Shown piece after piece: positions 1-64,000 of a stretch of 64,000 nucleotides of DNA. Made by a program: the position numbers and the translations under genes. Below the pieces are notes generated by a model. The model was not told the origin of the DNA and ran no database searches. It was given only the letters and a program-made list of their open reading frames with translations. Source of the DNA: Podarcis pityusensis (lineage: Eukaryota); assembly GCA_964106645.2 (NCBI GenBank), contig OZ067043.1; one strand, written 5' to 3'. How positions within the stretch are numbered: the stretch's first letter is position 1; every line of letters begins with the position of its first letter.

Positions 1-455
1 CAATCACTCGTAGCCGAGTAAGATTGTCTTCCATAAACACGGTTTTATCAATGAGTCTAAGTGACCGTGGAGGCCAATTCTGGATCCACACATCCTTCCA
101 CAGTGGGGACATTGGTTTCTGGGCGGGAGCTGATCACGGTGTGGATTTGCCAAGCATGCCTTCCTCCTAGCACATTTTCCCCTTGCGTCCTGAGTTTGAG
201 TGTCTTCAAAACCCATGACACCTTTGGTAAAGGTTGTTCTCCAACTGGAGCACTCGCAGGCCAGTGTTTCCCAATTGTCAGTGTTTATACTACATTTTTT
301 TAGATTTGCCTTGAGACAGTCTATAAACCTCTTTTGTTGACCACCAGCATTACGCTTTCTATTTTTAAGTTCAGAATAGAGTAGTTGCTTTGGAAGACGA
401 TCATCAGGTATCCGCACAACATGACCAGTCCAACGAAGTCCCACTCGCTGGATCA
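1..455 (-). mobile_element. RTE-clade non-LTR retrotransposon, 3' fragment
   Basis: ORF 4..504(-) contains LRWTGHVVRIPDDRLPKQLLYSEL...GGQQKRFIDCLKANLK...WETLA and a C-terminal CPHCGRMCGSRIGLHGH zinc knuckle, typical of the post-RT C-terminus of RTE elements. Confidence 0.85.
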
Positions 456-505
456 TCACCTTGTTGTGATGAGTGGGCTTGCATGTTCCTATGACCATTG
501 TCATA

Positions 506-561
506 GGGGGCGCAAATTACTTGCCTTGCCCCGGGTGCTGACAACCCACGCTACGCCACTG
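506..561 (-). mobile_element. terminal fragment of hAT-like MITE (same family as 891-1058)
   Basis: Reverse complement of about 891-946; ends in ...CCACGCTACGCCACTG. Confidence 0.8.
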
Positions 562-890
562 TAAGGAACATAACATCCAGGACTGTGTACAGACTGTTCT
601 AACTTTCATAATGTCTATCCTTTTCTACATATGCCTCTCATTGGCTCTCTAATCTCATTCCCATTTCATTCAGTCCCTCAAAGCGACTCTTTCAGCTGTT
701 ATTTTTCAATGGACACATAATACTAGTCTTTCACTCTCAACTCTGGCCCATCTTCCATCCAACCTCCCTGCTCTCAGTCATTATTTCAGTCTTCTGTTGC
801 TGTCAGGCATTTATTTGGCTAGTATTTTAGATGCATAAACACTGAATCGCTTCGGTTTTTCCAAGAGGCAGCTGTCCTGTGCAACTCAGG

Positions 891-1058
891 CAGTGGCGTA
901 GCGTGGGTTGTCAGCACCCGGGGCAAGGCAAGTAATTTGCGCCCCCTAACCCTGAGTGAGCCAGGTAGGGGCAGAGAGCTGCGAGTGCGAGCGCGCGCCC
1001 CCCAGATGTTGCGCCCGGTGCAGCCGGCCCCCCCTGCACCCCCCACGCTACGCCACTG
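891..1058. mobile_element. hAT-superfamily MITE
   Basis: TIRs CAGTGGCGTAGCGTGGG/CCCACGCTACGCCACTG; perfect 8-bp TSD AACTCAGG at 883-890 and 1059-1066. Confidence 0.9.
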
Positions 1059-3324
1059 AACTCAGGTACACAATTGCATCAAGAAGCCCATCTGTAGGAG
1101 AGGTGGGGTGGTGACTGCTGCTAGTTCCAGAAGTTAGTCAAATAGATGACAGAGCTTGTAGTGATCCAAGTCATCTTGTGTGAAGTCTAGTGATGGACAT
1201 GATAACTTAGTTCTTTGTATGCTGTTTTCGGTCTGTACTACTGGAGTAACTTAAAAGTTAATATTATTATCTCCTCAGTGTGTCCTGCTGGCTGGCATCC
1301 TGGGAAAGACACTATCAAGCCTGATGTTCAGAAGAGTAGAGAGTACTTCTCCAAGCAGAACTAAATGTGCTGTGTGATTGTTTTTTTGTACAAGGCATCT
1401 ATTCTGTAACCTGTATAAGTAAAAGCAGACCTGTACTTGTCATTCTCCTTATTTTTAATAGTAAAATTATTGTGAGTTAACTGGTTTATAGTTCAGATGC
1501 CATTTATTCTGGATCAATCCAATTTACATTACTAGGACAGCTTTGGAGTAAATGGATTATGAACTGAAACATTGGTCAGTACTTAATAGCTATTGTTGAT
1601 AGTATATGTCCTTTTGATCAGAACCAGGAAAGGGAAATTGTTCCTTGTGCTAGTGTGGATAAAAAGGACCAGTACCATGTATATGATTGGCCCAGGGATA
1701 TAGAACAGGCATGTAGAACAGTCGGTTTTTCTGATGTTTTGTACTGTCATTAAACTGTCATTAAACATTAAATGTCTCTAATTAATTGAGTGATTTCAGT
1801 ATAGCAGGAACATGCAATAGCTCTTCTGAAAGGGCATTCTTTCTGTTAGAAAGCTTGTCTTTGTACTCCTTTGAGGGGGGTGGTATTTCTGAGCTGGGTG
1901 TGAAAAGATAATCCAATACATATCAACGTGTAAAAAACCCTAAGCTTTATGTAACCCCTGCTACATACTTTGTTAACCATGTTGCCAAACCCTTTTAGCC
2001 ATGTAACAGATGCTGCAGCCTTCAGTCTAATAACTCATGACTTACAGACTTTCACTATCCAAAACCTGAACCGCAAGCCTAAAATCATCCATTGATCTTA
2101 GTCCTTGCGTAGTCCTAATTGCCTTCCTATCAGTACTGGCTCTGATATGGTCCCTTCCCTCTCACAACATTTTGTGTACTTACGCAGTTCTGGAATTTCT
2201 CTACATTATTTATTTATTTTCTGTTTCTAAGTGTATGAACTGCCAAGTCATAGGAAAAAAATCATGGCAGTATACAGTACAATAAAACAACATAAAATAC
2301 AGATCAAATTACCAACAAGGAATCAAATAAATCGTTTAAAAATGACTGGAGAAAGCAACTTTTATCGGCGACAAATTATCAAAGTGGTAAGTCTTGAAAC
2401 AATGTTCCAGAGCACCTGTGCTGCTATGCTAAATGTTGGTTCCCGTAGAAACTTAATCTATGTCAGGAGGGCTTCAGAAGAGTGCTGTGATCTGGCCGGT
2501 TTATAAGGGATAAAGTGGTCATTTAGGTAACGTGGTAGATGTTTAGAAGCATTGGGGATGTGATGGTACCGTGAGAGAGCCAATAGTAAAAATGCCAGCG
2601 GTTTATAGTCCTCCAGAGTCATTCTCTGAAAGGTCCTGCAGAAAGGTACAGAACCAGTGAAGTAAAGTGCCACAAATCCCCACCCAGCACTGCTGGTCCA
2701 AGTGGGTACCATGATTGTTGTCAAAAAAGAGCGAGCTGCAGGGTCACACTCTCCTGTGATCAAGGTCATCCATCAGGACCACTAATGCGGACTAGGTCCC
2801 AAAACAACTTGAAGCCAGACTGAGGTAGCTCAGGAGTACATGTTTCACACCTGCACTCAGTAAATTAGAGGATCAACATGCTTCCCAGAAATATGAAAGG
2901 AGTAATATATGATATATAAATTGATAAAATAGCATCTTAAAAGCAAACTTCCTGTACTTGTCCAAGCATTAGAATACAAAACAGCTGCTAAAAGTGCTTG
3001 ATCTTGAGAACCCATTCAGGTTGAACATTCTGCAATTTAGGGGCTATCCTGAGGAAGCGGGAAACAGTACTTGCTGCACTAACTGATAGAACCCACAATG
3101 TGGCACTGCCACCTAACATTAGGAAATACCCCCACAAGGCACTATATTAAAAGGACTTGATTTCCTAAGATTGCAGAGCATCAATTGAGATGGTGATATT
3201 CAAATACCTCCTATAGCTGGGGTCCTCTCTTAAATTGATAGCGTCAAGTGAATTAATGCAGTAAGGATTACTAGCAGACTTCTGGTTAATTCAAAGTACA
3301 TTCTTCTGAGGCAGTCCCTTCACT

Positions 3325-3782
3325 TTATCCCCCTTGCCCCGCTTCCATGGGTGGCTCTAACAGGACTGGCTGAAATGTGCTGGCACACACCCAAGGCTTC
3401 TGTAGCTGTTTTATATTTTTATATTCTTTGGCTCTCCTTTCCTTCTGATTCTCCATGTTTGGTATCCTCACTTGCCATCATACTAGTCTTTGCTGTGTTA
3501 CACACCTGTGAAGGTAATAATAGGCATCTGGTGTATGACACAGACAAACAGAATTAACTGCTAGAAAAATTAGAGGGGAGCTAACAAAGGCAGTTGCTAT
3601 TGCTTGTTGTGTACAAGGAGTAAGATTAATGAGGATTAGGAATCAGAAGAGCTTCATACTTCCGTACCAAGAACAATTGCCACATTGATCCTTGCATGCG
3701 GAGCGCACAACTTTTCAACACCATTATGATATTGGCAGATAACACTGTAGATTTATGGATGTAGAAATCTAGTTTACCACAC
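3325..3782 (-). pseudogene. Decayed tandem duplicate of SELENOP2 (copies of coding exons 3 and 4)
   Basis: 3664-3782 reads CGKLDFYIH...KDQCGNCSWY (functional exon: CSRLAFHIQ...KDYCGNCSWY) with a net +1 frameshift. 3325-3505 shares the acceptor context ATTACCTTCACAG|GTG and AAGCCTTGGGT...CAGCCAGT with exon 9197-9448. Confidence 0.8.
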
Positions 3783-4979
3783 CTCCAAAGCACGTGAAGA
3801 TAAGCAGGATAAGAACTGGTGCCACAAAACCTGGAGATTAATCATTATGCTTTTTAAAATTATATGTTGTAAGCTGTTCTTAAAACTTTTTTTGTAGGTG
3901 TGGGATTTAAAATTGTAGAAAGTTGCCATTAAAGTTGCAGCAACCCATACCTAAAACAAAAATAAAATATTTAGATGTGCTGGAGAAGACTGTTCTTATT
4001 TTTAGGAAATGGCCTGTTGAGTTTTTGAGCTCACAGCTAGTTTTCAAATGTACTTTCATGCAAAAATAGAATCATAATTAGAGTGAAGTAATCATTCTTA
4101 CTGTATTTTATGAAGCTCTACCAATATTTTGTAGAAGCTATACAATATAAAACCTACATATTCACAAGAGGACTTCTGAGTTGTCAGTAGAAATATTGTT
4201 TAAAATGATGATTTGAAATAATTTCTTAAAACTTTTCTGAGCTCCTCATTATAAAATGAATATCATTGTAAACCAGAAGCATACTGCTTTGAATGAATTA
4301 TTTGATAAATGAGTTTTATACTTGGGAATTACATGTGAGGACTCTTACTTATACAACAGATGGTGAAAGATTCAAAGCACAATCCCATGCATTCGTATCC
4401 AGAAGAAAATCCTAGTGATTTCAGTGTGCATGTAAGATTTTACACTGTAATCAGTATGTATAAGACTGCAAACTTAAAGACTAATCAAACATGGCCTATT
4501 TATAGGGAATGACTCTTAAATAAGTTTTAGAAACTCATTAGCATTTTGGATTTTATATTGTATCACCTATGTAAATACTCCTGAATACTATATGAACATA
4601 ACATTCCAATGGAAGCAATTACTCTACATGTGTAAACTTTAAATGTGCCAGACCATTTTCTATAAATGAGTTTCTAAAGCACCGTTAGACATTTTAATTG
4701 AATAATGAAGCCAGTTAACAAAACCCCTCTGAATTGGCTAGATAGGCTTTTGTTTCTTTTTACTTCACTGCCCAACAGGGGAAAGTGGATTGGGCAGGGA
4801 AAGTGTACTTAAGAGGCATTAAAGCATATTTACCCCACAGCTGCCTCCTCCGTTGCTGATTAAAGCCTAATGCTGTCCCACTTTTGAGGCTTCCAACAGA
4901 AGTACTACATCTCCTAAAGGCAGCCCATAGTGTGGATTCCATGGAGAAATAGACATGGACACAGCCTCTCCTTCCCTCC

Positions 4980-4982
<3 letters not shown>

Positions 4983-5063
<81 letters not shown>
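4983..5063. repeat. compound (CT)n(CA)n microsatellite
   Basis: Directly visible. Confidence 0.97.
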
Positions 5064-5066
<3 letters not shown>

Positions 5067-5719
5067 CATTCTGCTTTTCATTCTTTGGCTGATCCCTCAG
5101 ATGAACAGGGTTAAAGGGCCTCTAAAGCAAATGGCAATGTTAAGTAGAAGATAAAAAAGCTGTACAGATGTTTACACAACCTCATGGTCCTTGGTGCTAG
5201 GCAAGTAAGAGACAAGCTTATGGGTGCAAATGCAGGGGGAATTGTAAACAGAGCATACACAAAGGGAGGGAGGAGGACTGTTCCTCACAGACTGTAGCCT
5301 AGCAAATTTTATCACTCCTTTCTCTGTGTGGTATACTACCCACCCTGTAGACTTGTGTAGGTTTGATTTTTAAGGCAAATAATCAGAAGGGTAAGAGGAT
5401 CCGAACCCTCCTTCCACTCAGTACTTAATTTTCCATAGTTCCCTGCCAAAATGCTTCTCATCCAGTTAAAGTCACTTCCAATATTGGAGCTCATCCATGG
5501 AGAAAAATTATGGGAGGGGAAGATGTTAACATCAATAATATTGTTACTGCTTCCCTCTGAAGAGCTTTAACAATAAAAATCTGTGGGAAAGACTTTGCTG
5601 TTCTACCAATTCTACCCTAAATGCTAAGGCTCCTTTAACTGAGCATCTATTTGATTTGATTCTGTAATCATGCTGTCAAACAAAACCCTAATGCGATTTA
5701 GTACCAAGGCAAAATACAT

Positions 5720-5862
5720 GTAATAATAAAAATAGTTTTATTATTTGCACCCCACCCATCTGACTGGGTTGCCCCAGCCACTCTGGACTGCTTCCAACAT
5801 ATATAAAAACATAATTAAACATTACAAAAGTTCCCTGTGCAGGGCGGCCTTCAGATGTCTTC
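5720..5862 (-). mobile_element. LINE (L2-like) 3' end fragment
   Basis: Reverse-strand homolog of about 24850-24985 (ATCTGAAGGC.GCCCTG...CCAGAG.GGCTGGGG.AACCCAG.CAGATGGG) with a TAA-rich tail; family assignment from recognition only. Confidence 0.6.
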
Positions 5863-6376
5863 TTTCTCCATTTGCAGTGGGATTGCATCCTCCACCATGC
5901 CTGACAACATCTTGCCTCCACTTTTATCCCCCTAGCATCTACCACCTGAGGTGGCTGCTTCACTCTGCCCAGTGGTAGGGCCAGCCTTGTCCATCAAAAA
6001 GAGACTACATCTGCAATGCTATACCCACATACTTGGCAGTAAGTGCCATAGAACTCAAATGAGGCTTTATTCTGAGTAGGCATAAACAGGCAAACTATAA
6101 GATATTTTCTGGCTGCTGCAAACAGAGAGGCCAGTTTAAAGAGGATCTTTAGCAAATATTTGACCTGCATGTTAGATGAGATTAGCATTAAACATGATAA
6201 TAATAGTCTTGCTCCAGTTTTGCTGTGAACCTGTGGACTCTGCTGCAAATGTAAGCAAACAGGACATGAGGCAAAGGAGTTTAGTTTGGATAATGGGAGC
6301 TGTGGGCTGGGGCAGAGGGCATCAGGAAAGCTGGATCAGAGCCCAAGGCCAGCATTAGGTAGGAATGTTGTTGTCC

Positions 6377-6458
6377 TAAGCAAAACATCATTTTGCCCAT
6401 CTTTTTAGCACTTTTAGTTTTTTAAGCAAAACATAATTTTGCCCATCTTTTTAGCACT
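6377..6458. repeat. short tandem duplication (about 35-bp core)
   Basis: TAAGCAAAACAT(C/A)ATTTT...GCCCATCTTTTTAGCACT occurs twice. Confidence 0.85.
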
Positions 6459-8518
6459 GGTACTACTGAAGATTTTTTTCTTTGGTAATTAATAATGGTA
6501 ATGCTGTACATAGAAATAAAGGGAAGAGATTGTAAATACAATTGGAATGTTAAAAAAACCAAAACAAGCCAGCCATATAATTACTTTGTTTGGTACAAAA
6601 CTATCAGCAAGAAAATAGTCTCTTAACAATTAAATTATGACCTAGCTGCTGTAGATTGGGCCTCTGCAGATTTCTGGGGGGCAGGGATGGTTTCAGCTAG
6701 GTATGTACATAAGTTGGAAATGAACTAAAGGAACATAAAAAGGGAACGGAACAGCATGTGGGAAGGACAGCTAAATCTTTGCATGTCAGTTGGGCAAGTA
6801 ATCAAATATTACACCAGATCATAGCAGCTACCATATGGCTGCACGGTGGGGTGGGAATATTGTTTTTGTTTGTTACTACGTTATGTATTGTGGAGAGCAA
6901 GACTGCTAAGAACATTAAACTAGTTGTTAAGCAACTAAGGCTGCAAGTTGAATCACAGTTGCGAGCAGTTTATTTAGCGTCCATTGTGCTGGTTATGCCC
7001 TGGGTGAAGGCGATTAATTATATGACATATTACCAAAAGCTATAAATTATGTCATAGCTCTAATACATGTAAGTTAAGAGTAGCCAGCATGTACAGATAT
7101 CAGGAAAGTTTTGATATACACAAGGGGATAAATAAATCTGCAGTAAGTATGCTGTTTACACCAAAGGTGGCTTGTTAACTATAAGCACCTCACTGACAGC
7201 CTAATGCCCTTTTATTGCTTGCAGAATTTCAAAGGCTGCCTTCTTCCACAAGAACCTCCTGAACTACTAATATTATACCAGGAGGCCCTTCTTTAGATCT
7301 CCCCACTTTCAGGGACTCTGATTGGGTCTTTCCAGCTATACTGCCCTGTCTTTCCTAGAAAAGCTTGCCTGACACCAGCAGCAAGCCTTATGAATATCTG
7401 GGGCCAGGTGAAGAACTGTTTTATTTCATTTATTTCATTGAATTCTGATCATGCTTCTTGCTTGCCTGGGTGAAGAATAGAGAGGAATGTGTGAACATGA
7501 AGAAACTAGCCTACTGGTATGAAAGGTAAAATTAACCATTGTTGCTTCATTCACTTTTGCCTCTGGCCCTGTGCACCACTGGCAGGCAGCCCTCAGAAGG
7601 CTACCCAGAAGCAAATGTGGCCCTTGGGCTGAAATAAGTTCTTCACTCCAGTCTACAGCATGTGTGAGTGTAATCAGCAGGGTTATAATTGTGAGCTACC
7701 TATTACAGATGTTATACCTATGGCAGGTCCTGTAAATTGAAGATTGGTCCCTTTAGCCACCAGCTGAGATGTAATAAAAAGGAATTGAGGCTTTCAAAGA
7801 AATGCCATAAACCTATGGGCAGCTGCCACCATTTGCAGTCTAGTCTAGCTGGCTTTACTAACTAGGGTTACTTTGGAATAAACAGATTATAGGTGGATAC
7901 GTATCAGCATTAACAATACAATAAAGACAGATTACACCCTCCCGTAAATATTTGTAGCAGTAGCTTCCTAAAACTGGGATGTGGAGGACTTGTACAGTGT
8001 GCACCAATTCACTGACCTTCAACAAATAACAGGAACCTGGACTATTCTCAATAAGGACTGCTCAGTATGCCAAAAATGCAGATAAACTATGGGACATCTC
8101 TTAAATGTTGAAGGTGAATACGTGTTCTACAATGCTGTGTACTGTCTGAAATAAATGACACCATTTGTACATTAAGGTATTGTGAGCAAAGACTTCAAAC
8201 ATTTCAGAGAATTTATTTCCAACATTCTTTCCCAGAAACAGTTATACTACTTTTAATCAGCAAGCAGTGCATCCCTTTTCATTAATTTTCCTGATAAATG
8301 GCATTTTCTTCCCTTGTTCAGCTCTCATAGCCCTGACAAACTCAACTCTCACCTCAGACTTCTCTGTCTTTCATACTTCTATCAACATACCTGTAAACTT
8401 GGCTAATTCTGTCTCACCACTTCCATTCCTACAAACCGCAAATGTTCTTTACTTGTTGTATTACTTCCAGCAATACAACAAATGTCTTTTTACAAGCTAG
8501 TAATTTGTGTGCATGGAC

Positions 8519-8524
8519 TTTAAT
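8519..8524 (-). terminator. candidate poly(A) signal (ATTAAA) of SELENOP2
   Basis: ATTAAA on the minus strand about 120 nt 3' of the SECIS; alternative AATAAA at 8212-8217. Confidence 0.4.
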
Positions 8525-8634
8525 GTACAAAATCTTGAGCCCTAGGCTCAAAGTCAGCCTTCTCTGCCACAGTCAGTCACCCTCCTGCTAATACCAGTTC
8601 TGATCCCCATCCTTCCATCTCCAAGGACATGCTT

Positions 8635-8695
8635 TTATGTACGGTGTCAGCATGTGGTGACAGAAAGTTTACATCACATGCTTCATTGAGTGCAG
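8635..8695 (-). promoter_or_regulatory. SECIS element in the SELENOP2 3' UTR
   Basis: Minus strand reads caAUGA-AGCAUGUGAUGU-AAA-CUUUCUGU-CACCACAUGC-UGAC: AUGA/UGAC non-Watson-Crick quartet, helix GCAUGUG/CACAUGC, unpaired AAA 12 nt after AUGA. Confidence 0.9.
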
Positions 8696-9196
8696 AAAAG
8701 CAGGAAATGCAAAAATGGGGTCAAAATTGGCTTCTCAAGAAGCTGATTACCATAGCAGCTCTGTGTTCCTGAGGAAAACAAGATGGCTTCCTTAGGCAGT
8801 CCTCACCACAGAAATGGGGTGTATCTAAAAATCCATCTGAGCCCAAGAGGAACACCACCTTAAGGCTTGGTGGAACAAAACTGGTGGATATGAGGTTAAC
8901 TGGGAGACAGATTCAAAATGAGGATAGAAGTCTCATTGTGGACAAGCAGTTAAACTTTCCAATCACATATATGACACAACAAAAGTTTTTGTTGTGTCCT
9001 CTGCTATCTGTTGAGAGACCTTGAATGATTAGGGAGTGGAACATTTACTTCCCTTCCCCTGCTGAAAACTGAGCCATCATATTTCTTCCTTCTGATGCAT
9101 GTAAGTTTGTCCCCTGGCTCTTCTTAAAAGCTTGCTTAGTGCTAAGTATGCTTATGGCTAACAGTTGGGTGTTGCATACATTGAAGTTTAAATGTT

Positions 9197-12100
9197 TTAT
9201 GGGGATTCCCTTGTTTGATGCTTCTGTGAGTGATTCTGAGAGTGGAGAACTGGCTGGTGTGTACTGCTCAAACCCAAGGCTTTATGGTTGCCGACTCCTC
9301 CATGATGTGAATAGTGATGGGCTGTGTGCTTGGTGTTAGGTGCTTCTTGGCTTGGCTCATCGTGATGGTACCTGGGTTCTTCCAGGTGCTTCTCTTTGTG
9401 TCCAGATGCCTCAGTTGTCGTCACATTAGTACTTGCTGTCTTATTCACCTGTGAAGGTAATGAAAGATTCTAGTATACAGATGGGCTTAGGGTGAAGACA
9501 GAAACACATTTTTAAAAGTGAAGATGGATGTATATATCTGAAGTGATCTGCATTCAGCCCTTTTTGACAAAATATGTAAACTTCCAAAATCAACTGAGCT
9601 CAGAACAACTGCTACTTTCTGTTTTCAGGAGAAATTGGCTGTGAAGAATGGTGATTGCCTGGCAGTCACTTAAAAAGTGGTTTTAAAGAATGTGTAAAAT
9701 AGAAGTTTAAATGAGTAAACATGCTGGATGTTTAGGCGTAGAAATGGTTTTTAAAAGCCCAAAGTTTGAGAGGCAAAAAGCTGCACAGGAGTTTAAGCCA
9801 AGTATATATCTCTCTCAAAAGAGCAGGGAGGGAAGAAGGTTTGATTTCTCCAGATCAGAAAAACCTGCACCGACTCCTGGAAGGAGATCTGTTTGACTTC
9901 ACTCTCGGTATGGTCGAAATGGCTTAAAAGGTATTTATAATATTTTGCTGCATTGGCTATCGGGGCAGCAAAAAACTAAAATAGGTAATACATCAGGGCC
10001 CTCCCGCAATCCCACCTTGAGGAATGAACTTTCAGATCACTGATGGGGCAGGAAGTGACACCACAGGACAAGACAGCAGTTATTATTTCTTCTGTCCAAG
10101 GAACAATATGCTCCCATTCATTGGGAACAGGGAACACTTCAACCTGACAAATTAAGGGTGTTTTTTCAATAACTGAGGGCAGACAATGGTTACTGGGTGA
10201 GGCTCAAGCAGTACATGATAGCAGCAGACCCGGGTCTTGCCCCACCATGTGCAAAACAGGAAGGTGGGGTTGACTTTAGAGAAAAGAGGTGCCTGGGTGA
10301 GGGGAACCAAACCTTTCCTGCACTTGATGCCACACAGTTTCTGTTCCAAAGTGTCTTTCTCCAAGTCAATCTCACTTTTAGTATCTGAACTCAACTGGGG
10401 AGAAAAGCACTTGGGGGAGGGCAAGCACTTGGGGGAGTGTGAGAAGCTGAAAGTGGGGGGGGGGGTTAGCATGTCCTCCCACCTGGGTTCTCCTGGACCC
10501 CTCCACGCTACACTATCTGTGACTGCGGCAGACCTGGTGTCTCCATCTGCAATTTGCTTCTGAGGTTTTTATTTCAAGATGGTTTACTTCCTGCCAAGAT
10601 GAAAGATGCTTTGTGGTATCTCAACATCCTTTCTCCTTGCTTGCTGTAGTGGCCCAATATAATAAAACCCTCCCTTCCACCTTCTCCTTCCACATCCCTT
10701 CTGTAAGACCGATCTGATCAGAAACCTAGAATTCCCAGGCAGAAGTTCAGGATGGGCAAATGAGGAAATGTCTGGCTTAAATAAAATAGTTGAAAAGGAA
10801 GTTGATGAGGGGATTCAAGTCCCTACCTCCTGGCTGCTGTTAGAGGGGTACCAGGAACAATTGCCGCAGTAGTCTTTGCTGTGTGTGTACCGCACGGCTG
10901 CTTCAACATAGGGCAAGTGCAGAAAACTGTATGGCAGCTGGATGTGGAAAGCCAGCCTGCTGCACCTGCAAAGCCCGAGAGCCATGAAACAAATGGACAT
11001 AAAGTTAGTGTCAGGAGAGCCTGTAATCCACTAATTTACACTGGAAATGAATCTAACCTGGCCTGAAGAATCTGGTTTTCCTCACCAACAGTTGTGAGAC
11101 ATGATGGTAAAGAGAAACACTTACATCATGGTATGTCCTTTCTTTCCAGATGTGTCCTCAAACAGACTTTTTGATAATGTATTCAGGAATCCTGAATTCC
11201 ATATGTCTTACTTTCCTTCCTTCCTTCTGCCCAGGCCTGCAGACCCCCATTGGCCTCCCATCAGCAGCTGCCTACGGAGCACCCTCTTCTGCCCCCGCTA
11301 GTGCTGCTGATGGGATCCCTGCTGGTGGCAGCAGGGGCTTTCAGCAGCCAAGGAAGGAGCTGGACTGAGCCGCCCTGCAGATGGTCCCACTGCCAGAACT
11401 GGGCTTCTTCCAGGCTCAATTGCTGCACCAGCTCCAAGCTGGCTCAGTGATCTGCCTTCCCTCCCTTCTGCCCCGGCTGCTATGCACAGCAGTGGCCCTG
11501 ACTCTCCAAAAACCCTATCAGTCTGGGTGGGTGGGGAGTTAGCATTGCTCCCTTAAGCACTGACCTGTCATAGATCAGGAAGTCATCCTTGTCCCCATCT
11601 AGAATTTGCCAGACGTCAGGCTCCAGAATCTGCTGCTGGTAAACAGGAACTCCCTCTGGGGCATGCCGTTTGAGCTCCCAGTACATGGCCCTGGAGAAAG
11701 GAGTCTTCTCATTCACAATCATGAAGCTGACATTGGTCACTCCTTCAAGTGACAGCTTCCTCTGCAAGCTGCCAAGGCTGGTGGGTAGGAAGAACAAGTA
11801 ACGTTTAGGAAATGAGGTGCACAGATATAGGTTCCAGCCCTTGTCCTCTGCACATACCATGTGGGATATGAGCCTGCACTGCTGGACGGAGGCCCCTTCA
11901 TTTATCAGTTCACTGGACTTGCCATTACAGCGGTCCCTGCTACATAGATCCAGCAATAGGTTAAATGATACATATTATGCTTGAGCTGTAATTCACCAGG
12001 GAAATTGCATCCACCATCTATAAGCGTGTTATATCTGGCCTGCTGCAGCCCAGGCCTCAATTTTTGATTGTTGAACTGGAGCTTATAGACAATCAGTTCA

Positions 12101-12622
12101 GTTCTGTGTTTCCTGGTAGAAAGCCTAGGGGCAAAGATGTGACCTTAAGAGTTGTGATATTGCCACTGAACACCAGATACAGGGTTCCAACACATATCTG
12201 ACTTTCTAGTCACATCCAGACCATCTTTTTAAAGCATGTGACTTTCCCCAAAGCATTATGGGAACTGTGATTTACCCCCTGACAGAGCTACAGTTCCCAG
12301 CACTCTTAAACTACAGTTCCCATGACTCTTTGGGGAAAGCCATGTGCGTCAAATGTATGGTGTGGCTGCAACCTAACAGCTCCTGACTCAGGCAATCTTC
12401 TCTATGAACTCACCTGGCGGCCTGCTTGAGACAGAACTGTCAGCTGGCTTTCAACAGTGCCACCACTGTCACTTGGCCCTCCATCCCAGCCATGGGGGCC
12501 ACCCCATTGATCTTCCAGAGTGGTGCAGGTTGGCATATTCTGGTCCTGTTCTCAGCCACGTCTGCCAGCGTAGCAGCAATTGCCAGGAGCAGCAGCAAGG
12601 TGGCTAGGGCTGAATAGCCCAT
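9197..12622 (-). CDS. SELENOP2: Selenoprotein P2 (SelPb), 270 aa, one Sec
   Basis: Coding exons 12622-12414, 11777-11565, 10965-10827, 9448-9197 (813 nt, GT-AG, phases 2/2/0). Signal peptide MGYSALATLLLLLAIAATLA; SelP_N motifs GQVTVVALLKAS-U-QFC, DGDKDDFLIYDRC, CGNCS; His-rich tail. In-frame TGA at 12442-12440 plus a SECIS. Acceptor at 12643-12644 implies an upstream non-coding exon. Confidence 0.93.
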
Positions 12623-12691
12623 CCTGGCCACCTCCCTTCAGCCTAAAGTAGAAGAGAGCAGCTTAAGACCATAAGAACTTCCCTCAGCAGG

Positions 12692-12786
12692 GAAGTCTCG
12701 GGGGGGGGGAAGGGGGAAAATAATGAATATGATATGTTTTGATAATTTGTTATGTTGAAATTGTTAATAAAAACAAAACAAAAAAA
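12692..12786 (+). mobile_element. 5'-truncated L1-type retroposon 3' end
   Basis: G-tract, AATAAA and A-rich tail flanked by a perfect 19-bp TSD AAGAACTTCCCTCAGCAGG (12673-12691 and 12787-12805). Confidence 0.8.
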
Positions 12787-13789
12787 AAGAACTTCCCTCA
12801 GCAGGCCAGATGCAGCCTCTAAGTCTCAGAAGGCTTTCTTCTTAGTAAACATAGATAGGATTGTCCTACATGGGTGCCCTAGTGCCCTGTATTTGAAAGT
12901 GACAGTAATGGATGCTTAAAGACACACTCACATATCAGCTGCCCAGGATTTCAGCTACAGCAAGGGTTGTTGCTATCCTGTGGCCCTCTGGATATTGTTG
13001 CAGTACAACTCCCAGCATGGTCATTAAGAACCTATGAAGAGACCTGCTGGATCAGACCAAAGGCTCATCTAGTCCAGCATCCTGTTCTCACAGTGGCCAT
13101 CCAGATGCCTAGTGCCACAGCACTCCCTCTATTTGTGGTTCCCATTGACTGGTATGCAGAGGTGTCTCGGACAGTAGAGGTATCCATCATATCTAGTGGT
13201 TATGAATAGCTCTGCCCTCCATGAATTTGTCTAATCCTCCTGTCTTGCCAAAGGCAAGGTGGTTCTTTTAAAATGAGATTCAGAAGCAATACAAAATACA
13301 CAAGTGAGCGAGAAGTTTAAAGATTTTATTCTAAAACAGCAAGCAAGGTATACATATACCAAGCAAGCACTTCAATCTGCCACTTGGAAGCCCCCAAGAA
13401 GCGGCGAAGCGACTCCCCCAGGTACCCTCAGTTTGCATGACCCTGTGGCCGATCAGTCCGTGCATGAGCTTCAAACAAACTCTGCCCAAACCGTCCGATA
13501 TTATAGACAACCTGTGTGGCTTCCAAGACTGGCTATGTGCAGATCATCCAATAGCCACCCCCTCCCAAGGCCTCAGTTTCTCAAAACAATGTCCAGCATC
13601 AAAGAAGGCACCCAGAATTATCCTCCACAACTGATGAAGGCAGCTGTGTGTGAGGCTTCACCTCCTCCCAAAGTTCTCAGGACATTAGAGACTGTTCTCA
13701 CAGCATCAAAAAACTTAACAAGAGCAAGGGAGGGGGAAGGAACAGAGGCAGGAAGGGTAACCGTGTCAGATCACTAACTCCTCAATACA

Positions 13790-14180
13790 TTTTGTTTTCA
13801 GATGCATTTCTCATACACCTCCAAAATAGTGGCTATCTCCACATCCTGTGAGAGCAAGTACTTATATAGTACTTCTTTTTGTCTGCCCTGAATTTTCCAG
13901 TATTCAGCTTCATTGGATGGCCTAATATTCTGGAAGACAGAGAGCAACTTCTCTCCATCTACGTTCTCCATGCCATGCATAATTGTAGACATCACGATCA
14001 TGTCCCTACCTTATACACCTTTTTTTCTAATCTGGAAATCCCTAAATGCTGTAACCTTTCCTCATAAGATGGTTGTACCAGCCCTTTGATCATTTTAGTT
14101 GCCCTCGCCTTTTCTGAAACTTTTCCAACTCTACAGAATATATTTTTAAGGGAGGTGACCTGAATGGTACACAGTATGCC
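13790..14180 (-). mobile_element. degraded CR1-like LINE fragment
   Basis: ORF remnant IMHGMENVDGEKLLSV... and CR1-type 3' sequence; recognition only. Confidence 0.55.
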
Positions 14181-14318
14181 CAGTGCTTCCCCCCCCCCCT
14201 AGAAAAATAGGTGCCGGTACCATGAAATTGTTACAGTAAGCGCCACACTTTTTAACAACAACAAAAGGAGGTGCTGGTATTGCGCACCCTTGAGTACCCC
14301 CTGGGGAAAAAAGCACTG
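14181..14318. mobile_element. hAT-like MITE
   Basis: Termini CAGTGCTT...AAGCACTG; perfect 8-bp TSD AGTATGCC (14173-14180, 14319-14326). Confidence 0.85.
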
Positions 14319-15334
14319 AGTATGCCTAGTACTGTGTTGTCCCACCATAATTTGATGAGCAGATAGGGCCAAGGAAGGAGTCTGGCAGCCAAGCACTCTG
14401 GTTTGGCAGACAATGGTGAAGACAACACAATCTGGACTGAAACATGCCTCAAGCAGAAAGTGGGATCTAATAATGAATGCAAGCAAATATCTAGACCAGA
14501 CAAAAACAATCAGGTAAGCCACAGGCCACAAGGCAATTCACATACGTTAAGACACATATAGGCACCCTATTGCTTTTAAAGGATATTGGCTCCATTTTAC
14601 AAGTGGGGCACTATATGAGTCAGATAACCATGGGAGAGAATGCACAAAAAGTTAAACATTAATAAAGAGTGTGCCTCTGAGCATATTCAGAGTAATTCCC
14701 CATGCTGCTTAACAGCTGCAGCTTCCCCTTCCTCCTTGCACTTAGAATTTAGGAATAGTGTGCATCTGAGCATATGTTTTTCACTTGTTACTAAACAACT
14801 GCGGTTTTCCTTTCCCTATACTTTTATAAATACAAAGCAAGGCTGATGATGTGACGGCATGTTTCCTACATAGATGAACGCTCCAGTATAAGTTTTGCTA
14901 GAAATTAAGAACTGTTCAAAAAGCAAAGAGGGGAAAAAGCACTGTCTTCCTCTGTTGTCAGCAAACTAAAAGCAGAGAATTCTCATATGCAGTTTATGCA
15001 ACAAACTGTATTCCTAACCCAGAGCCCCCTGTTTATTGACATTCATCCTGATTTGCTTGCACAAAGCTTACACAGAAGTTATACTTTAGCTAGTCTTTGC
15101 TGAGTATTCATTCTGATTTGTTTGCAGGGTAGTTAGTTATATGACAATTAGCATCCATTCAGATTTGCTTGCAGGGTGTTTATACATCTTCCCATTAGTC
15201 ATTTGCTCATTGCACATGTTTTCAGTGCATTTCCCCATCATTTTCCAAACTGCAAAAAGTCTGGTGTTTTTGTGTGAAGTGGATTTGTTGCCCAGAATCC
15301 TTTAATCTGCTTTAACTGTGCAAATCTAAATTTC

Positions 15335-15581
15335 ATCATCATCATCAATCTCTATTACGGTCCAGAGACCCAACAAATCATTACAAAGCAATACACAATT
15401 CACACAGCCTACCTCCAGGTTAAACAAGCATTTTGTTCAGAATATAGGGATCATTTGTTCTTGCAACCACCAATAAAAACTTTGCCACTGCTAATGTTCT
15501 AGCATTTGTCCGGTCTTCCAATAGGAACCTGACATAGTGAGCCTCTGATTTTCCTGGGAATGGTACCAGCAAGGGTAGTAT
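15335..15581 (-). mobile_element. 5'-truncated non-LTR retrotransposon (RTEX-like) 3' end
   Basis: (TGA)n tail after GACCGTAATAGA; coding remnant LILPLL...VRFLLEDR...LAVAKFL; perfect 14-bp TSD CAAATCTAAATTTC (15321-15334, 15582-15595). Confidence 0.75.
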
Positions 15582-17247
15582 CAAATCTAAATTTCCAGCA
15601 TGTATTTGCATCCCTTCTGCAAGATAGTGAACGTCCGGAAGCACTGTTAGTTTCTCCCCCACATTTTTTTACAGCTCTGGCTGCATTCATATCTAATGCT
15701 AAGCAAAGCCATAGTTTAGTGTGAATTGGCTACTAGGGAGAAGATTACAGCCACTCCTCTGTGGCCTCTTTAGCTCAGTGGGGTGCAGCACCAAAGCCAA
15801 GGGTGGCTTAGTGAGTTGTCTGAACTTGGGATACTGATTAAGCTCTTGCCTCCTTAACAATTATCTACAGGACAGCCAGGATTTGTTACTGGCTGCATAT
15901 TGCAGCTTAGCTACCCAACTGAGCTAAAAAGCCTGGGGAGGAACAAAACAGGTGAAAGCTCCTCTCTGGGAGCCAGCCTATTTTGCACAGTCCTGGTGAG
16001 CCACACACATTAATCACATGGATGAAATCTCAGCAAGAGTCTTGTTGCTTTCCAACACACTGGTTAGAAAAGGACACACACCCAAGCCTTGTTAAACTTG
16101 TAAAAACAAGCCACAGAAACCCAGCATGATTCAGCCACACCACCCTACTCTCTCAATAAAAATAGTTATGGTATTTAGAAAGCCCTTGTTGATCCCAGAA
16201 AGTGGCAAAACAGGGAAGGCAATGCCTTTGGTTGGGCCAAATCTTGGCAGGATGTTCTCCTCCCCTAATTGTCCTCTGGAACAGGGTCCAAGCTTTTGAG
16301 TCCACCATCAGAAGCAGTGGCGCTTGCATTCTAAAGCTGGTCACAACGTCCCCGTCATCCCCTGCTTGCCATCACACAGGTTGTGTGCAATTCCCTCCCA
16401 TATACTCCTCACCTTCCCACATCCAAGAAAAACAGCCTTGGGGTGGTGGTAGTAGATTAGGAACAACTCAGGAGATCAGATCATGCTTATCTTGGCAAGA
16501 TTGAAAACCTCTCACAGTCTCTCCCACAAAAGGTGGTTCAGTCAAAGGTGATTTGACACCTTGCCAAGGTTGGGCCTCTCAGGAATCCACCAAGACTTTG
16601 TTCTAGGAAGCAGTAGCACAACTTTGCCTTCCTTGTTCAGAACCTTTCGGCTCTAACTTCATTGTGATAAATATTTCTCATGAGCCTCCCCTCCACAAAA
16701 CACCAGCTATACTGACCAACTGCAGAAACTGAACTTAATAGACATTGACACCCCCCTTCCCAACAAGTCTGCACCAAGAATTCCCACCAGGTGATACTCT
16801 GCCTTTTCTCAGGTGACTCCAGCTGTTGTTCTACTCCAATCTATGACAGTCTTACTGTAGCTCTGTTCTCTCAGATCTCTTATCCCCAGGCTGGCTGTGG
16901 CATACTTTATCTCTCATTCAAGGTCTCTCCACCCAGAAGGGGCTGGGAGAGAGGAGGTGCTTGGCTGGGGGCTAGATACACAGATGTCCTTGAAGAATTT
17001 CAGAGCAGCATGAATTGCGTTCACCACTGCCATACACCCAGCGGTACTTGTTTTTCATTCAGAGACATCACATTCAGGAACTGAAGAAATACCATGCAGT
17101 GCCAGGCCAGGAACACTGGAAAGCATTATGCTCTTGGAAGATGACAGGACTGCATCCCGGCAGTTTTCAGTTACATTGAGGAATACATTACTGGTGTGAG
17201 GAGATGGGCCGCCTTGCTATAAAGCAAAAGGAAGCAATTGTTACAGG

Positions 17248-17383
17248 CAGTGCTATTTTTCTAGAAAAAGAAGTGCCGGAACTCACCATGAATGCCTCCA
17301 TTGTTCTCTTATCATGGCAACGGTGTCCGCCTGAAAGATACTGGAACTGAGTTCCGGTGAGTTCTGGATAAAAAGAAGCTCTG
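17248..17383. mobile_element. hAT-like MITE (related to 14181-14318)
   Basis: CAGTGCT...AGCTCTG termini; TSD GTTACAGG/GTTATAGG (7 of 8). Confidence 0.7.
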
Positions 17384-17502
17384 GTTATAGGCAACAGATT
17401 CCATAAGAGACAAACTGTACCCACTCAACTTGCATTATTGTGATGGGGTGGTATATGTTGACTTTTTGCTTCAGATGAAAAATTGTTTTAAGATTAGTAG
17501 GT

Positions 17503-17879
17503 AAAGATAAACGGTAAAGGGCTGCTGGATGGTTAAGTCCAGTCAAAGGCAACTATGGGGTTGTGGTGCTCATCTCACTTTCAGGCCAAGGGAACTGGCG
17601 TTTGTCCACAGACAACTTTCCGAGTCATTTAACAGCATGACTAAACTGCTTCTGGTGCAACACGACACTGTGATGAAAGCCAGAGCGCACGGAAACATTG
17701 TTTACCTTCCCATTGCAGTGGTACCTATTTATCTATTTGCACTGGTGTGATTTGAACTGCTAGGTTGGCAGAAGCTGGGACAGAGCAATGGGACCTCACC
17801 CCATTGAGCAGATTCAAACTGCCGACCTTCAAATTGGCAAGAGGCTCAGTGGTTTAGACCACAGTGCCACCCGCGTCCC
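17503..17879 (-). mobile_element. Sauria SINE
   Basis: Minus strand begins GGGACGCGGGTGGCACTGTGGTCTAAACCACTGAGCCTC (tRNA-derived head) and ends in TTTACC-type tail repeats; possible TSD TAGTAGG. Confidence 0.85.
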
Positions 17880-17989
17880 ACTAGTAGGACTGGCACAGCA
17901 TGATGAGATATCCATGAGTATATGAAAAAAACAGTTCCTTTGAGTTTCCAATTCAGGCATGAACTCCCTAATATTCCTACTCTAAAGTA

Positions 17990-18328
17990 CAGTGGTGCCT
18001 CGCAAGACGAAATTAATCCGTTCCGCGAGTGTCTTCGTCTAGCGGTTTTTTCGTCTTGCGAAGCAACCCTATTAGTGGCTTAGCAGATTAGCACTATTAG
18101 CGGTTTAGCGGCTATTAAAGGCTTATCGGCTTATCGGCTTAGCTGCTAAAAGGCTATTAGCGGCTTAGTGGCTTAGAAATGGGGGGGGGGAGCGAAAAAA
18201 AAATCTCAAGACTCGCAAGACATTTTCGTCTTGCGAAGCAAGCCCATAGGGAAATTCGTCCTGCGAAGCAACTCAAAAACGGAAAACCCTTTCGTCTAGC
18301 GGGTTTTCCGTCTTGCGGGGCACCACTG
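17990..18328. mobile_element. Tc1/mariner (Tigger-like) MITE family A
   Basis: TA TSD; TIR CAGTGGTGCCTCGCAAGACG/CGTCTTGCGGGGCACCACTG; internal TTAGCGGC microrepeats; second copy at 33901-34163. Confidence 0.9.
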
Positions 18329-19443
18329 TATATGAGAGGACAGATTTGACAATGAGCAGTCAACTATGGGATTGGAGGAAATTTAACTGAATGTGAACTG
18401 ACATGAGAGAACCTGGGTGGAAAACTGGTTTTCTGGGATAATAAAAGTGAATTGATTGAGTGATGTGAGGTACAAGTGAAATAGAGTTCCTCTGAACATG
18501 TGCAGAACACCTCTGCCTTGCAAGAGAGAAGCTGTCATGTATAATGCATTTTGAAACAGGATTTCCTAAGCAGATTATATGGCTTCCAGGCTGCCCCTTA
18601 AAGCCCTGTACTCATGTTACCCCAACAACATTGGAAGTGCTGCAGTGCTGCTCCTTCTTGCATTGTTGGGGTAACAGTGAGAAGCCCAGACCATGAGTAA
18701 CAAAGGCCACATCACAGCTTCTTCCTGTGCCAATGCTAACCATTAAGATACACTCTTGTACCACGCAGGAGTGGTGCTGCTGAAGATCCCATACTAGCAG
18801 AGTAACATAAGAACCTAGAAATTATGTCCTGTCCCCATTTTCTTGCCAGGTTTCTGTACAACTAGTACCTACAGGCCATTCCCAATCAACCCCCGCCCCC
18901 AAGTATTGGCCTTCTCCAAATCTATACCTTTCCAGCAGTACACACGCACTCTTTTCCCTCACAATAGTCCCCACCCCAATTCAGAAGCCCTGAAGGGAGA
19001 GAAAAGTATTTCCCAAGATCTGATAAAGACACATGCAAACCTGCTGTACCTGGAACTGGGAGTAGAGAGTGCAGCTGAGTGGGACACAGTCGAGGGCAGC
19101 CTGAGGAAGTCCCATCCACCTTGGATCTGCAATTCTCCGAGAGGCTAGGGTGATTTCTGAGGTTTCCAGGAACTCTTCTCGTTGTGAAACTTTTGTTGGT
19201 GAGCTGGGAGTTTGTTTTGACCCTGGGTGCTGAAAGGGAGGGTGTTGTCAGAAGGAAAATGCATTGATATGGATTTAAATATAGTGGTAACTTTCTATTA
19301 ATGTAACATTTTTATGTGTATTTTTGTAATATTTTGTTTTGTCTGCTGTTGCAGTTTCAGCTTATTGTAAACTGTTTAAGAGATATTTTAAATAAGCAGC
19401 ACAAAAATTAAATAATCAGTCATCATCATCAACATCATAAAGT

Positions 19444-19678
19444 AGTGGTACCTCAGGTTAAGTACTTAATTCGTTCTGGAGGTCTGTACTTAACTTGAAA
19501 CTGTTCTTAACTGTTCTTAACCTGAAGCACCACTTCAGGCTAATGGGGCCTCCTGCTGCCGCCGCACCCCAGAGCACGATTTCTGTTCTCAACCTGAAGC
19601 AAAGTTCTTAACCTGAGGTAATATTTCTGGGTTAGCGGAGTCTGTAACTTGAAGCGTATGTAACCCAAGGTACCACTT
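19444..19678. mobile_element. Tc1/mariner MITE family B
   Basis: AGTGGTACCTCAGGTTAAGTAC...AGGTACCACT; near-identical to the split copy at 28848-30232. Confidence 0.85.
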
Positions 19679-20039
19679 TATGCCACTTCCTTGTGCCTTT
19701 CCACTGAAATCTAAAACTGTTACGAGTGTGTGAAAAGGGGAGGTTCGATCTAAAGGCCTGTTCTTAAAAATACTTTCAAGATTGAATTGTATAGCTCCTC
19801 CTCACATAAAAAATAAAAATAACAGCTAGTCTTCAAGCGCTGTAAATACTTAACAAGGCTGCCCACCCAGTGGTGGCGATATGAAAGCAACATATTTTAA
19901 GAACATTCCTTGGGAGTTTTAAAAATAAAATAATTGTAGCACAAAACAGTGTGATCAACAAAGGTAAAATAAACGCTCTTGGTTGTTGTTGTTGAGGTTT
20001 TTTTTTGGGGGGGGGGGAATGGCATTGTAGGAAAGGAGA

Positions 20040-20300
20040 TTGCGGCTCCGGTATACGCAGCCCATTGAACGGCTGATAAGCGTAGCAATTGCCTTTGCTT
20101 AGGACCTGCGAGCCGGTGGAAGATGTTTGCGTAGCCCCACGTGCGCCCTGGAGACACTCGCCTTCCGCTTCCGACCGCGTGTTGCGGAGCCCCTCCTTGC
20201 GGCAGATTCAAGTCAGCGGCGGGAGGAGGAGGAGTTCCGGCGCCTGCCTGCCTGCCTGCTACGTGAAAGTCACTTTCGCATGAGGAATCAAAGACACACG
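20040..20300 (+). promoter_or_regulatory. CpG-rich HPDL promoter / likely non-coding first exon
   Basis: Local CpG cluster about 500-700 bp upstream of the HPDL ATG; ETS-like CTTCCG repeats at about 20160-20175. Confidence 0.6.
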
Positions 20301-20559
20301 GCAGATAAGCTTTCACTCAGAGGCCTGAGGCAAGATCTAAAGGGGAAAGAGAGGGAAAAGATAGACTCTGCAGCTAGGCAGAGAAACGTGCAGATTTCTG
20401 GGGGAGGGGCAGATTTCCCCCCCCCCCAGACCTGGATTCCTTTGATTTTTCAGGCACACGTCAGCCGAAGGGAGGTGGCACAGAGCTGCCTCCTCCTCCT
20501 CCTGCCCCCCCTACAAAACCTGGAGGCACTAACAGAACAGGCCCCTGTTCCCATCCAGG

Positions 20560-20678
20560 GAAGGGACCACTAGGGTCATCTAGCCCAACCCCCTCTGTAA
20601 TGCAGGGAACTTTTGCCTAACCTGGGACTCGAACTCATGAGCCTGTGATTAAGAGTCTTGTGCTCTACCGACTGAGCT
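20560..20678 (-). mobile_element. tRNA-Lys(CTT)-derived SINE with CR1-like tail
   Basis: Minus strand AGCTCAGTCGGTAGAGCACAAGACTCTTAATCACAGGCTCATGAGTTCGAGTCCC followed by ...CTAGATGACCCTAGTGGTCCCTTCC; acceptor stem broken, so not a functional tRNA. Confidence 0.75.
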
Positions 20679-20773
20679 TCCCCACCCCACAACAACTGAG
20701 CTGGCTTTCTTTTGTTTCTGTAGGTCTAGCAGCAAAAGTTGTGTTACCATTGACCACCCTTTCAAACTGCATA

Positions 20774-21976
20774 ATGCCTGGTCTTCTGAACCGGATGTGC
20801 CACATTGGGTTCCACGTCCCTGAGGGGCAACAGCTGGCCAGCAACTTGGTGCGCCAGTTTGGATTCGAGCTGTTTGCTGCACGGGTGGCAGAATGGAGCA
20901 GGCAGCTGGCCTTCCGGAGAGGGGATGCCATTTTTCTCGTCAATGAAAGGCTGAAGCCTGCCAAGAGAGACGCTCCACCTGTGCCATCTTCAGGCTGCCG
21001 CAAGGATAAAGGAATTCTGTACGACGTGGACCTAGAATATGCCGTCAGTACAGCCTCCAACATTTGCTTTGAGGCAGAAGATGTACCTGGCATCTCCCAA
21101 AGCCTACAGGAACGAGGATGCCAGATCCTCATCCCTCCCACAGCTGTGGAAGATGAAAATGGCCACGTCACTTATTCAGTAGTGGGATCCATCATAGGCA
21201 ACGTCAGCCACACACTACTTGACAGATCTCGGTACAGCGGACCGTTCCTGCCTGGTTTCCACATGGTGGAGGGTGCTCCCAAGGTCCAGGTGGGTGGCCA
21301 GGTGACACATTTTGACCATATCACCTATGCTTGCCCCCAAGGTAGCTCGCAAGCTGTGCTGGACTGGTACAAGAACTGTTTGGGATTCCAGCGTTTCCCC
21401 ATCCACCAGCAAGACAATGGTACTGATGGCTATACAATCCAGGGTGCTGGTATGGGTCTTCGTCTTACTGCCATGCAGTCCAATGGAAGCGATCCGACTC
21501 TGCTTCGCAATGACTGTAAAATTATTCTAGCTGAGTCTCTGTCAGATCAAAAGAAGAACCAGGTGGATACTTTCTTAGAGCAGCACGGTGGATCGGGCAT
21601 CCAACACGTGGCACTCTACACCACAGGTATTATAGGAGCCGCTGCAGCCATGGCCAGATCTGGCGCAAACTTTTTCAAGCCCCCCTTATCATACTACAGT
21701 GAGAAAAGGAAGGTGGAGGAGATAAGGCAAGCTGGGCAAAATCTTCAGCTCCTGAAGGACCATGGCATCCTTCTGGACGCTGGCGTAGGAGGCAGCGGTA
21801 GCTCTGGAGGCCTTTGTGAGAAGCAATACCTCATGCAGATCTTCACAAAGCCTCTCTTTACAGAGGATACTTTCTTCCTGGAGCTTATAGAGCGATGTGG
21901 GGCCACAGGTTTTGGCGAGGGAAACATTCGTGCTCTCTGGCAGTCTGTACAAAACTATATGGACCAGCGAGTTTGA
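20774..21976 (+). CDS. HPDL: 4-hydroxyphenylpyruvate dioxygenase-like protein, 400 aa, single coding exon
   Basis: Starts MPGLLNRMCHIGFHV; VOC/HPPD-family metal-ligand motifs FDHITY, IQHVALY, FFLELIER and GFGEGNIRALW; synteny with MUTYH. Acceptor TTTGTTTCTGTAG at 20723 precedes the ATG. Confidence 0.95.
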   Translation: MPGLLNRMCHIGFHVPEGQQLASNLVRQFGFELFAARVAEWSRQLAFRRGDAIFLVNERLKPAKRDAPPVPSSGCRKDKGILYDVDLEYAVSTASNICFEAEDVPGISQSLQERGCQILIPPTAVEDENGHVTYSVVGSIIGNVSHTLLDRSRYSGPFLPGFHMVEGAPKVQVGGQVTHFDHITYACPQGSSQAVLDWYKNCLGFQRFPIHQQDNGTDGYTIQGAGMGLRLTAMQSNGSDPTLLRNDCKIILAESLSDQKKNQVDTFLEQHGGSGIQHVALYTTGIIGAAAAMARSGANFFKPPLSYYSEKRKVEEIRQAGQNLQLLKDHGILLDAGVGGSGSSGGLCEKQYLMQIFTKPLFTEDTFFLELIERCGATGFGEGNIRALWQSVQNYMDQRV

Positions 21977-22941
21977 AGAATGCGCACCAACACCCCGTTA
22001 CACATTCTTGTGCTCAGTGTATATGTGAACCTGATGGTGCGAGTTCTGCAAACCTGCTCCTAAGGGGTTGGTTTCCCTGTTATATCAATGACATAAGGAG
22101 TTCTAGATCATGTGCATACTTCCTAAACTGGCTCTGCACCTCCACCAGAGTTGCTTTCACTGGTGTAAAAAGTATCCATGTGATCTGGATGACCCACCTA
22201 ATCAGAACTTTTTACACATTGCTGACCTATTTTGAGTTGGGAGCTCTAACCACAGCAAAGAAACATTGTGATGGCAGCTGCATCTTGGCTGCAAACAAGT
22301 GTGGTCAATACTCCTAGAACAGGGCTTCTCTATTCTGCATCTTTATCAACAAGCTTCACTGCTGGAACAAGCGAGACAAACAGAAAGCATAGAAATCTGG
22401 CTCTTTGTAGATCTTTGTAGATCCTTGTAGATCTGGGGCTCCAGAGGCAAAGACTAAGAAACATGGAAAGGGGTAGTATCAGGCTGATGCTTGCCCAACA
22501 TTGTCCCAGAACAAGAAATGGTGTTCTTCAATATATGAAATCCATCTTCTTCAGTACAAAACTATGTGCTGAAGCTCTTTTAAAAAACTGTTACTTGAAT
22601 GGTTTCTGCCTCAAGTATATTTGTGATGAGATCACAGCAAAACATTAATATGTTTATTAACAACAATTTAAATTATAAGATTTATTTATAACTTACTATT
22701 TAAATTATAACACTGAAGTATAATGTTCTTTTAAGTGTTGGGTATAATAGCATTTTTTTTTGTTTTAGCTCTAGTTGGTAATATGTTTTACTATTTCAAT
22801 TTGGCCTGCTAGTCAGCTGAAGAACAGCTTATTTCTTTAGTAAACTTGCTTAATTTTTGTTACAATTGTGTTAAGTTTTAAACATCTTTCAATTGTCAGT
22901 CTTGTTTGGATATTTATTTGGGCATGTGGAATACTTATAGT

Positions 22942-22947
22942 AATAAA
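22942..22947 (+). terminator. candidate HPDL poly(A) signal AATAAA
   Basis: AATAAA at the end of an AT-rich 3' UTR-like stretch; alternative ATTAAA near 23021. Confidence 0.4.
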
Positions 22948-23685
22948 GATATATGTGTTTAAGTCAGGGTTGATCTTTAAAAAAAAAATATCAGTTGAGA
23001 CTATTTTTTATTATATTTGCATTAAAAACACAATTGCGTTAACTTTAAATATTTCTTTGTAGTTCTGTAATAGAACACATTGTTACATGCTTCTCTGTAT
23101 TAATTCCCTTCTGAGTTTAGAATATTTAGAATCTGATTCTTATCAACATTATGCAACGAACAAGGTCTTATTTATGTGTTTGCTCACTGTGTGGCTGAGC
23201 TTTTATGAACTTGCTGTTTCTTCATCTTGGGGAACAGATACTGCTACTTAGCTGTACTTTACAAAAAGGACATGCCTAATAGCATATTTCCACATTGCTT
23301 ATGGCAGGGTAGTTACCCTTTTGATAAATGTTACCAATGTGCCCCTTTTTGTCGCAGGGGAGCAATGGGGAGATTATAGAGTAGTCATTTATTGTGCTTT
23401 TTTCACATGTGAAATGGCAAATACTAGAAATAGTGGGAAAAGAACTGAAAACTCCACAATATTCCACCTTTGTATTAACAGATTTCTGAATGCTTGCTTT
23501 TAAAGGGACTTTCTTGGTTCCTTGCCAGTGACATGGCTGTGCAGGTATCAACATGCTAGTACAATATTTAAGGTTGTGTGTGTTTGCACGCGTGCCAATT
23601 TTCAACGCTACAGTGTGAATAATACAATCAGTTAAGAAGAAGAAAGCATAACTAAATAACCGCCACAGTAAAAATTCATTAAAAT

Positions 23686-23691
23686 TTTATT
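23686..23691 (-). terminator. candidate MUTYH poly(A) signal AATAAA
   Basis: TTTATT on plus strand, about 760 nt 3' of the MUTYH stop. Confidence 0.45.
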
Positions 23692-24448
23692 AGCAAACCC
23701 ACAATTAAAACAGGACACTGCATGTACTGAAAAACAGTTTCATCTGTGAACTCCAGTAATTGTGGCATCTAGTACAGCAGCAAAACACTTTCTTGACTAT
23801 GGATGTGAGCAAATGGTAATTGCATAGTTACTTGTCCTTGAGAATAAACTAGCTCTAAGAAAGCAACATTTAAGAAGGATGCAGAAGAGACATTGAGTCT
23901 TTTTGCTTAGCATCCACAGGAGAATAAGTCTTTCAGTCAGCCTGCCTCATATACTTTTTTTAAAAGTCCATTTTACTGCAGTGTGGCACACCAATAAACT
24001 CTGACCTCCTAGGAGCCACTACAGCCACACTTGTTTGAATTGTGCCCGTGTTATGTATTGGAGTGGAGGGGGGCAATGTCACAACATCCCCATGATGCCC
24101 TCATTGCAGCCACAGTGTTTCATTCCAGTATGACCACATCCTTGCTGGAGATCAGTCCCTCATCTCCGAAACTATAAGGTAAGGCACATCAGCTGAATGG
24201 TAATGCAGACAAAACAACTGGACTCATCCCACAGCCCTGAACTCTAGTAAGATTATGGAGCTTAGCACTGTTTACAACAGGCAGGCACACCTCACTGCCT
24301 GGGTAGTGTCATCCCAGGCGAGAATCTTGAGACCTTTCGGTGATGCTCATTGAGAAGGCACCAATGGGGCTTCCAAGTGTTGTACAAGGTTGCTGGGCGT
24401 GGAATGAGGTGTACTCACATGAGGTCAGGCAGAGCATAGGGACTGCCA

Positions 24449-27400
24449 TCAGTCCCCGGGATTTGTTGCAAGAAATGAATCCAGAGAAAGTTGCCTCTTG
24501 GAAAAACTACCTTCTTCATGCAGGGTCTGGCTGGTGTGTAGGGAGTCCTGTTTCCTCTTGACAATCTGTACAGTCACACATGCATATGCATTTGACGGAG
24601 AAAGCACTGCGGCCACCTCTAAATCCCATCCCCTTGCTTATAGGCCTAATATTGGTAAGAAGGGTGGAGACAAACCAGCAGGACCCACCCAGCGTGGTTG
24701 GAAGGTTGTGCAGTTGGCAAGCCTCAAACTGGTGGCTCCCAACATGCAGGACCAGTGATGGAGCTCAGTAGACAGAGGGGCGAGATGCTGTTCCCTGTGG
24801 AACGCCCTCCCTTCATATGTCAAGAAGATAAAGAAGTACAAAACTTTTAGACATCTGAAGGCAGCCCTGTATTGGGAGGTTTCTAACACTTGATGTTTTT
24901 ATTATGTTTTTAGATATGCTGTAAGCCACCCAGAGAGGCTGGGGAAACCCAGCCAGATGGGCGGGGAATAAATAAGAATAATAATTCTAGGAACATGATT
25001 GGAGCTGCAGAGAGAGGTAAGAGCTGTTCAGCTCTAGCAAACGGATGTCCTTACCTTGGCAGTGCTGATTGTAGGGCTCCACTTTTCATAAGCTTTCAAG
25101 ACCTGGAAAAGTAGGACAGTCCACATAACACATCTAGCACCATAATGAATACATGGTGTTGACTCCATATGAGGGGGCAGGTTGCAACTGTTTACGTACA
25201 AAGGCGTTTTTAACGTATCAGCTGCCCCCTGGAACCACTGATTGCTTGAGCCAGAAACACAGGGACAGTGTGAAAGAGGAGACAGAGCACACATAACAAG
25301 AGAAGCAGCTAAAAGTGGACCAAGTGTATCCCTTGCTAGAAAGCTATGTTCAGTCATACTTCCAGCTGCAGTTAACGTTTGCATTTCCCCAGAAGCTGGG
25401 GCTAACATTCCATGCTGTTGCATCACCTGCATCTCTCAGGAGAAATTGACATGTGGGTCCATTGGGAAACTTGAAGCAACCAAGCTCTAGATTCTCAGTA
25501 CCTTCTTCATGGCTGTGGAGATGGCAGAGTTGTGGAATTCTGTTTCGGTCACCCACCGGGATGCCGGCAGCTCCAGCTCCACATCCCAGTTTCCTTCATC
25601 TTGATCCAGATTCAAAGAGTAGATCACGTATGTTTGGCGGATGTGGGAGAAGATATGGAGAACCTGGTGAAGGATTTGAAGATATGTAGATGTGGTTAGG
25701 GAAGGTGAGAGATGCCGTTATGTCACAGCATCCCTTCCCTCCCTACCTTCTGGCAGGTAAGAAGGACAAGTTCCTTGGGAAGGAAGAAACCCAGCTGCAG
25801 CCTCATAGAGGGAGGCTGGGCTTTGCATGGAGACCTGGGAGCTTCTCCTTCCCAACCTTCATTGTTTCAGGACAAGGAGCTGCAGGTACATAACCTACTT
25901 GTCTGTGGGAGTGAAGACAGGGAAGAAAGCAGAGACTGTGCTCTAGAACTAGGACAGGGGCACAGGCCTGGAGGCAGACTGCAGTTCTCCAGGCTTCTCT
26001 TCTCAGTCGCTGAGACTCACACTAGGTTGTGCCTCCTTCCCATTCCACACCCCTCCCCAGTCATACTCCTCCAAGTGTTTTTGCCTGGCTGGAATGTGGC
26101 CTTGAAGTGCAATAATGCTCCTGGCCTGCCTGGATGAAAGTATGTGTGTGTATGTATATTAAAACCTGACTTTTGTTTGGCTGGAATGTAGCCTGTTGGC
26201 ATCCGTCTGTCTCGGGAGATAATGGAGGAGTGCGCCTTTGGGGGTCAAGTAGTTCACTCCACTTGTCAAGTGATACTCTGCGCTCCAAGTAACCATTGAA
26301 GCAGGCAGACAGTGGGAGGCCAGCACTTGGGGCTGCTAAGCTTAAGACGGGCAGTAGCTGACTAGCAAGACATGATGATCTCTCCCACCTATGGCATAAT
26401 CTGAGTGATAATCTAAAAATAATCTGAGGACTGAATGGCTGGAAGTGAGATTTAATTCAACCCTGACAAATACTGTTCCAGACATTCATGGGGGCAGTAA
26501 TTTCATTGCCAGGTATTTAACTGCAAAACTTTCCATCTGTCAGTTACAAAACAGAACAACTGTCTTCCCCATCAAACCAGCTTCATGCATGGCACACATC
26601 CTGAAGGTTTTGTTTGGCAGTTAATAGCAACAGAGATTCTGATGCTAATGCCACCCAGGTTGTAAATCCCATGCAAGGGGAGGTGGCGGCGAGAGGGGAG
26701 GTACTTGCTGGAGAGACACTGTATAAACAATGGGCCAATTCTGCAGGGAGGGGGGTCCAATGTACCTCTCCAACATGCTGCAGGCGTCTTGTTGCCACGT
26801 TACTACCAACCCAGGCTTGGAGGTGATCTGCCAGCGCTGCTTTCTGCCGCTTCTCCTGCCCTGACTCAAGGAGGAGGCTTGGAAACTCCCAAAGCCCTGC
26901 CAACAAACCTGCAAGAAAATGTACCGTCACCAGCACAAGCTGATATTGTACAGTAGTTAAGAGCCTGAGTTATGAGCTAGAAATCCCTGGTTCAAAAAAT
27001 CATCTTGGACATAAAATTTGGTATCCTCTGGCAAAGTTACATATTCTCAGCCATATCTAAAAACCTGGGATAATATGCATCTACTTAATAAGGCTGTCAC
27101 AGAGATTCCTGGGATAATGTACACAAAACACCAAGGAAATGCTCTAAATAAATACTGTGTTGTCAATATCATATTTTAAACATAACCATCTATCAGACAT
27201 GTATTTAGAAAACACTGCTTCCATAGTAAACGAGCAGTGCTCCTAAGGTACATGCCTACGTCAGGGCTGAGTGCTCTCTCCCTTGACTAGTGCAGGTGAA
27301 AGTAATGCCTTAAATAATTCAGCTGGTTTTCTTTTACTTCAACTGTGGCATGAATTTTTCAACAGCTGAAAAAATGCTCAATAACAGAGACAGGTCTGGG

Positions 27401-30400
27401 TGCCCAGGGTATCTATCTATTTATTAAATGTGTATACCACCCTTCATCTGAAAACCACAGGGTGGTTCACAACATAAAAATACAAAATGAGAACACAAGA
27501 TACATAATAAACAAAAACAAACCAATAACCCTCCCTCCCACAATCACATTTTAAAGACCATAGAACCTTAATCAGCCAAAGGCCTGGTTATATTGAAACG
27601 TTTTTGCCTGGCACCTAGTATAGCAGCCTGGAATGGACTGGCAGATAAACTTGACCCATCTTGCAGGCATCTGTTTTCTGCAACCACTAGCTCAAAGTCA
27701 TAAACGTGCCTCAACATAAAATTGGAATGATCACTGACGTGGGTGGGGTACAGGAGCTGGAGATGTAACAACAGATTTTCCAGGCATGGTAAGCCTCCCT
27801 TTCTCAGACCATTACCTGTGCTAGGTCTCTGCACAATAAGGTACTCTGGTTTCCCATCACTGCACTTTCTCTGTAGCACACATGTGGCTGTGCACTCGGT
27901 CCTGGGCTGCTTCTTGGCAGTTTTCCTGGGGAAGTTGGTCACACCAAGGCTGGGATCCCATGGCTCTGAAGGAGGCAGGCAGAGGGAGCAGCTCCCTGTG
28001 GTGGCAGCAGCTACAAATCAGAAGAATGAAACAGATGAGATGCCTGGCTCTGAACTGTGGGCAACAGGCAACTGTCTGCAAAGCATATTTGCTGGAAGTG
28101 GCATGTTCTAGGACAGGAAGGCCTGGCTTGCTAATGAAGCCAGAGTTAAACCAATGCTGCCCATTCCATGGGGGCAAAGCTGACAAATGTCAATTCACAA
28201 CCAAACAAGAAACTTCTAATCTCACTGCAAATAAATAAATATATTCCTCAATGCAGCATGAACTGCACACCTAAACTGAATTTGAGCCAGTCTAGTCAAT
28301 AGCTCTATACCAGGGTGGGAAACCTCCAGTCATCCATGTTTCTCTATTGGACCCTTGGAACTCTCCACAGGCCATGCCTCTCATGGCCTCCTCAAGTGTC
28401 TCAGCCTGGCAGGAATGTTCCCTGAACTGTGATAATACATTTTGCTTGCCTGGCTGAAGGATAGAGTCGTTTCTGTTACCCGTTACAGAACGTAGCACTT
28501 GGGGTGAAAATGTTTCCCGCCTCTGATCTATCTGTAGACTCTATGCAATCACACGTGTGAAAGAGATCAATGTGTAGTCATTTACTAGGTTCTCATAGAT
28601 AAACCTACACAATTCAAACAACAGATTACCAGAAGCAGAGAGCAACTATGGTACAAAAATTACCTGCAGGGGAAATAAGATACTTCAGAGGAAGGATCCA
28701 GTGCTCCTCTGCTTCTCTACCAGAGAGCTTTTAGGGACAGACATGTTTAAAAATGAATTTTTGCCATGCATTTGCCATAAACGTAAGGCAGCATACAAAT
28801 ACAAGCATAAAATCCATCAGACTGATAATTAAAATGCAATCAACATACAGTGGTACCTCAGGTTAAGTACTTAATTCGTTCTGGAGGTCCGTTCTTAACC
28901 TGAAACTGTTCTTAACCTGAAGCACTTTAGCTAATGGGGCCTCCCACTGCCGCTGTGCCACCGGAGCACGATTTCTGTTCTCTCTCTTTTTTTAAAATAA
29001 TTTTTATTAACAGGCCAATCAAATCGCATTAATTCCAAATTATACAGCCAAATTTTTAAAATTTTTGTTGGGGGTACCCATACTTCAAGCTCCGAAAGGG
29101 GTCCAAACATCACTCTTGCTGCTGCTTTGATTAAACAGTTCTATCCAGTTCTGTCCAGATAGTCTTTTTGTTATTTTCTTCATCTTCTTGTTGCTATCAT
29201 ATATTCCTTTCTTTGTGATCTCTGATAATCTTCACAAGCGGGTGAAAGACAAACATCTCCTGTGTGGGTTTTACACTCTCCAAAAGTCATATCACATAAA
29301 GGACAGACGCCATTTCCACACCTCCGTTAAAAACATTCCCACAGTCCGTCTGTTGATTTACAGGATTGCCAATTTATATCTCAGAGGGCCCTGCCAGGTC
29401 AAGATAACGTTCCGATAACCATACATTCATATTCCAATGACCCTGGTCCTCCTCCCCCTCGTCCTCCTTAGGCAAGCCTGTCTTCACGAGATTCCATTTA
29501 TTGCTGCGTCATAAAACTTTCCTTCCATTCCCCGATGTTTCCACCAGTTCTCTCTTTAATCAGTAATTCATTCCCACACAGTTCTTAGTCTCCTGCTTGT
29601 GATTAATAATCGCAACAATTCTTCTCTCTGGAGGGGAGGGGTTATTGGTACTCACATAAGGCAAAAAAAGAAAAGTTTTTTCCTCCCCCCCCTTTCCGTT
29701 TCACTCCGACATACCAGTCTTTTAATGATGATTCTTCACTTGATTTATTTATCCAACCCGTCGCTCCGCTCCCAGAGATCCCATTAATCAGCAGTCTTTA
29801 CTCCCGATCTTCACTTGATGTATGTGCATTAGCTTCTTTCCAATTATATATTTCCAATTATATATTTCGAGCTAATGAGAACCAGTGCGCTGATTGGAGA
29901 CAGCATCAGGGAGAGCCGATCTCACTCGAGGGCTTCGTGGTAAGTGTCCACACCCCCTTCTTTCGAATCTGGGGGTGAATTATGGACACAGCTGGCAAGG
30001 CAGTCCCCCCCATCCCCTTGGGGGGGCAAGGGAGGCTACATACTCCCATAGCAGCCTCTTAATTACCTCATGTGGGTCAGAGAGATGTTATTGTCGGCCA
30101 TCTTCCAATGCGCCCCCTGGTGGCCCCCACAATTTCTGTTCTCATCCTGAAGCAAAGTTCTTAGCCTGAAGCACTATTTCTGGGTTAGCGGAGTATGTAA
30201 CCTGAAGCGTATGGTAACCTGAAGTACCACTGTATTAAGTGTGGGTTTGTTTGCTTGCATTTTAATGATTATTTTTATGTAGACCTCATCAAAAACCATT
30301 CATCACAACACTCTCATAAACCATCGCAAAAGCCTGCTCAAATAAAAAGGCCACATGTTTGCTCCTTAAAAACGGATCTGGATTTAGTATGTTTGGTTTT

Positions 30401-33400
30401 TTGGTGGGGAGTGCCCTTAATTTGCTGGCTACAGAAGATGGCTGTGGTTCTTCCCCCTTCTTCTTGCATCTACTACCCTGAATAAAGAAGGGCTGCTGGT
30501 GGAATTGGGAAGAGAAGGTAGAGATTTGCTGGAGGTGGAGATCTGAGAGCTTTCCCACCTTGTAAAAACTCCAAACCACCAACCTGGTAATGCCAGGTCT
30601 TCTCATGCGCTTACCACATTCTTCTACATCCAGCACCTGGGGGCACTTAGAAGCAGGTTTTCCTAACAGTTTCTTGGCAGAGGCTGCCTGCTCTTTTTCC
30701 ACCTGCAGGAAAAGGTTCAAACTATCAGTGAACAGAGAGGTGGGGGGACTGTGCAAGTACTTGTGGCTTCTTCTAGAACTCCCATGTCCTCAGTCTTAAC
30801 ATCAAGCTATATGCTGACATTAGCCATGATTCCAAAGTTGAGACCAAACCCAAGGACAGAATAGGATACACATCTGTGTTGTATATGCAACATTTTAAAA
30901 AAGAGATGAAGTGGGCCTTGTTATGTGAAAGGAATTAGGAAGGATCCACAATTTAGAATATGATTAACTGAAAACATTATAACGAAGCATCAATAGGTGG
31001 CTTTGTTAGACTGTATTTCTGCTTAGGAAGAAATCCAACCATATGAAATTGAACGAACTCCGAGGGAATTTATGTGCATGGCAGCATTCCTAAACACACT
31101 TACTAGGGAGTAAGCACCACTGAAGAAAGTATTTCTGAGCAGACATGCAGGTAGACATGCAGAACCCCCATACAATGTCTGTGTGGTATGTGTACAAGGA
31201 GTGTTAAGTTTTTCAGGGAGCTTTGCAGGAAATGGCTCTTCTTTCCCAACAGATAATAATAATCTGACTCCACAGCAAAACACCAGAGCAAAGGGTATAG
31301 AGGAGGAGCTCCCTTACTTTGTGGTGTGCTCTGCAGTGCTGCTTCACGGGACACTCCATGCACCGTGGGGCCTTGGGAGTGCACACAGTTGCCCCCAATT
31401 CCATCATCGCTTGGTTAAAGTCACCGGGATAGGATGGGTCCACCAGAGTGTGTGCTAAAGCCCTAAGAACGACAGCAGCCTACATTAGCAAGCATAACAA
31501 GTCTTTCTAAAGCAGCAGCCTCAAAAAAGAACAACTCCTGAGCTTTGTTGACCTACAACCACATTGATGGGAGAGCTGAGAGTGAAAAAAAGAGACAGAG
31601 AGAGGTGCTAGTTTTGCACAAAAACTGCCCTGGGGCTGCCAGCTGTCGCTCTGTGCTGTAGGGAAGCATTTCTTAGGGAGGTGGCTACCTACTCCCTAAT
31701 TTTAGAGGGGGCTTTAGAAACCAGCATTCTGTAAAAGCTCAGCAATCAGTAATGGGGAGTTTCCAAAGATGAAGAGCAGCATTTCTAAATTCTCTGCCCT
31801 CTGTCAGTCTCCACAGCACCTAGCTCTTCCTCTTGAGCCAACAAACATTTAGTTAGGACTACCATTGATTTGAATGGAACTTTCTTACATGTGAAGGACT
31901 GAATTATTCACCCCAACTTCTCTGGGTGTGTGTACAGCTCCTGGTTTGCTGATTCAACTGCTAATTCACTATCTTTTTGACCTTAAGAGTTCAAACTCAT
32001 ATGTGTGCGTAGGGCCACTACCAGCAAGAGGAGACCAACTGCAAGTTCACTATATGCAATTAGAGACTGGCTGTGAACAGTTTAGATTTTGCCAGGATGT
32101 GTTGTCTCCAGTTTGGATATCTGATGGGGAAGAAGGAACAAAATACTTTTATTTTCCAAAAGCTATTGTCCTTTCCTGACTCTCAGGTCCTAAAACTATG
32201 CTTGCATCATCCCAACCCCATTCCTTCCCTTACCAGAGTCTGTCAGCAACAGATGCATTGGCAGGGTCAGCACCAATGGCTCGTGTACGGCACAAGACCC
32301 GAATTACGTTCCCATCCACCACACCGGTCACCTGGATGCATTGGACAAAACAGCAACCCAGCTGTTACTGTACTTGTGACAACTTGTGCTCCAGCCTCTA
32401 TTAAGGGCTGCTGACAGAGCTACTGAAGAGCCCAACCAGGCCAAAGAGGGCCCTCTGCCTGCATCAAATTCACTCTGTGAATCCATGGAAAGTTGAGATT
32501 ACGTAGTGGTTAAGATATCAAGTATGGTTCAGGAAGTCTTTGGTTTGAAGTAGAGTGCACAGAGGTACAAGTCATTGTTTAGTGGCTTAGCTAGTAATGT
32601 CTAGTGACCGTATTAAATTCTGTATTAATATTTGTTTCTCTTGCCAGATACCACCTCTGTATGGTTTGTGTTTGTATTGTACAAAAGGAAGTTACTCTTT
32701 AGGACTGATGACCAAGACTAGCCACAATTTAGTCTTTCTTCCAGTCACAGGGTTAGAAAGGTATTGATACTCTTTCTTTTCATTTATATAGGTTATGAAA
32801 TCATTCCATACAGAGCAGAAATCTAAATTACACACCACTTCCTTGGCTGAGATCTTCCTATTTGTTCCTACTTGTTCTAGCGCTAACAGTGAGGGAATTA
32901 GTAGCCAATTCACTGTTTTTAGGGGCATCAAGGGAAACACAGGAGTGAACAACAGCTGCAAAGGGAAAGGAGATAAGAAATGTCTAGCCCCCTATATTGA
33001 CTAAGGACTCAGAAGCCCAAAGCCAGGTTGGGTAATATTCCTTTGTGCATATTCCTAAAGCAAATCTGCCCACTCAGACTGCAACCTCATTACCTGACCA
33101 AACGCTATGGATGCAATAGCTCCTGCAGTGTACTTTCCAACTCCTGGCAACTGCTTCTGCAGCTCTTCTGCTGTCCTGGGCATATGTCCTTCCATCTGTG
33201 ACACCAACTGCAAAATAAACCCAGTTGAAGCAACACAGGGACATTGTCACTCAAAAGCATCCCCTCTGGTGGTTCTTAGACACACCGTTAAAACTTCCAA
33301 CATGCCTTTAAGGTGTCATGATCCTGGAGTCAGATTCCCCTTCTTCAGGGGATGAGGCTGAGGACTCTGAAGCAGGAGGGGAAAGGGAATGCAGGGTCAG

Positions 33401-36400
33401 CCCTGGAAGTACTTCTATCTGATGAGCCTGTGAGGGCAGTGTTCCTCCAGCCAGAGGATGTGGCACTGCTCTCCTTGGAAGAAGCTATTGCAGAACCTTC
33501 CTAGCCCCCTGCTCTATTGCAGTAGGAGTAGGTTGGCTTTCACTGAAGAAGCACTTGCCATTGCAGATGGGGCTAACAACTGGGATGGCCTTGCTGCCAC
33601 TATATAGGGTTCAGTGACTGAAGCAGTATCAGAGCTCCGTGTTTCTATAGCACAACCTGAGCAGCTCATTAAGAAGAAGGTGACCTTTCTGGTGATAAGA
33701 TATAATGAGACGAAAATACTGCCCATTGCCTCTTGGAGGAAGGGTGGGATACAAACATTAGGGGATTTTGGATATACATTTCCTACAAACTATGCCCTCA
33801 GTTTTAGGAAGCTACTCAGCTCAAGAGTAAACCATTTGGGGTTCCCACCTTGCCATCTAATAACACTTTGCTATTCCTACCTGAACTCCCAATTAGACTA
33901 CAGTGGTGCCTCGCAAGACGAAATTAATCCATTCCGCGAGTCTCTTCGTCTTGCGAAGCACAGCTATTAGCGGCTATTAACGGCTTAGCGGCTATTAACG
34001 GCTTAGCGGCTTTAAGAAAAAGGAAACAAACTCGCAAGACGTTTCGTCTTGCGAAGCAAGCCCATAGGGAAATTCGTCTTGCGGAACGACTCAAAAAACG
34101 CAAAACCCTTTCGTCTAGTGAGTTTTTCGTCTTGCGAGGCATTCGTCTTGCGGGGCACCACTGTAGTTAGTACAATAGCTACAGTAGCTAGTTATTTTGC
34201 ACCTGGTTCTTTCCTAAGTGGCTATTAGAAAATCTTTCTTTCTGTAAGCACAGGACATAAAGGGAACTATCTTCTTGCAAAAATGCCTTGTGTCTTGACC
34301 CACTGCCTATAGAGTACCTTATGTGCACCTTCCTGGAGTCGCTTCCCTCGGGAGTAGTAGCCAAGCCCTGCCCATAACTCATTCACCTCCTATTTCCAAA
34401 TAGAAAGAGTTAGAAAAAAAATATTAGACCAGATCAATAATGAATGCTTTCGCTTAGTGTATTTTTTTTGCTATTTCATTTTTGTGGATTTTTTGGGTAT
34501 TTCTGTATTTAAAAAAGAAATATATTTAAATCCTTTTTTAAAGTGGGGTGGAGAGCAAAGCTGCATGTTCCATTCAAATATTCATGCATGAACACACACA
34601 AAATATTGCATTCTCATTCTTACCTCTAGTGAAGCCTGAGCCAGGTCCTGCAAGGTTGGCCATTTCTGTATCAAAAAGGAAAACAGGGACTTGTTTACAA
34701 GGTCTCCAAAGCACAATGGATCCAAGATCCAGAATTCAGGAGCTAATGCACAACAGAGCATGTCACAGAGAGAAAAGGATCTCAGCATCACCTGCATCCA
34801 GCGACTGTAGTAGTTGATCACTGAAGCCACCTGGGTCTGCTGGAGCATTATCTCTGATACCCACACTGCAGGCACAAAGAGAAAGCAGGTGCATCAGGCA
34901 TTCTGATACCTTCCTTGTTCTGCATGGCAAGTGGGAGGGGATGTGCTGCTCAATATACCATATTTTTCGTCCCATAGGGCACACCGGCCCATAGGACGCA
35001 CCTAGGTTTTTTTTGGGGGGGGAATAAAGGGGGGAATTATTTCCCCCCCAGGCGCGGGGGAAGCTTCCCCCGACCCCAGCCCCCCGAACAGGCAGCTCTC
35101 CGCAAGCCTTGGGAGACTGGCATGACTTCCCGCCGGGCTCCCACGGCTTGCGGATATCTGCCTGAAGCCCAAACCAGGTCGGGGAACAGCAGGATGGCAC
35201 GCTGCGCCTCCCCGCTGTCCCCTGAGCTTGTGGGGCTGGCGGCAGGGAGAAGCGGGCTTCTCCCCGCCGCCAGCCTCCAAACCAGGTCGGGGGACAGCGG
35301 GATGGTGGGAACTCCCACGGGCTCCCAAGGCTTGCGGAGAGCTTCCTGAAGCCTGGAGAGCGAGAGGGGTCGGTGCGCACCGACCCCTCTCGCTCTCCAG
35401 GCTTCAGCGAAAGCCTCATTCGCCCCATAGGACGCACACACATTTCCCCTTCATTTTTGGAGGGGAAAAAGTGCGTCCTATAGGGCGAAAAATACGGTAC
35501 TTTAAAGGCAATTGTAAGAGGTTAAGCAACCTTTTTATATCCCAGGGGGACTGTTTAGCTGGAGATAACTAGTTCTGCATGCAGTTCTATCTTGCCCCTT
35601 AAATATTACACTGCTGCCAAAAGTCAAGTGCCATGATCTGACTAGGGGATCTCTAGCAACGCAGAACACCAATGTCCTTAATTGGACTAAGGAGCCACAA
35701 TTCAAAGTATTTTTCTCAGCAGTAAAACTGATACCACCACATTGCTGCTACCACTAGGACAGTGTTGTGTGCAGCCTGCGGCATTTATCTCTAGAGCACC
35801 CCTGAATGCAGATAGATGGCAGGAATCCCCAGCAGAATTCCTGAGTGTTCTTGCTCTCACCAGCATATGCTCGTCTGTCAGCATCCTCTTCACTTGCAGC
35901 CTGTAGAAAAGTGAACAGGGGACTTTAGGGAACAGGACACAGCAAAGCAATTGTCTCTCTCTTCTGAGATATTTCTGTGCATCCTAGAAGCCCAGCACAA
36001 TATGCCATACCAATTTCCTCCAAGGAAGATCTCGTTTGCATTTGTTGTACCAGGTGAGCAGCCTCTTCCGAAACTCTTTGATTTCAGCTGCATTGCTGAA
36101 GGTGTGGAATGGAGACTGTTGGCTGGGAACTCCTGCAACAAAGAGAGGCCAGTTACAATTTTTGCAGTGGCAATTTCTATCGGGTTATACAAATATACAA
36201 GGCAGTTGATAAACCTGTGCTGGGCCAGAGGGGAATACGTATTTGATAGACAGCTGAAGAACAGCAGTCCTACTGGCATACCCCTCTACAAATATTTCCC
36301 AAAGATCTGCTCTTTCTGTTAACCTCAGAAACAGAAGTCCTCAGCAGATATCTCCTTTGTCCATGTCATTCTTCCAGGGCTGGGTAAACCTTTTTCAGCC

Positions 36401-37358
36401 CAAGGGCCACATTCCCTTCTGAGTGACCTTCTTGGGGCCACATGCCAATGGTGGGGAGGGCTGGAGACAAATGTGGGTAGAGAGCAATGAATGTGGATTT
36501 TTACTTTTGTGTAGTGGGCTACTTTTTTTACACACTCACACATTATTCTCTATGTTCCATCTAACTCAAGCAAGAAGCATTTTCAGAGTTCAAGGACACA
36601 TTCTAGCCAGCAAAAACAGTTAAGGAGGATGCAAAGCAGGGCTAATGAGCAGCGGGGCTCTGGAGGTTGTGTGGCCTGGGGAGGGTCCTATGGGCTAGAT
36701 AGAGATTCTTGGAGGATCATATTAGACCCCAGCCTGGATGTTCCACATCCCTGTATCACACAAATTCAAAGCAGGAAGATGAGCCCCTATGATGGCAAAC
36801 TAGACAACAAGCACCGTGTCTGCTTATGTCACACTATTCTAAAACAGAATACTTTTCTGACTCTACAAGTTTCAATTAAATTTCTTTTTTTTAAAAAAGT
36901 CACCAAATAATTTTGGGTCGAAGAATGTTACAAGAACGGAGGCAAGGAAGGTACAAATTTTCAGGTTTTGTGTTGTTGGCCAAGCAACACTAAACATTTT
37001 CTAATTCCTTCATAAGGAAAACTCCATCTATCCCAAAGCCAGTTTGTGGAATCAGTGATGCATTAAATCTGAGATATTTGTAACTTCAGCTTCTGATTCA
37101 GTCTTTGAATGCATAGCCAGCTAAAAAGTTGAGGGGAGTTCAATAGCTGTTACCACAAAATAAGTGATCCTGAAAAGAGGTTCAAACAATTATTTTCAAT
37201 TTTCTTTCATCCTACACTGATGAAAAAAATATTTTTGTAACTCAAGCACCTTTGCATAGTGTGGTATTTCCTTCACATTTTTTCAGCGATTTCTGTTGTT
37301 TCCCAGTGTTCCTTTGTATTCCTAGCTTGCTGCGTGTTGCCAACTGGAGTTTGCTCAT
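24449..37358 (-). CDS. MUTYH: Adenine DNA glycosylase MUTYH, about 522 aa
   Basis: 15 coding exons: 37358-37250, 36132-36011, 35900-35861, 34865-34792, 34665-34624, 34389-34318, 33207-33094, 32331-32234, 31462-31318, 30702-30615, 28010-27816, 26908-26766, 25663-25502, 25102-25055, 24565-24449 (1569 nt, phases consistent). Motifs [26 protein letters not shown], Hh[16 protein letters not shown], Fe-[37 protein letters not shown]-box QLSLDSFL. Confidence 0.95.
24755..24985 (+). mobile_element. LINE (L2-like) 3' end fragment in the last MUTYH intron
   Basis: Homologous to 5720-5862; AATAA-repeat tail. Confidence 0.6.
27415..27615 (-). mobile_element. retroposon 3' fragment (second copy at about 42490-42710)
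   Basis: Shared CAGGGTGGTTCACAACATAAAA...ACAAAAACAAACCAATAA...ATCAGCCAAAGGCCTGGTT. Confidence 0.6.
28848..30232. mobile_element. Tc1/mariner MITE family B split by a nested retroelement
   Basis: TA-CAGTGGTACCTCAGG...AGTACCACTG-TA; halves 28848-28982 and 30128-30232 are collinear with 19444-19678. Confidence 0.88.
28983..30127 (-). mobile_element. 1.15-kb non-autonomous L1-type retroelement
   Basis: 16-bp TSD CAC(G/A)ATTTCTGTTCTC (28967-28982, 30128-30143); AATAAA plus A-rich tail at the minus-strand 3' end; 5' end GGGG...GGAAGATGGCCGAC (L1-like YY1 motif). Confidence 0.75.
33901..34163. mobile_element. Tc1/mariner MITE family A (second copy)
   Basis: Same TIRs and TA TSD as 17990-18328. 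Confidence 0.9.
34958..35497. mobile_element. GC/CpG-rich Tc1/mariner-like non-autonomous element
   Basis: TA-CCATATTTTTCGTCCCATAGG...CCTATAGGGCGAAAAATACGG-TA terminal inverted repeats; internal duplicated segments; explains the spurious ORFs at 34763-35572. Confidence 0.85.
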
Positions 37359-37664
37359 TGCCAGCCTAGAAAAAAAATGTACCACTGTCAAATTATATTT
37401 CTCTTCATCATCTCCAGATCCAAAATTAGCAATATGTGCAACACTCTATACTGTATACAGTACCCTGTATTCCATCAAGGTGGCAAGATGTGAATAAGAA
37501 CTATGAATATAAATGCTGACAATATGGATAGACAGAACTATAGGGCAACTGAAGAGTGATATAAGAGGCCTGCCTTTATTACTCCTTAATAGATGTAGTC
37601 TACATATACAAGAATAGACAGATAATGAATCCTGAGTTTCTGTAATAGATTGCATCACTTTAGA

Positions 37665-37695
<31 letters not shown>

Positions 37696-37697
37696 AT
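37665..37697. repeat. (TATC)n microsatellite
   Basis: Directly visible. Confidence 0.95.
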
Positions 37698-38035
37698 CTC
37701 CTATGCAAAACTCTTTGAAAGTACAAAATTTAACACATCAGAGAGAAAAGTTCTACATGGGTCACTCCCTTGTTGTGCTAGTTTTCTATCTGCAGGAAGC
37801 TCCCAGCTCCCCAATAGGGGAGAAATGCGGATCCTTCATCCGTAGCCTGAACTGGTATGGTACATTCTACCACCTCAAGTTTCTGTAACCTCATCCGCTG
37901 CGTGTGTAGTAAAACCAAAGGGCTCGGCTCCTCATATCACATGCACGAAGGAATATGCACACTAGGGAGTGTTCTATGCACTTTCACACTCAGAACGGTG
38001 TTATTAGAGAGACAGGCCACGAGTAACATCCCTAC

Positions 38036-38972
38036 CTTCGTCTCTTTGTTGATTTCTTTGCGCGCGTCCAACTCAGAACCTCCTTCCAACTAGCGTGGAG
38101 CCAATCAAACCGAAGCACAACTTCATCCCGGCAAGCGGAAGGCTCGCAAAGAAAGGGGCTGACAGCATCAAGCCAATCGGCGTCAAAGACGGAACAAAAA
38201 CTGAGTCACGACGACCAACTTCCTGGTTTCTTTTGGCGCCATTTTCGCACAGAGTTGAAGTGAAATGTATCCATAGGGGCAACGCAAAAAAGCTAGGAAT
38301 TTAGCGTTAACTGCGATTGGGCAGTAAAAGCCCGCCCGTGCTGTTCCTAACATTTCGTGTAGAAAATGCGTAGTTTCAACAACCATTCACAACATCCCTT
38401 CAATGTAGCGCACCGCGGATGTTGCAAGTTAGAAGTGGGGCTGTGGTCAAAAGCGAGTGAGTGAGAATGAATACAGTAGGGAACAACAAGGGGGTAGTTT
38501 ACAGCACATTGCAACTATGTCTACTCAGAAGTAAGTCCTGCATAATTCAATGAGCCTCATTCAGATACGTAGGGTTATGATTCCAGCCCTTAGTATTGCT
38601 ATCCTTCTACCTTCCGGACGCCACATGCAAATCGTGGGCAGAGAGCAATGAATGCGAGTTTTACTTTGGTGCAGCAGGCTAGTTTTTACACACTCACACA
38701 TCCCACCCTATCCAAGCCCAGAAATCATTTTCAGAGTACATTTTCGCCATGCAAAGCTGGGCTGGTGAACAGCTGGGTGAGCTAAGGAGATTCTGGGCCT
38801 GGGGAGAATGAGTGGGTTTGGATGCGGCGAAAGGCACTTGCAAAGACAGCTAGGCCTACGCGCCACCCTTAGAGAAAGGACCCCAGAGAGCAGGACGCGC
38901 CGGAAGCTGGCGAGTTGAACGACAAGGGAGATGGCGGTTGTCTAAGTAACTCGCAGGTGTCACTTCTCGAAG
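38036..38972. promoter_or_regulatory. MUTYH/TOE1 bidirectional promoter with putative non-coding first exons
   Basis: CpG-rich. CCAAT at 38101 and 38173, ATTGG at 38316, ETS CGGAAG near 38136 and 38901, TGAGTCA at 38202, YY1 CGCCATTTT near 38237, GC box near 38331. Minus-strand donor AAG|GTAGGG at 38036/38035 (MUTYH) and plus-strand donor AAG|GTAAGA at 38972/38973 (TOE1). Confidence 0.75.
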
Positions 38973-39417
38973 GTAAGAGAAGGTCTTTCGAAAGCACCTT
39001 CTGGGAGGAGGTATTGTGCTCAGCGGTTTCTTGTGCAGACGATGTGCATTCTCCTAAACGAGTTAGTGGCCAGGGACCAGGAAATGGTGGTGGAGCGGAG
39101 GTTTAAACTTGATCTCACCTATAACGTGCATGTTATGGATCATGTACTGATGACTTTTTACTGTTCCCGTTCTAGTTCTGGTTTGAGCTTTAACGAGATG
39201 AGGCATTTACTATACCTGGGGCTCTTGGGTTTTTTGCCATATAAAGCAGCGGTTCCTGTTCTCTCTTTTTTTCTGAGGTGTTATTTGATATATGCAGGGA
39301 GCAATCTGTGGGTTCGGGTTTTTTTAACTAGTCATTGGTATCCCCAAAGCAAAATTAACCATTGGATTGTAAAAGTTATGCATGTCTAATCTCTTGTGTC
39401 CCAACAGCTGCATAAGA

Positions 39418-42400
39418 ATGACTTCCTTGAAAGTGCCAGTCATCGATGTCCAGAATGATAATTTCAAGGAGCTCTGGCCATCCATGCTCTTGGCCATCAA
39501 AACATCTAGCTTTATAGCTATTGACACGGTGGGTAGAGTTGCCCTTCTTTGTGATTTCTCAAAAAGGGTAGGGGCGGGGACTGTAACTTTGATGGTAATT
39601 GGGTTGCTGTCTTTGCTAGGGAAAGCTGACACCATTTTATTTAATTTTTCCATTGGTCTATCTACCTATTCTTTATACTGCTTTCCAGGGTTTCAGACAG
39701 GAGTTTTCCAGCTCTGCATTGGAGACATCAGGGATTAAACCTTGAACCTTGTACATGTAAAACTGTAACACTGAGCTACAACTTATTTTACATAACTTGT
39801 TCTACCATGGAGTGGAAATCTAATTGTTATCTTTGTCCATAGGAGCTTAGTGGGCTTGGAACAAGGAAGAGTTTGTTGAATCAGTAAGTAATGTGCTGCT
39901 TCTGTTTGAGTCCTGAAGCATGATGTTCTCATTCTTGTTGTTCTGAATTATTAGGTCCTTGAGTATGGACAGCATTGTGGAGTGTCTGCCGATACTTTCA
40001 GGAGTCTTTGTTTCCCCCAACTCAGTACCAGACACTAGTTGAGTGGACCTATTGGGATTCACAGTGGAAGCAGTTCTTTGACTGTGTGGGTGTGGATGGC
40101 TTAAGATGTGCTTGCCCATTTGGAGTAATCAGTTCTTTGAGGGCAGGAAATATGCAAGCTGTGGGGAACAGGCCCACATGCTATTAATGCGCTTCGAAAT
40201 TCAGGCTGGTCTCGATCTTGAATGGAAAGGTGAAATTTGTCATGTCAATAGGGAAGCTATGGTTCAGTGGTCTAAATTTCCTACTAAGCTGCCTGAGGCT
40301 TCTCCCCACAGGTGTATTGAAGAACGATACAAATCTGTTTGCAGTGCTGCCAGAACACGCTCCATTTTGTCTCTAGGAATTGCTTGTTTCAAACATCTTC
40401 CTGATAAGGTATAGTGCTCATTGTCTGGCTTTCACCCTAATTCTACTGCTGAGTTAAGAATGTGTTGCTTATAAGAGAATAGTATATTGAAGGTTCAGTC
40501 TTCAATGCATAAAGTGATGCATAAAGTGACCAGTATTGATTCTAGACACTAAAGGAAGTAGTTGCTGATTTCTAGGATGTTACTGTTTGCACTTTTTCTG
40601 TGCTGCTCTCAATTTCTTTGAACTGGCCTGTATTTGCAGTCAGAGAACACATACCTCTCCCAGATCTACAACCTGACCCTGCTCTGTATGGAGGATTATA
40701 TCATTGAACCACAGTCAGTTCAGTTCCTGGTGCAACATGGCTTTGACTTCAACAAGCAGTATTCTCAGGGCATTCCTTATCACAGAGGCAATGACAAGGT
40801 ATGGGGACTCTTTACTGTAAGGTATAAGTGAGGTGAGACCACAATGAGAAAGTAACTGGTTTCTTTCTTAATATCTGCTTGGCTTCGTTTGCATTTCACA
40901 CTTCTTTTGCTAATCAAAATTATCCACGTGTATTTTTAAAAAAACTTTATTAACATCAATTAACAACCCACAATGCATTTCACACTTCAGTGTCATGGGG
41001 CTGAATTGATGCTGCACCAACATAGCCACCACCTAGTCAGTACTGTGGAGCTTCTGTGGAGGAGTCAGTCTGCTAGCAACTGGTTTCACCATTGAGCTGG
41101 AGGAGAACTGCCCTCACAGAAATAAGCTTGGGAACAGAATAATAAGCTTGAGCTGGAGGAGAACTGCCCTCACAGAAATAAGCTTGGGCCTGAGCTGAAG
41201 GGGTGTGAAATGTCCTGCACCTTCATCTGACAGTTCTGGTAGATGAATAAAGCACCATCTCTGCCTAGAGTACAGGAGAGAGTGGTGGTGGCATCCTGCC
41301 TTTTCCAGGCTTTACCTCAGCGAAAACTAGGTGTGGTGGTTCTGCCCTAGAACCTGGGTCATGAATCCATAAGCAGTGGCAGAATTTGGGCTGTAGACCT
41401 GTACCATCAAAACAGGTGAAGGGAACTCCAGGGGATCAATGCCACCCTCTTTTGCATTTACCTCTGCTGCCTTTGCCCGCATTGACCGCCCAACACTTCT
41501 GAGGCTCATCTTCATCCAGGCTGTTCTCATATCAGAGAAACTAGTGCAGGCTTTGGAAATGAGGCCAGCTAACCTTATCCCCTCTTTGCTCTCTCACAGG
41601 GAAATGAAAACCACAGCCAGACTGTCCGTACTTTTTTCCTGGAACTGATCCGAGCCAAGAAGCCCCTCATTCTGCACAATGGCCTAATTGATTTGGTTTT
41701 CCTGTACCAGTGCTTTTATGCTCACCTTCCTGACAATTTGGGCACCTTCACTGCTGATCTTTCAGAGATGTTCCCAGCTGGAATCTATGACACCAAGTAT
41801 GCTTCTGAGTTTGAGGCACGTTTTGTGGCTTCTTACCTAGAGTATGCCTACAAGAAATGGTAGGTATCTCTTGCCAGGTCAAGCTGTAAGCTGTAAGCAC
41901 CCTGACAAGGATTTTTGGGCCGAGATCCATCGTAGCACAAGTGGACATTTGCCTGATCACATAATAAGGCTTTTCCTTCCTCCCCTCCCCCCTTCACCTC
42001 CCCATGTACTCCCAAAATCTACTCTGGAGATTTGAGGGACCAGGTTTTTGGAGCACATGGGTGTGGGAGGTAGAATAGAAATTGGAAGTTCCATTGCACA
42101 GGCTGATTTCTGTTGGGTAAGCAGGCATACATCATTGAATGCTGCTCCTGGGCTTTAAGTAGCGAGAGCACAACTGCTGGGTCCAAGGCTGCTGCTCTTC
42201 TATTTTTACCGGAACAGGGTCTGATTTGGGTATGAATGAGTAGGGTGGAGGACAAGAAGTATGAATACCATATCTAGTTAGTGACTTTGTTACTTTCCAT
42301 ATAGGTTATTCTATTTATGTGCATTTTGGGCAAATACTGTGATTCAGTTAAATCTTAATTGTGATTCAATTAATCCCCAGGCTCCACTACAAACTCATAA

Positions 42401-45201
42401 CTCCACATGCATGTACTTGCCCGCCATTTGTCTCAGGTTGTTTCCTTGCTACAGCTTTCAGCTGAAATTCTTTATGAGTTTAAATTATTATTATTACTAA
42501 ATTTGTATTCTGCCCTATACCTGTAGATCTCAGGGTGGTTCACAACATAAAATTACAATATAAAAGACACAAAATACATGATAGAAATATGAACAAAAAC
42601 AAACCAATAATCGCCCCTTCCACAACCCATTTTAAAGGGCATCGGATGTCAATCAGCCAAAGGCCTGGTTGAAGAGGAACATTTTCACCTGGTGCCTAAA
42701 GATGTATAATGAAAATGAGTTGCATTTCTTTTTACTGCTTAGGAGACTGAAATCTCCTATTTGATACTAGAGCCTGGATTCTAAGTAAAGTATTTTACTT
42801 AATTCCAGTCCACAAAATTTTGACTGGCCTTGGCAGTTAGCCATAATTTATGGTCTCCACAAACTCTGCTCTGTTGGCACATGCAGAGGACCCAAGAGCT
42901 GAAGGGTGAGTCACATTCCATGCTGTGCCTTTAAAACATTAAAATACAGCAAGAAGGATTCTCACTCAATTTTCAGTATCTTCAAAATGTGGCATGAAGA
43001 AAAAGTTATTTGCATATATCAGAAGACTTGAAAAAGAGACTGCAACAGTCTCGTCTGCCTAATGCGGTAGAAGATGGCTCCTGCCTTAAGTTCTCTGTGG
43101 CAGCAGAATGAAGGGGTAGGGTTTTTCATGTTGTCCTTGGCTACTAGCAGAAGAAACTAGTAGAAATGTGTGGAACTGACTAAACAACTCCTCAGGTTTT
43201 CTCTTCCCTTTTCTCTGTTTCCCCACTCCCTGATTCTAATAATCAAATGAGAGGTTTGCCTTCTGCTTAGAGAAAAGCACTAGTTTGGGAAGATGCTCAT
43301 ACCCTGTTATGGTGTTCCAGGTATCTGGCAGTCAGGGGAACAAGCAGTTGTGCAGATAGCATTTTTATGTGTCTCTGCTTCTCTTCTAAAAGGCAATGCT
43401 ATGTATCTTTTATATTCTTATTTCCGCTTTAGCTCATTTTTCTACATTCAGGGGGCTTTCCTATGAGTACACAGAGGAGCCTGTCCTGAAGGGCAGTTGA
43501 TCTCCTTGCTCTGACACAGCCTCTGTTCCAGGTTCTAATGCTATTCTTGCCTTCCAGCAAGCGAGAAAACTACAGGTTGAAGAATTCAGAAAAGCAGCAC
43601 CTCAGCATAGAGTTCTGCAACTACCCAGACAGCATAGCTTCCTATATCGATTATCGCTTCTGTTCCCTATCAGATGCCAGCCAGTCTGGGCTTGACCCTG
43701 CAAACAAAGTCACCATCTGTCAGACATTTTCTGTAAGTATTACTTCTGTCTCCCTTCTATCTTGAAAGTTTGTTAAATAGTAAATTGTAAATAGTTCATT
43801 CAGTGTGGTGGATATTCTCAGATAGGGACTATGAGGACAAGCTGTCTAGGATGAGAGACAGGCTCTTGGGCTGGATGTGTGTTTGGCAGTGGGAGGCAAA
43901 TGCTTATGCTGGTATTATGGTCAATTTTAAAGCATGGTACCTCTTTCTGCAGCTTTCTGATAAAAATGGAGAGGTGCTACCTTTTAATAATGAGGGTATC
44001 TGGGAGCTTACTAGAGAACACAAGAGACCTGCTGGGTCAGGCTAAAGGTCCATTTAGTCCAGTATATTTTCCCAACAGTGGCCCAGCCCAGAAGCCTGCA
44101 AGTAATACATGAGGTTTGGATGATCCAGAATAGTCTTTTAATATTGCTATTTTCCGGTTAATTAGCATGGCACAATCTCACAAATGTGATAAATATCCAG
44201 AAGTTAATGTTGAAAGTTGCTCTAGGGCAGCATTTCTCAAATTTGGGTCCCCAGCTGTTGGACTACAACTCCCATCATCCCTGACCACTGGTTCTGCTAG
44301 CTAGGGATGATGGGAGCTGTAGTCCAACAACAGCTGGAGACCCAAGTTTGAGAATCACTGCTGTAGGGTATATAAGATCCAGTGATATTTTCTCAAGTGT
44401 GCTAATGATTCTCACTCTTCCCTTTAGGCCTATGGCTGGTGCCCAGATGGATTGAAGTGTTCACAGTCTCACAACATTGACCTAATAATTAATGAAGATG
44501 AGAACCACAAAGAGGACAAGCGGAAGAAAAGAAAGCAGAAGTGGAAGCATCGGAAGAATTTTGTAGAGCCCTCAAAGGAACCTGTGTTGAGAAGCCCTGA
44601 GAAGGAAGGAGAGGCGGCTTGCAATATGGAAGACGGTCCCCCATCCAAGCAGTCCTGTTTAAGCAACATGGTTGCTCCTACTGTAGATTCTGCAGGCACA
44701 GAAACTGTATCCAGTAATGAGGAGAGTTCTATGGATGTGGAACGAGAACTAGGCTCTGACACAACTGATAGCAAGATGGATGAGGAACAAGCCAGTGCCA
44801 CAGACAATGAGGGCATCACTTTATCACCATCCAAAGATGGACCACAACAAAGGGCAGCAGGGACTGAAGGATCAGGACCAGAAGTCCAGATAGAGTGTGC
44901 TTCTGTAGTGACGGCTTTGTCTGGCACCCAGAACCCAGTGGCACCAGTGCCTGGCTGTTCAGAGGGTGGTATTCACCGGGCTGGCTTTGATGCCTTCATG
45001 ACAGGTTACATTATTGCCTACGTCCATATGCTCAAAAATGATGAACACAAAGACTCAAGGGAAGGGCCTTGGTTGCCGGACTGCCATAACAAAGTGTACC
45101 TCAGTGGGAAGTCTGTCCCCCTTCAGATAGTGAAAAGTTTGTTTTCTAAATCCTCCAAAGCTCACAGCCAGAAGATGAAATTGGCTTGGGCTAGTAAGTA
45201 G
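39418..45201 (+). CDS. TOE1: Target of EGR1 protein 1 (CAF1/DEDD-family snRNA deadenylase), about 538 aa
   Basis: Coding exons 39418-39528, 39843-39883, 40312-40408, 40640-40798, 41600-41859, 43558-43732, 44428-45201 (1617 nt). Motifs [39 protein letters not shown] finger [20 protein letters not shown], basic [27 protein letters not shown]. Confidence 0.95.
41092..41187. repeat. about 40-bp direct duplication in a TOE1 intron
   Basis: TTGAGCTGGAGGAGAACTGCCCTCACAGAAATAAGCTTGGG occurs twice. Confidence 0.9.
44228..44360. mobile_element. palindromic hAT-like MITE (GGACTACAACTCCCA family)
   Basis: Long internal inverted repeat; TSD CTCTAGGG/CTGTAGGG. Confidence 0.75.
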
Positions 45202-45649
45202 AGCTGGGAACCCTCCTACTTGGGACTTTACATAAGAGCTGTTGAAAATAGCAGCAGCTTCTACCCACAGTCATCAAACAAAAGCAGCAGACTGTGACTT
45301 TATTTTTAAACATCTGCACAATTAAATTACTCTGTACAGTACTAGAATTTCCGTTTTTGTTTGTTAAAGGTAGAGCCTTTATGTACACAGGACCAGGCAA
45401 CTGTCTTAAACATGGGAGAGCTATGAGGAGCCCTAATTTATAGCATATTAATTTAATCCACTCATTCAAACCAACAGCATGAGAACCAGCAGCTTATTTT
45501 TGTAACGACCATGGAGACCACTTCTTCTCTTGCATACAAAGACCAAACAGCTTCCATATATAAGTAACAATATTTATAGCAGTATAAAACCTTGTATCTA
45601 TGCAGTATTTGTGCATTTTAAATTTCAGATCAGAGCCTGTTGGGGATTA

Positions 45650-45849
45650 CAGTCATACCTCGTGCTAAGTTTGCTTCACGTTGCGGCTTTTCAGGTTATG
45701 AACATGGCAAACCCAGAAGTGTTTACTTCTGGGTTCGCCACGTGCAGAAGCGCTTTGCACATGTGCAGTAGCGGCGCTCTACTTAGGGACTTTTCGGGGT
45801 GCGAACAGCACCCCGAAACGGATCGTGTTTGTAAGTAGAGGAACCACTG
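45650..45849. mobile_element. degraded Tc1/mariner MITE
   Basis: TA-CAGTCATACCTCG...AGAGGAACCACTG-TA. Confidence 0.6.
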
Positions 45850-48616
45850 TATATTGGTAAGTATGCACCAGCATACTTACCAAACTAGATACAGTATTGT
45901 GTAAATTCCATTAAAGTGCATATTCAAAAAGATGCAAATTGCAGAGGGAGGAATGGGAGAAGGAACAACATTCAGACTCCAGGGTATGTGGCAGTGGGGG
46001 TGCTTTCATCCCACCCTGCTGCTTGTGCCCACCATTTGCATATTTTAAAATGCGCATGGTAGTCATATAATTAAGCTCATTGTTTTGATGATTGAGTCTT
46101 TGGATGGGTTGGAAAAGTAGTTAACTAAAGTTCTATGGGCCTCATCAGTGCCTAGTACAAGGCATGTGCAGAAAACCTAGTAAAAGAGACTGCTCCTTAA
46201 AGTAACTTAAGACATTCTTGAGGTTCAGGAGGTCTGTTTTGAACAAGGCACCTTTTGCAGTCTTGCTGTTGCTCATATCACCTTTTATGAAATATTTCAT
46301 TGTATCCAACTAAATAATTGTGTGCACTGAATGACTTCCACAAGTGCAACAGTGTTCCCTTTCTTCCCACTGCATGCCCCCCATGTGCTTTTGACATTTC
46401 TGCAACCTGGCAGTGTGTGCAATGATTTGGTTAGATACGGCCTATTCTTTTCTGTAACAACTCTTGCCTCAGGAGCTAGAAAACTGCAGCTATGTGTGAG
46501 ACAGAGGATGGCGCAAGAGCTTGAAGATGCAAGAGAATTTCAGAAATAGGTTTCATGCTTTTCTTCAACCCATACCACTTGCCTGTTTTTTGGTAAGTTT
46601 GCTGCAGAATAAATGAGTAAGAAGCTAGATGGGCTTCTGCGAACCTTAGTTTGCAAAGGGCATAGGAAGGTATCTGCATCATACTCTGCATTCTGTTGTT
46701 CTCAAACTAAATCAAACTGCTCAAGCCTTGGAGTGTACTTTAGGTAAAACCTACTGGAAACAACAAAGGATAAAAAATCGATTCACAAATGCTACCTTTA
46801 AAGTCACATTTGGCATTAGTAGAGGGGAAATGTGCCCAGCCAACTAATGCAGTTACAGCTGAGGTTTAATCTCTTGCTGGCTGCCTTTACTTATAAAAGG
46901 CTTTTAATCTTACTCAACTTTGTCACCACTAGTTTTAGCAGGGAAAGAAAACAGTCTGTTTTGTTAATACTCTCTTTCTCAGGCCAAATGATCCTTCCAC
47001 CAATTAGTTGCAAAGACAGTGGCCTCCCCATGCTGTGGTAGTTTGGCCCTCTGACCAATCTGATCTCAGTAGAAGTATAGTATGCCCAAGTATCAGCTGC
47101 GCACAAACTTCCTTTTTGTGAACAAGCAGAAAGCCTTGGTTGATCATAGTGCTTGGTTATGCCCAAATGGCTTCCAAACAAGCCAAAATATGGAGTTAAA
47201 GGTTTTAAGTTTGCTTATATCTCTTAGCTTGTTTGGCAGCTATTAACCATTTGTTCATAGTGGGAACAGGAAACCATGCTTAACTAGGATTTCCTGGCTT
47301 GTTTCACAGCTCACACAAAGGGAGGAGCTAAGCTTCCATGTGTGGGTGCCTGACACTCCTGCATATTGCAGCTTAGAATTTATCGTCATAGCACAATTAT
47401 CAAGCAAACTTGGTATACAACTGAATCAGTACAGCAGGTGTGAGAAACCTGTCGCTCTCCAGATGTTACTGAACTACAACTCCCATCAGCCCCCACAAGT
47501 GTGGCCAGTGATGACAGTTCATCAACATCTGAAGAGCCAAAGGCTCCCCACATCTGCAGTACAGATCAGCCATAAGTTCTAAATCTATCCAGTATTTCTT
47601 ACTGTTCCCCCCCACCCAAATATATTTATACATTAAGCTTCTCTATCTTTTTCTTCCGCTTAAATTTATTTTGCTTTTGCTTTTCTAACTTCTGTTTTCT
47701 GCTTCTAACACTGATGGTACATTTTAATTCACTGGTTGCCACTTATTGCTAATATTCCTAATTGATGGTGATCTGTGGGTTTCAGCTACAAAGGAGTTGT
47801 ATGGGGAAAAGAGCAGAACATATTAATCTACCACTTTTGCCTGAACTGGTGCCATAACGCCCACTGCCAACACTGGTGTACTATAGCCTTTTGGGCTAGC
47901 CCTGCATGTGTTACAAGAGGTTGTTATAGCTGCTAGTCCTCAGAAGTCCTGTTCACATAAGTAGCGGAGCCAAGCATTCAGGACAAGTTCATTCAGGACA
48001 ATTATAAAAGTATTTAATATAACTTGATTTGTTGACATAAGATGTTGTGATGACTACTGGGTTAAATGACTAAAAAAAGATTATACCAAATACATGAAAT
48101 AGGCCAGAAGCAGTATGCGCCTGAATACCTGTTGTGTTGGGGAGGATACTGTTTATGCATTGCTTCTTGATTTTATGGAAATGTGACTTGACCACTGTGG
48201 GAAACAGAATGATGACACTTTAGTTCAAAGCACAGCTTGGATGAAAGATCAGGACGAAAGTGGGGGGGGGGCGTGTTTTCTAAGCCGCATACCGTTGGGT
48301 ACTTGAAAATAGAAACAGCTTCTTTGGGGGGGGGGGATCTGAATTCCACACAACAAATAAATGGTAACTGTGTCTTTGTAGCATGAAATACTATAAAAGG
48401 AACCTCTGTGAAATCAGACATTTACCAAAGAAGCAGACTATCGCATCCCTTAAAAGTTGCACAAGAAATGCAACTGTTTCACTGGATTTCATACTGCTCA
48501 AGCATTATTCTCGCCCTTATTGCTAGCGCAGCAGCTCTTGCTTTGGCAGTCAGAGGATGCTGAATCCAGGCTAGAGCTTTCTTCCTTAGCTCTGTCTTTT
48601 CAACCACAAAAGTAGA

Positions 48617-48632
48617 TTTATTTGTTTTTATT
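48617..48632 (-). terminator. tandem AATAAA, candidate end of an about 3-kb TESK2 3' UTR
   Basis: Two TTTATT on plus strand (48617-48622, 48627-48632); Pumilio-type TGTAAATA on minus strand at 48923-48930. Confidence 0.4.
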
Positions 48633-51600
48633 CTGAAAGCAAATTGGGAAACAGTTTACAAAAACTGACAAAGAAAACATTCAAATACTTTAAACTAGAT
48701 TCATCTTTGGTTACTTATTTCAGTTCCAGTAAAACATACTGCTGCTGTAGTTCAGGAAAAAAGTCAGACCAAGTAAAACATAAAAACCAATATTTGCCTT
48801 CTTTACACATCCATAAATATCTGCAGTATTAGAAAAATGTTTCGTAAAGATTCTTTTCTGGCAGTGTTAAATTATACACAGGCTACAGACTTTTTTCCTA
48901 AGATTTAATGACAAAGTTTAGCTATTTACAGACTGCAAATATTAAGACATAAAATTCCTTCATAAATATGAAAATAGACCTTGCAAAGATCTTTAAACCT
49001 TAATCAAATATTTGGCTGCCCCCAAAGGTTATTTTTGCATAGAAATGTAGTGACATGCAGTATAAACAGCAGCATTAAGTGCAAAGAGGAATTATTCAAG
49101 TGTCTGTAGTTAAACTGGCAAGAAACACCAGTGTTCTTGGACAAGATACAGCAACCAAGAATAACCTATCATACTCCTGTCTTCTGCTGGGGTAGCAATT
49201 TGTTACATACAATTATACACAGTCATCTTTCACCAATCAGTCACAAGTATTGCTGCTATTACGTGTTTAATAAATGTAACATAGAAAGATTGAGCGAATT
49301 AAAAACAGATTGGGGATCTTAGATGGGTCTGCAGGTCGCTTGTAAGAAAGCAAGATGCATCTGTCAGCAAATCAAAAACATGATAAAAGCAAAATTCACT
49401 ATTGTATTTGTACAAAGCACTGCCACTGTCTTGCCACAATCTGTATTCATTACAGCTAATGGCCAACAGCTGCTCTGCAATACTGGCTCTAGACTACATA
49501 CCCAGAAGGCCTTATGGCCAGGGGCTCTTACATGTTGTAAAAGTCGATAGCATACATTTAATTTTAGCCACACAATGACCAAGGAATTGGCTTCCACCAA
49601 GCTCCTTCAAAAAGAACTCCATTACAGTGTGGGCTGGAGAAATGTCATGCTTTCTGTACCAGGATAAGAGACTAAAGCCTCTTTAGGCAGAGCAGCCATA
49701 TAAGCAGCGACCCTTTCCCCCAGCTCAAGAAAGAATACCACATCTGATAGGTTGTTTGCACAAAAACTGCATGAAAGCAGGAAAAACATAGATGAAGCAA
49801 AATTAGAGAGGCCACTTGTTTAAATCTTCACAAAACAGTAAGAGCACAAGTCAAACATCTAAAGGCTACAGGGTTCTAGGAGCTCACACATCAACCACAG
49901 ACCAGAGTAGGCAGAAGTGTGGACTCCTTTCATGGCCTCTAAAGCAGACTCCAGTGCTCAGTTCTTTCAGTATCCATGCACTGATCAAGAGTAAATGCTT
50001 CTTCCTTGGAGGAACAAAATGTTACTATATCCTAAGTGTGCAGTGAGATGGTAACACATTTATTTTTCACTGTCTTTAAAAAAAATGCATGCAAAAAAAT
50101 AGCTGTGGGGAGTTCTCTGGAAGGAACTTGACAAGGGCTCCTATATAAATAAGCATAGATTGCAAAAAGATGTTACTGCTGTTAAGGTTGCAACAAGCAA
50201 CTCTTGGGCAAAATATTGTTACCTGTTTTTCAAATATTTCCATATCTGATCCCCAAGTTATTGCTTGATACTTTTTGTGGACTTTCACCGTTTTTATGGT
50301 TCCTTTTTGAGGGGTTAATAAGAGAGGACATCTACACACATCAGGAAGCAGCACTGCTTTTTTATTTCTTCCCCACAGGGGAGTTCTCATTAGCCTATTA
50401 TATTAAAATAAGGGACTAGAGTCAAAACTTGGGACTCCAATCCCTCTTATTCAGCACATACTAACTTCTCTCTACTTTGAGGATTGTGCTGGACTTGATA
50501 CTCAGAAAGAGAGACCAGTAAGGACTGGAAGTACTATTTCTGCAGCTACAGTCAGAGTCTAGTGAACAAGCATCCCTCTTCCAATGGAGGAATCTCAGGT
50601 GAGGTACTTTTAAGTTATACAAAATGCAAATACAGACCAAATTTCCATATGTGCACACATCTGTTCAGAGTGTGTGACTGACCCACATGGAGAGGCTAAT
50701 TGAAGAGTTGCACAAAGAGCTGGACAGAGCTGGATTTTAAGAGAATGCTGATGCGGAAGGGGTGGCTTATTTTTTAAGAGCTCTCATGTCAAACACTTGG
50801 ATGGTTATATCCTTAATTTCTTCTACAATATAGAATTGGAGATACTGAAGAGTTACAAACACACAGCTATTCATCCTCTTTGTGCACTTCAAATTTACTG
50901 AATAGGCATTTGGTTGCACAGCACCTATTATTGCTTAAGGAAAATGGGATCAACCTCTTTCTTGGTCATGGTATTAAGGTGACCAAAGCAAGTAATAATT
51001 GGACAAGGAATGCTTGAAATAGGAATCTGAGCTGTTTGCTTCCAGTGTTTGAAACTGGATTGGAAGAGGTAGGAAATTTAGCTCCAGCAGTCAAGTCTGA
51101 CTTTCTTCAGTGGAAGTTTGGGTTTCAGGCCAGCACTATGAACCTGTCATTATAACAGAGGTACAGGATGCTACCACCTTATCTATCTATGTTGTCCCAG
51201 CATTGCCAGTTTCCATCTTGTTATACTCAATAAGAGGTCATTTATACCTGCTCAGCAGCTCTCAAGAAGGGACACAAAAAGAGTTTTATAGATTTTTTTA
51301 AAGGATGCTGCCAAGTTTGGAAGAATTTCTTCAATGGGATCTAAACTGTGTACACAGACAGAAAATGGCTTCTAAGTAGAGGCAAGCCTAGAATCCCAAA
51401 TTTATGGCCCTGCATTGATCCAGGCATTCCATGGAGATATTGTTCTCCCCTTCTGCCTGCAGTAGCTGCCTCCTGAGGTACGGTAAGGGATTATGATCTC
51501 TCACACACTGACATACATGCTGTCTCTCCAAATGGACTGGTCTGGTTGCTACACTTTGCTAGAGTATTCTGAAATAAAAAATTAAAAAAGCAAAGAAGTT

Positions 51601-51636
51601 GGGAGGAATATGCCACCATGGTATCATGGCTGAACT

Positions 51637-54600
51637 TTAAATGTCACATTTTGATTGCTCGCATACTGATGCTGGTGCATCTGAAGATGGCAGAGAAACA
51701 AGATTTGAGATGTCACTATCCACTGCCTCAAAAAGAGAGGCTTCTCTGCCAGACTGTGGGGGAGGGTTAACACTGAACAATAGTTTGGAAGACTCCGACC
51801 TAGTGGAAGGCATGTTCCTTTGAGTTTCATCTTCAACTTCCATATCTTCAGAGGAGATGCAGCTCATAAACATCTCTGAGGATCTACTATCTGAATGGTC
51901 TAAATTATGTGCCAAGATACCATCTACATTCTGGGCAACTTGCCCCCTGGGCTTTCCGAGTTCTACTTCCTTAGCAAAATTTACAGGGCAGTACCCATTT
52001 TCATCTTGGGGCTCCAGTCCATCAGAATAGTCCATTTCTTCCTCCTGCAGAAGAGGAGAAGGCGAGTCCTGCCTATGATGTTTGGCCTGAAAAGGAGGAA
52101 TCTCAGACACTCCATATTGACTGCTGCTCAGTAGCTTCTGCCGCACTTCAGCCCCCAGCTGGCTGGGATCGCATCTACTAATGGTTGAAGAGAGATCCCC
52201 AAATGTTCTATTATCTTTATGCACAAATTCAAGAGATCCTGGAAGTGATCTGCTCCGTCTTACAGGAAGGAAAGAGGAGTCCAGCCAGTCAGTGTTAGAA
52301 GTCTGCCGGAATGGGGTCTGGTTCATCTTTAGACATCCTTCTGCCTCCGGGGAGTGCAAGTCAAATACAAGTGATATCACAGATTTGCTTGGCAAATCAA
52401 AAAATTTGACCTTTCCACCTTTCAAGTCTTCCCTAGAATTGAAAGGGTTGACTTTCCGGTTTGCCCCTTTGCTTGGTGTATAGTAGGGGTCCTGAACATT
52501 TATCTTGCGGCAAGGTTTGCGAGAGAATATGTCTGACTGACTGCGCGATAGCCAGATATTGCGCCGTGGACGGGGTGATTTAGGTGGAATCTTGTCATCC
52601 AGTGAACTTAGCCTTTTTACTCCTTGTCCCCTCTCCAGTAAACCTAGAATGGAGAGAAAAAGAAAATCAGACTTAAAGGATGTTGCTAGTGACAGGATTA
52701 GAATGATACAGAAAAAGATCACCAGTGTACATATGACATTCTGTTCAGTCTTCCACAAAACCCCACACCTTGGAAATGTATGGACTCACATGGAATTCTG
52801 TATCAGTTGAGATCCAAATAATTTTTTATTCAGCTAAGTAGGAAGTAAAGGTCTAGTATAGAATATTAGTACTAATAAATAGTGTTTAAAGTAATCTAAG
52901 GATTGATATGATCCCTAACTCCTCATGTTCATCCAAAATCTTTTCTCTAAGTCAACATTTTACTGCTTTGAGCTTCATTCTGCATAGACCATTAGAGGGG
53001 AATGAAGTACCAATTGTTAAAGACTGAAGACAGAATAACAAGTCTTATCTCTATTACATGTGGGCAAGTATTTTCAAAGGCCAACATAACAGGAGATATA
53101 GCCTTCCCATTCTATTATTGTGCTCTGTGCACTAGCAGATTGTTCCCAAGAACAAGAGTTGAGGAGGACAGCCACCATTTCATGAGACTATAAGACAAAT
53201 TCATGCTACTAAAGGCTGATGTTTTCAACGTGAGGTTTCCTTAGAGCAAAGACACCCCTGTGCTTTGAAAGGTGAAGGCAAACAATAATACCTCCCTCTG
53301 GAAGTGAAGAGGTTATATTCCACATCAGCTTTGAAACAGCACATAGTCCAGTGCAGAAACTATGACACACAGCAGTTGGGCTTGGGGGTAAAATCTGTTA
53401 AATACATGTAAATAATGCATCACTAAATAGAGCAACTGCAAATATTAAGGTCAAGTGGAAAGTAGCTGTCCCAGCCATGTAACAGCTTCCTCTCAAAACT
53501 GAGAACAGGTACCCAAATTTTGGCTGCAATTTCTCTAAGCACACCAGGGGGCAGTGTGATGCTTTACAAGAAGGTACAATCCAATCCTAACACCAACGCT
53601 TCCTATGTTTTATTATGTTAAACATACATATTTCTGGGTACATTAAAGGATTTGCAATTAACCAGCACTGATACAGAAACCTTTTGAACAAGTTTCAGGG
53701 TCCACATGTATCTCCCAGATATGAAAGCGCTTCCTCATTTGCACAATGCCAAGTACAGCTCTCCTCACATGTCTCCAGTGCCCTTAATATTGCAAAGAAT
53801 GAAGAACTCAGTGTACTCTGGATCAAGCTGACAGCGGCTATCACTGTTCAAATGAAGGCACTTTTCCGTACAGTCCTCAATCCTTATTGTGTGGGGTAAT
53901 GACACCTATGGCCCAAAACAATGTATCCAGTCCCTAGATTCATTTCACTCGCAGTTTCCACAAACCAACTTGCAGCAGTAGTCTTCAAAGCTGCAAGAAT
54001 TCAAACTGATCTGATATAGTCTCTAGGAAATACTTTGCAATAAGTCAGCCTCTGGTTAAAGGTCAGACATCCCAAGCCAACAAGGAAGAGCTTAATTTGG
54101 ATGAAGTTCCTGGAATCTGTTTCACAAGGGCACAGCAGACACCAGGAGCCTTGTTTGCTTCTAAAATTAGATATTTAAACTCCAAAAGTGCAAGCTACAG
54201 AAAAAGCTACTAACAGCTAGTAGTTACTTATGTAACAGTTTCCTTTTGAGGTCTATATAGTTAGAATTTGGGTACCTACGGAGCAGGGCTTTAGAAAAAG
54301 TGGGAAGTAAGAATAAAAAAGATGAACGATAAAAGTTTACATCATATTCAAATAAAATGTTCCCTTTGAAAAATAAAATAAGAGGACTAATGTCAAGCAA
54401 CAAAGCATTTGTGAGAACTGGTCTTCATCTGTCATAGCCTATGATGCATAAAAAATGGGTGTCTCAGAAATGATATTAGGGTATGGGGGAAAGTTTGTTC
54501 TCAAAGTGGCACCTCCTCTGATCCTGCAAGGATTAAGACACCAAACAAAGGATTATTTTACTCCACTAGTCAAGTTGACCCTTAATGACATTTAAGCAGA

Positions 54601-57600
54601 GCAATTCTAATTCACATTTACACATGGGGCGTGGCAGAGAGAAGACAAGACAACATCCTGGAGATCCACTTGCAGAGTGTCCATCATACCAACTGTCCTG
54701 CTACTGCCACTGCAAACAGAGCAGCTTCCTTTTCTCTCCCCAACCTGAACTGACAGAGCTGGGACAGAGTTGTACCTTTTCCATAGGCCTGTCTGGGGAA
54801 AAGGGGCTTTGGCACACACCTTGTTTCCCCAACGCAACATCAATATTGAATTTCGTGATAATGCAGCTCAAGTCAAGTTTTCTTATTTAGAAATAAAAGT
54901 ATTATTTCTGGTTTACATTCCCCATCAAAAATTCAAGAAAGGAACCCTCACTATAATACAATTTTTGTTATTCTTGCTTAGTAAATCAGAGCAGCTTTGT
55001 GCTCATTCCCCTTGATCCCTACCTTTGGAAACTGAGATGGGTTTTCGATCTGTGCTGTCCAGATTTAGGAGCTTTCTTTCTCTTTCAGCCTCCTCACTTT
55101 TCAAATTCCCTAGAATTTCCTCCAGTGTCTTGACAATGTCAGCAAATGAAGGACGTAATTTTGGGTCCATCTATTAACAAAATAAGTGACAAGATACATC
55201 AGAGCTTAGTCATGAAGAAAAATCTGTACACATAGCACTATGTTACAAAAACATGATTTTATTGGTTTTTTATAAATTAATTCTCACAATACCTACAGGC
55301 ATATTGTTATGTTACATGGAAGAAAGATTAACTGATGTTTCATTTTGACAAAGCCATACATCTAAAGCAATGTGGAGCAGAGGAACTATAACTTTTAAAA
55401 TATCCTCTTTGCTTTAAAATATCCTATTTGCATTCCAGAAATCTAACATTAGATTGTATAGATGCCCTCTCCTCCAAGTCCCTCATGAACCATTTATTCA
55501 AGGTACCAGAGGCCTCAGTGTACTGATGTTTTGTTTTAGGAAATATGCTCATTCCATTCTTTTCCTTTAAATATACTCACATTGCAGCAGTTGAAGGCCA
55601 ACTGGAGGAAGTTAGGGGGACAATCTCCCACCATGTGCTGGAAAGCATCATAATCCAACCCAAAATTCTGCAAGTAGAGGTGGAAAAAGAAAAGGAAGGG
55701 AAAAGTTAACAATTGAGGCACAAGAGAGATACGGGGAGGAAACATGTGCTAGACGAGGAAATGAGGAAATCATGAAGACAGTGTTACAAGGCAAAGCATG
55801 AAAGGGAATTACAGATAATAATTCTCTACTTAAGCAATACAATGAATTACATATATAGGTTATTCCCCATACAAGCAACACACCAAATCACATCTATTAG
55901 TGCTCTAACGCAAATGCAAGGTTCCTATGTAGATATGAGCAATGGCAAGGGGAAAGGGTAATTTCTTCTTGTCTCAGTTTGTGCCTTGATCTTGTATGGA
56001 CACTGAGGTACACCTACTGTCTCCTAAACATTCTGCCATATGAGCTGAATTCATCAGCTCATATAACCTGACATTCCTAACTGTACAATGTTTAGCCATC
56101 TACAGCTTAAAATGCATAAATAAACTGCATAACGTATCTGTGATGAAGTAGGAAAACTTTCAACTTGCATCATAATCCATCTAGTTTTGCAATAACTTTG
56201 GCATGGACTACTTTAAGAGTTGGTAATTTCATAAGTTCTCTCCAAGGCAAGATGACTGCCTCAAAATCCCCCCTTCTCTTGCAAAGAGAAGACATTTTCT
56301 ACACTTTCAGTTTGAGAATATTTCATAGGAAGCTGTCTTAAGCCAGGTCAGGCTACTTGCAATTTGGCCAAGCATCATCTACTTCAGCTAGCAGCAATTC
56401 TCAAGTGTCACCTGCAGAGGTCTATCACATCAGTGCCTACCAAGTCTTTTTAACTGGAGATGCTTGGGGTTGAACCTGGAACTTTCTGCATAGGTAGGGT
56501 AGGACATGACAACTTCTCTCTTATCCTGCTCACTGAGGTAGTGAGGCAACTCGCCAATACCAAAATGTATTTCTAATTTAGAAGAGAAGGATTCCTATGC
56601 AGATAGTCCTCTTTCAGTGAATAAGGTACCATCAATAACCTGCTTTGGGTTATACCAGTCAGATATTATAGAAGCTCATGACTAATTCCTGATATAGCAC
56701 TCACCTGCAAAGTATAATTATGTGCTTTAAATGGGGAAGGAGTGGAGAGAAGGGGTTATTGCCAGTCTCAGCCTGCTACTGTAGCAGAGGATGAATGCTT
56801 TCTTAGAAGACTTATATAGCGGTCATTCATCATGTGTTCAGCAACTCTGCAAACATTAATGACCCAGCGAAATTCTTGAGGATTCTTCCCTTTCCAGTCC
56901 TTGTTAATGCACTCTGCTTACCTCTGTGCGAGGGAGATAGTCTGGATCTGCCTGGATCCTTGCTATAATCTCACAAAGAATGATGCCATACGAGAATACA
57001 TCCGCCTGAGGAGGGGTGGAGGGGGAGAAAGAAAACATGACCACAACTTTATTACAAGCACTCCTATGCTGCCTGATCTGGTAGGGTCTCCCGTCCCCAT
57101 TCACATGCCAAAAGTGTTGTCTATGGTGTTCACGTTTTTTACTTTCCAACATTTGCCAAAGTTCTAGGTCAAGCAATTAAAACCTAGGCCTGCAGAGTGG
57201 CAGTCTCACTTCCTTCTCCTAAGGGATAATGCATAAAAGCACGTTCATTGAACAGGTATCTTAGGACCCAGAGATGTACCTGTAAACAGGGCTCAATGTG
57301 GACTTTTCAACTTTGAGGTGATCTCCGCTTCCCCATCTCTGCTGCTCAATGCATGTGTGCAAGCCCCAGATCAAGGTCCAATTGGCTGTTTCCCTTTCCC
57401 TTCCATGCTTCAGGTAGGCTGCCCAATTTGTATTGTTATATGATCAAGTGTATATTTACTACACTTTTTAAAAAAATGGCTAACCTTTATTGACTCTTAA
57501 AACTGCTCTGAGAAGATGTGACTGTGGTTGAGGCCAGCTAATCAGTACTGTGCAAAACTGGCTTTTGTTGCAAACCAGAAGAACATATTCAAGCTCAGTC

Positions 57601-60111
57601 TGGGAGAGCCTGGACAAAAATGTGGTGTGCTAAAAAATAATGTACATCTAATGTACATGTATCCCACTGCCCACTCCAAACAAGGAAAATCAGAAAATGT
57701 TGCAGTATTAATTGGGAGAGAGAGCTCATCCAAACAATTACCAAATGTATTTAGAGCTATAGAAAATACTACTCACAGGAAAGAGAAAGAACATAACACA
57801 TTGCTGTGCAATATTCAAAACAAAACAGCATGTGTATGACTAGAGAAAACAACCTCCCTTATAGCATATCATACCTATCATATGAGATAATTCAGCTAGG
57901 TACTTGCAGGCACAGGGTTTCATATGATTTATGCTGTGCTGCTTTTTACTTGCTTATCTAGAAGCATTTATTGCCATAATAAAAATGTAAAGGTTGAGAA
58001 ACCCATTTTTTGCTACTCTGAAAATTAAGAAAAACAGAAACCTTGGATATTTATTCCACTTAATGAAATAAAAAGTGCTGTTGTTCCATTCAAATGGGAT
58101 CTATAGTAATCCACAGAACTCTGAAATCATGTTCAGGAAGGAGCAGATTCCAATTGAATTTTCTACGTAGGACCCATTCAGCTAAACGTATTAATTACTA
58201 TCATGTTAGAACAGCTTTAAAGCTACAGATGCTCACAAGTCCCCCACCCCCAACTATGCCAGGCAACCAGCAACCCAGTATCTATTAACTAATGTATAAT
58301 TAAAGAAGACCAACCTTTTCATTATATGGCTCATCTCTCAGCACTTCAGGTGCCATCCAGTAAGGAGAGCCCACCACTGGTAGTTTCTCACTTTAAACAT
58401 TTAAAGAGAGGTGGTTAGAAGCTGGCAAATTAAGCATTTCTTTGTAACTCCTTTCACTTTCAGCATGGGAACAAGTACAAGCTGTTCTCTTGCCATTCAT
58501 ATTGATTCTATTTGTCTGGACAACAGAAGGTGATGGAGAGAGCAGAGGTGAAGTGTGAAGCGGCCAGAGTACCACTGCAAGCCAAAAGAGCTTCTGTCCT
58601 TTCTTCTGAAAGGCCTCTTCATATTCTAGGCTCTTTAGAGCAAGTCTTCAGATATCATTAACAGGCAACAGTTGACACTTCAGAACACCATTCAGTAGCA
58701 GATAATTTTTATCTTGAACAAAATATCCCATGACAAATCAGACTATTCAGAAGTTTCTCCCTAGACAATTCAGAAAAGTATTCTACTTAGGAAGCATGAT
58801 GGGACGCTTCCTGGAAATTGAAATAATTCATTTCCATATTTATAGAGCAGCTGTGTTGAGTCAGTACATTTTTTAGTTAATTTTGTTTCACCCAAACTGT
58901 TCTAGTTCAGTTCATTAATGGATCACTTATCCAATGGGAAGAATATGACAATACTGATTTGCATAACTGCTTGAAGCATGTTCAGGGTCAAAATAGTCAC
59001 TAAAATAGTAATTTTACAGAACCCCACTTATTAGTATTCATGGTACTTTACACAGCAGTTAAACCATTTTGATATCTTTTTTTAAAAAGAAAATGAAAAA
59101 CAGGAAGGCAAGGAGAAAGGTTTCTAAGTGGCTTGATGATATCTGAAAGAACTGTATGGAACTTTCAGGAACTGATTTCAGTGTGAGAACTCAAATGCGG
59201 ATCGTGTAAAGGAAGATATACCTGAGCATGTGCAAAGTACTTATATTCATCACTGAGCAAACATATACTGCAGCAAACACTGAGGATCAAAAGGTGCATG
59301 TCAAGGTGAGCACCAACATCTATCTTTTTTAGGAGATGACCTCATTTAGCCACTATGCAAACTCCTGGTAAAAACTCCCAGAGCAACTTCAGTCTTACGT
59401 CTATTGCAGCTAAAACAAAGAGGCTTATAGCACCTTAAAATCTAACCAATTTATTATGGCATAAGCTTTCATGGTCTGGAGTCCATTTCATAAGTTGCTG
59501 CTGGGACTGTTATCCTCACTTGACAGATACATATACACACTGGGGCATACAAGAGAGAAAATATAAATAGGTGGGCTAAAAAAAGCCAATAATTGCAAAC
59601 AGGTGGAATACAGTCCTGTTCTTCTTCAGCTTCAGTTTTGCAGGTTGCTGCTGATCTGAAAGCTGCCACTCTCTATTAGAAGAAATTCAAAAAGAAATCT
59701 AGCATGAAATAGAAGAATTAGAACTAATAACTATATTTGATTTTGTTTGCCCTGTTTGGCAAGTTTAATTCTGTTTGTATATACAAAATGGTTCTCTCTC
59801 CCACTACAGGTATTAGCAATGAGAAGTTGATTCTGTTAAATAACTTATAACCAATACCTGCTGCTGTGAATGGTCACTACTTGTTTGACAGATTAAAAGC
59901 TTTACTGAATTTTCAGACAGTACCTTTAAATTTCTTTGCCATTTTATTCCCACAGCTGAGGATTTCCCCCATATTTTATGTTTGCAGTAATATTCCTCAT
60001 TTTGATTCATGCTGACAATGCTACTTACCTGAAGTCGGGGATTTTCTCTGCTAAGCCAAAGTCACCAACTATAGCAGAATATCCATTCTCATCATGCTTT
60101 ATCAAACAGTT
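51637..60111 (-). CDS. TESK2: Dual-specificity testis-specific kinase 2, 3' six coding exons (5' exons lie beyond the window)
   Basis: Exons 60111-60029 ([25 protein letters not shown]), 58390-58315 ([21 protein letters not shown]), 57005-56922 ([28 protein letters not shown]), 55667-55581 ([18 protein letters not shown]), 55170-55023 (MDPKLRPSF), 52643-51637 ([35 protein letters not shown]...RRSRSLP); phases consistent; synteny with TOE1. Confidence 0.95.
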
Positions 60112-62924
60112 CTGAATGAAAAGAAGAGGGGAATTAGTGTGGTCCACATTTGAATCCCACCATTAAAAACTTAAAACTAGGAAGCAATGCAAGAAAGAGT
60201 GTGTTGTTATATGGTATCCCACCATCAGAAGCGATCTCGAGACAGCTCACAAAATTAAATATACAATCAACTAACAAACCATTAATCATAGTAATTAATC
60301 CATCTGTCAGGTATTACAAGGAACACCTCTCATTGTAATGCAGGCACATGCACCACAAATTTAAGAGGCCTGGCTGAAGAGAAAAGTCATTAGCTGGTGC
60401 ATAAATATAGACAAGTATGAACCAGGTGAAGTTCTGAGGGGAGTGAATGTACCACAAATGGAGTGCTCTTGCCAAGACCCTCTGGTGCGTCATCTTGTGA
60501 CTTCAGTCAGCAATGGCACTGCCAGAGGAGCCTCCAACCACAAAGCCTGGCCAGAACAATATGGGGTGTTTCTTCAGATAATCAGGCCCCTATTGTGCCA
60601 TTTAGGGGTTTGTGTGTCAGAAATAAAACTCTGAAATTGGCCTGGTGGCCAATAGGCAGCCAAGTGTATGTATTTGAGGACTAGTTATACAGTCCTAGGC
60701 AGATATACCTACTAAAACTCTGGCTTCTGCAATCTCCAGATATGACTGATCTGAAGATCAGCCAAAGCTACTGCTCATTTTTTTTAGCAATCTGTTCTGG
60801 TTTACTATACAGTTTGACTGGGAAAAAGAATGTCCACCCCAATTCTAAATATGCAACAGTTACCTGAATAATTACCCAATAGCACAGGAACATTTGGGAG
60901 GCTAGAGAAACTAGGAGTGCGATTCTATGCTTGCTGAGTCAGACGTAAGCTGCATTACATTCAGGAGGCTTACTCCCAGGTAAGTATGTATTGGATTGCA
61001 GCCTAAGGCTCCACTCTTAAACATGCTTATTAGGGAGCAATCCCCCTTGAACACAGTAGGAATTCTCAACAAGTATACAACCGCACCATAAGGCTGGAAA
61101 TTCTATTCACATTTGGGAACAAATCATACTGAACCCAGCAAGATTTCTGAGCAAACACATCTAGGAATGAGTTCCAAGCAGAACAAGGAACAAATATGAT
61201 ACATTGGGCTCTTGTGCTGTTTGATATCTTTAAGCGAAATCATTGCTAGATTCAGTTCATGGATTATTACTACTATGAATTATAATTTATAGGTTTACAC
61301 TGCATTTAGGCTGTAGTTTAAGCACTGTGTTAATTCCTTTCTCCCCCCCCCCCCCTTTTTACTGATTTTAAGATCTCAGGTAGAACATTTGATATTTCAA
61401 TTCAGAACATGTTTGGGATTTTGCTTTTTAAAATAGATCACTACATACATTTAATCTATTTTAAAATTAAAAAATAACTTGCTTCCAATGTCTGCAAGCC
61501 ACTGTCAAGTCTCACTTAGCCAAAATTTTGTAGGTTAACTAGGACTGTGAACTGTAGTCTTTAATGGATTTGGAGAGCAATGACCACATCATTACAATGA
61601 TACTTAACTGTCAAAGACAAGGAGCAGATGGGGGAAATTAAGCATTCTGGTCTGTGTACTGTTCTCTCTAATGTACTGATGCCTCTGGCACTGGCCACTG
61701 TTAGCCTTTCATTATAAAATGAAAGTATAGTAAAGTTATGTTCTGTTTTAGTTTTGTCCAGTTTAATTTCTTGCACAACTGCATCGCCCACTGTGCGTAA
61801 CACACACATCCATGTTAACAGCAGGCAGCAGTGACTTTATGGACTTCTCTTGAGTTGTAACCTGCAAAACCAGCAAATAAATTCAGGTACTTGCCTGCTC
61901 ATAAAAAGAGCAGATAGGAAAGGGGAGGGGGAGGGGGAGGAAGGGAGAGGTCTCAGATCTTCATTGTACTTCTCTCATGGACACACAGAGATTCCTGTTT
62001 GATTCCTAGGTCCCAATTAATATTTATTTTATTTTAACCTGGATCAGTTATAGCACACACAGCTCACTTTGAGTTTTAAAAAATTGCACAAGGTCAACTA
62101 AATCAGGCCAACACAACACACACTAAAGCTTCTCAATTATGGCCTTTGTTATCTCTCGTCAAAGAATGCATTCATTCAGCTTGCTTGTGGTAAACTATTT
62201 GTTCACTGCAAAATGCAGCTAAATCCTAGAGGGATAACATTAATCATACAGCAATGTTAAAACCACGATGAAAATTCAGCAGTTGGTGTAGAAGTAACCA
62301 TATGTTGGGCAGCAGCCATTTGATAATGCTAGGGTTCTTTTTCGGTGCTTCATATGGCAAGTAATTTTTCTACCTACTTAAGAAGCTTTTAGTATAATAC
62401 AATGAAATTAAGCTTTCTCTTACAGTTTATGAACTTTCAAACTATATGCCCTGAATACAGAGTTGTATTTCTCAAAAAAAAATATGTTGCTGATCAGTGA
62501 GTGGTTGCTATTCATTTGTTTTCCTGCATTAGCCTTCAATATTTTGTTCCTTAAATGTAAACAATGCATGGGAGGCATATCTTATTGTCCAAACTTTTAC
62601 AAGTATTCCAATAAGAATAACTGCTTTGAATTTGTTTGAACATAGCTTCATGTCAAACTCTGCTTGAGATACCCTTTTCAATCATTATGGCACCCACCCA
62701 CAGTTTGTCTCCTAACCTCATTCCTATTCATTATCTCGCTCAAAGCTTCCCTTTTCCTGTTCTCTCTAAATTTGCTGCCCCTTCACCCCAATAACTATAC
62801 CTTACTGTAACTAAGTCAAAGTGTGTGTAATTGAAACCACCATGTTCTTCTCTGCCTGCATTTCCCTCCCACTTCCTCTGTTTTTCCTGTGTTTATTTTA
62901 GAATGCTATTTGCAAAGCATCGTG

Positions 62925-63155
62925 TTTTACCTGAACCAGTGGGTTCAAATTACAAGAAAGGAGATTCCAACTAACCATTAGGCAGAACTTTCTGACAGTA
63001 AGAGCTGTTCAACAGTGGAAAGGCACTATATTAGAAGGGAAAGGGACTCTCTTTCATTGGAAGTGTTTAAATCTACCTGTCAGCTATTTTTTAGCTGCAA
63101 TTCCTGCATTTGCAGGACTAGGTGATCCTTTGGGTCTCTTTCAACTCTACAGATC
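62925..63155 (+). mobile_element. CR1 LINE 3' end fragment
   Basis: TGGGTTCAAATTACAAGAAAGGAGATTCCAACTAA...AACTTTCTGACAGTAAGAGCTGTTCAACAGTGGAA, ending in a CAACTCTAC/ATCTAT tail. Confidence 0.75.
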
Positions 63156-64000
63156 TATAATCTATGTGTACATAGGTAAGTCCCATATAGATATTTTTTT
63201 TTTAAACCCCAATTTTAAGCCATATTAATTGTGCTTTATTTAGTTTCTTCTCTAATCAAATTTCAGTTCAAATACTAATATGTATTGAGACCCAAATTAA
63301 CACGGGCAATCTGCTAAATCAGATAACACTACAAGGACATCAGAAAATTATTCCAGAAAACCCACATCACTGATTAGCCAAGCTGTGCTCTACAAGGCAA
63401 CTGTGGGTAATTCTTATAGATATGTCTCTGGATTGAGCTTCACAGAAGGTCTCTGGGAAACTTTTTAATTATATTTATTTTGATAAAGAGAAGGCAATCA
63501 GACTGGGAACCAATGGTGACATTCACTCAGAATACTCACTGTCAACTATAACATCCCTGAAAATAAGTATTTATAATGAATTTAATTCTTGGTTAGTAGT
63601 AAGGAGTGACAGTCTAGCAATAGGTTTTGGATGGAATTGTATTCCCCTTGAGGAAAAAAAAAAATCAGGTTTGCTACCATACTGTTTTCAGGCAAAATTC
63701 AAAGTCATTGTCTTTAAAACCCTATATGTTTCAGTCCAGGATATTTAAAGGACTGCCACCTGCCCTACTTTAATCTTGCCTGTCCACTGAGGTCAATGAG
63801 AGAGGCGCTTTTTGTATGTCCAATCACCCATCACCATCTGAAACATGGTGGTTGGGACTAGCACTGCTCTATTTATCTAGCCCAGTACCCTCTACCCTGA
63901 CTGGTCTTGCACAGAGGCTTTTCACAGGCTGGAGGTGCCAAGGATTGAACATGGAATATTTCTGTATGCAAATATTGCACTCCACCACTGAGCTATGGCC

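Follow-up and report, generated by a model that had tools for sequence, protein, structure and literature searches.

To our knowledge, vertebrate selenoprotein catalogues contain one SelPb per non-placental genome, the whole-genome duplicates of salmonids excepted. SELENOP2, or SelPb, is a selenoprotein P paralog with one Sec residue (Mariotti et al., 2012, PMC3316567; Pacitti et al., 2018, PMC6301783), and the SelPa and SelPb loci are found on separate chromosomes (PMC6301783). For the Podarcis pityusensis DNA analyzed here, a stretch of 64,000 nucleotides referred to as the window, a decayed second SELENOP2 copy in tandem downstream of the functional gene had been predicted from the sequence alone and placed at 2830–3790. 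The prediction was accompanied by the remark that no description of such a squamate SelPb duplicate was known; our literature searches for SELENOP2 in lizards and for squamate selenoproteomes likewise returned no paper, and the copy is not mentioned in the library searched. Our analysis indicates that the minus strand of 3341–3797 very probably carries a non-processed pseudogene fragment of a SELENOP2 duplicate that arose in tandem at the DNA level, of which exons 3 and 4 are left in decayed form with a shrunken intron 3 between them.

The working SELENOP2 gene, which is the parent or the sister of this relic, occupies 9198–12622 on the minus strand and comprises 270 codons. Its coding exons (12622–12414, 11777–11565, 10965–10827, and 9448–9198) are bordered by AG/GT throughout, and intron 3 has a length of 1378 nt. 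There is one in-frame TGA, which is part of a UxxC motif in a ...SUQFC... context. The exons were queried one by one, and no joined gene model was used in database searches; exons 1, 2, and 3, each searched alone, were recognized by the Pfam model SelP_N with E-values of 5e-9, 2e-24, and 1e-14, respectively. A SECIS-like hairpin (AUGA / AAA loop / GA; fold z −3.0) is located in the 3' UTR at 8640–8686 on the minus strand, and the RNA cover of the gene, determined with reads from a congener, reaches down to approximately 8250.

On the other side of the relic, the last coding exon of a convergent 2-Cys peroxiredoxin was detected at 1279–1364 on the plus strand (1-cysPrx_C, E 2e-7), and its C-terminus is one that we take to be that of PRDX1. 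A peroxiredoxin neighbor was also called in the orthologous SELENOP2 loci of other squamates. Furthermore, the SelPb locus is known to be syntenic with human chromosome 1 (PMC6301783), with which the PRDX1 identity of 1279–1364 agrees. A conserved ATTAAA cluster is present on the PRDX1 side at 1749–1772. The closest sequence used for comparison, P. lilfordi OX395131.1, is 98.15% identical to the window across 12.5 kb.

Self-comparisons were carried out with 8200–13000 against 1–8100, and with 2800–3900 against the whole window. By blastn, two collinear matches with an E-value of 1e-8 each were obtained. The first pairs 3664–3797 (minus strand) with 10848–10980, corresponding to exon 3 and 15 nt of its acceptor flank (66% identity over 139 columns), and the second pairs 3439–3523 (minus strand) with 9380–9466, corresponding to 18 nt of acceptor flank and the first part of exon 4 (72% over 87 columns). 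Both keep the strand and the order of the gene and line up precisely with the exon boundaries. A further match between 10295–10425 and 5389–5522 (62%, E 6e-6) involves intron sequence that is not collinear with the gene and was treated as an old repeat.

DNA profiles constructed without any relic sequence gave the same picture. The exon 3 profile, built from the functional exon 3 of nine species, matched 3795–3664 (E 3.6e-10), while the exon 4 profile matched 3523–3455 (E 9e-11) and 3408–3341 (E 1.4e-4). As the latter match extends to 3341, the exon 4 copy continues nearly as far as the site of the stop codon, although parts within it are deleted. At the protein level, CGNCSWY in pseudo-exon 3 was recovered by tblastn at 3693–3658 (E 1e-4), and a SelPb HMM run on the six-frame translation matched 3714–3646 (E 0.005), which represents the exon 3 part of the SelP_N homology only. 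A Pfam search with the 40-aa open frame of the relic gave no match. The original prediction, which had assigned 3782–3664 to exon 3 with CGNCSWY retained, and 3505–3325 to exon 4 plus flanking intron, in the strand and order of the functional gene, is thus confirmed in these points, and its coordinates and quoted strings were correct. The homology covers 3341–3797, and no SELENOP2 homology was found in 2830–3325.

Four parts can be distinguished in the relic, all on the minus strand. Pseudo-exon 3 (3664–3782) reads CGKL...CGNCSWY and contains a TAA and a TGA stop in the homologous frame as well as one additional A. It is preceded by a remnant of intron 2 beside the acceptor (3783–3797), which resembles the functional acceptor flank and retains the AG. 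Pseudo-intron 3 (3506–3663) has shrunk to approximately 158 nt, the last 18 nt of which match the functional acceptor tract. Pseudo-exon 4 (3341–3505) comprises most of the coding part of exon 4, interrupted by internal deletions. The intronic similarity is short, about 15–18 nt per splice acceptor. Nevertheless, an intron remnant between the pseudo-exons and an acceptor-like tract before each of them show that the relic is not a retrocopy, and the DNA-level tandem duplication that had been proposed on the basis of intronic similarity holds.

Homologs of exons 1 and 2 outside the working gene were not detected by tblastn or by the SelPb HMM in six frames across the whole window. Lacking exon 1, the relic has neither a Sec codon nor a UxxC motif. 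A counterpart of the SECIS element downstream of the relic was not found by blastn. An Rfam search of 1–14000 at E-values up to 1 also gave no match, a weak negative for the relic since the SECIS of the working gene was missed as well. Of the predicted second copy, exons 3 and 4 alone were recovered; since exon 1, exon 2, and the SECIS have left no trace, it is perhaps a partial duplicate only. The conserved element at 6042–6420 was considered as a promoter or exon 1 of the relic and rejected, as its profile misses the SELENOP2 5' region in every locus.

The lesions in the relic were compared with those in P. lilfordi, in which the relic is also present, and in another Podarcis, congener D. 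In the window, the first Cys codon and the CGNC Cys codon are spaced 97 nt apart, compared to 96 nt in the working gene and in the P. lilfordi relic. This results from one extra A at 3752–3754, which is absent in P. lilfordi and congener D. The predicted frameshift of 97 versus 96 nt is consequently real in the window, but private to P. pityusensis and not a shared lesion. In P. lilfordi, the homologous frame contains a TAA and a TGA stop. Common to the Podarcis relics are two in-frame stops and the truncated 3' end of pseudo-exon 3, from which 17–20 nt are missing, so that the frame is shifted into pseudo-exon 4. In addition, pseudo-exon 4 of the window lacks one segment still present in P. 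lilfordi, and the congener D relic exhibits further indels at 3719 and 3752. Between the window and P. lilfordi, the relic (473 nt) shows 1.06% mismatches and 2 indels, the entire 12.4 kb 0.87% mismatches and 12 indels, and functional exons 1–3 (561 nt) no mismatches and no indels. The relic drifts at the neutral rate, without purifying selection.

To determine where the relic occurs, orthologous loci of Crotalus adamanteus, P. lilfordi, Lerista edwardsae, Gekko kuhli, Phrynocephalus forsythii, Phrynosoma platyrhinos, Chelydra serpentina, and Alligator mississippiensis were examined. In the skink Lerista, the relic-free profile of functional exon 3 matched L004:17240–17324 (E 7.8e-7). This fragment is shorter, represents exon 3 only, and lies on the SELENOP2 strand just past a transposon-like segment; it includes CSWY and an NSNQE-like exon 3 end, the latter being lost in the Podarcis relic. 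The order of SELENOP2, conserved non-coding element, relic, and PRDX1 is the same in Podarcis and Lerista. No relic was found in Crotalus, for which the whole interval was covered, in Phrynocephalus or Phrynosoma, in the Gekko locus, the flank of which may be too short, or within 10 kb in turtle and alligator. An intact second SELENOP2 was found in none of these loci. Likewise, among 240 SelP-family proteins none was nearer to the relic than ordinary SelPb, and no intact second copy was identified.

A tree was calculated from exon 3 and exon 4 DNA, with three relic rows and with turtle and alligator as comparison. The relics were placed inside squamate SelPb with respect to turtle and alligator with a support of 100/100. 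An origin from SELENOP1 (SelPa) was ruled out by this nesting, by the separate chromosomes of the two genes (PMC6301783), and by the CSWY motif. The three relics formed one clade, the support of which (77/86) is not strong and which may be caused by long-branch attraction. A topology in which the functional squamate genes form a clade without the relics was not rejected (p 0.27). The character states were examined as well. The relic reads CSWY like the functional squamate genes, compared to CSLY or CSFY in turtles and birds, and it carries the squamate state at 5 of 6 informative substitutions of the squamate stem. In exon 4, the relic retains states of gecko, skink, and snake that are altered in the Podarcis gene.

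Taken together, the duplication appears to be old, and we slightly favor a single event in early squamates, no later than the split of skinks and lacertids, followed by decay. SELENOP2 was very probably duplicated in tandem at the DNA level, with the copy between the working gene and the convergent PRDX1, after the squamate-type SELENOP2 had arisen and probably before lacertids and skinks separated; the duplicate then decayed through in-frame stops, truncation of the exon 3 end, indels, and neutral drift. A single old event requires loss or complete decay in the lineages of Crotalus, Phrynocephalus, and Phrynosoma. The relic is still recognizable because only one branch evolved neutrally, its counterpart being the slowly evolving functional exons. 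The great age that had been predicted is supported by the tree, the ancestral states in exon 4, and the skink fragment. The argument originally given for it, that CG in place of CS points to an old duplication, is weak, as the functional SELENOP2 of the gecko Sphaerodactylus also reads CGKL.

The main competing explanation is a recent duplication that took place only within Podarcis or within lacertids and decayed fast; the Lerista fragment would then have arisen independently or would match by chance. The distribution is compatible with it: the relic is known from two Podarcis genomes and one skink fragment and from none of the snake and iguanian loci. The derived bases common to the Podarcis and Lerista relics (3 of 43 testable columns) are not significant, and the two relics can barely be aligned directly. 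A recent origin is difficult to reconcile with the divergence of the relic from the functional exons (approximately 30–34%) and with ancestral states in the relic that were lost from the Podarcis gene. Forcing the Podarcis relic to group with the Podarcis gene cost 7.95 lnL (p-AU 0.039), and judged by these sequences a Podarcis-only origin appears marginally rejected. A chance match in Lerista is opposed by its E-value, obtained with a relic-free profile, and by its location, which agrees with that of the Podarcis relic in strand and interval. We therefore consider a recent duplication rather unlikely. When the Lerista fragment was forced to group with the skink genes, an independent origin was not rejected (p-AU 0.063); two separate duplication events in the Podarcis and Lerista lineages are possible, and the orthology of the two fragments is putative.

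The old duplication allows for a more far-reaching scenario, in which HPDL and PRDX1 of early squamates were separated by two SELENOP2 genes in tandem. The second gene would have lived long enough to leave relics in lacertids and skinks, and might even be intact in unsampled scincoids or lacertoids, in dibamids, or in the tuatara. We regard this as a distinctly long shot; if true, an undescribed selenoprotein P paralog would join the reptile selenoproteome.

Transcription over the relic was assessed with one bulk and one single-cell RNA run, both from a congener and of unspecified tissue. Stranded bulk RNA of congener D gave 0 sense-strand reads across 3250–4249 and no splice joint there. Antisense RNA was observed at approximately 12x from 3250 to about 4050, with all first mates on the minus strand. 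In the same run, the first mates of the SELENOP2 3' UTR (8250–9249) were on the plus strand only; calibrated with this known minus-strand gene, the RNA over the relic is plus-strand. Its cover halves in the 3850–4049 bin, just past an AATAAA at 3961–3966, so that a plus-strand transcript antisense to the relic can be delimited to 3250–3990, where 3990 is about 20 nt past the AATAAA and 3250 is the start of mapping rather than a 5' end. This RNA could be a long 3' UTR isoform of PRDX1 that continues past the ATTAAA cluster at 1749–1772, or a separate RNA. Given that neither sense reads nor joints were seen, no SelP-like RNA is expressed from the relic in the examined runs.

These data also bear on the possibility that both segments are live alternative 3' exons of SELENOP2 and give rise to a shorter isoform. 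In favor of it, the AG acceptors are kept in both segments, and the frame dictated by exon 2 is free of stops through pseudo-exon 3 in the window. This open frame is, however, not the homologous one. It results from the 1-nt insertion that is absent from P. lilfordi and congener D, the copies of which contain TAA/TGA. Given in addition the lack of sense reads and joints and the neutral divergence and indels between congeners, alternative exons are highly improbable.

The original prediction had named a dispersed repeat, or the lack of a collinear alignment with exons 3 and 4, as outcomes that would speak against it; both were tested, and the segments proved to be collinear and single-copy. In 100 shuffles the best score was 29.7 bits, compared to 52.5 bits observed. 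The region 2800–3900 gave only the two SELENOP2 matches in the whole 64 kb window and no further copy. The DNA depth of congener D over 3250–4049 was approximately 10x, equal to the single-copy flanks, and exceeded 300,000 at a true repeat (5650–6049); the relic is thus single-copy, which excludes a dispersed repeat. Despite the short segments and an identity of merely 66–72%, a chance similarity or a repeat shared with the gene is hardly credible in view of these values and of two strong same-strand matches that line up precisely with the exon boundaries.

The pseudogene fragment thus makes no selenoprotein: exon 1 with the Sec codon and UxxC, exon 2, and the SECIS are all missing, stops are present, the sequence evolves neutrally, and no sense RNA was detected. 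As a dead piece of a gene it is of an ordinary kind, and its modest evolutionary interest is due to its age and to the possibility that early squamates had a second SelPb that was lost. For the selenoprotein catalogues, this dead, partial tandem copy of SelPb in lizards is a small addition, and it suggests a local SelPb duplication in early squamates after which the extra copy was lost. For annotators and selenoprotein-prediction pipelines it serves as a warning, since the CGNCSWY match that Podarcis shows close to PRDX1 belongs to a pseudo-exon. It also illustrates how long neutral squamate DNA stays recognizable against a constrained paralog.

Compared to known systems, the relic resembles non-processed pseudogenes beside their parent gene in its tandem position on the same strand, in the preserved exon/intron order and splice flanks, in being disabled by stops, frameshifts, and deletions, and in its neutral evolution and missing sense transcript. 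It differs from typical representatives in that it is detectable only as a 3' half (exons 3–4), is unusually old yet recognizable, and is embedded antisense in a transcript from the side of the neighboring gene. With SELENOP2/SelPb it shares the homology to SelP_N in the part encoded by exon 3, the squamate-type CGNCSWY, and the SelPb locus beside PRDX1, whereas it is devoid of the Sec codon, UxxC, exon 2, and SECIS, has a broken frame, and is no functional member of the family. Like SelPb1 and SelPb2 of salmonids, it is an extra SelPb copy within a vertebrate lineage (PMC6301783). The salmonid genes, both intact and expressed, originate from a whole-genome duplication and are located on separate chromosomes (PMC6301783), whereas the lizard copy is local, tandem, and dead.

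Cross-species alignment revealed a conserved non-coding element at 6042-6420 (core 6092-6349), located between SELENOP2, the working selenoprotein gene, and the relic, its decayed partial duplicate. Counterparts at the equivalent place align in Lerista edwardsae, Gekko kuhli (75%), Phrynocephalus forsythii, and Phrynosoma platyrhinos; in Crotalus adamanteus the alignment was weak. Podarcis lilfordi differed from the window at 0.39% of positions across the element. The invariant core includes TCATGTTT and TCAAATATTTGC, both of which look like FOX/HNF-type sites. No RNA cover was found over the element and a search of Rfam returned no match. The element is regarded as a candidate enhancer, probably of liver type and belonging to either SELENOP2 or its convergent neighbor PRDX1.

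Plus-strand RNA was observed at 3250-3990, with a cover of approximately 12x in one stranded run of a congener for which the examined region starts at 3250. The cover stops past an AATAAA at 3961, which lies more than 1.5 kb past the conserved PRDX1 poly(A) signals (1749-1772). This RNA either is unannotated or represents an isoform of PRDX1 with a long 3' UTR.

A further match links the working gene to the intergenic DNA upstream of the relic: positions 10295-10425 in intron 3 of SELENOP2 match 5389-5522 on the same strand (62% over 138 nt, E 6e-6), and the match breaks the exon order. The two segments may be copies of an old repeat or a rearranged part of the duplicated segment.

The repeat at 5650-6049 is present in very high copy: its DNA word depth exceeded 300,000 in two congeners, and RNA reads of both strands contain it in abundance. 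Positions 4980-5065 hold a (CT)n(CA)n microsatellite. Close to the window start, a minus-strand ORF of 166 aa (4-504) has a retrotransposon-like tail that includes RIPDDRLPKQLLYSEL, and is probably a LINE or reverse-transcriptase-related fragment.

The SELENOP2 promoter carries an insertion of approximately 90 nt on the minus strand (within 12700-12810), approximately 80-190 nt upstream of the ATG. The insertion runs from T-rich at one end to C-rich at the other and is bordered on both sides by a direct repeat, ctgctgagggaagttct, of approximately 17 nt that resembles a target-site duplication. The whole looks like a recent insertion of a small transposon.

With the 70-aa peptide encoded by SELENOP2 exon 2 (11777-11565), 11 separate stretches of P0002, a 1105-aa protein of the representative library, were matched (E 8e-27). 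By this likeness, P0002 would be a protein of many tandem SelP_N-like repeats.
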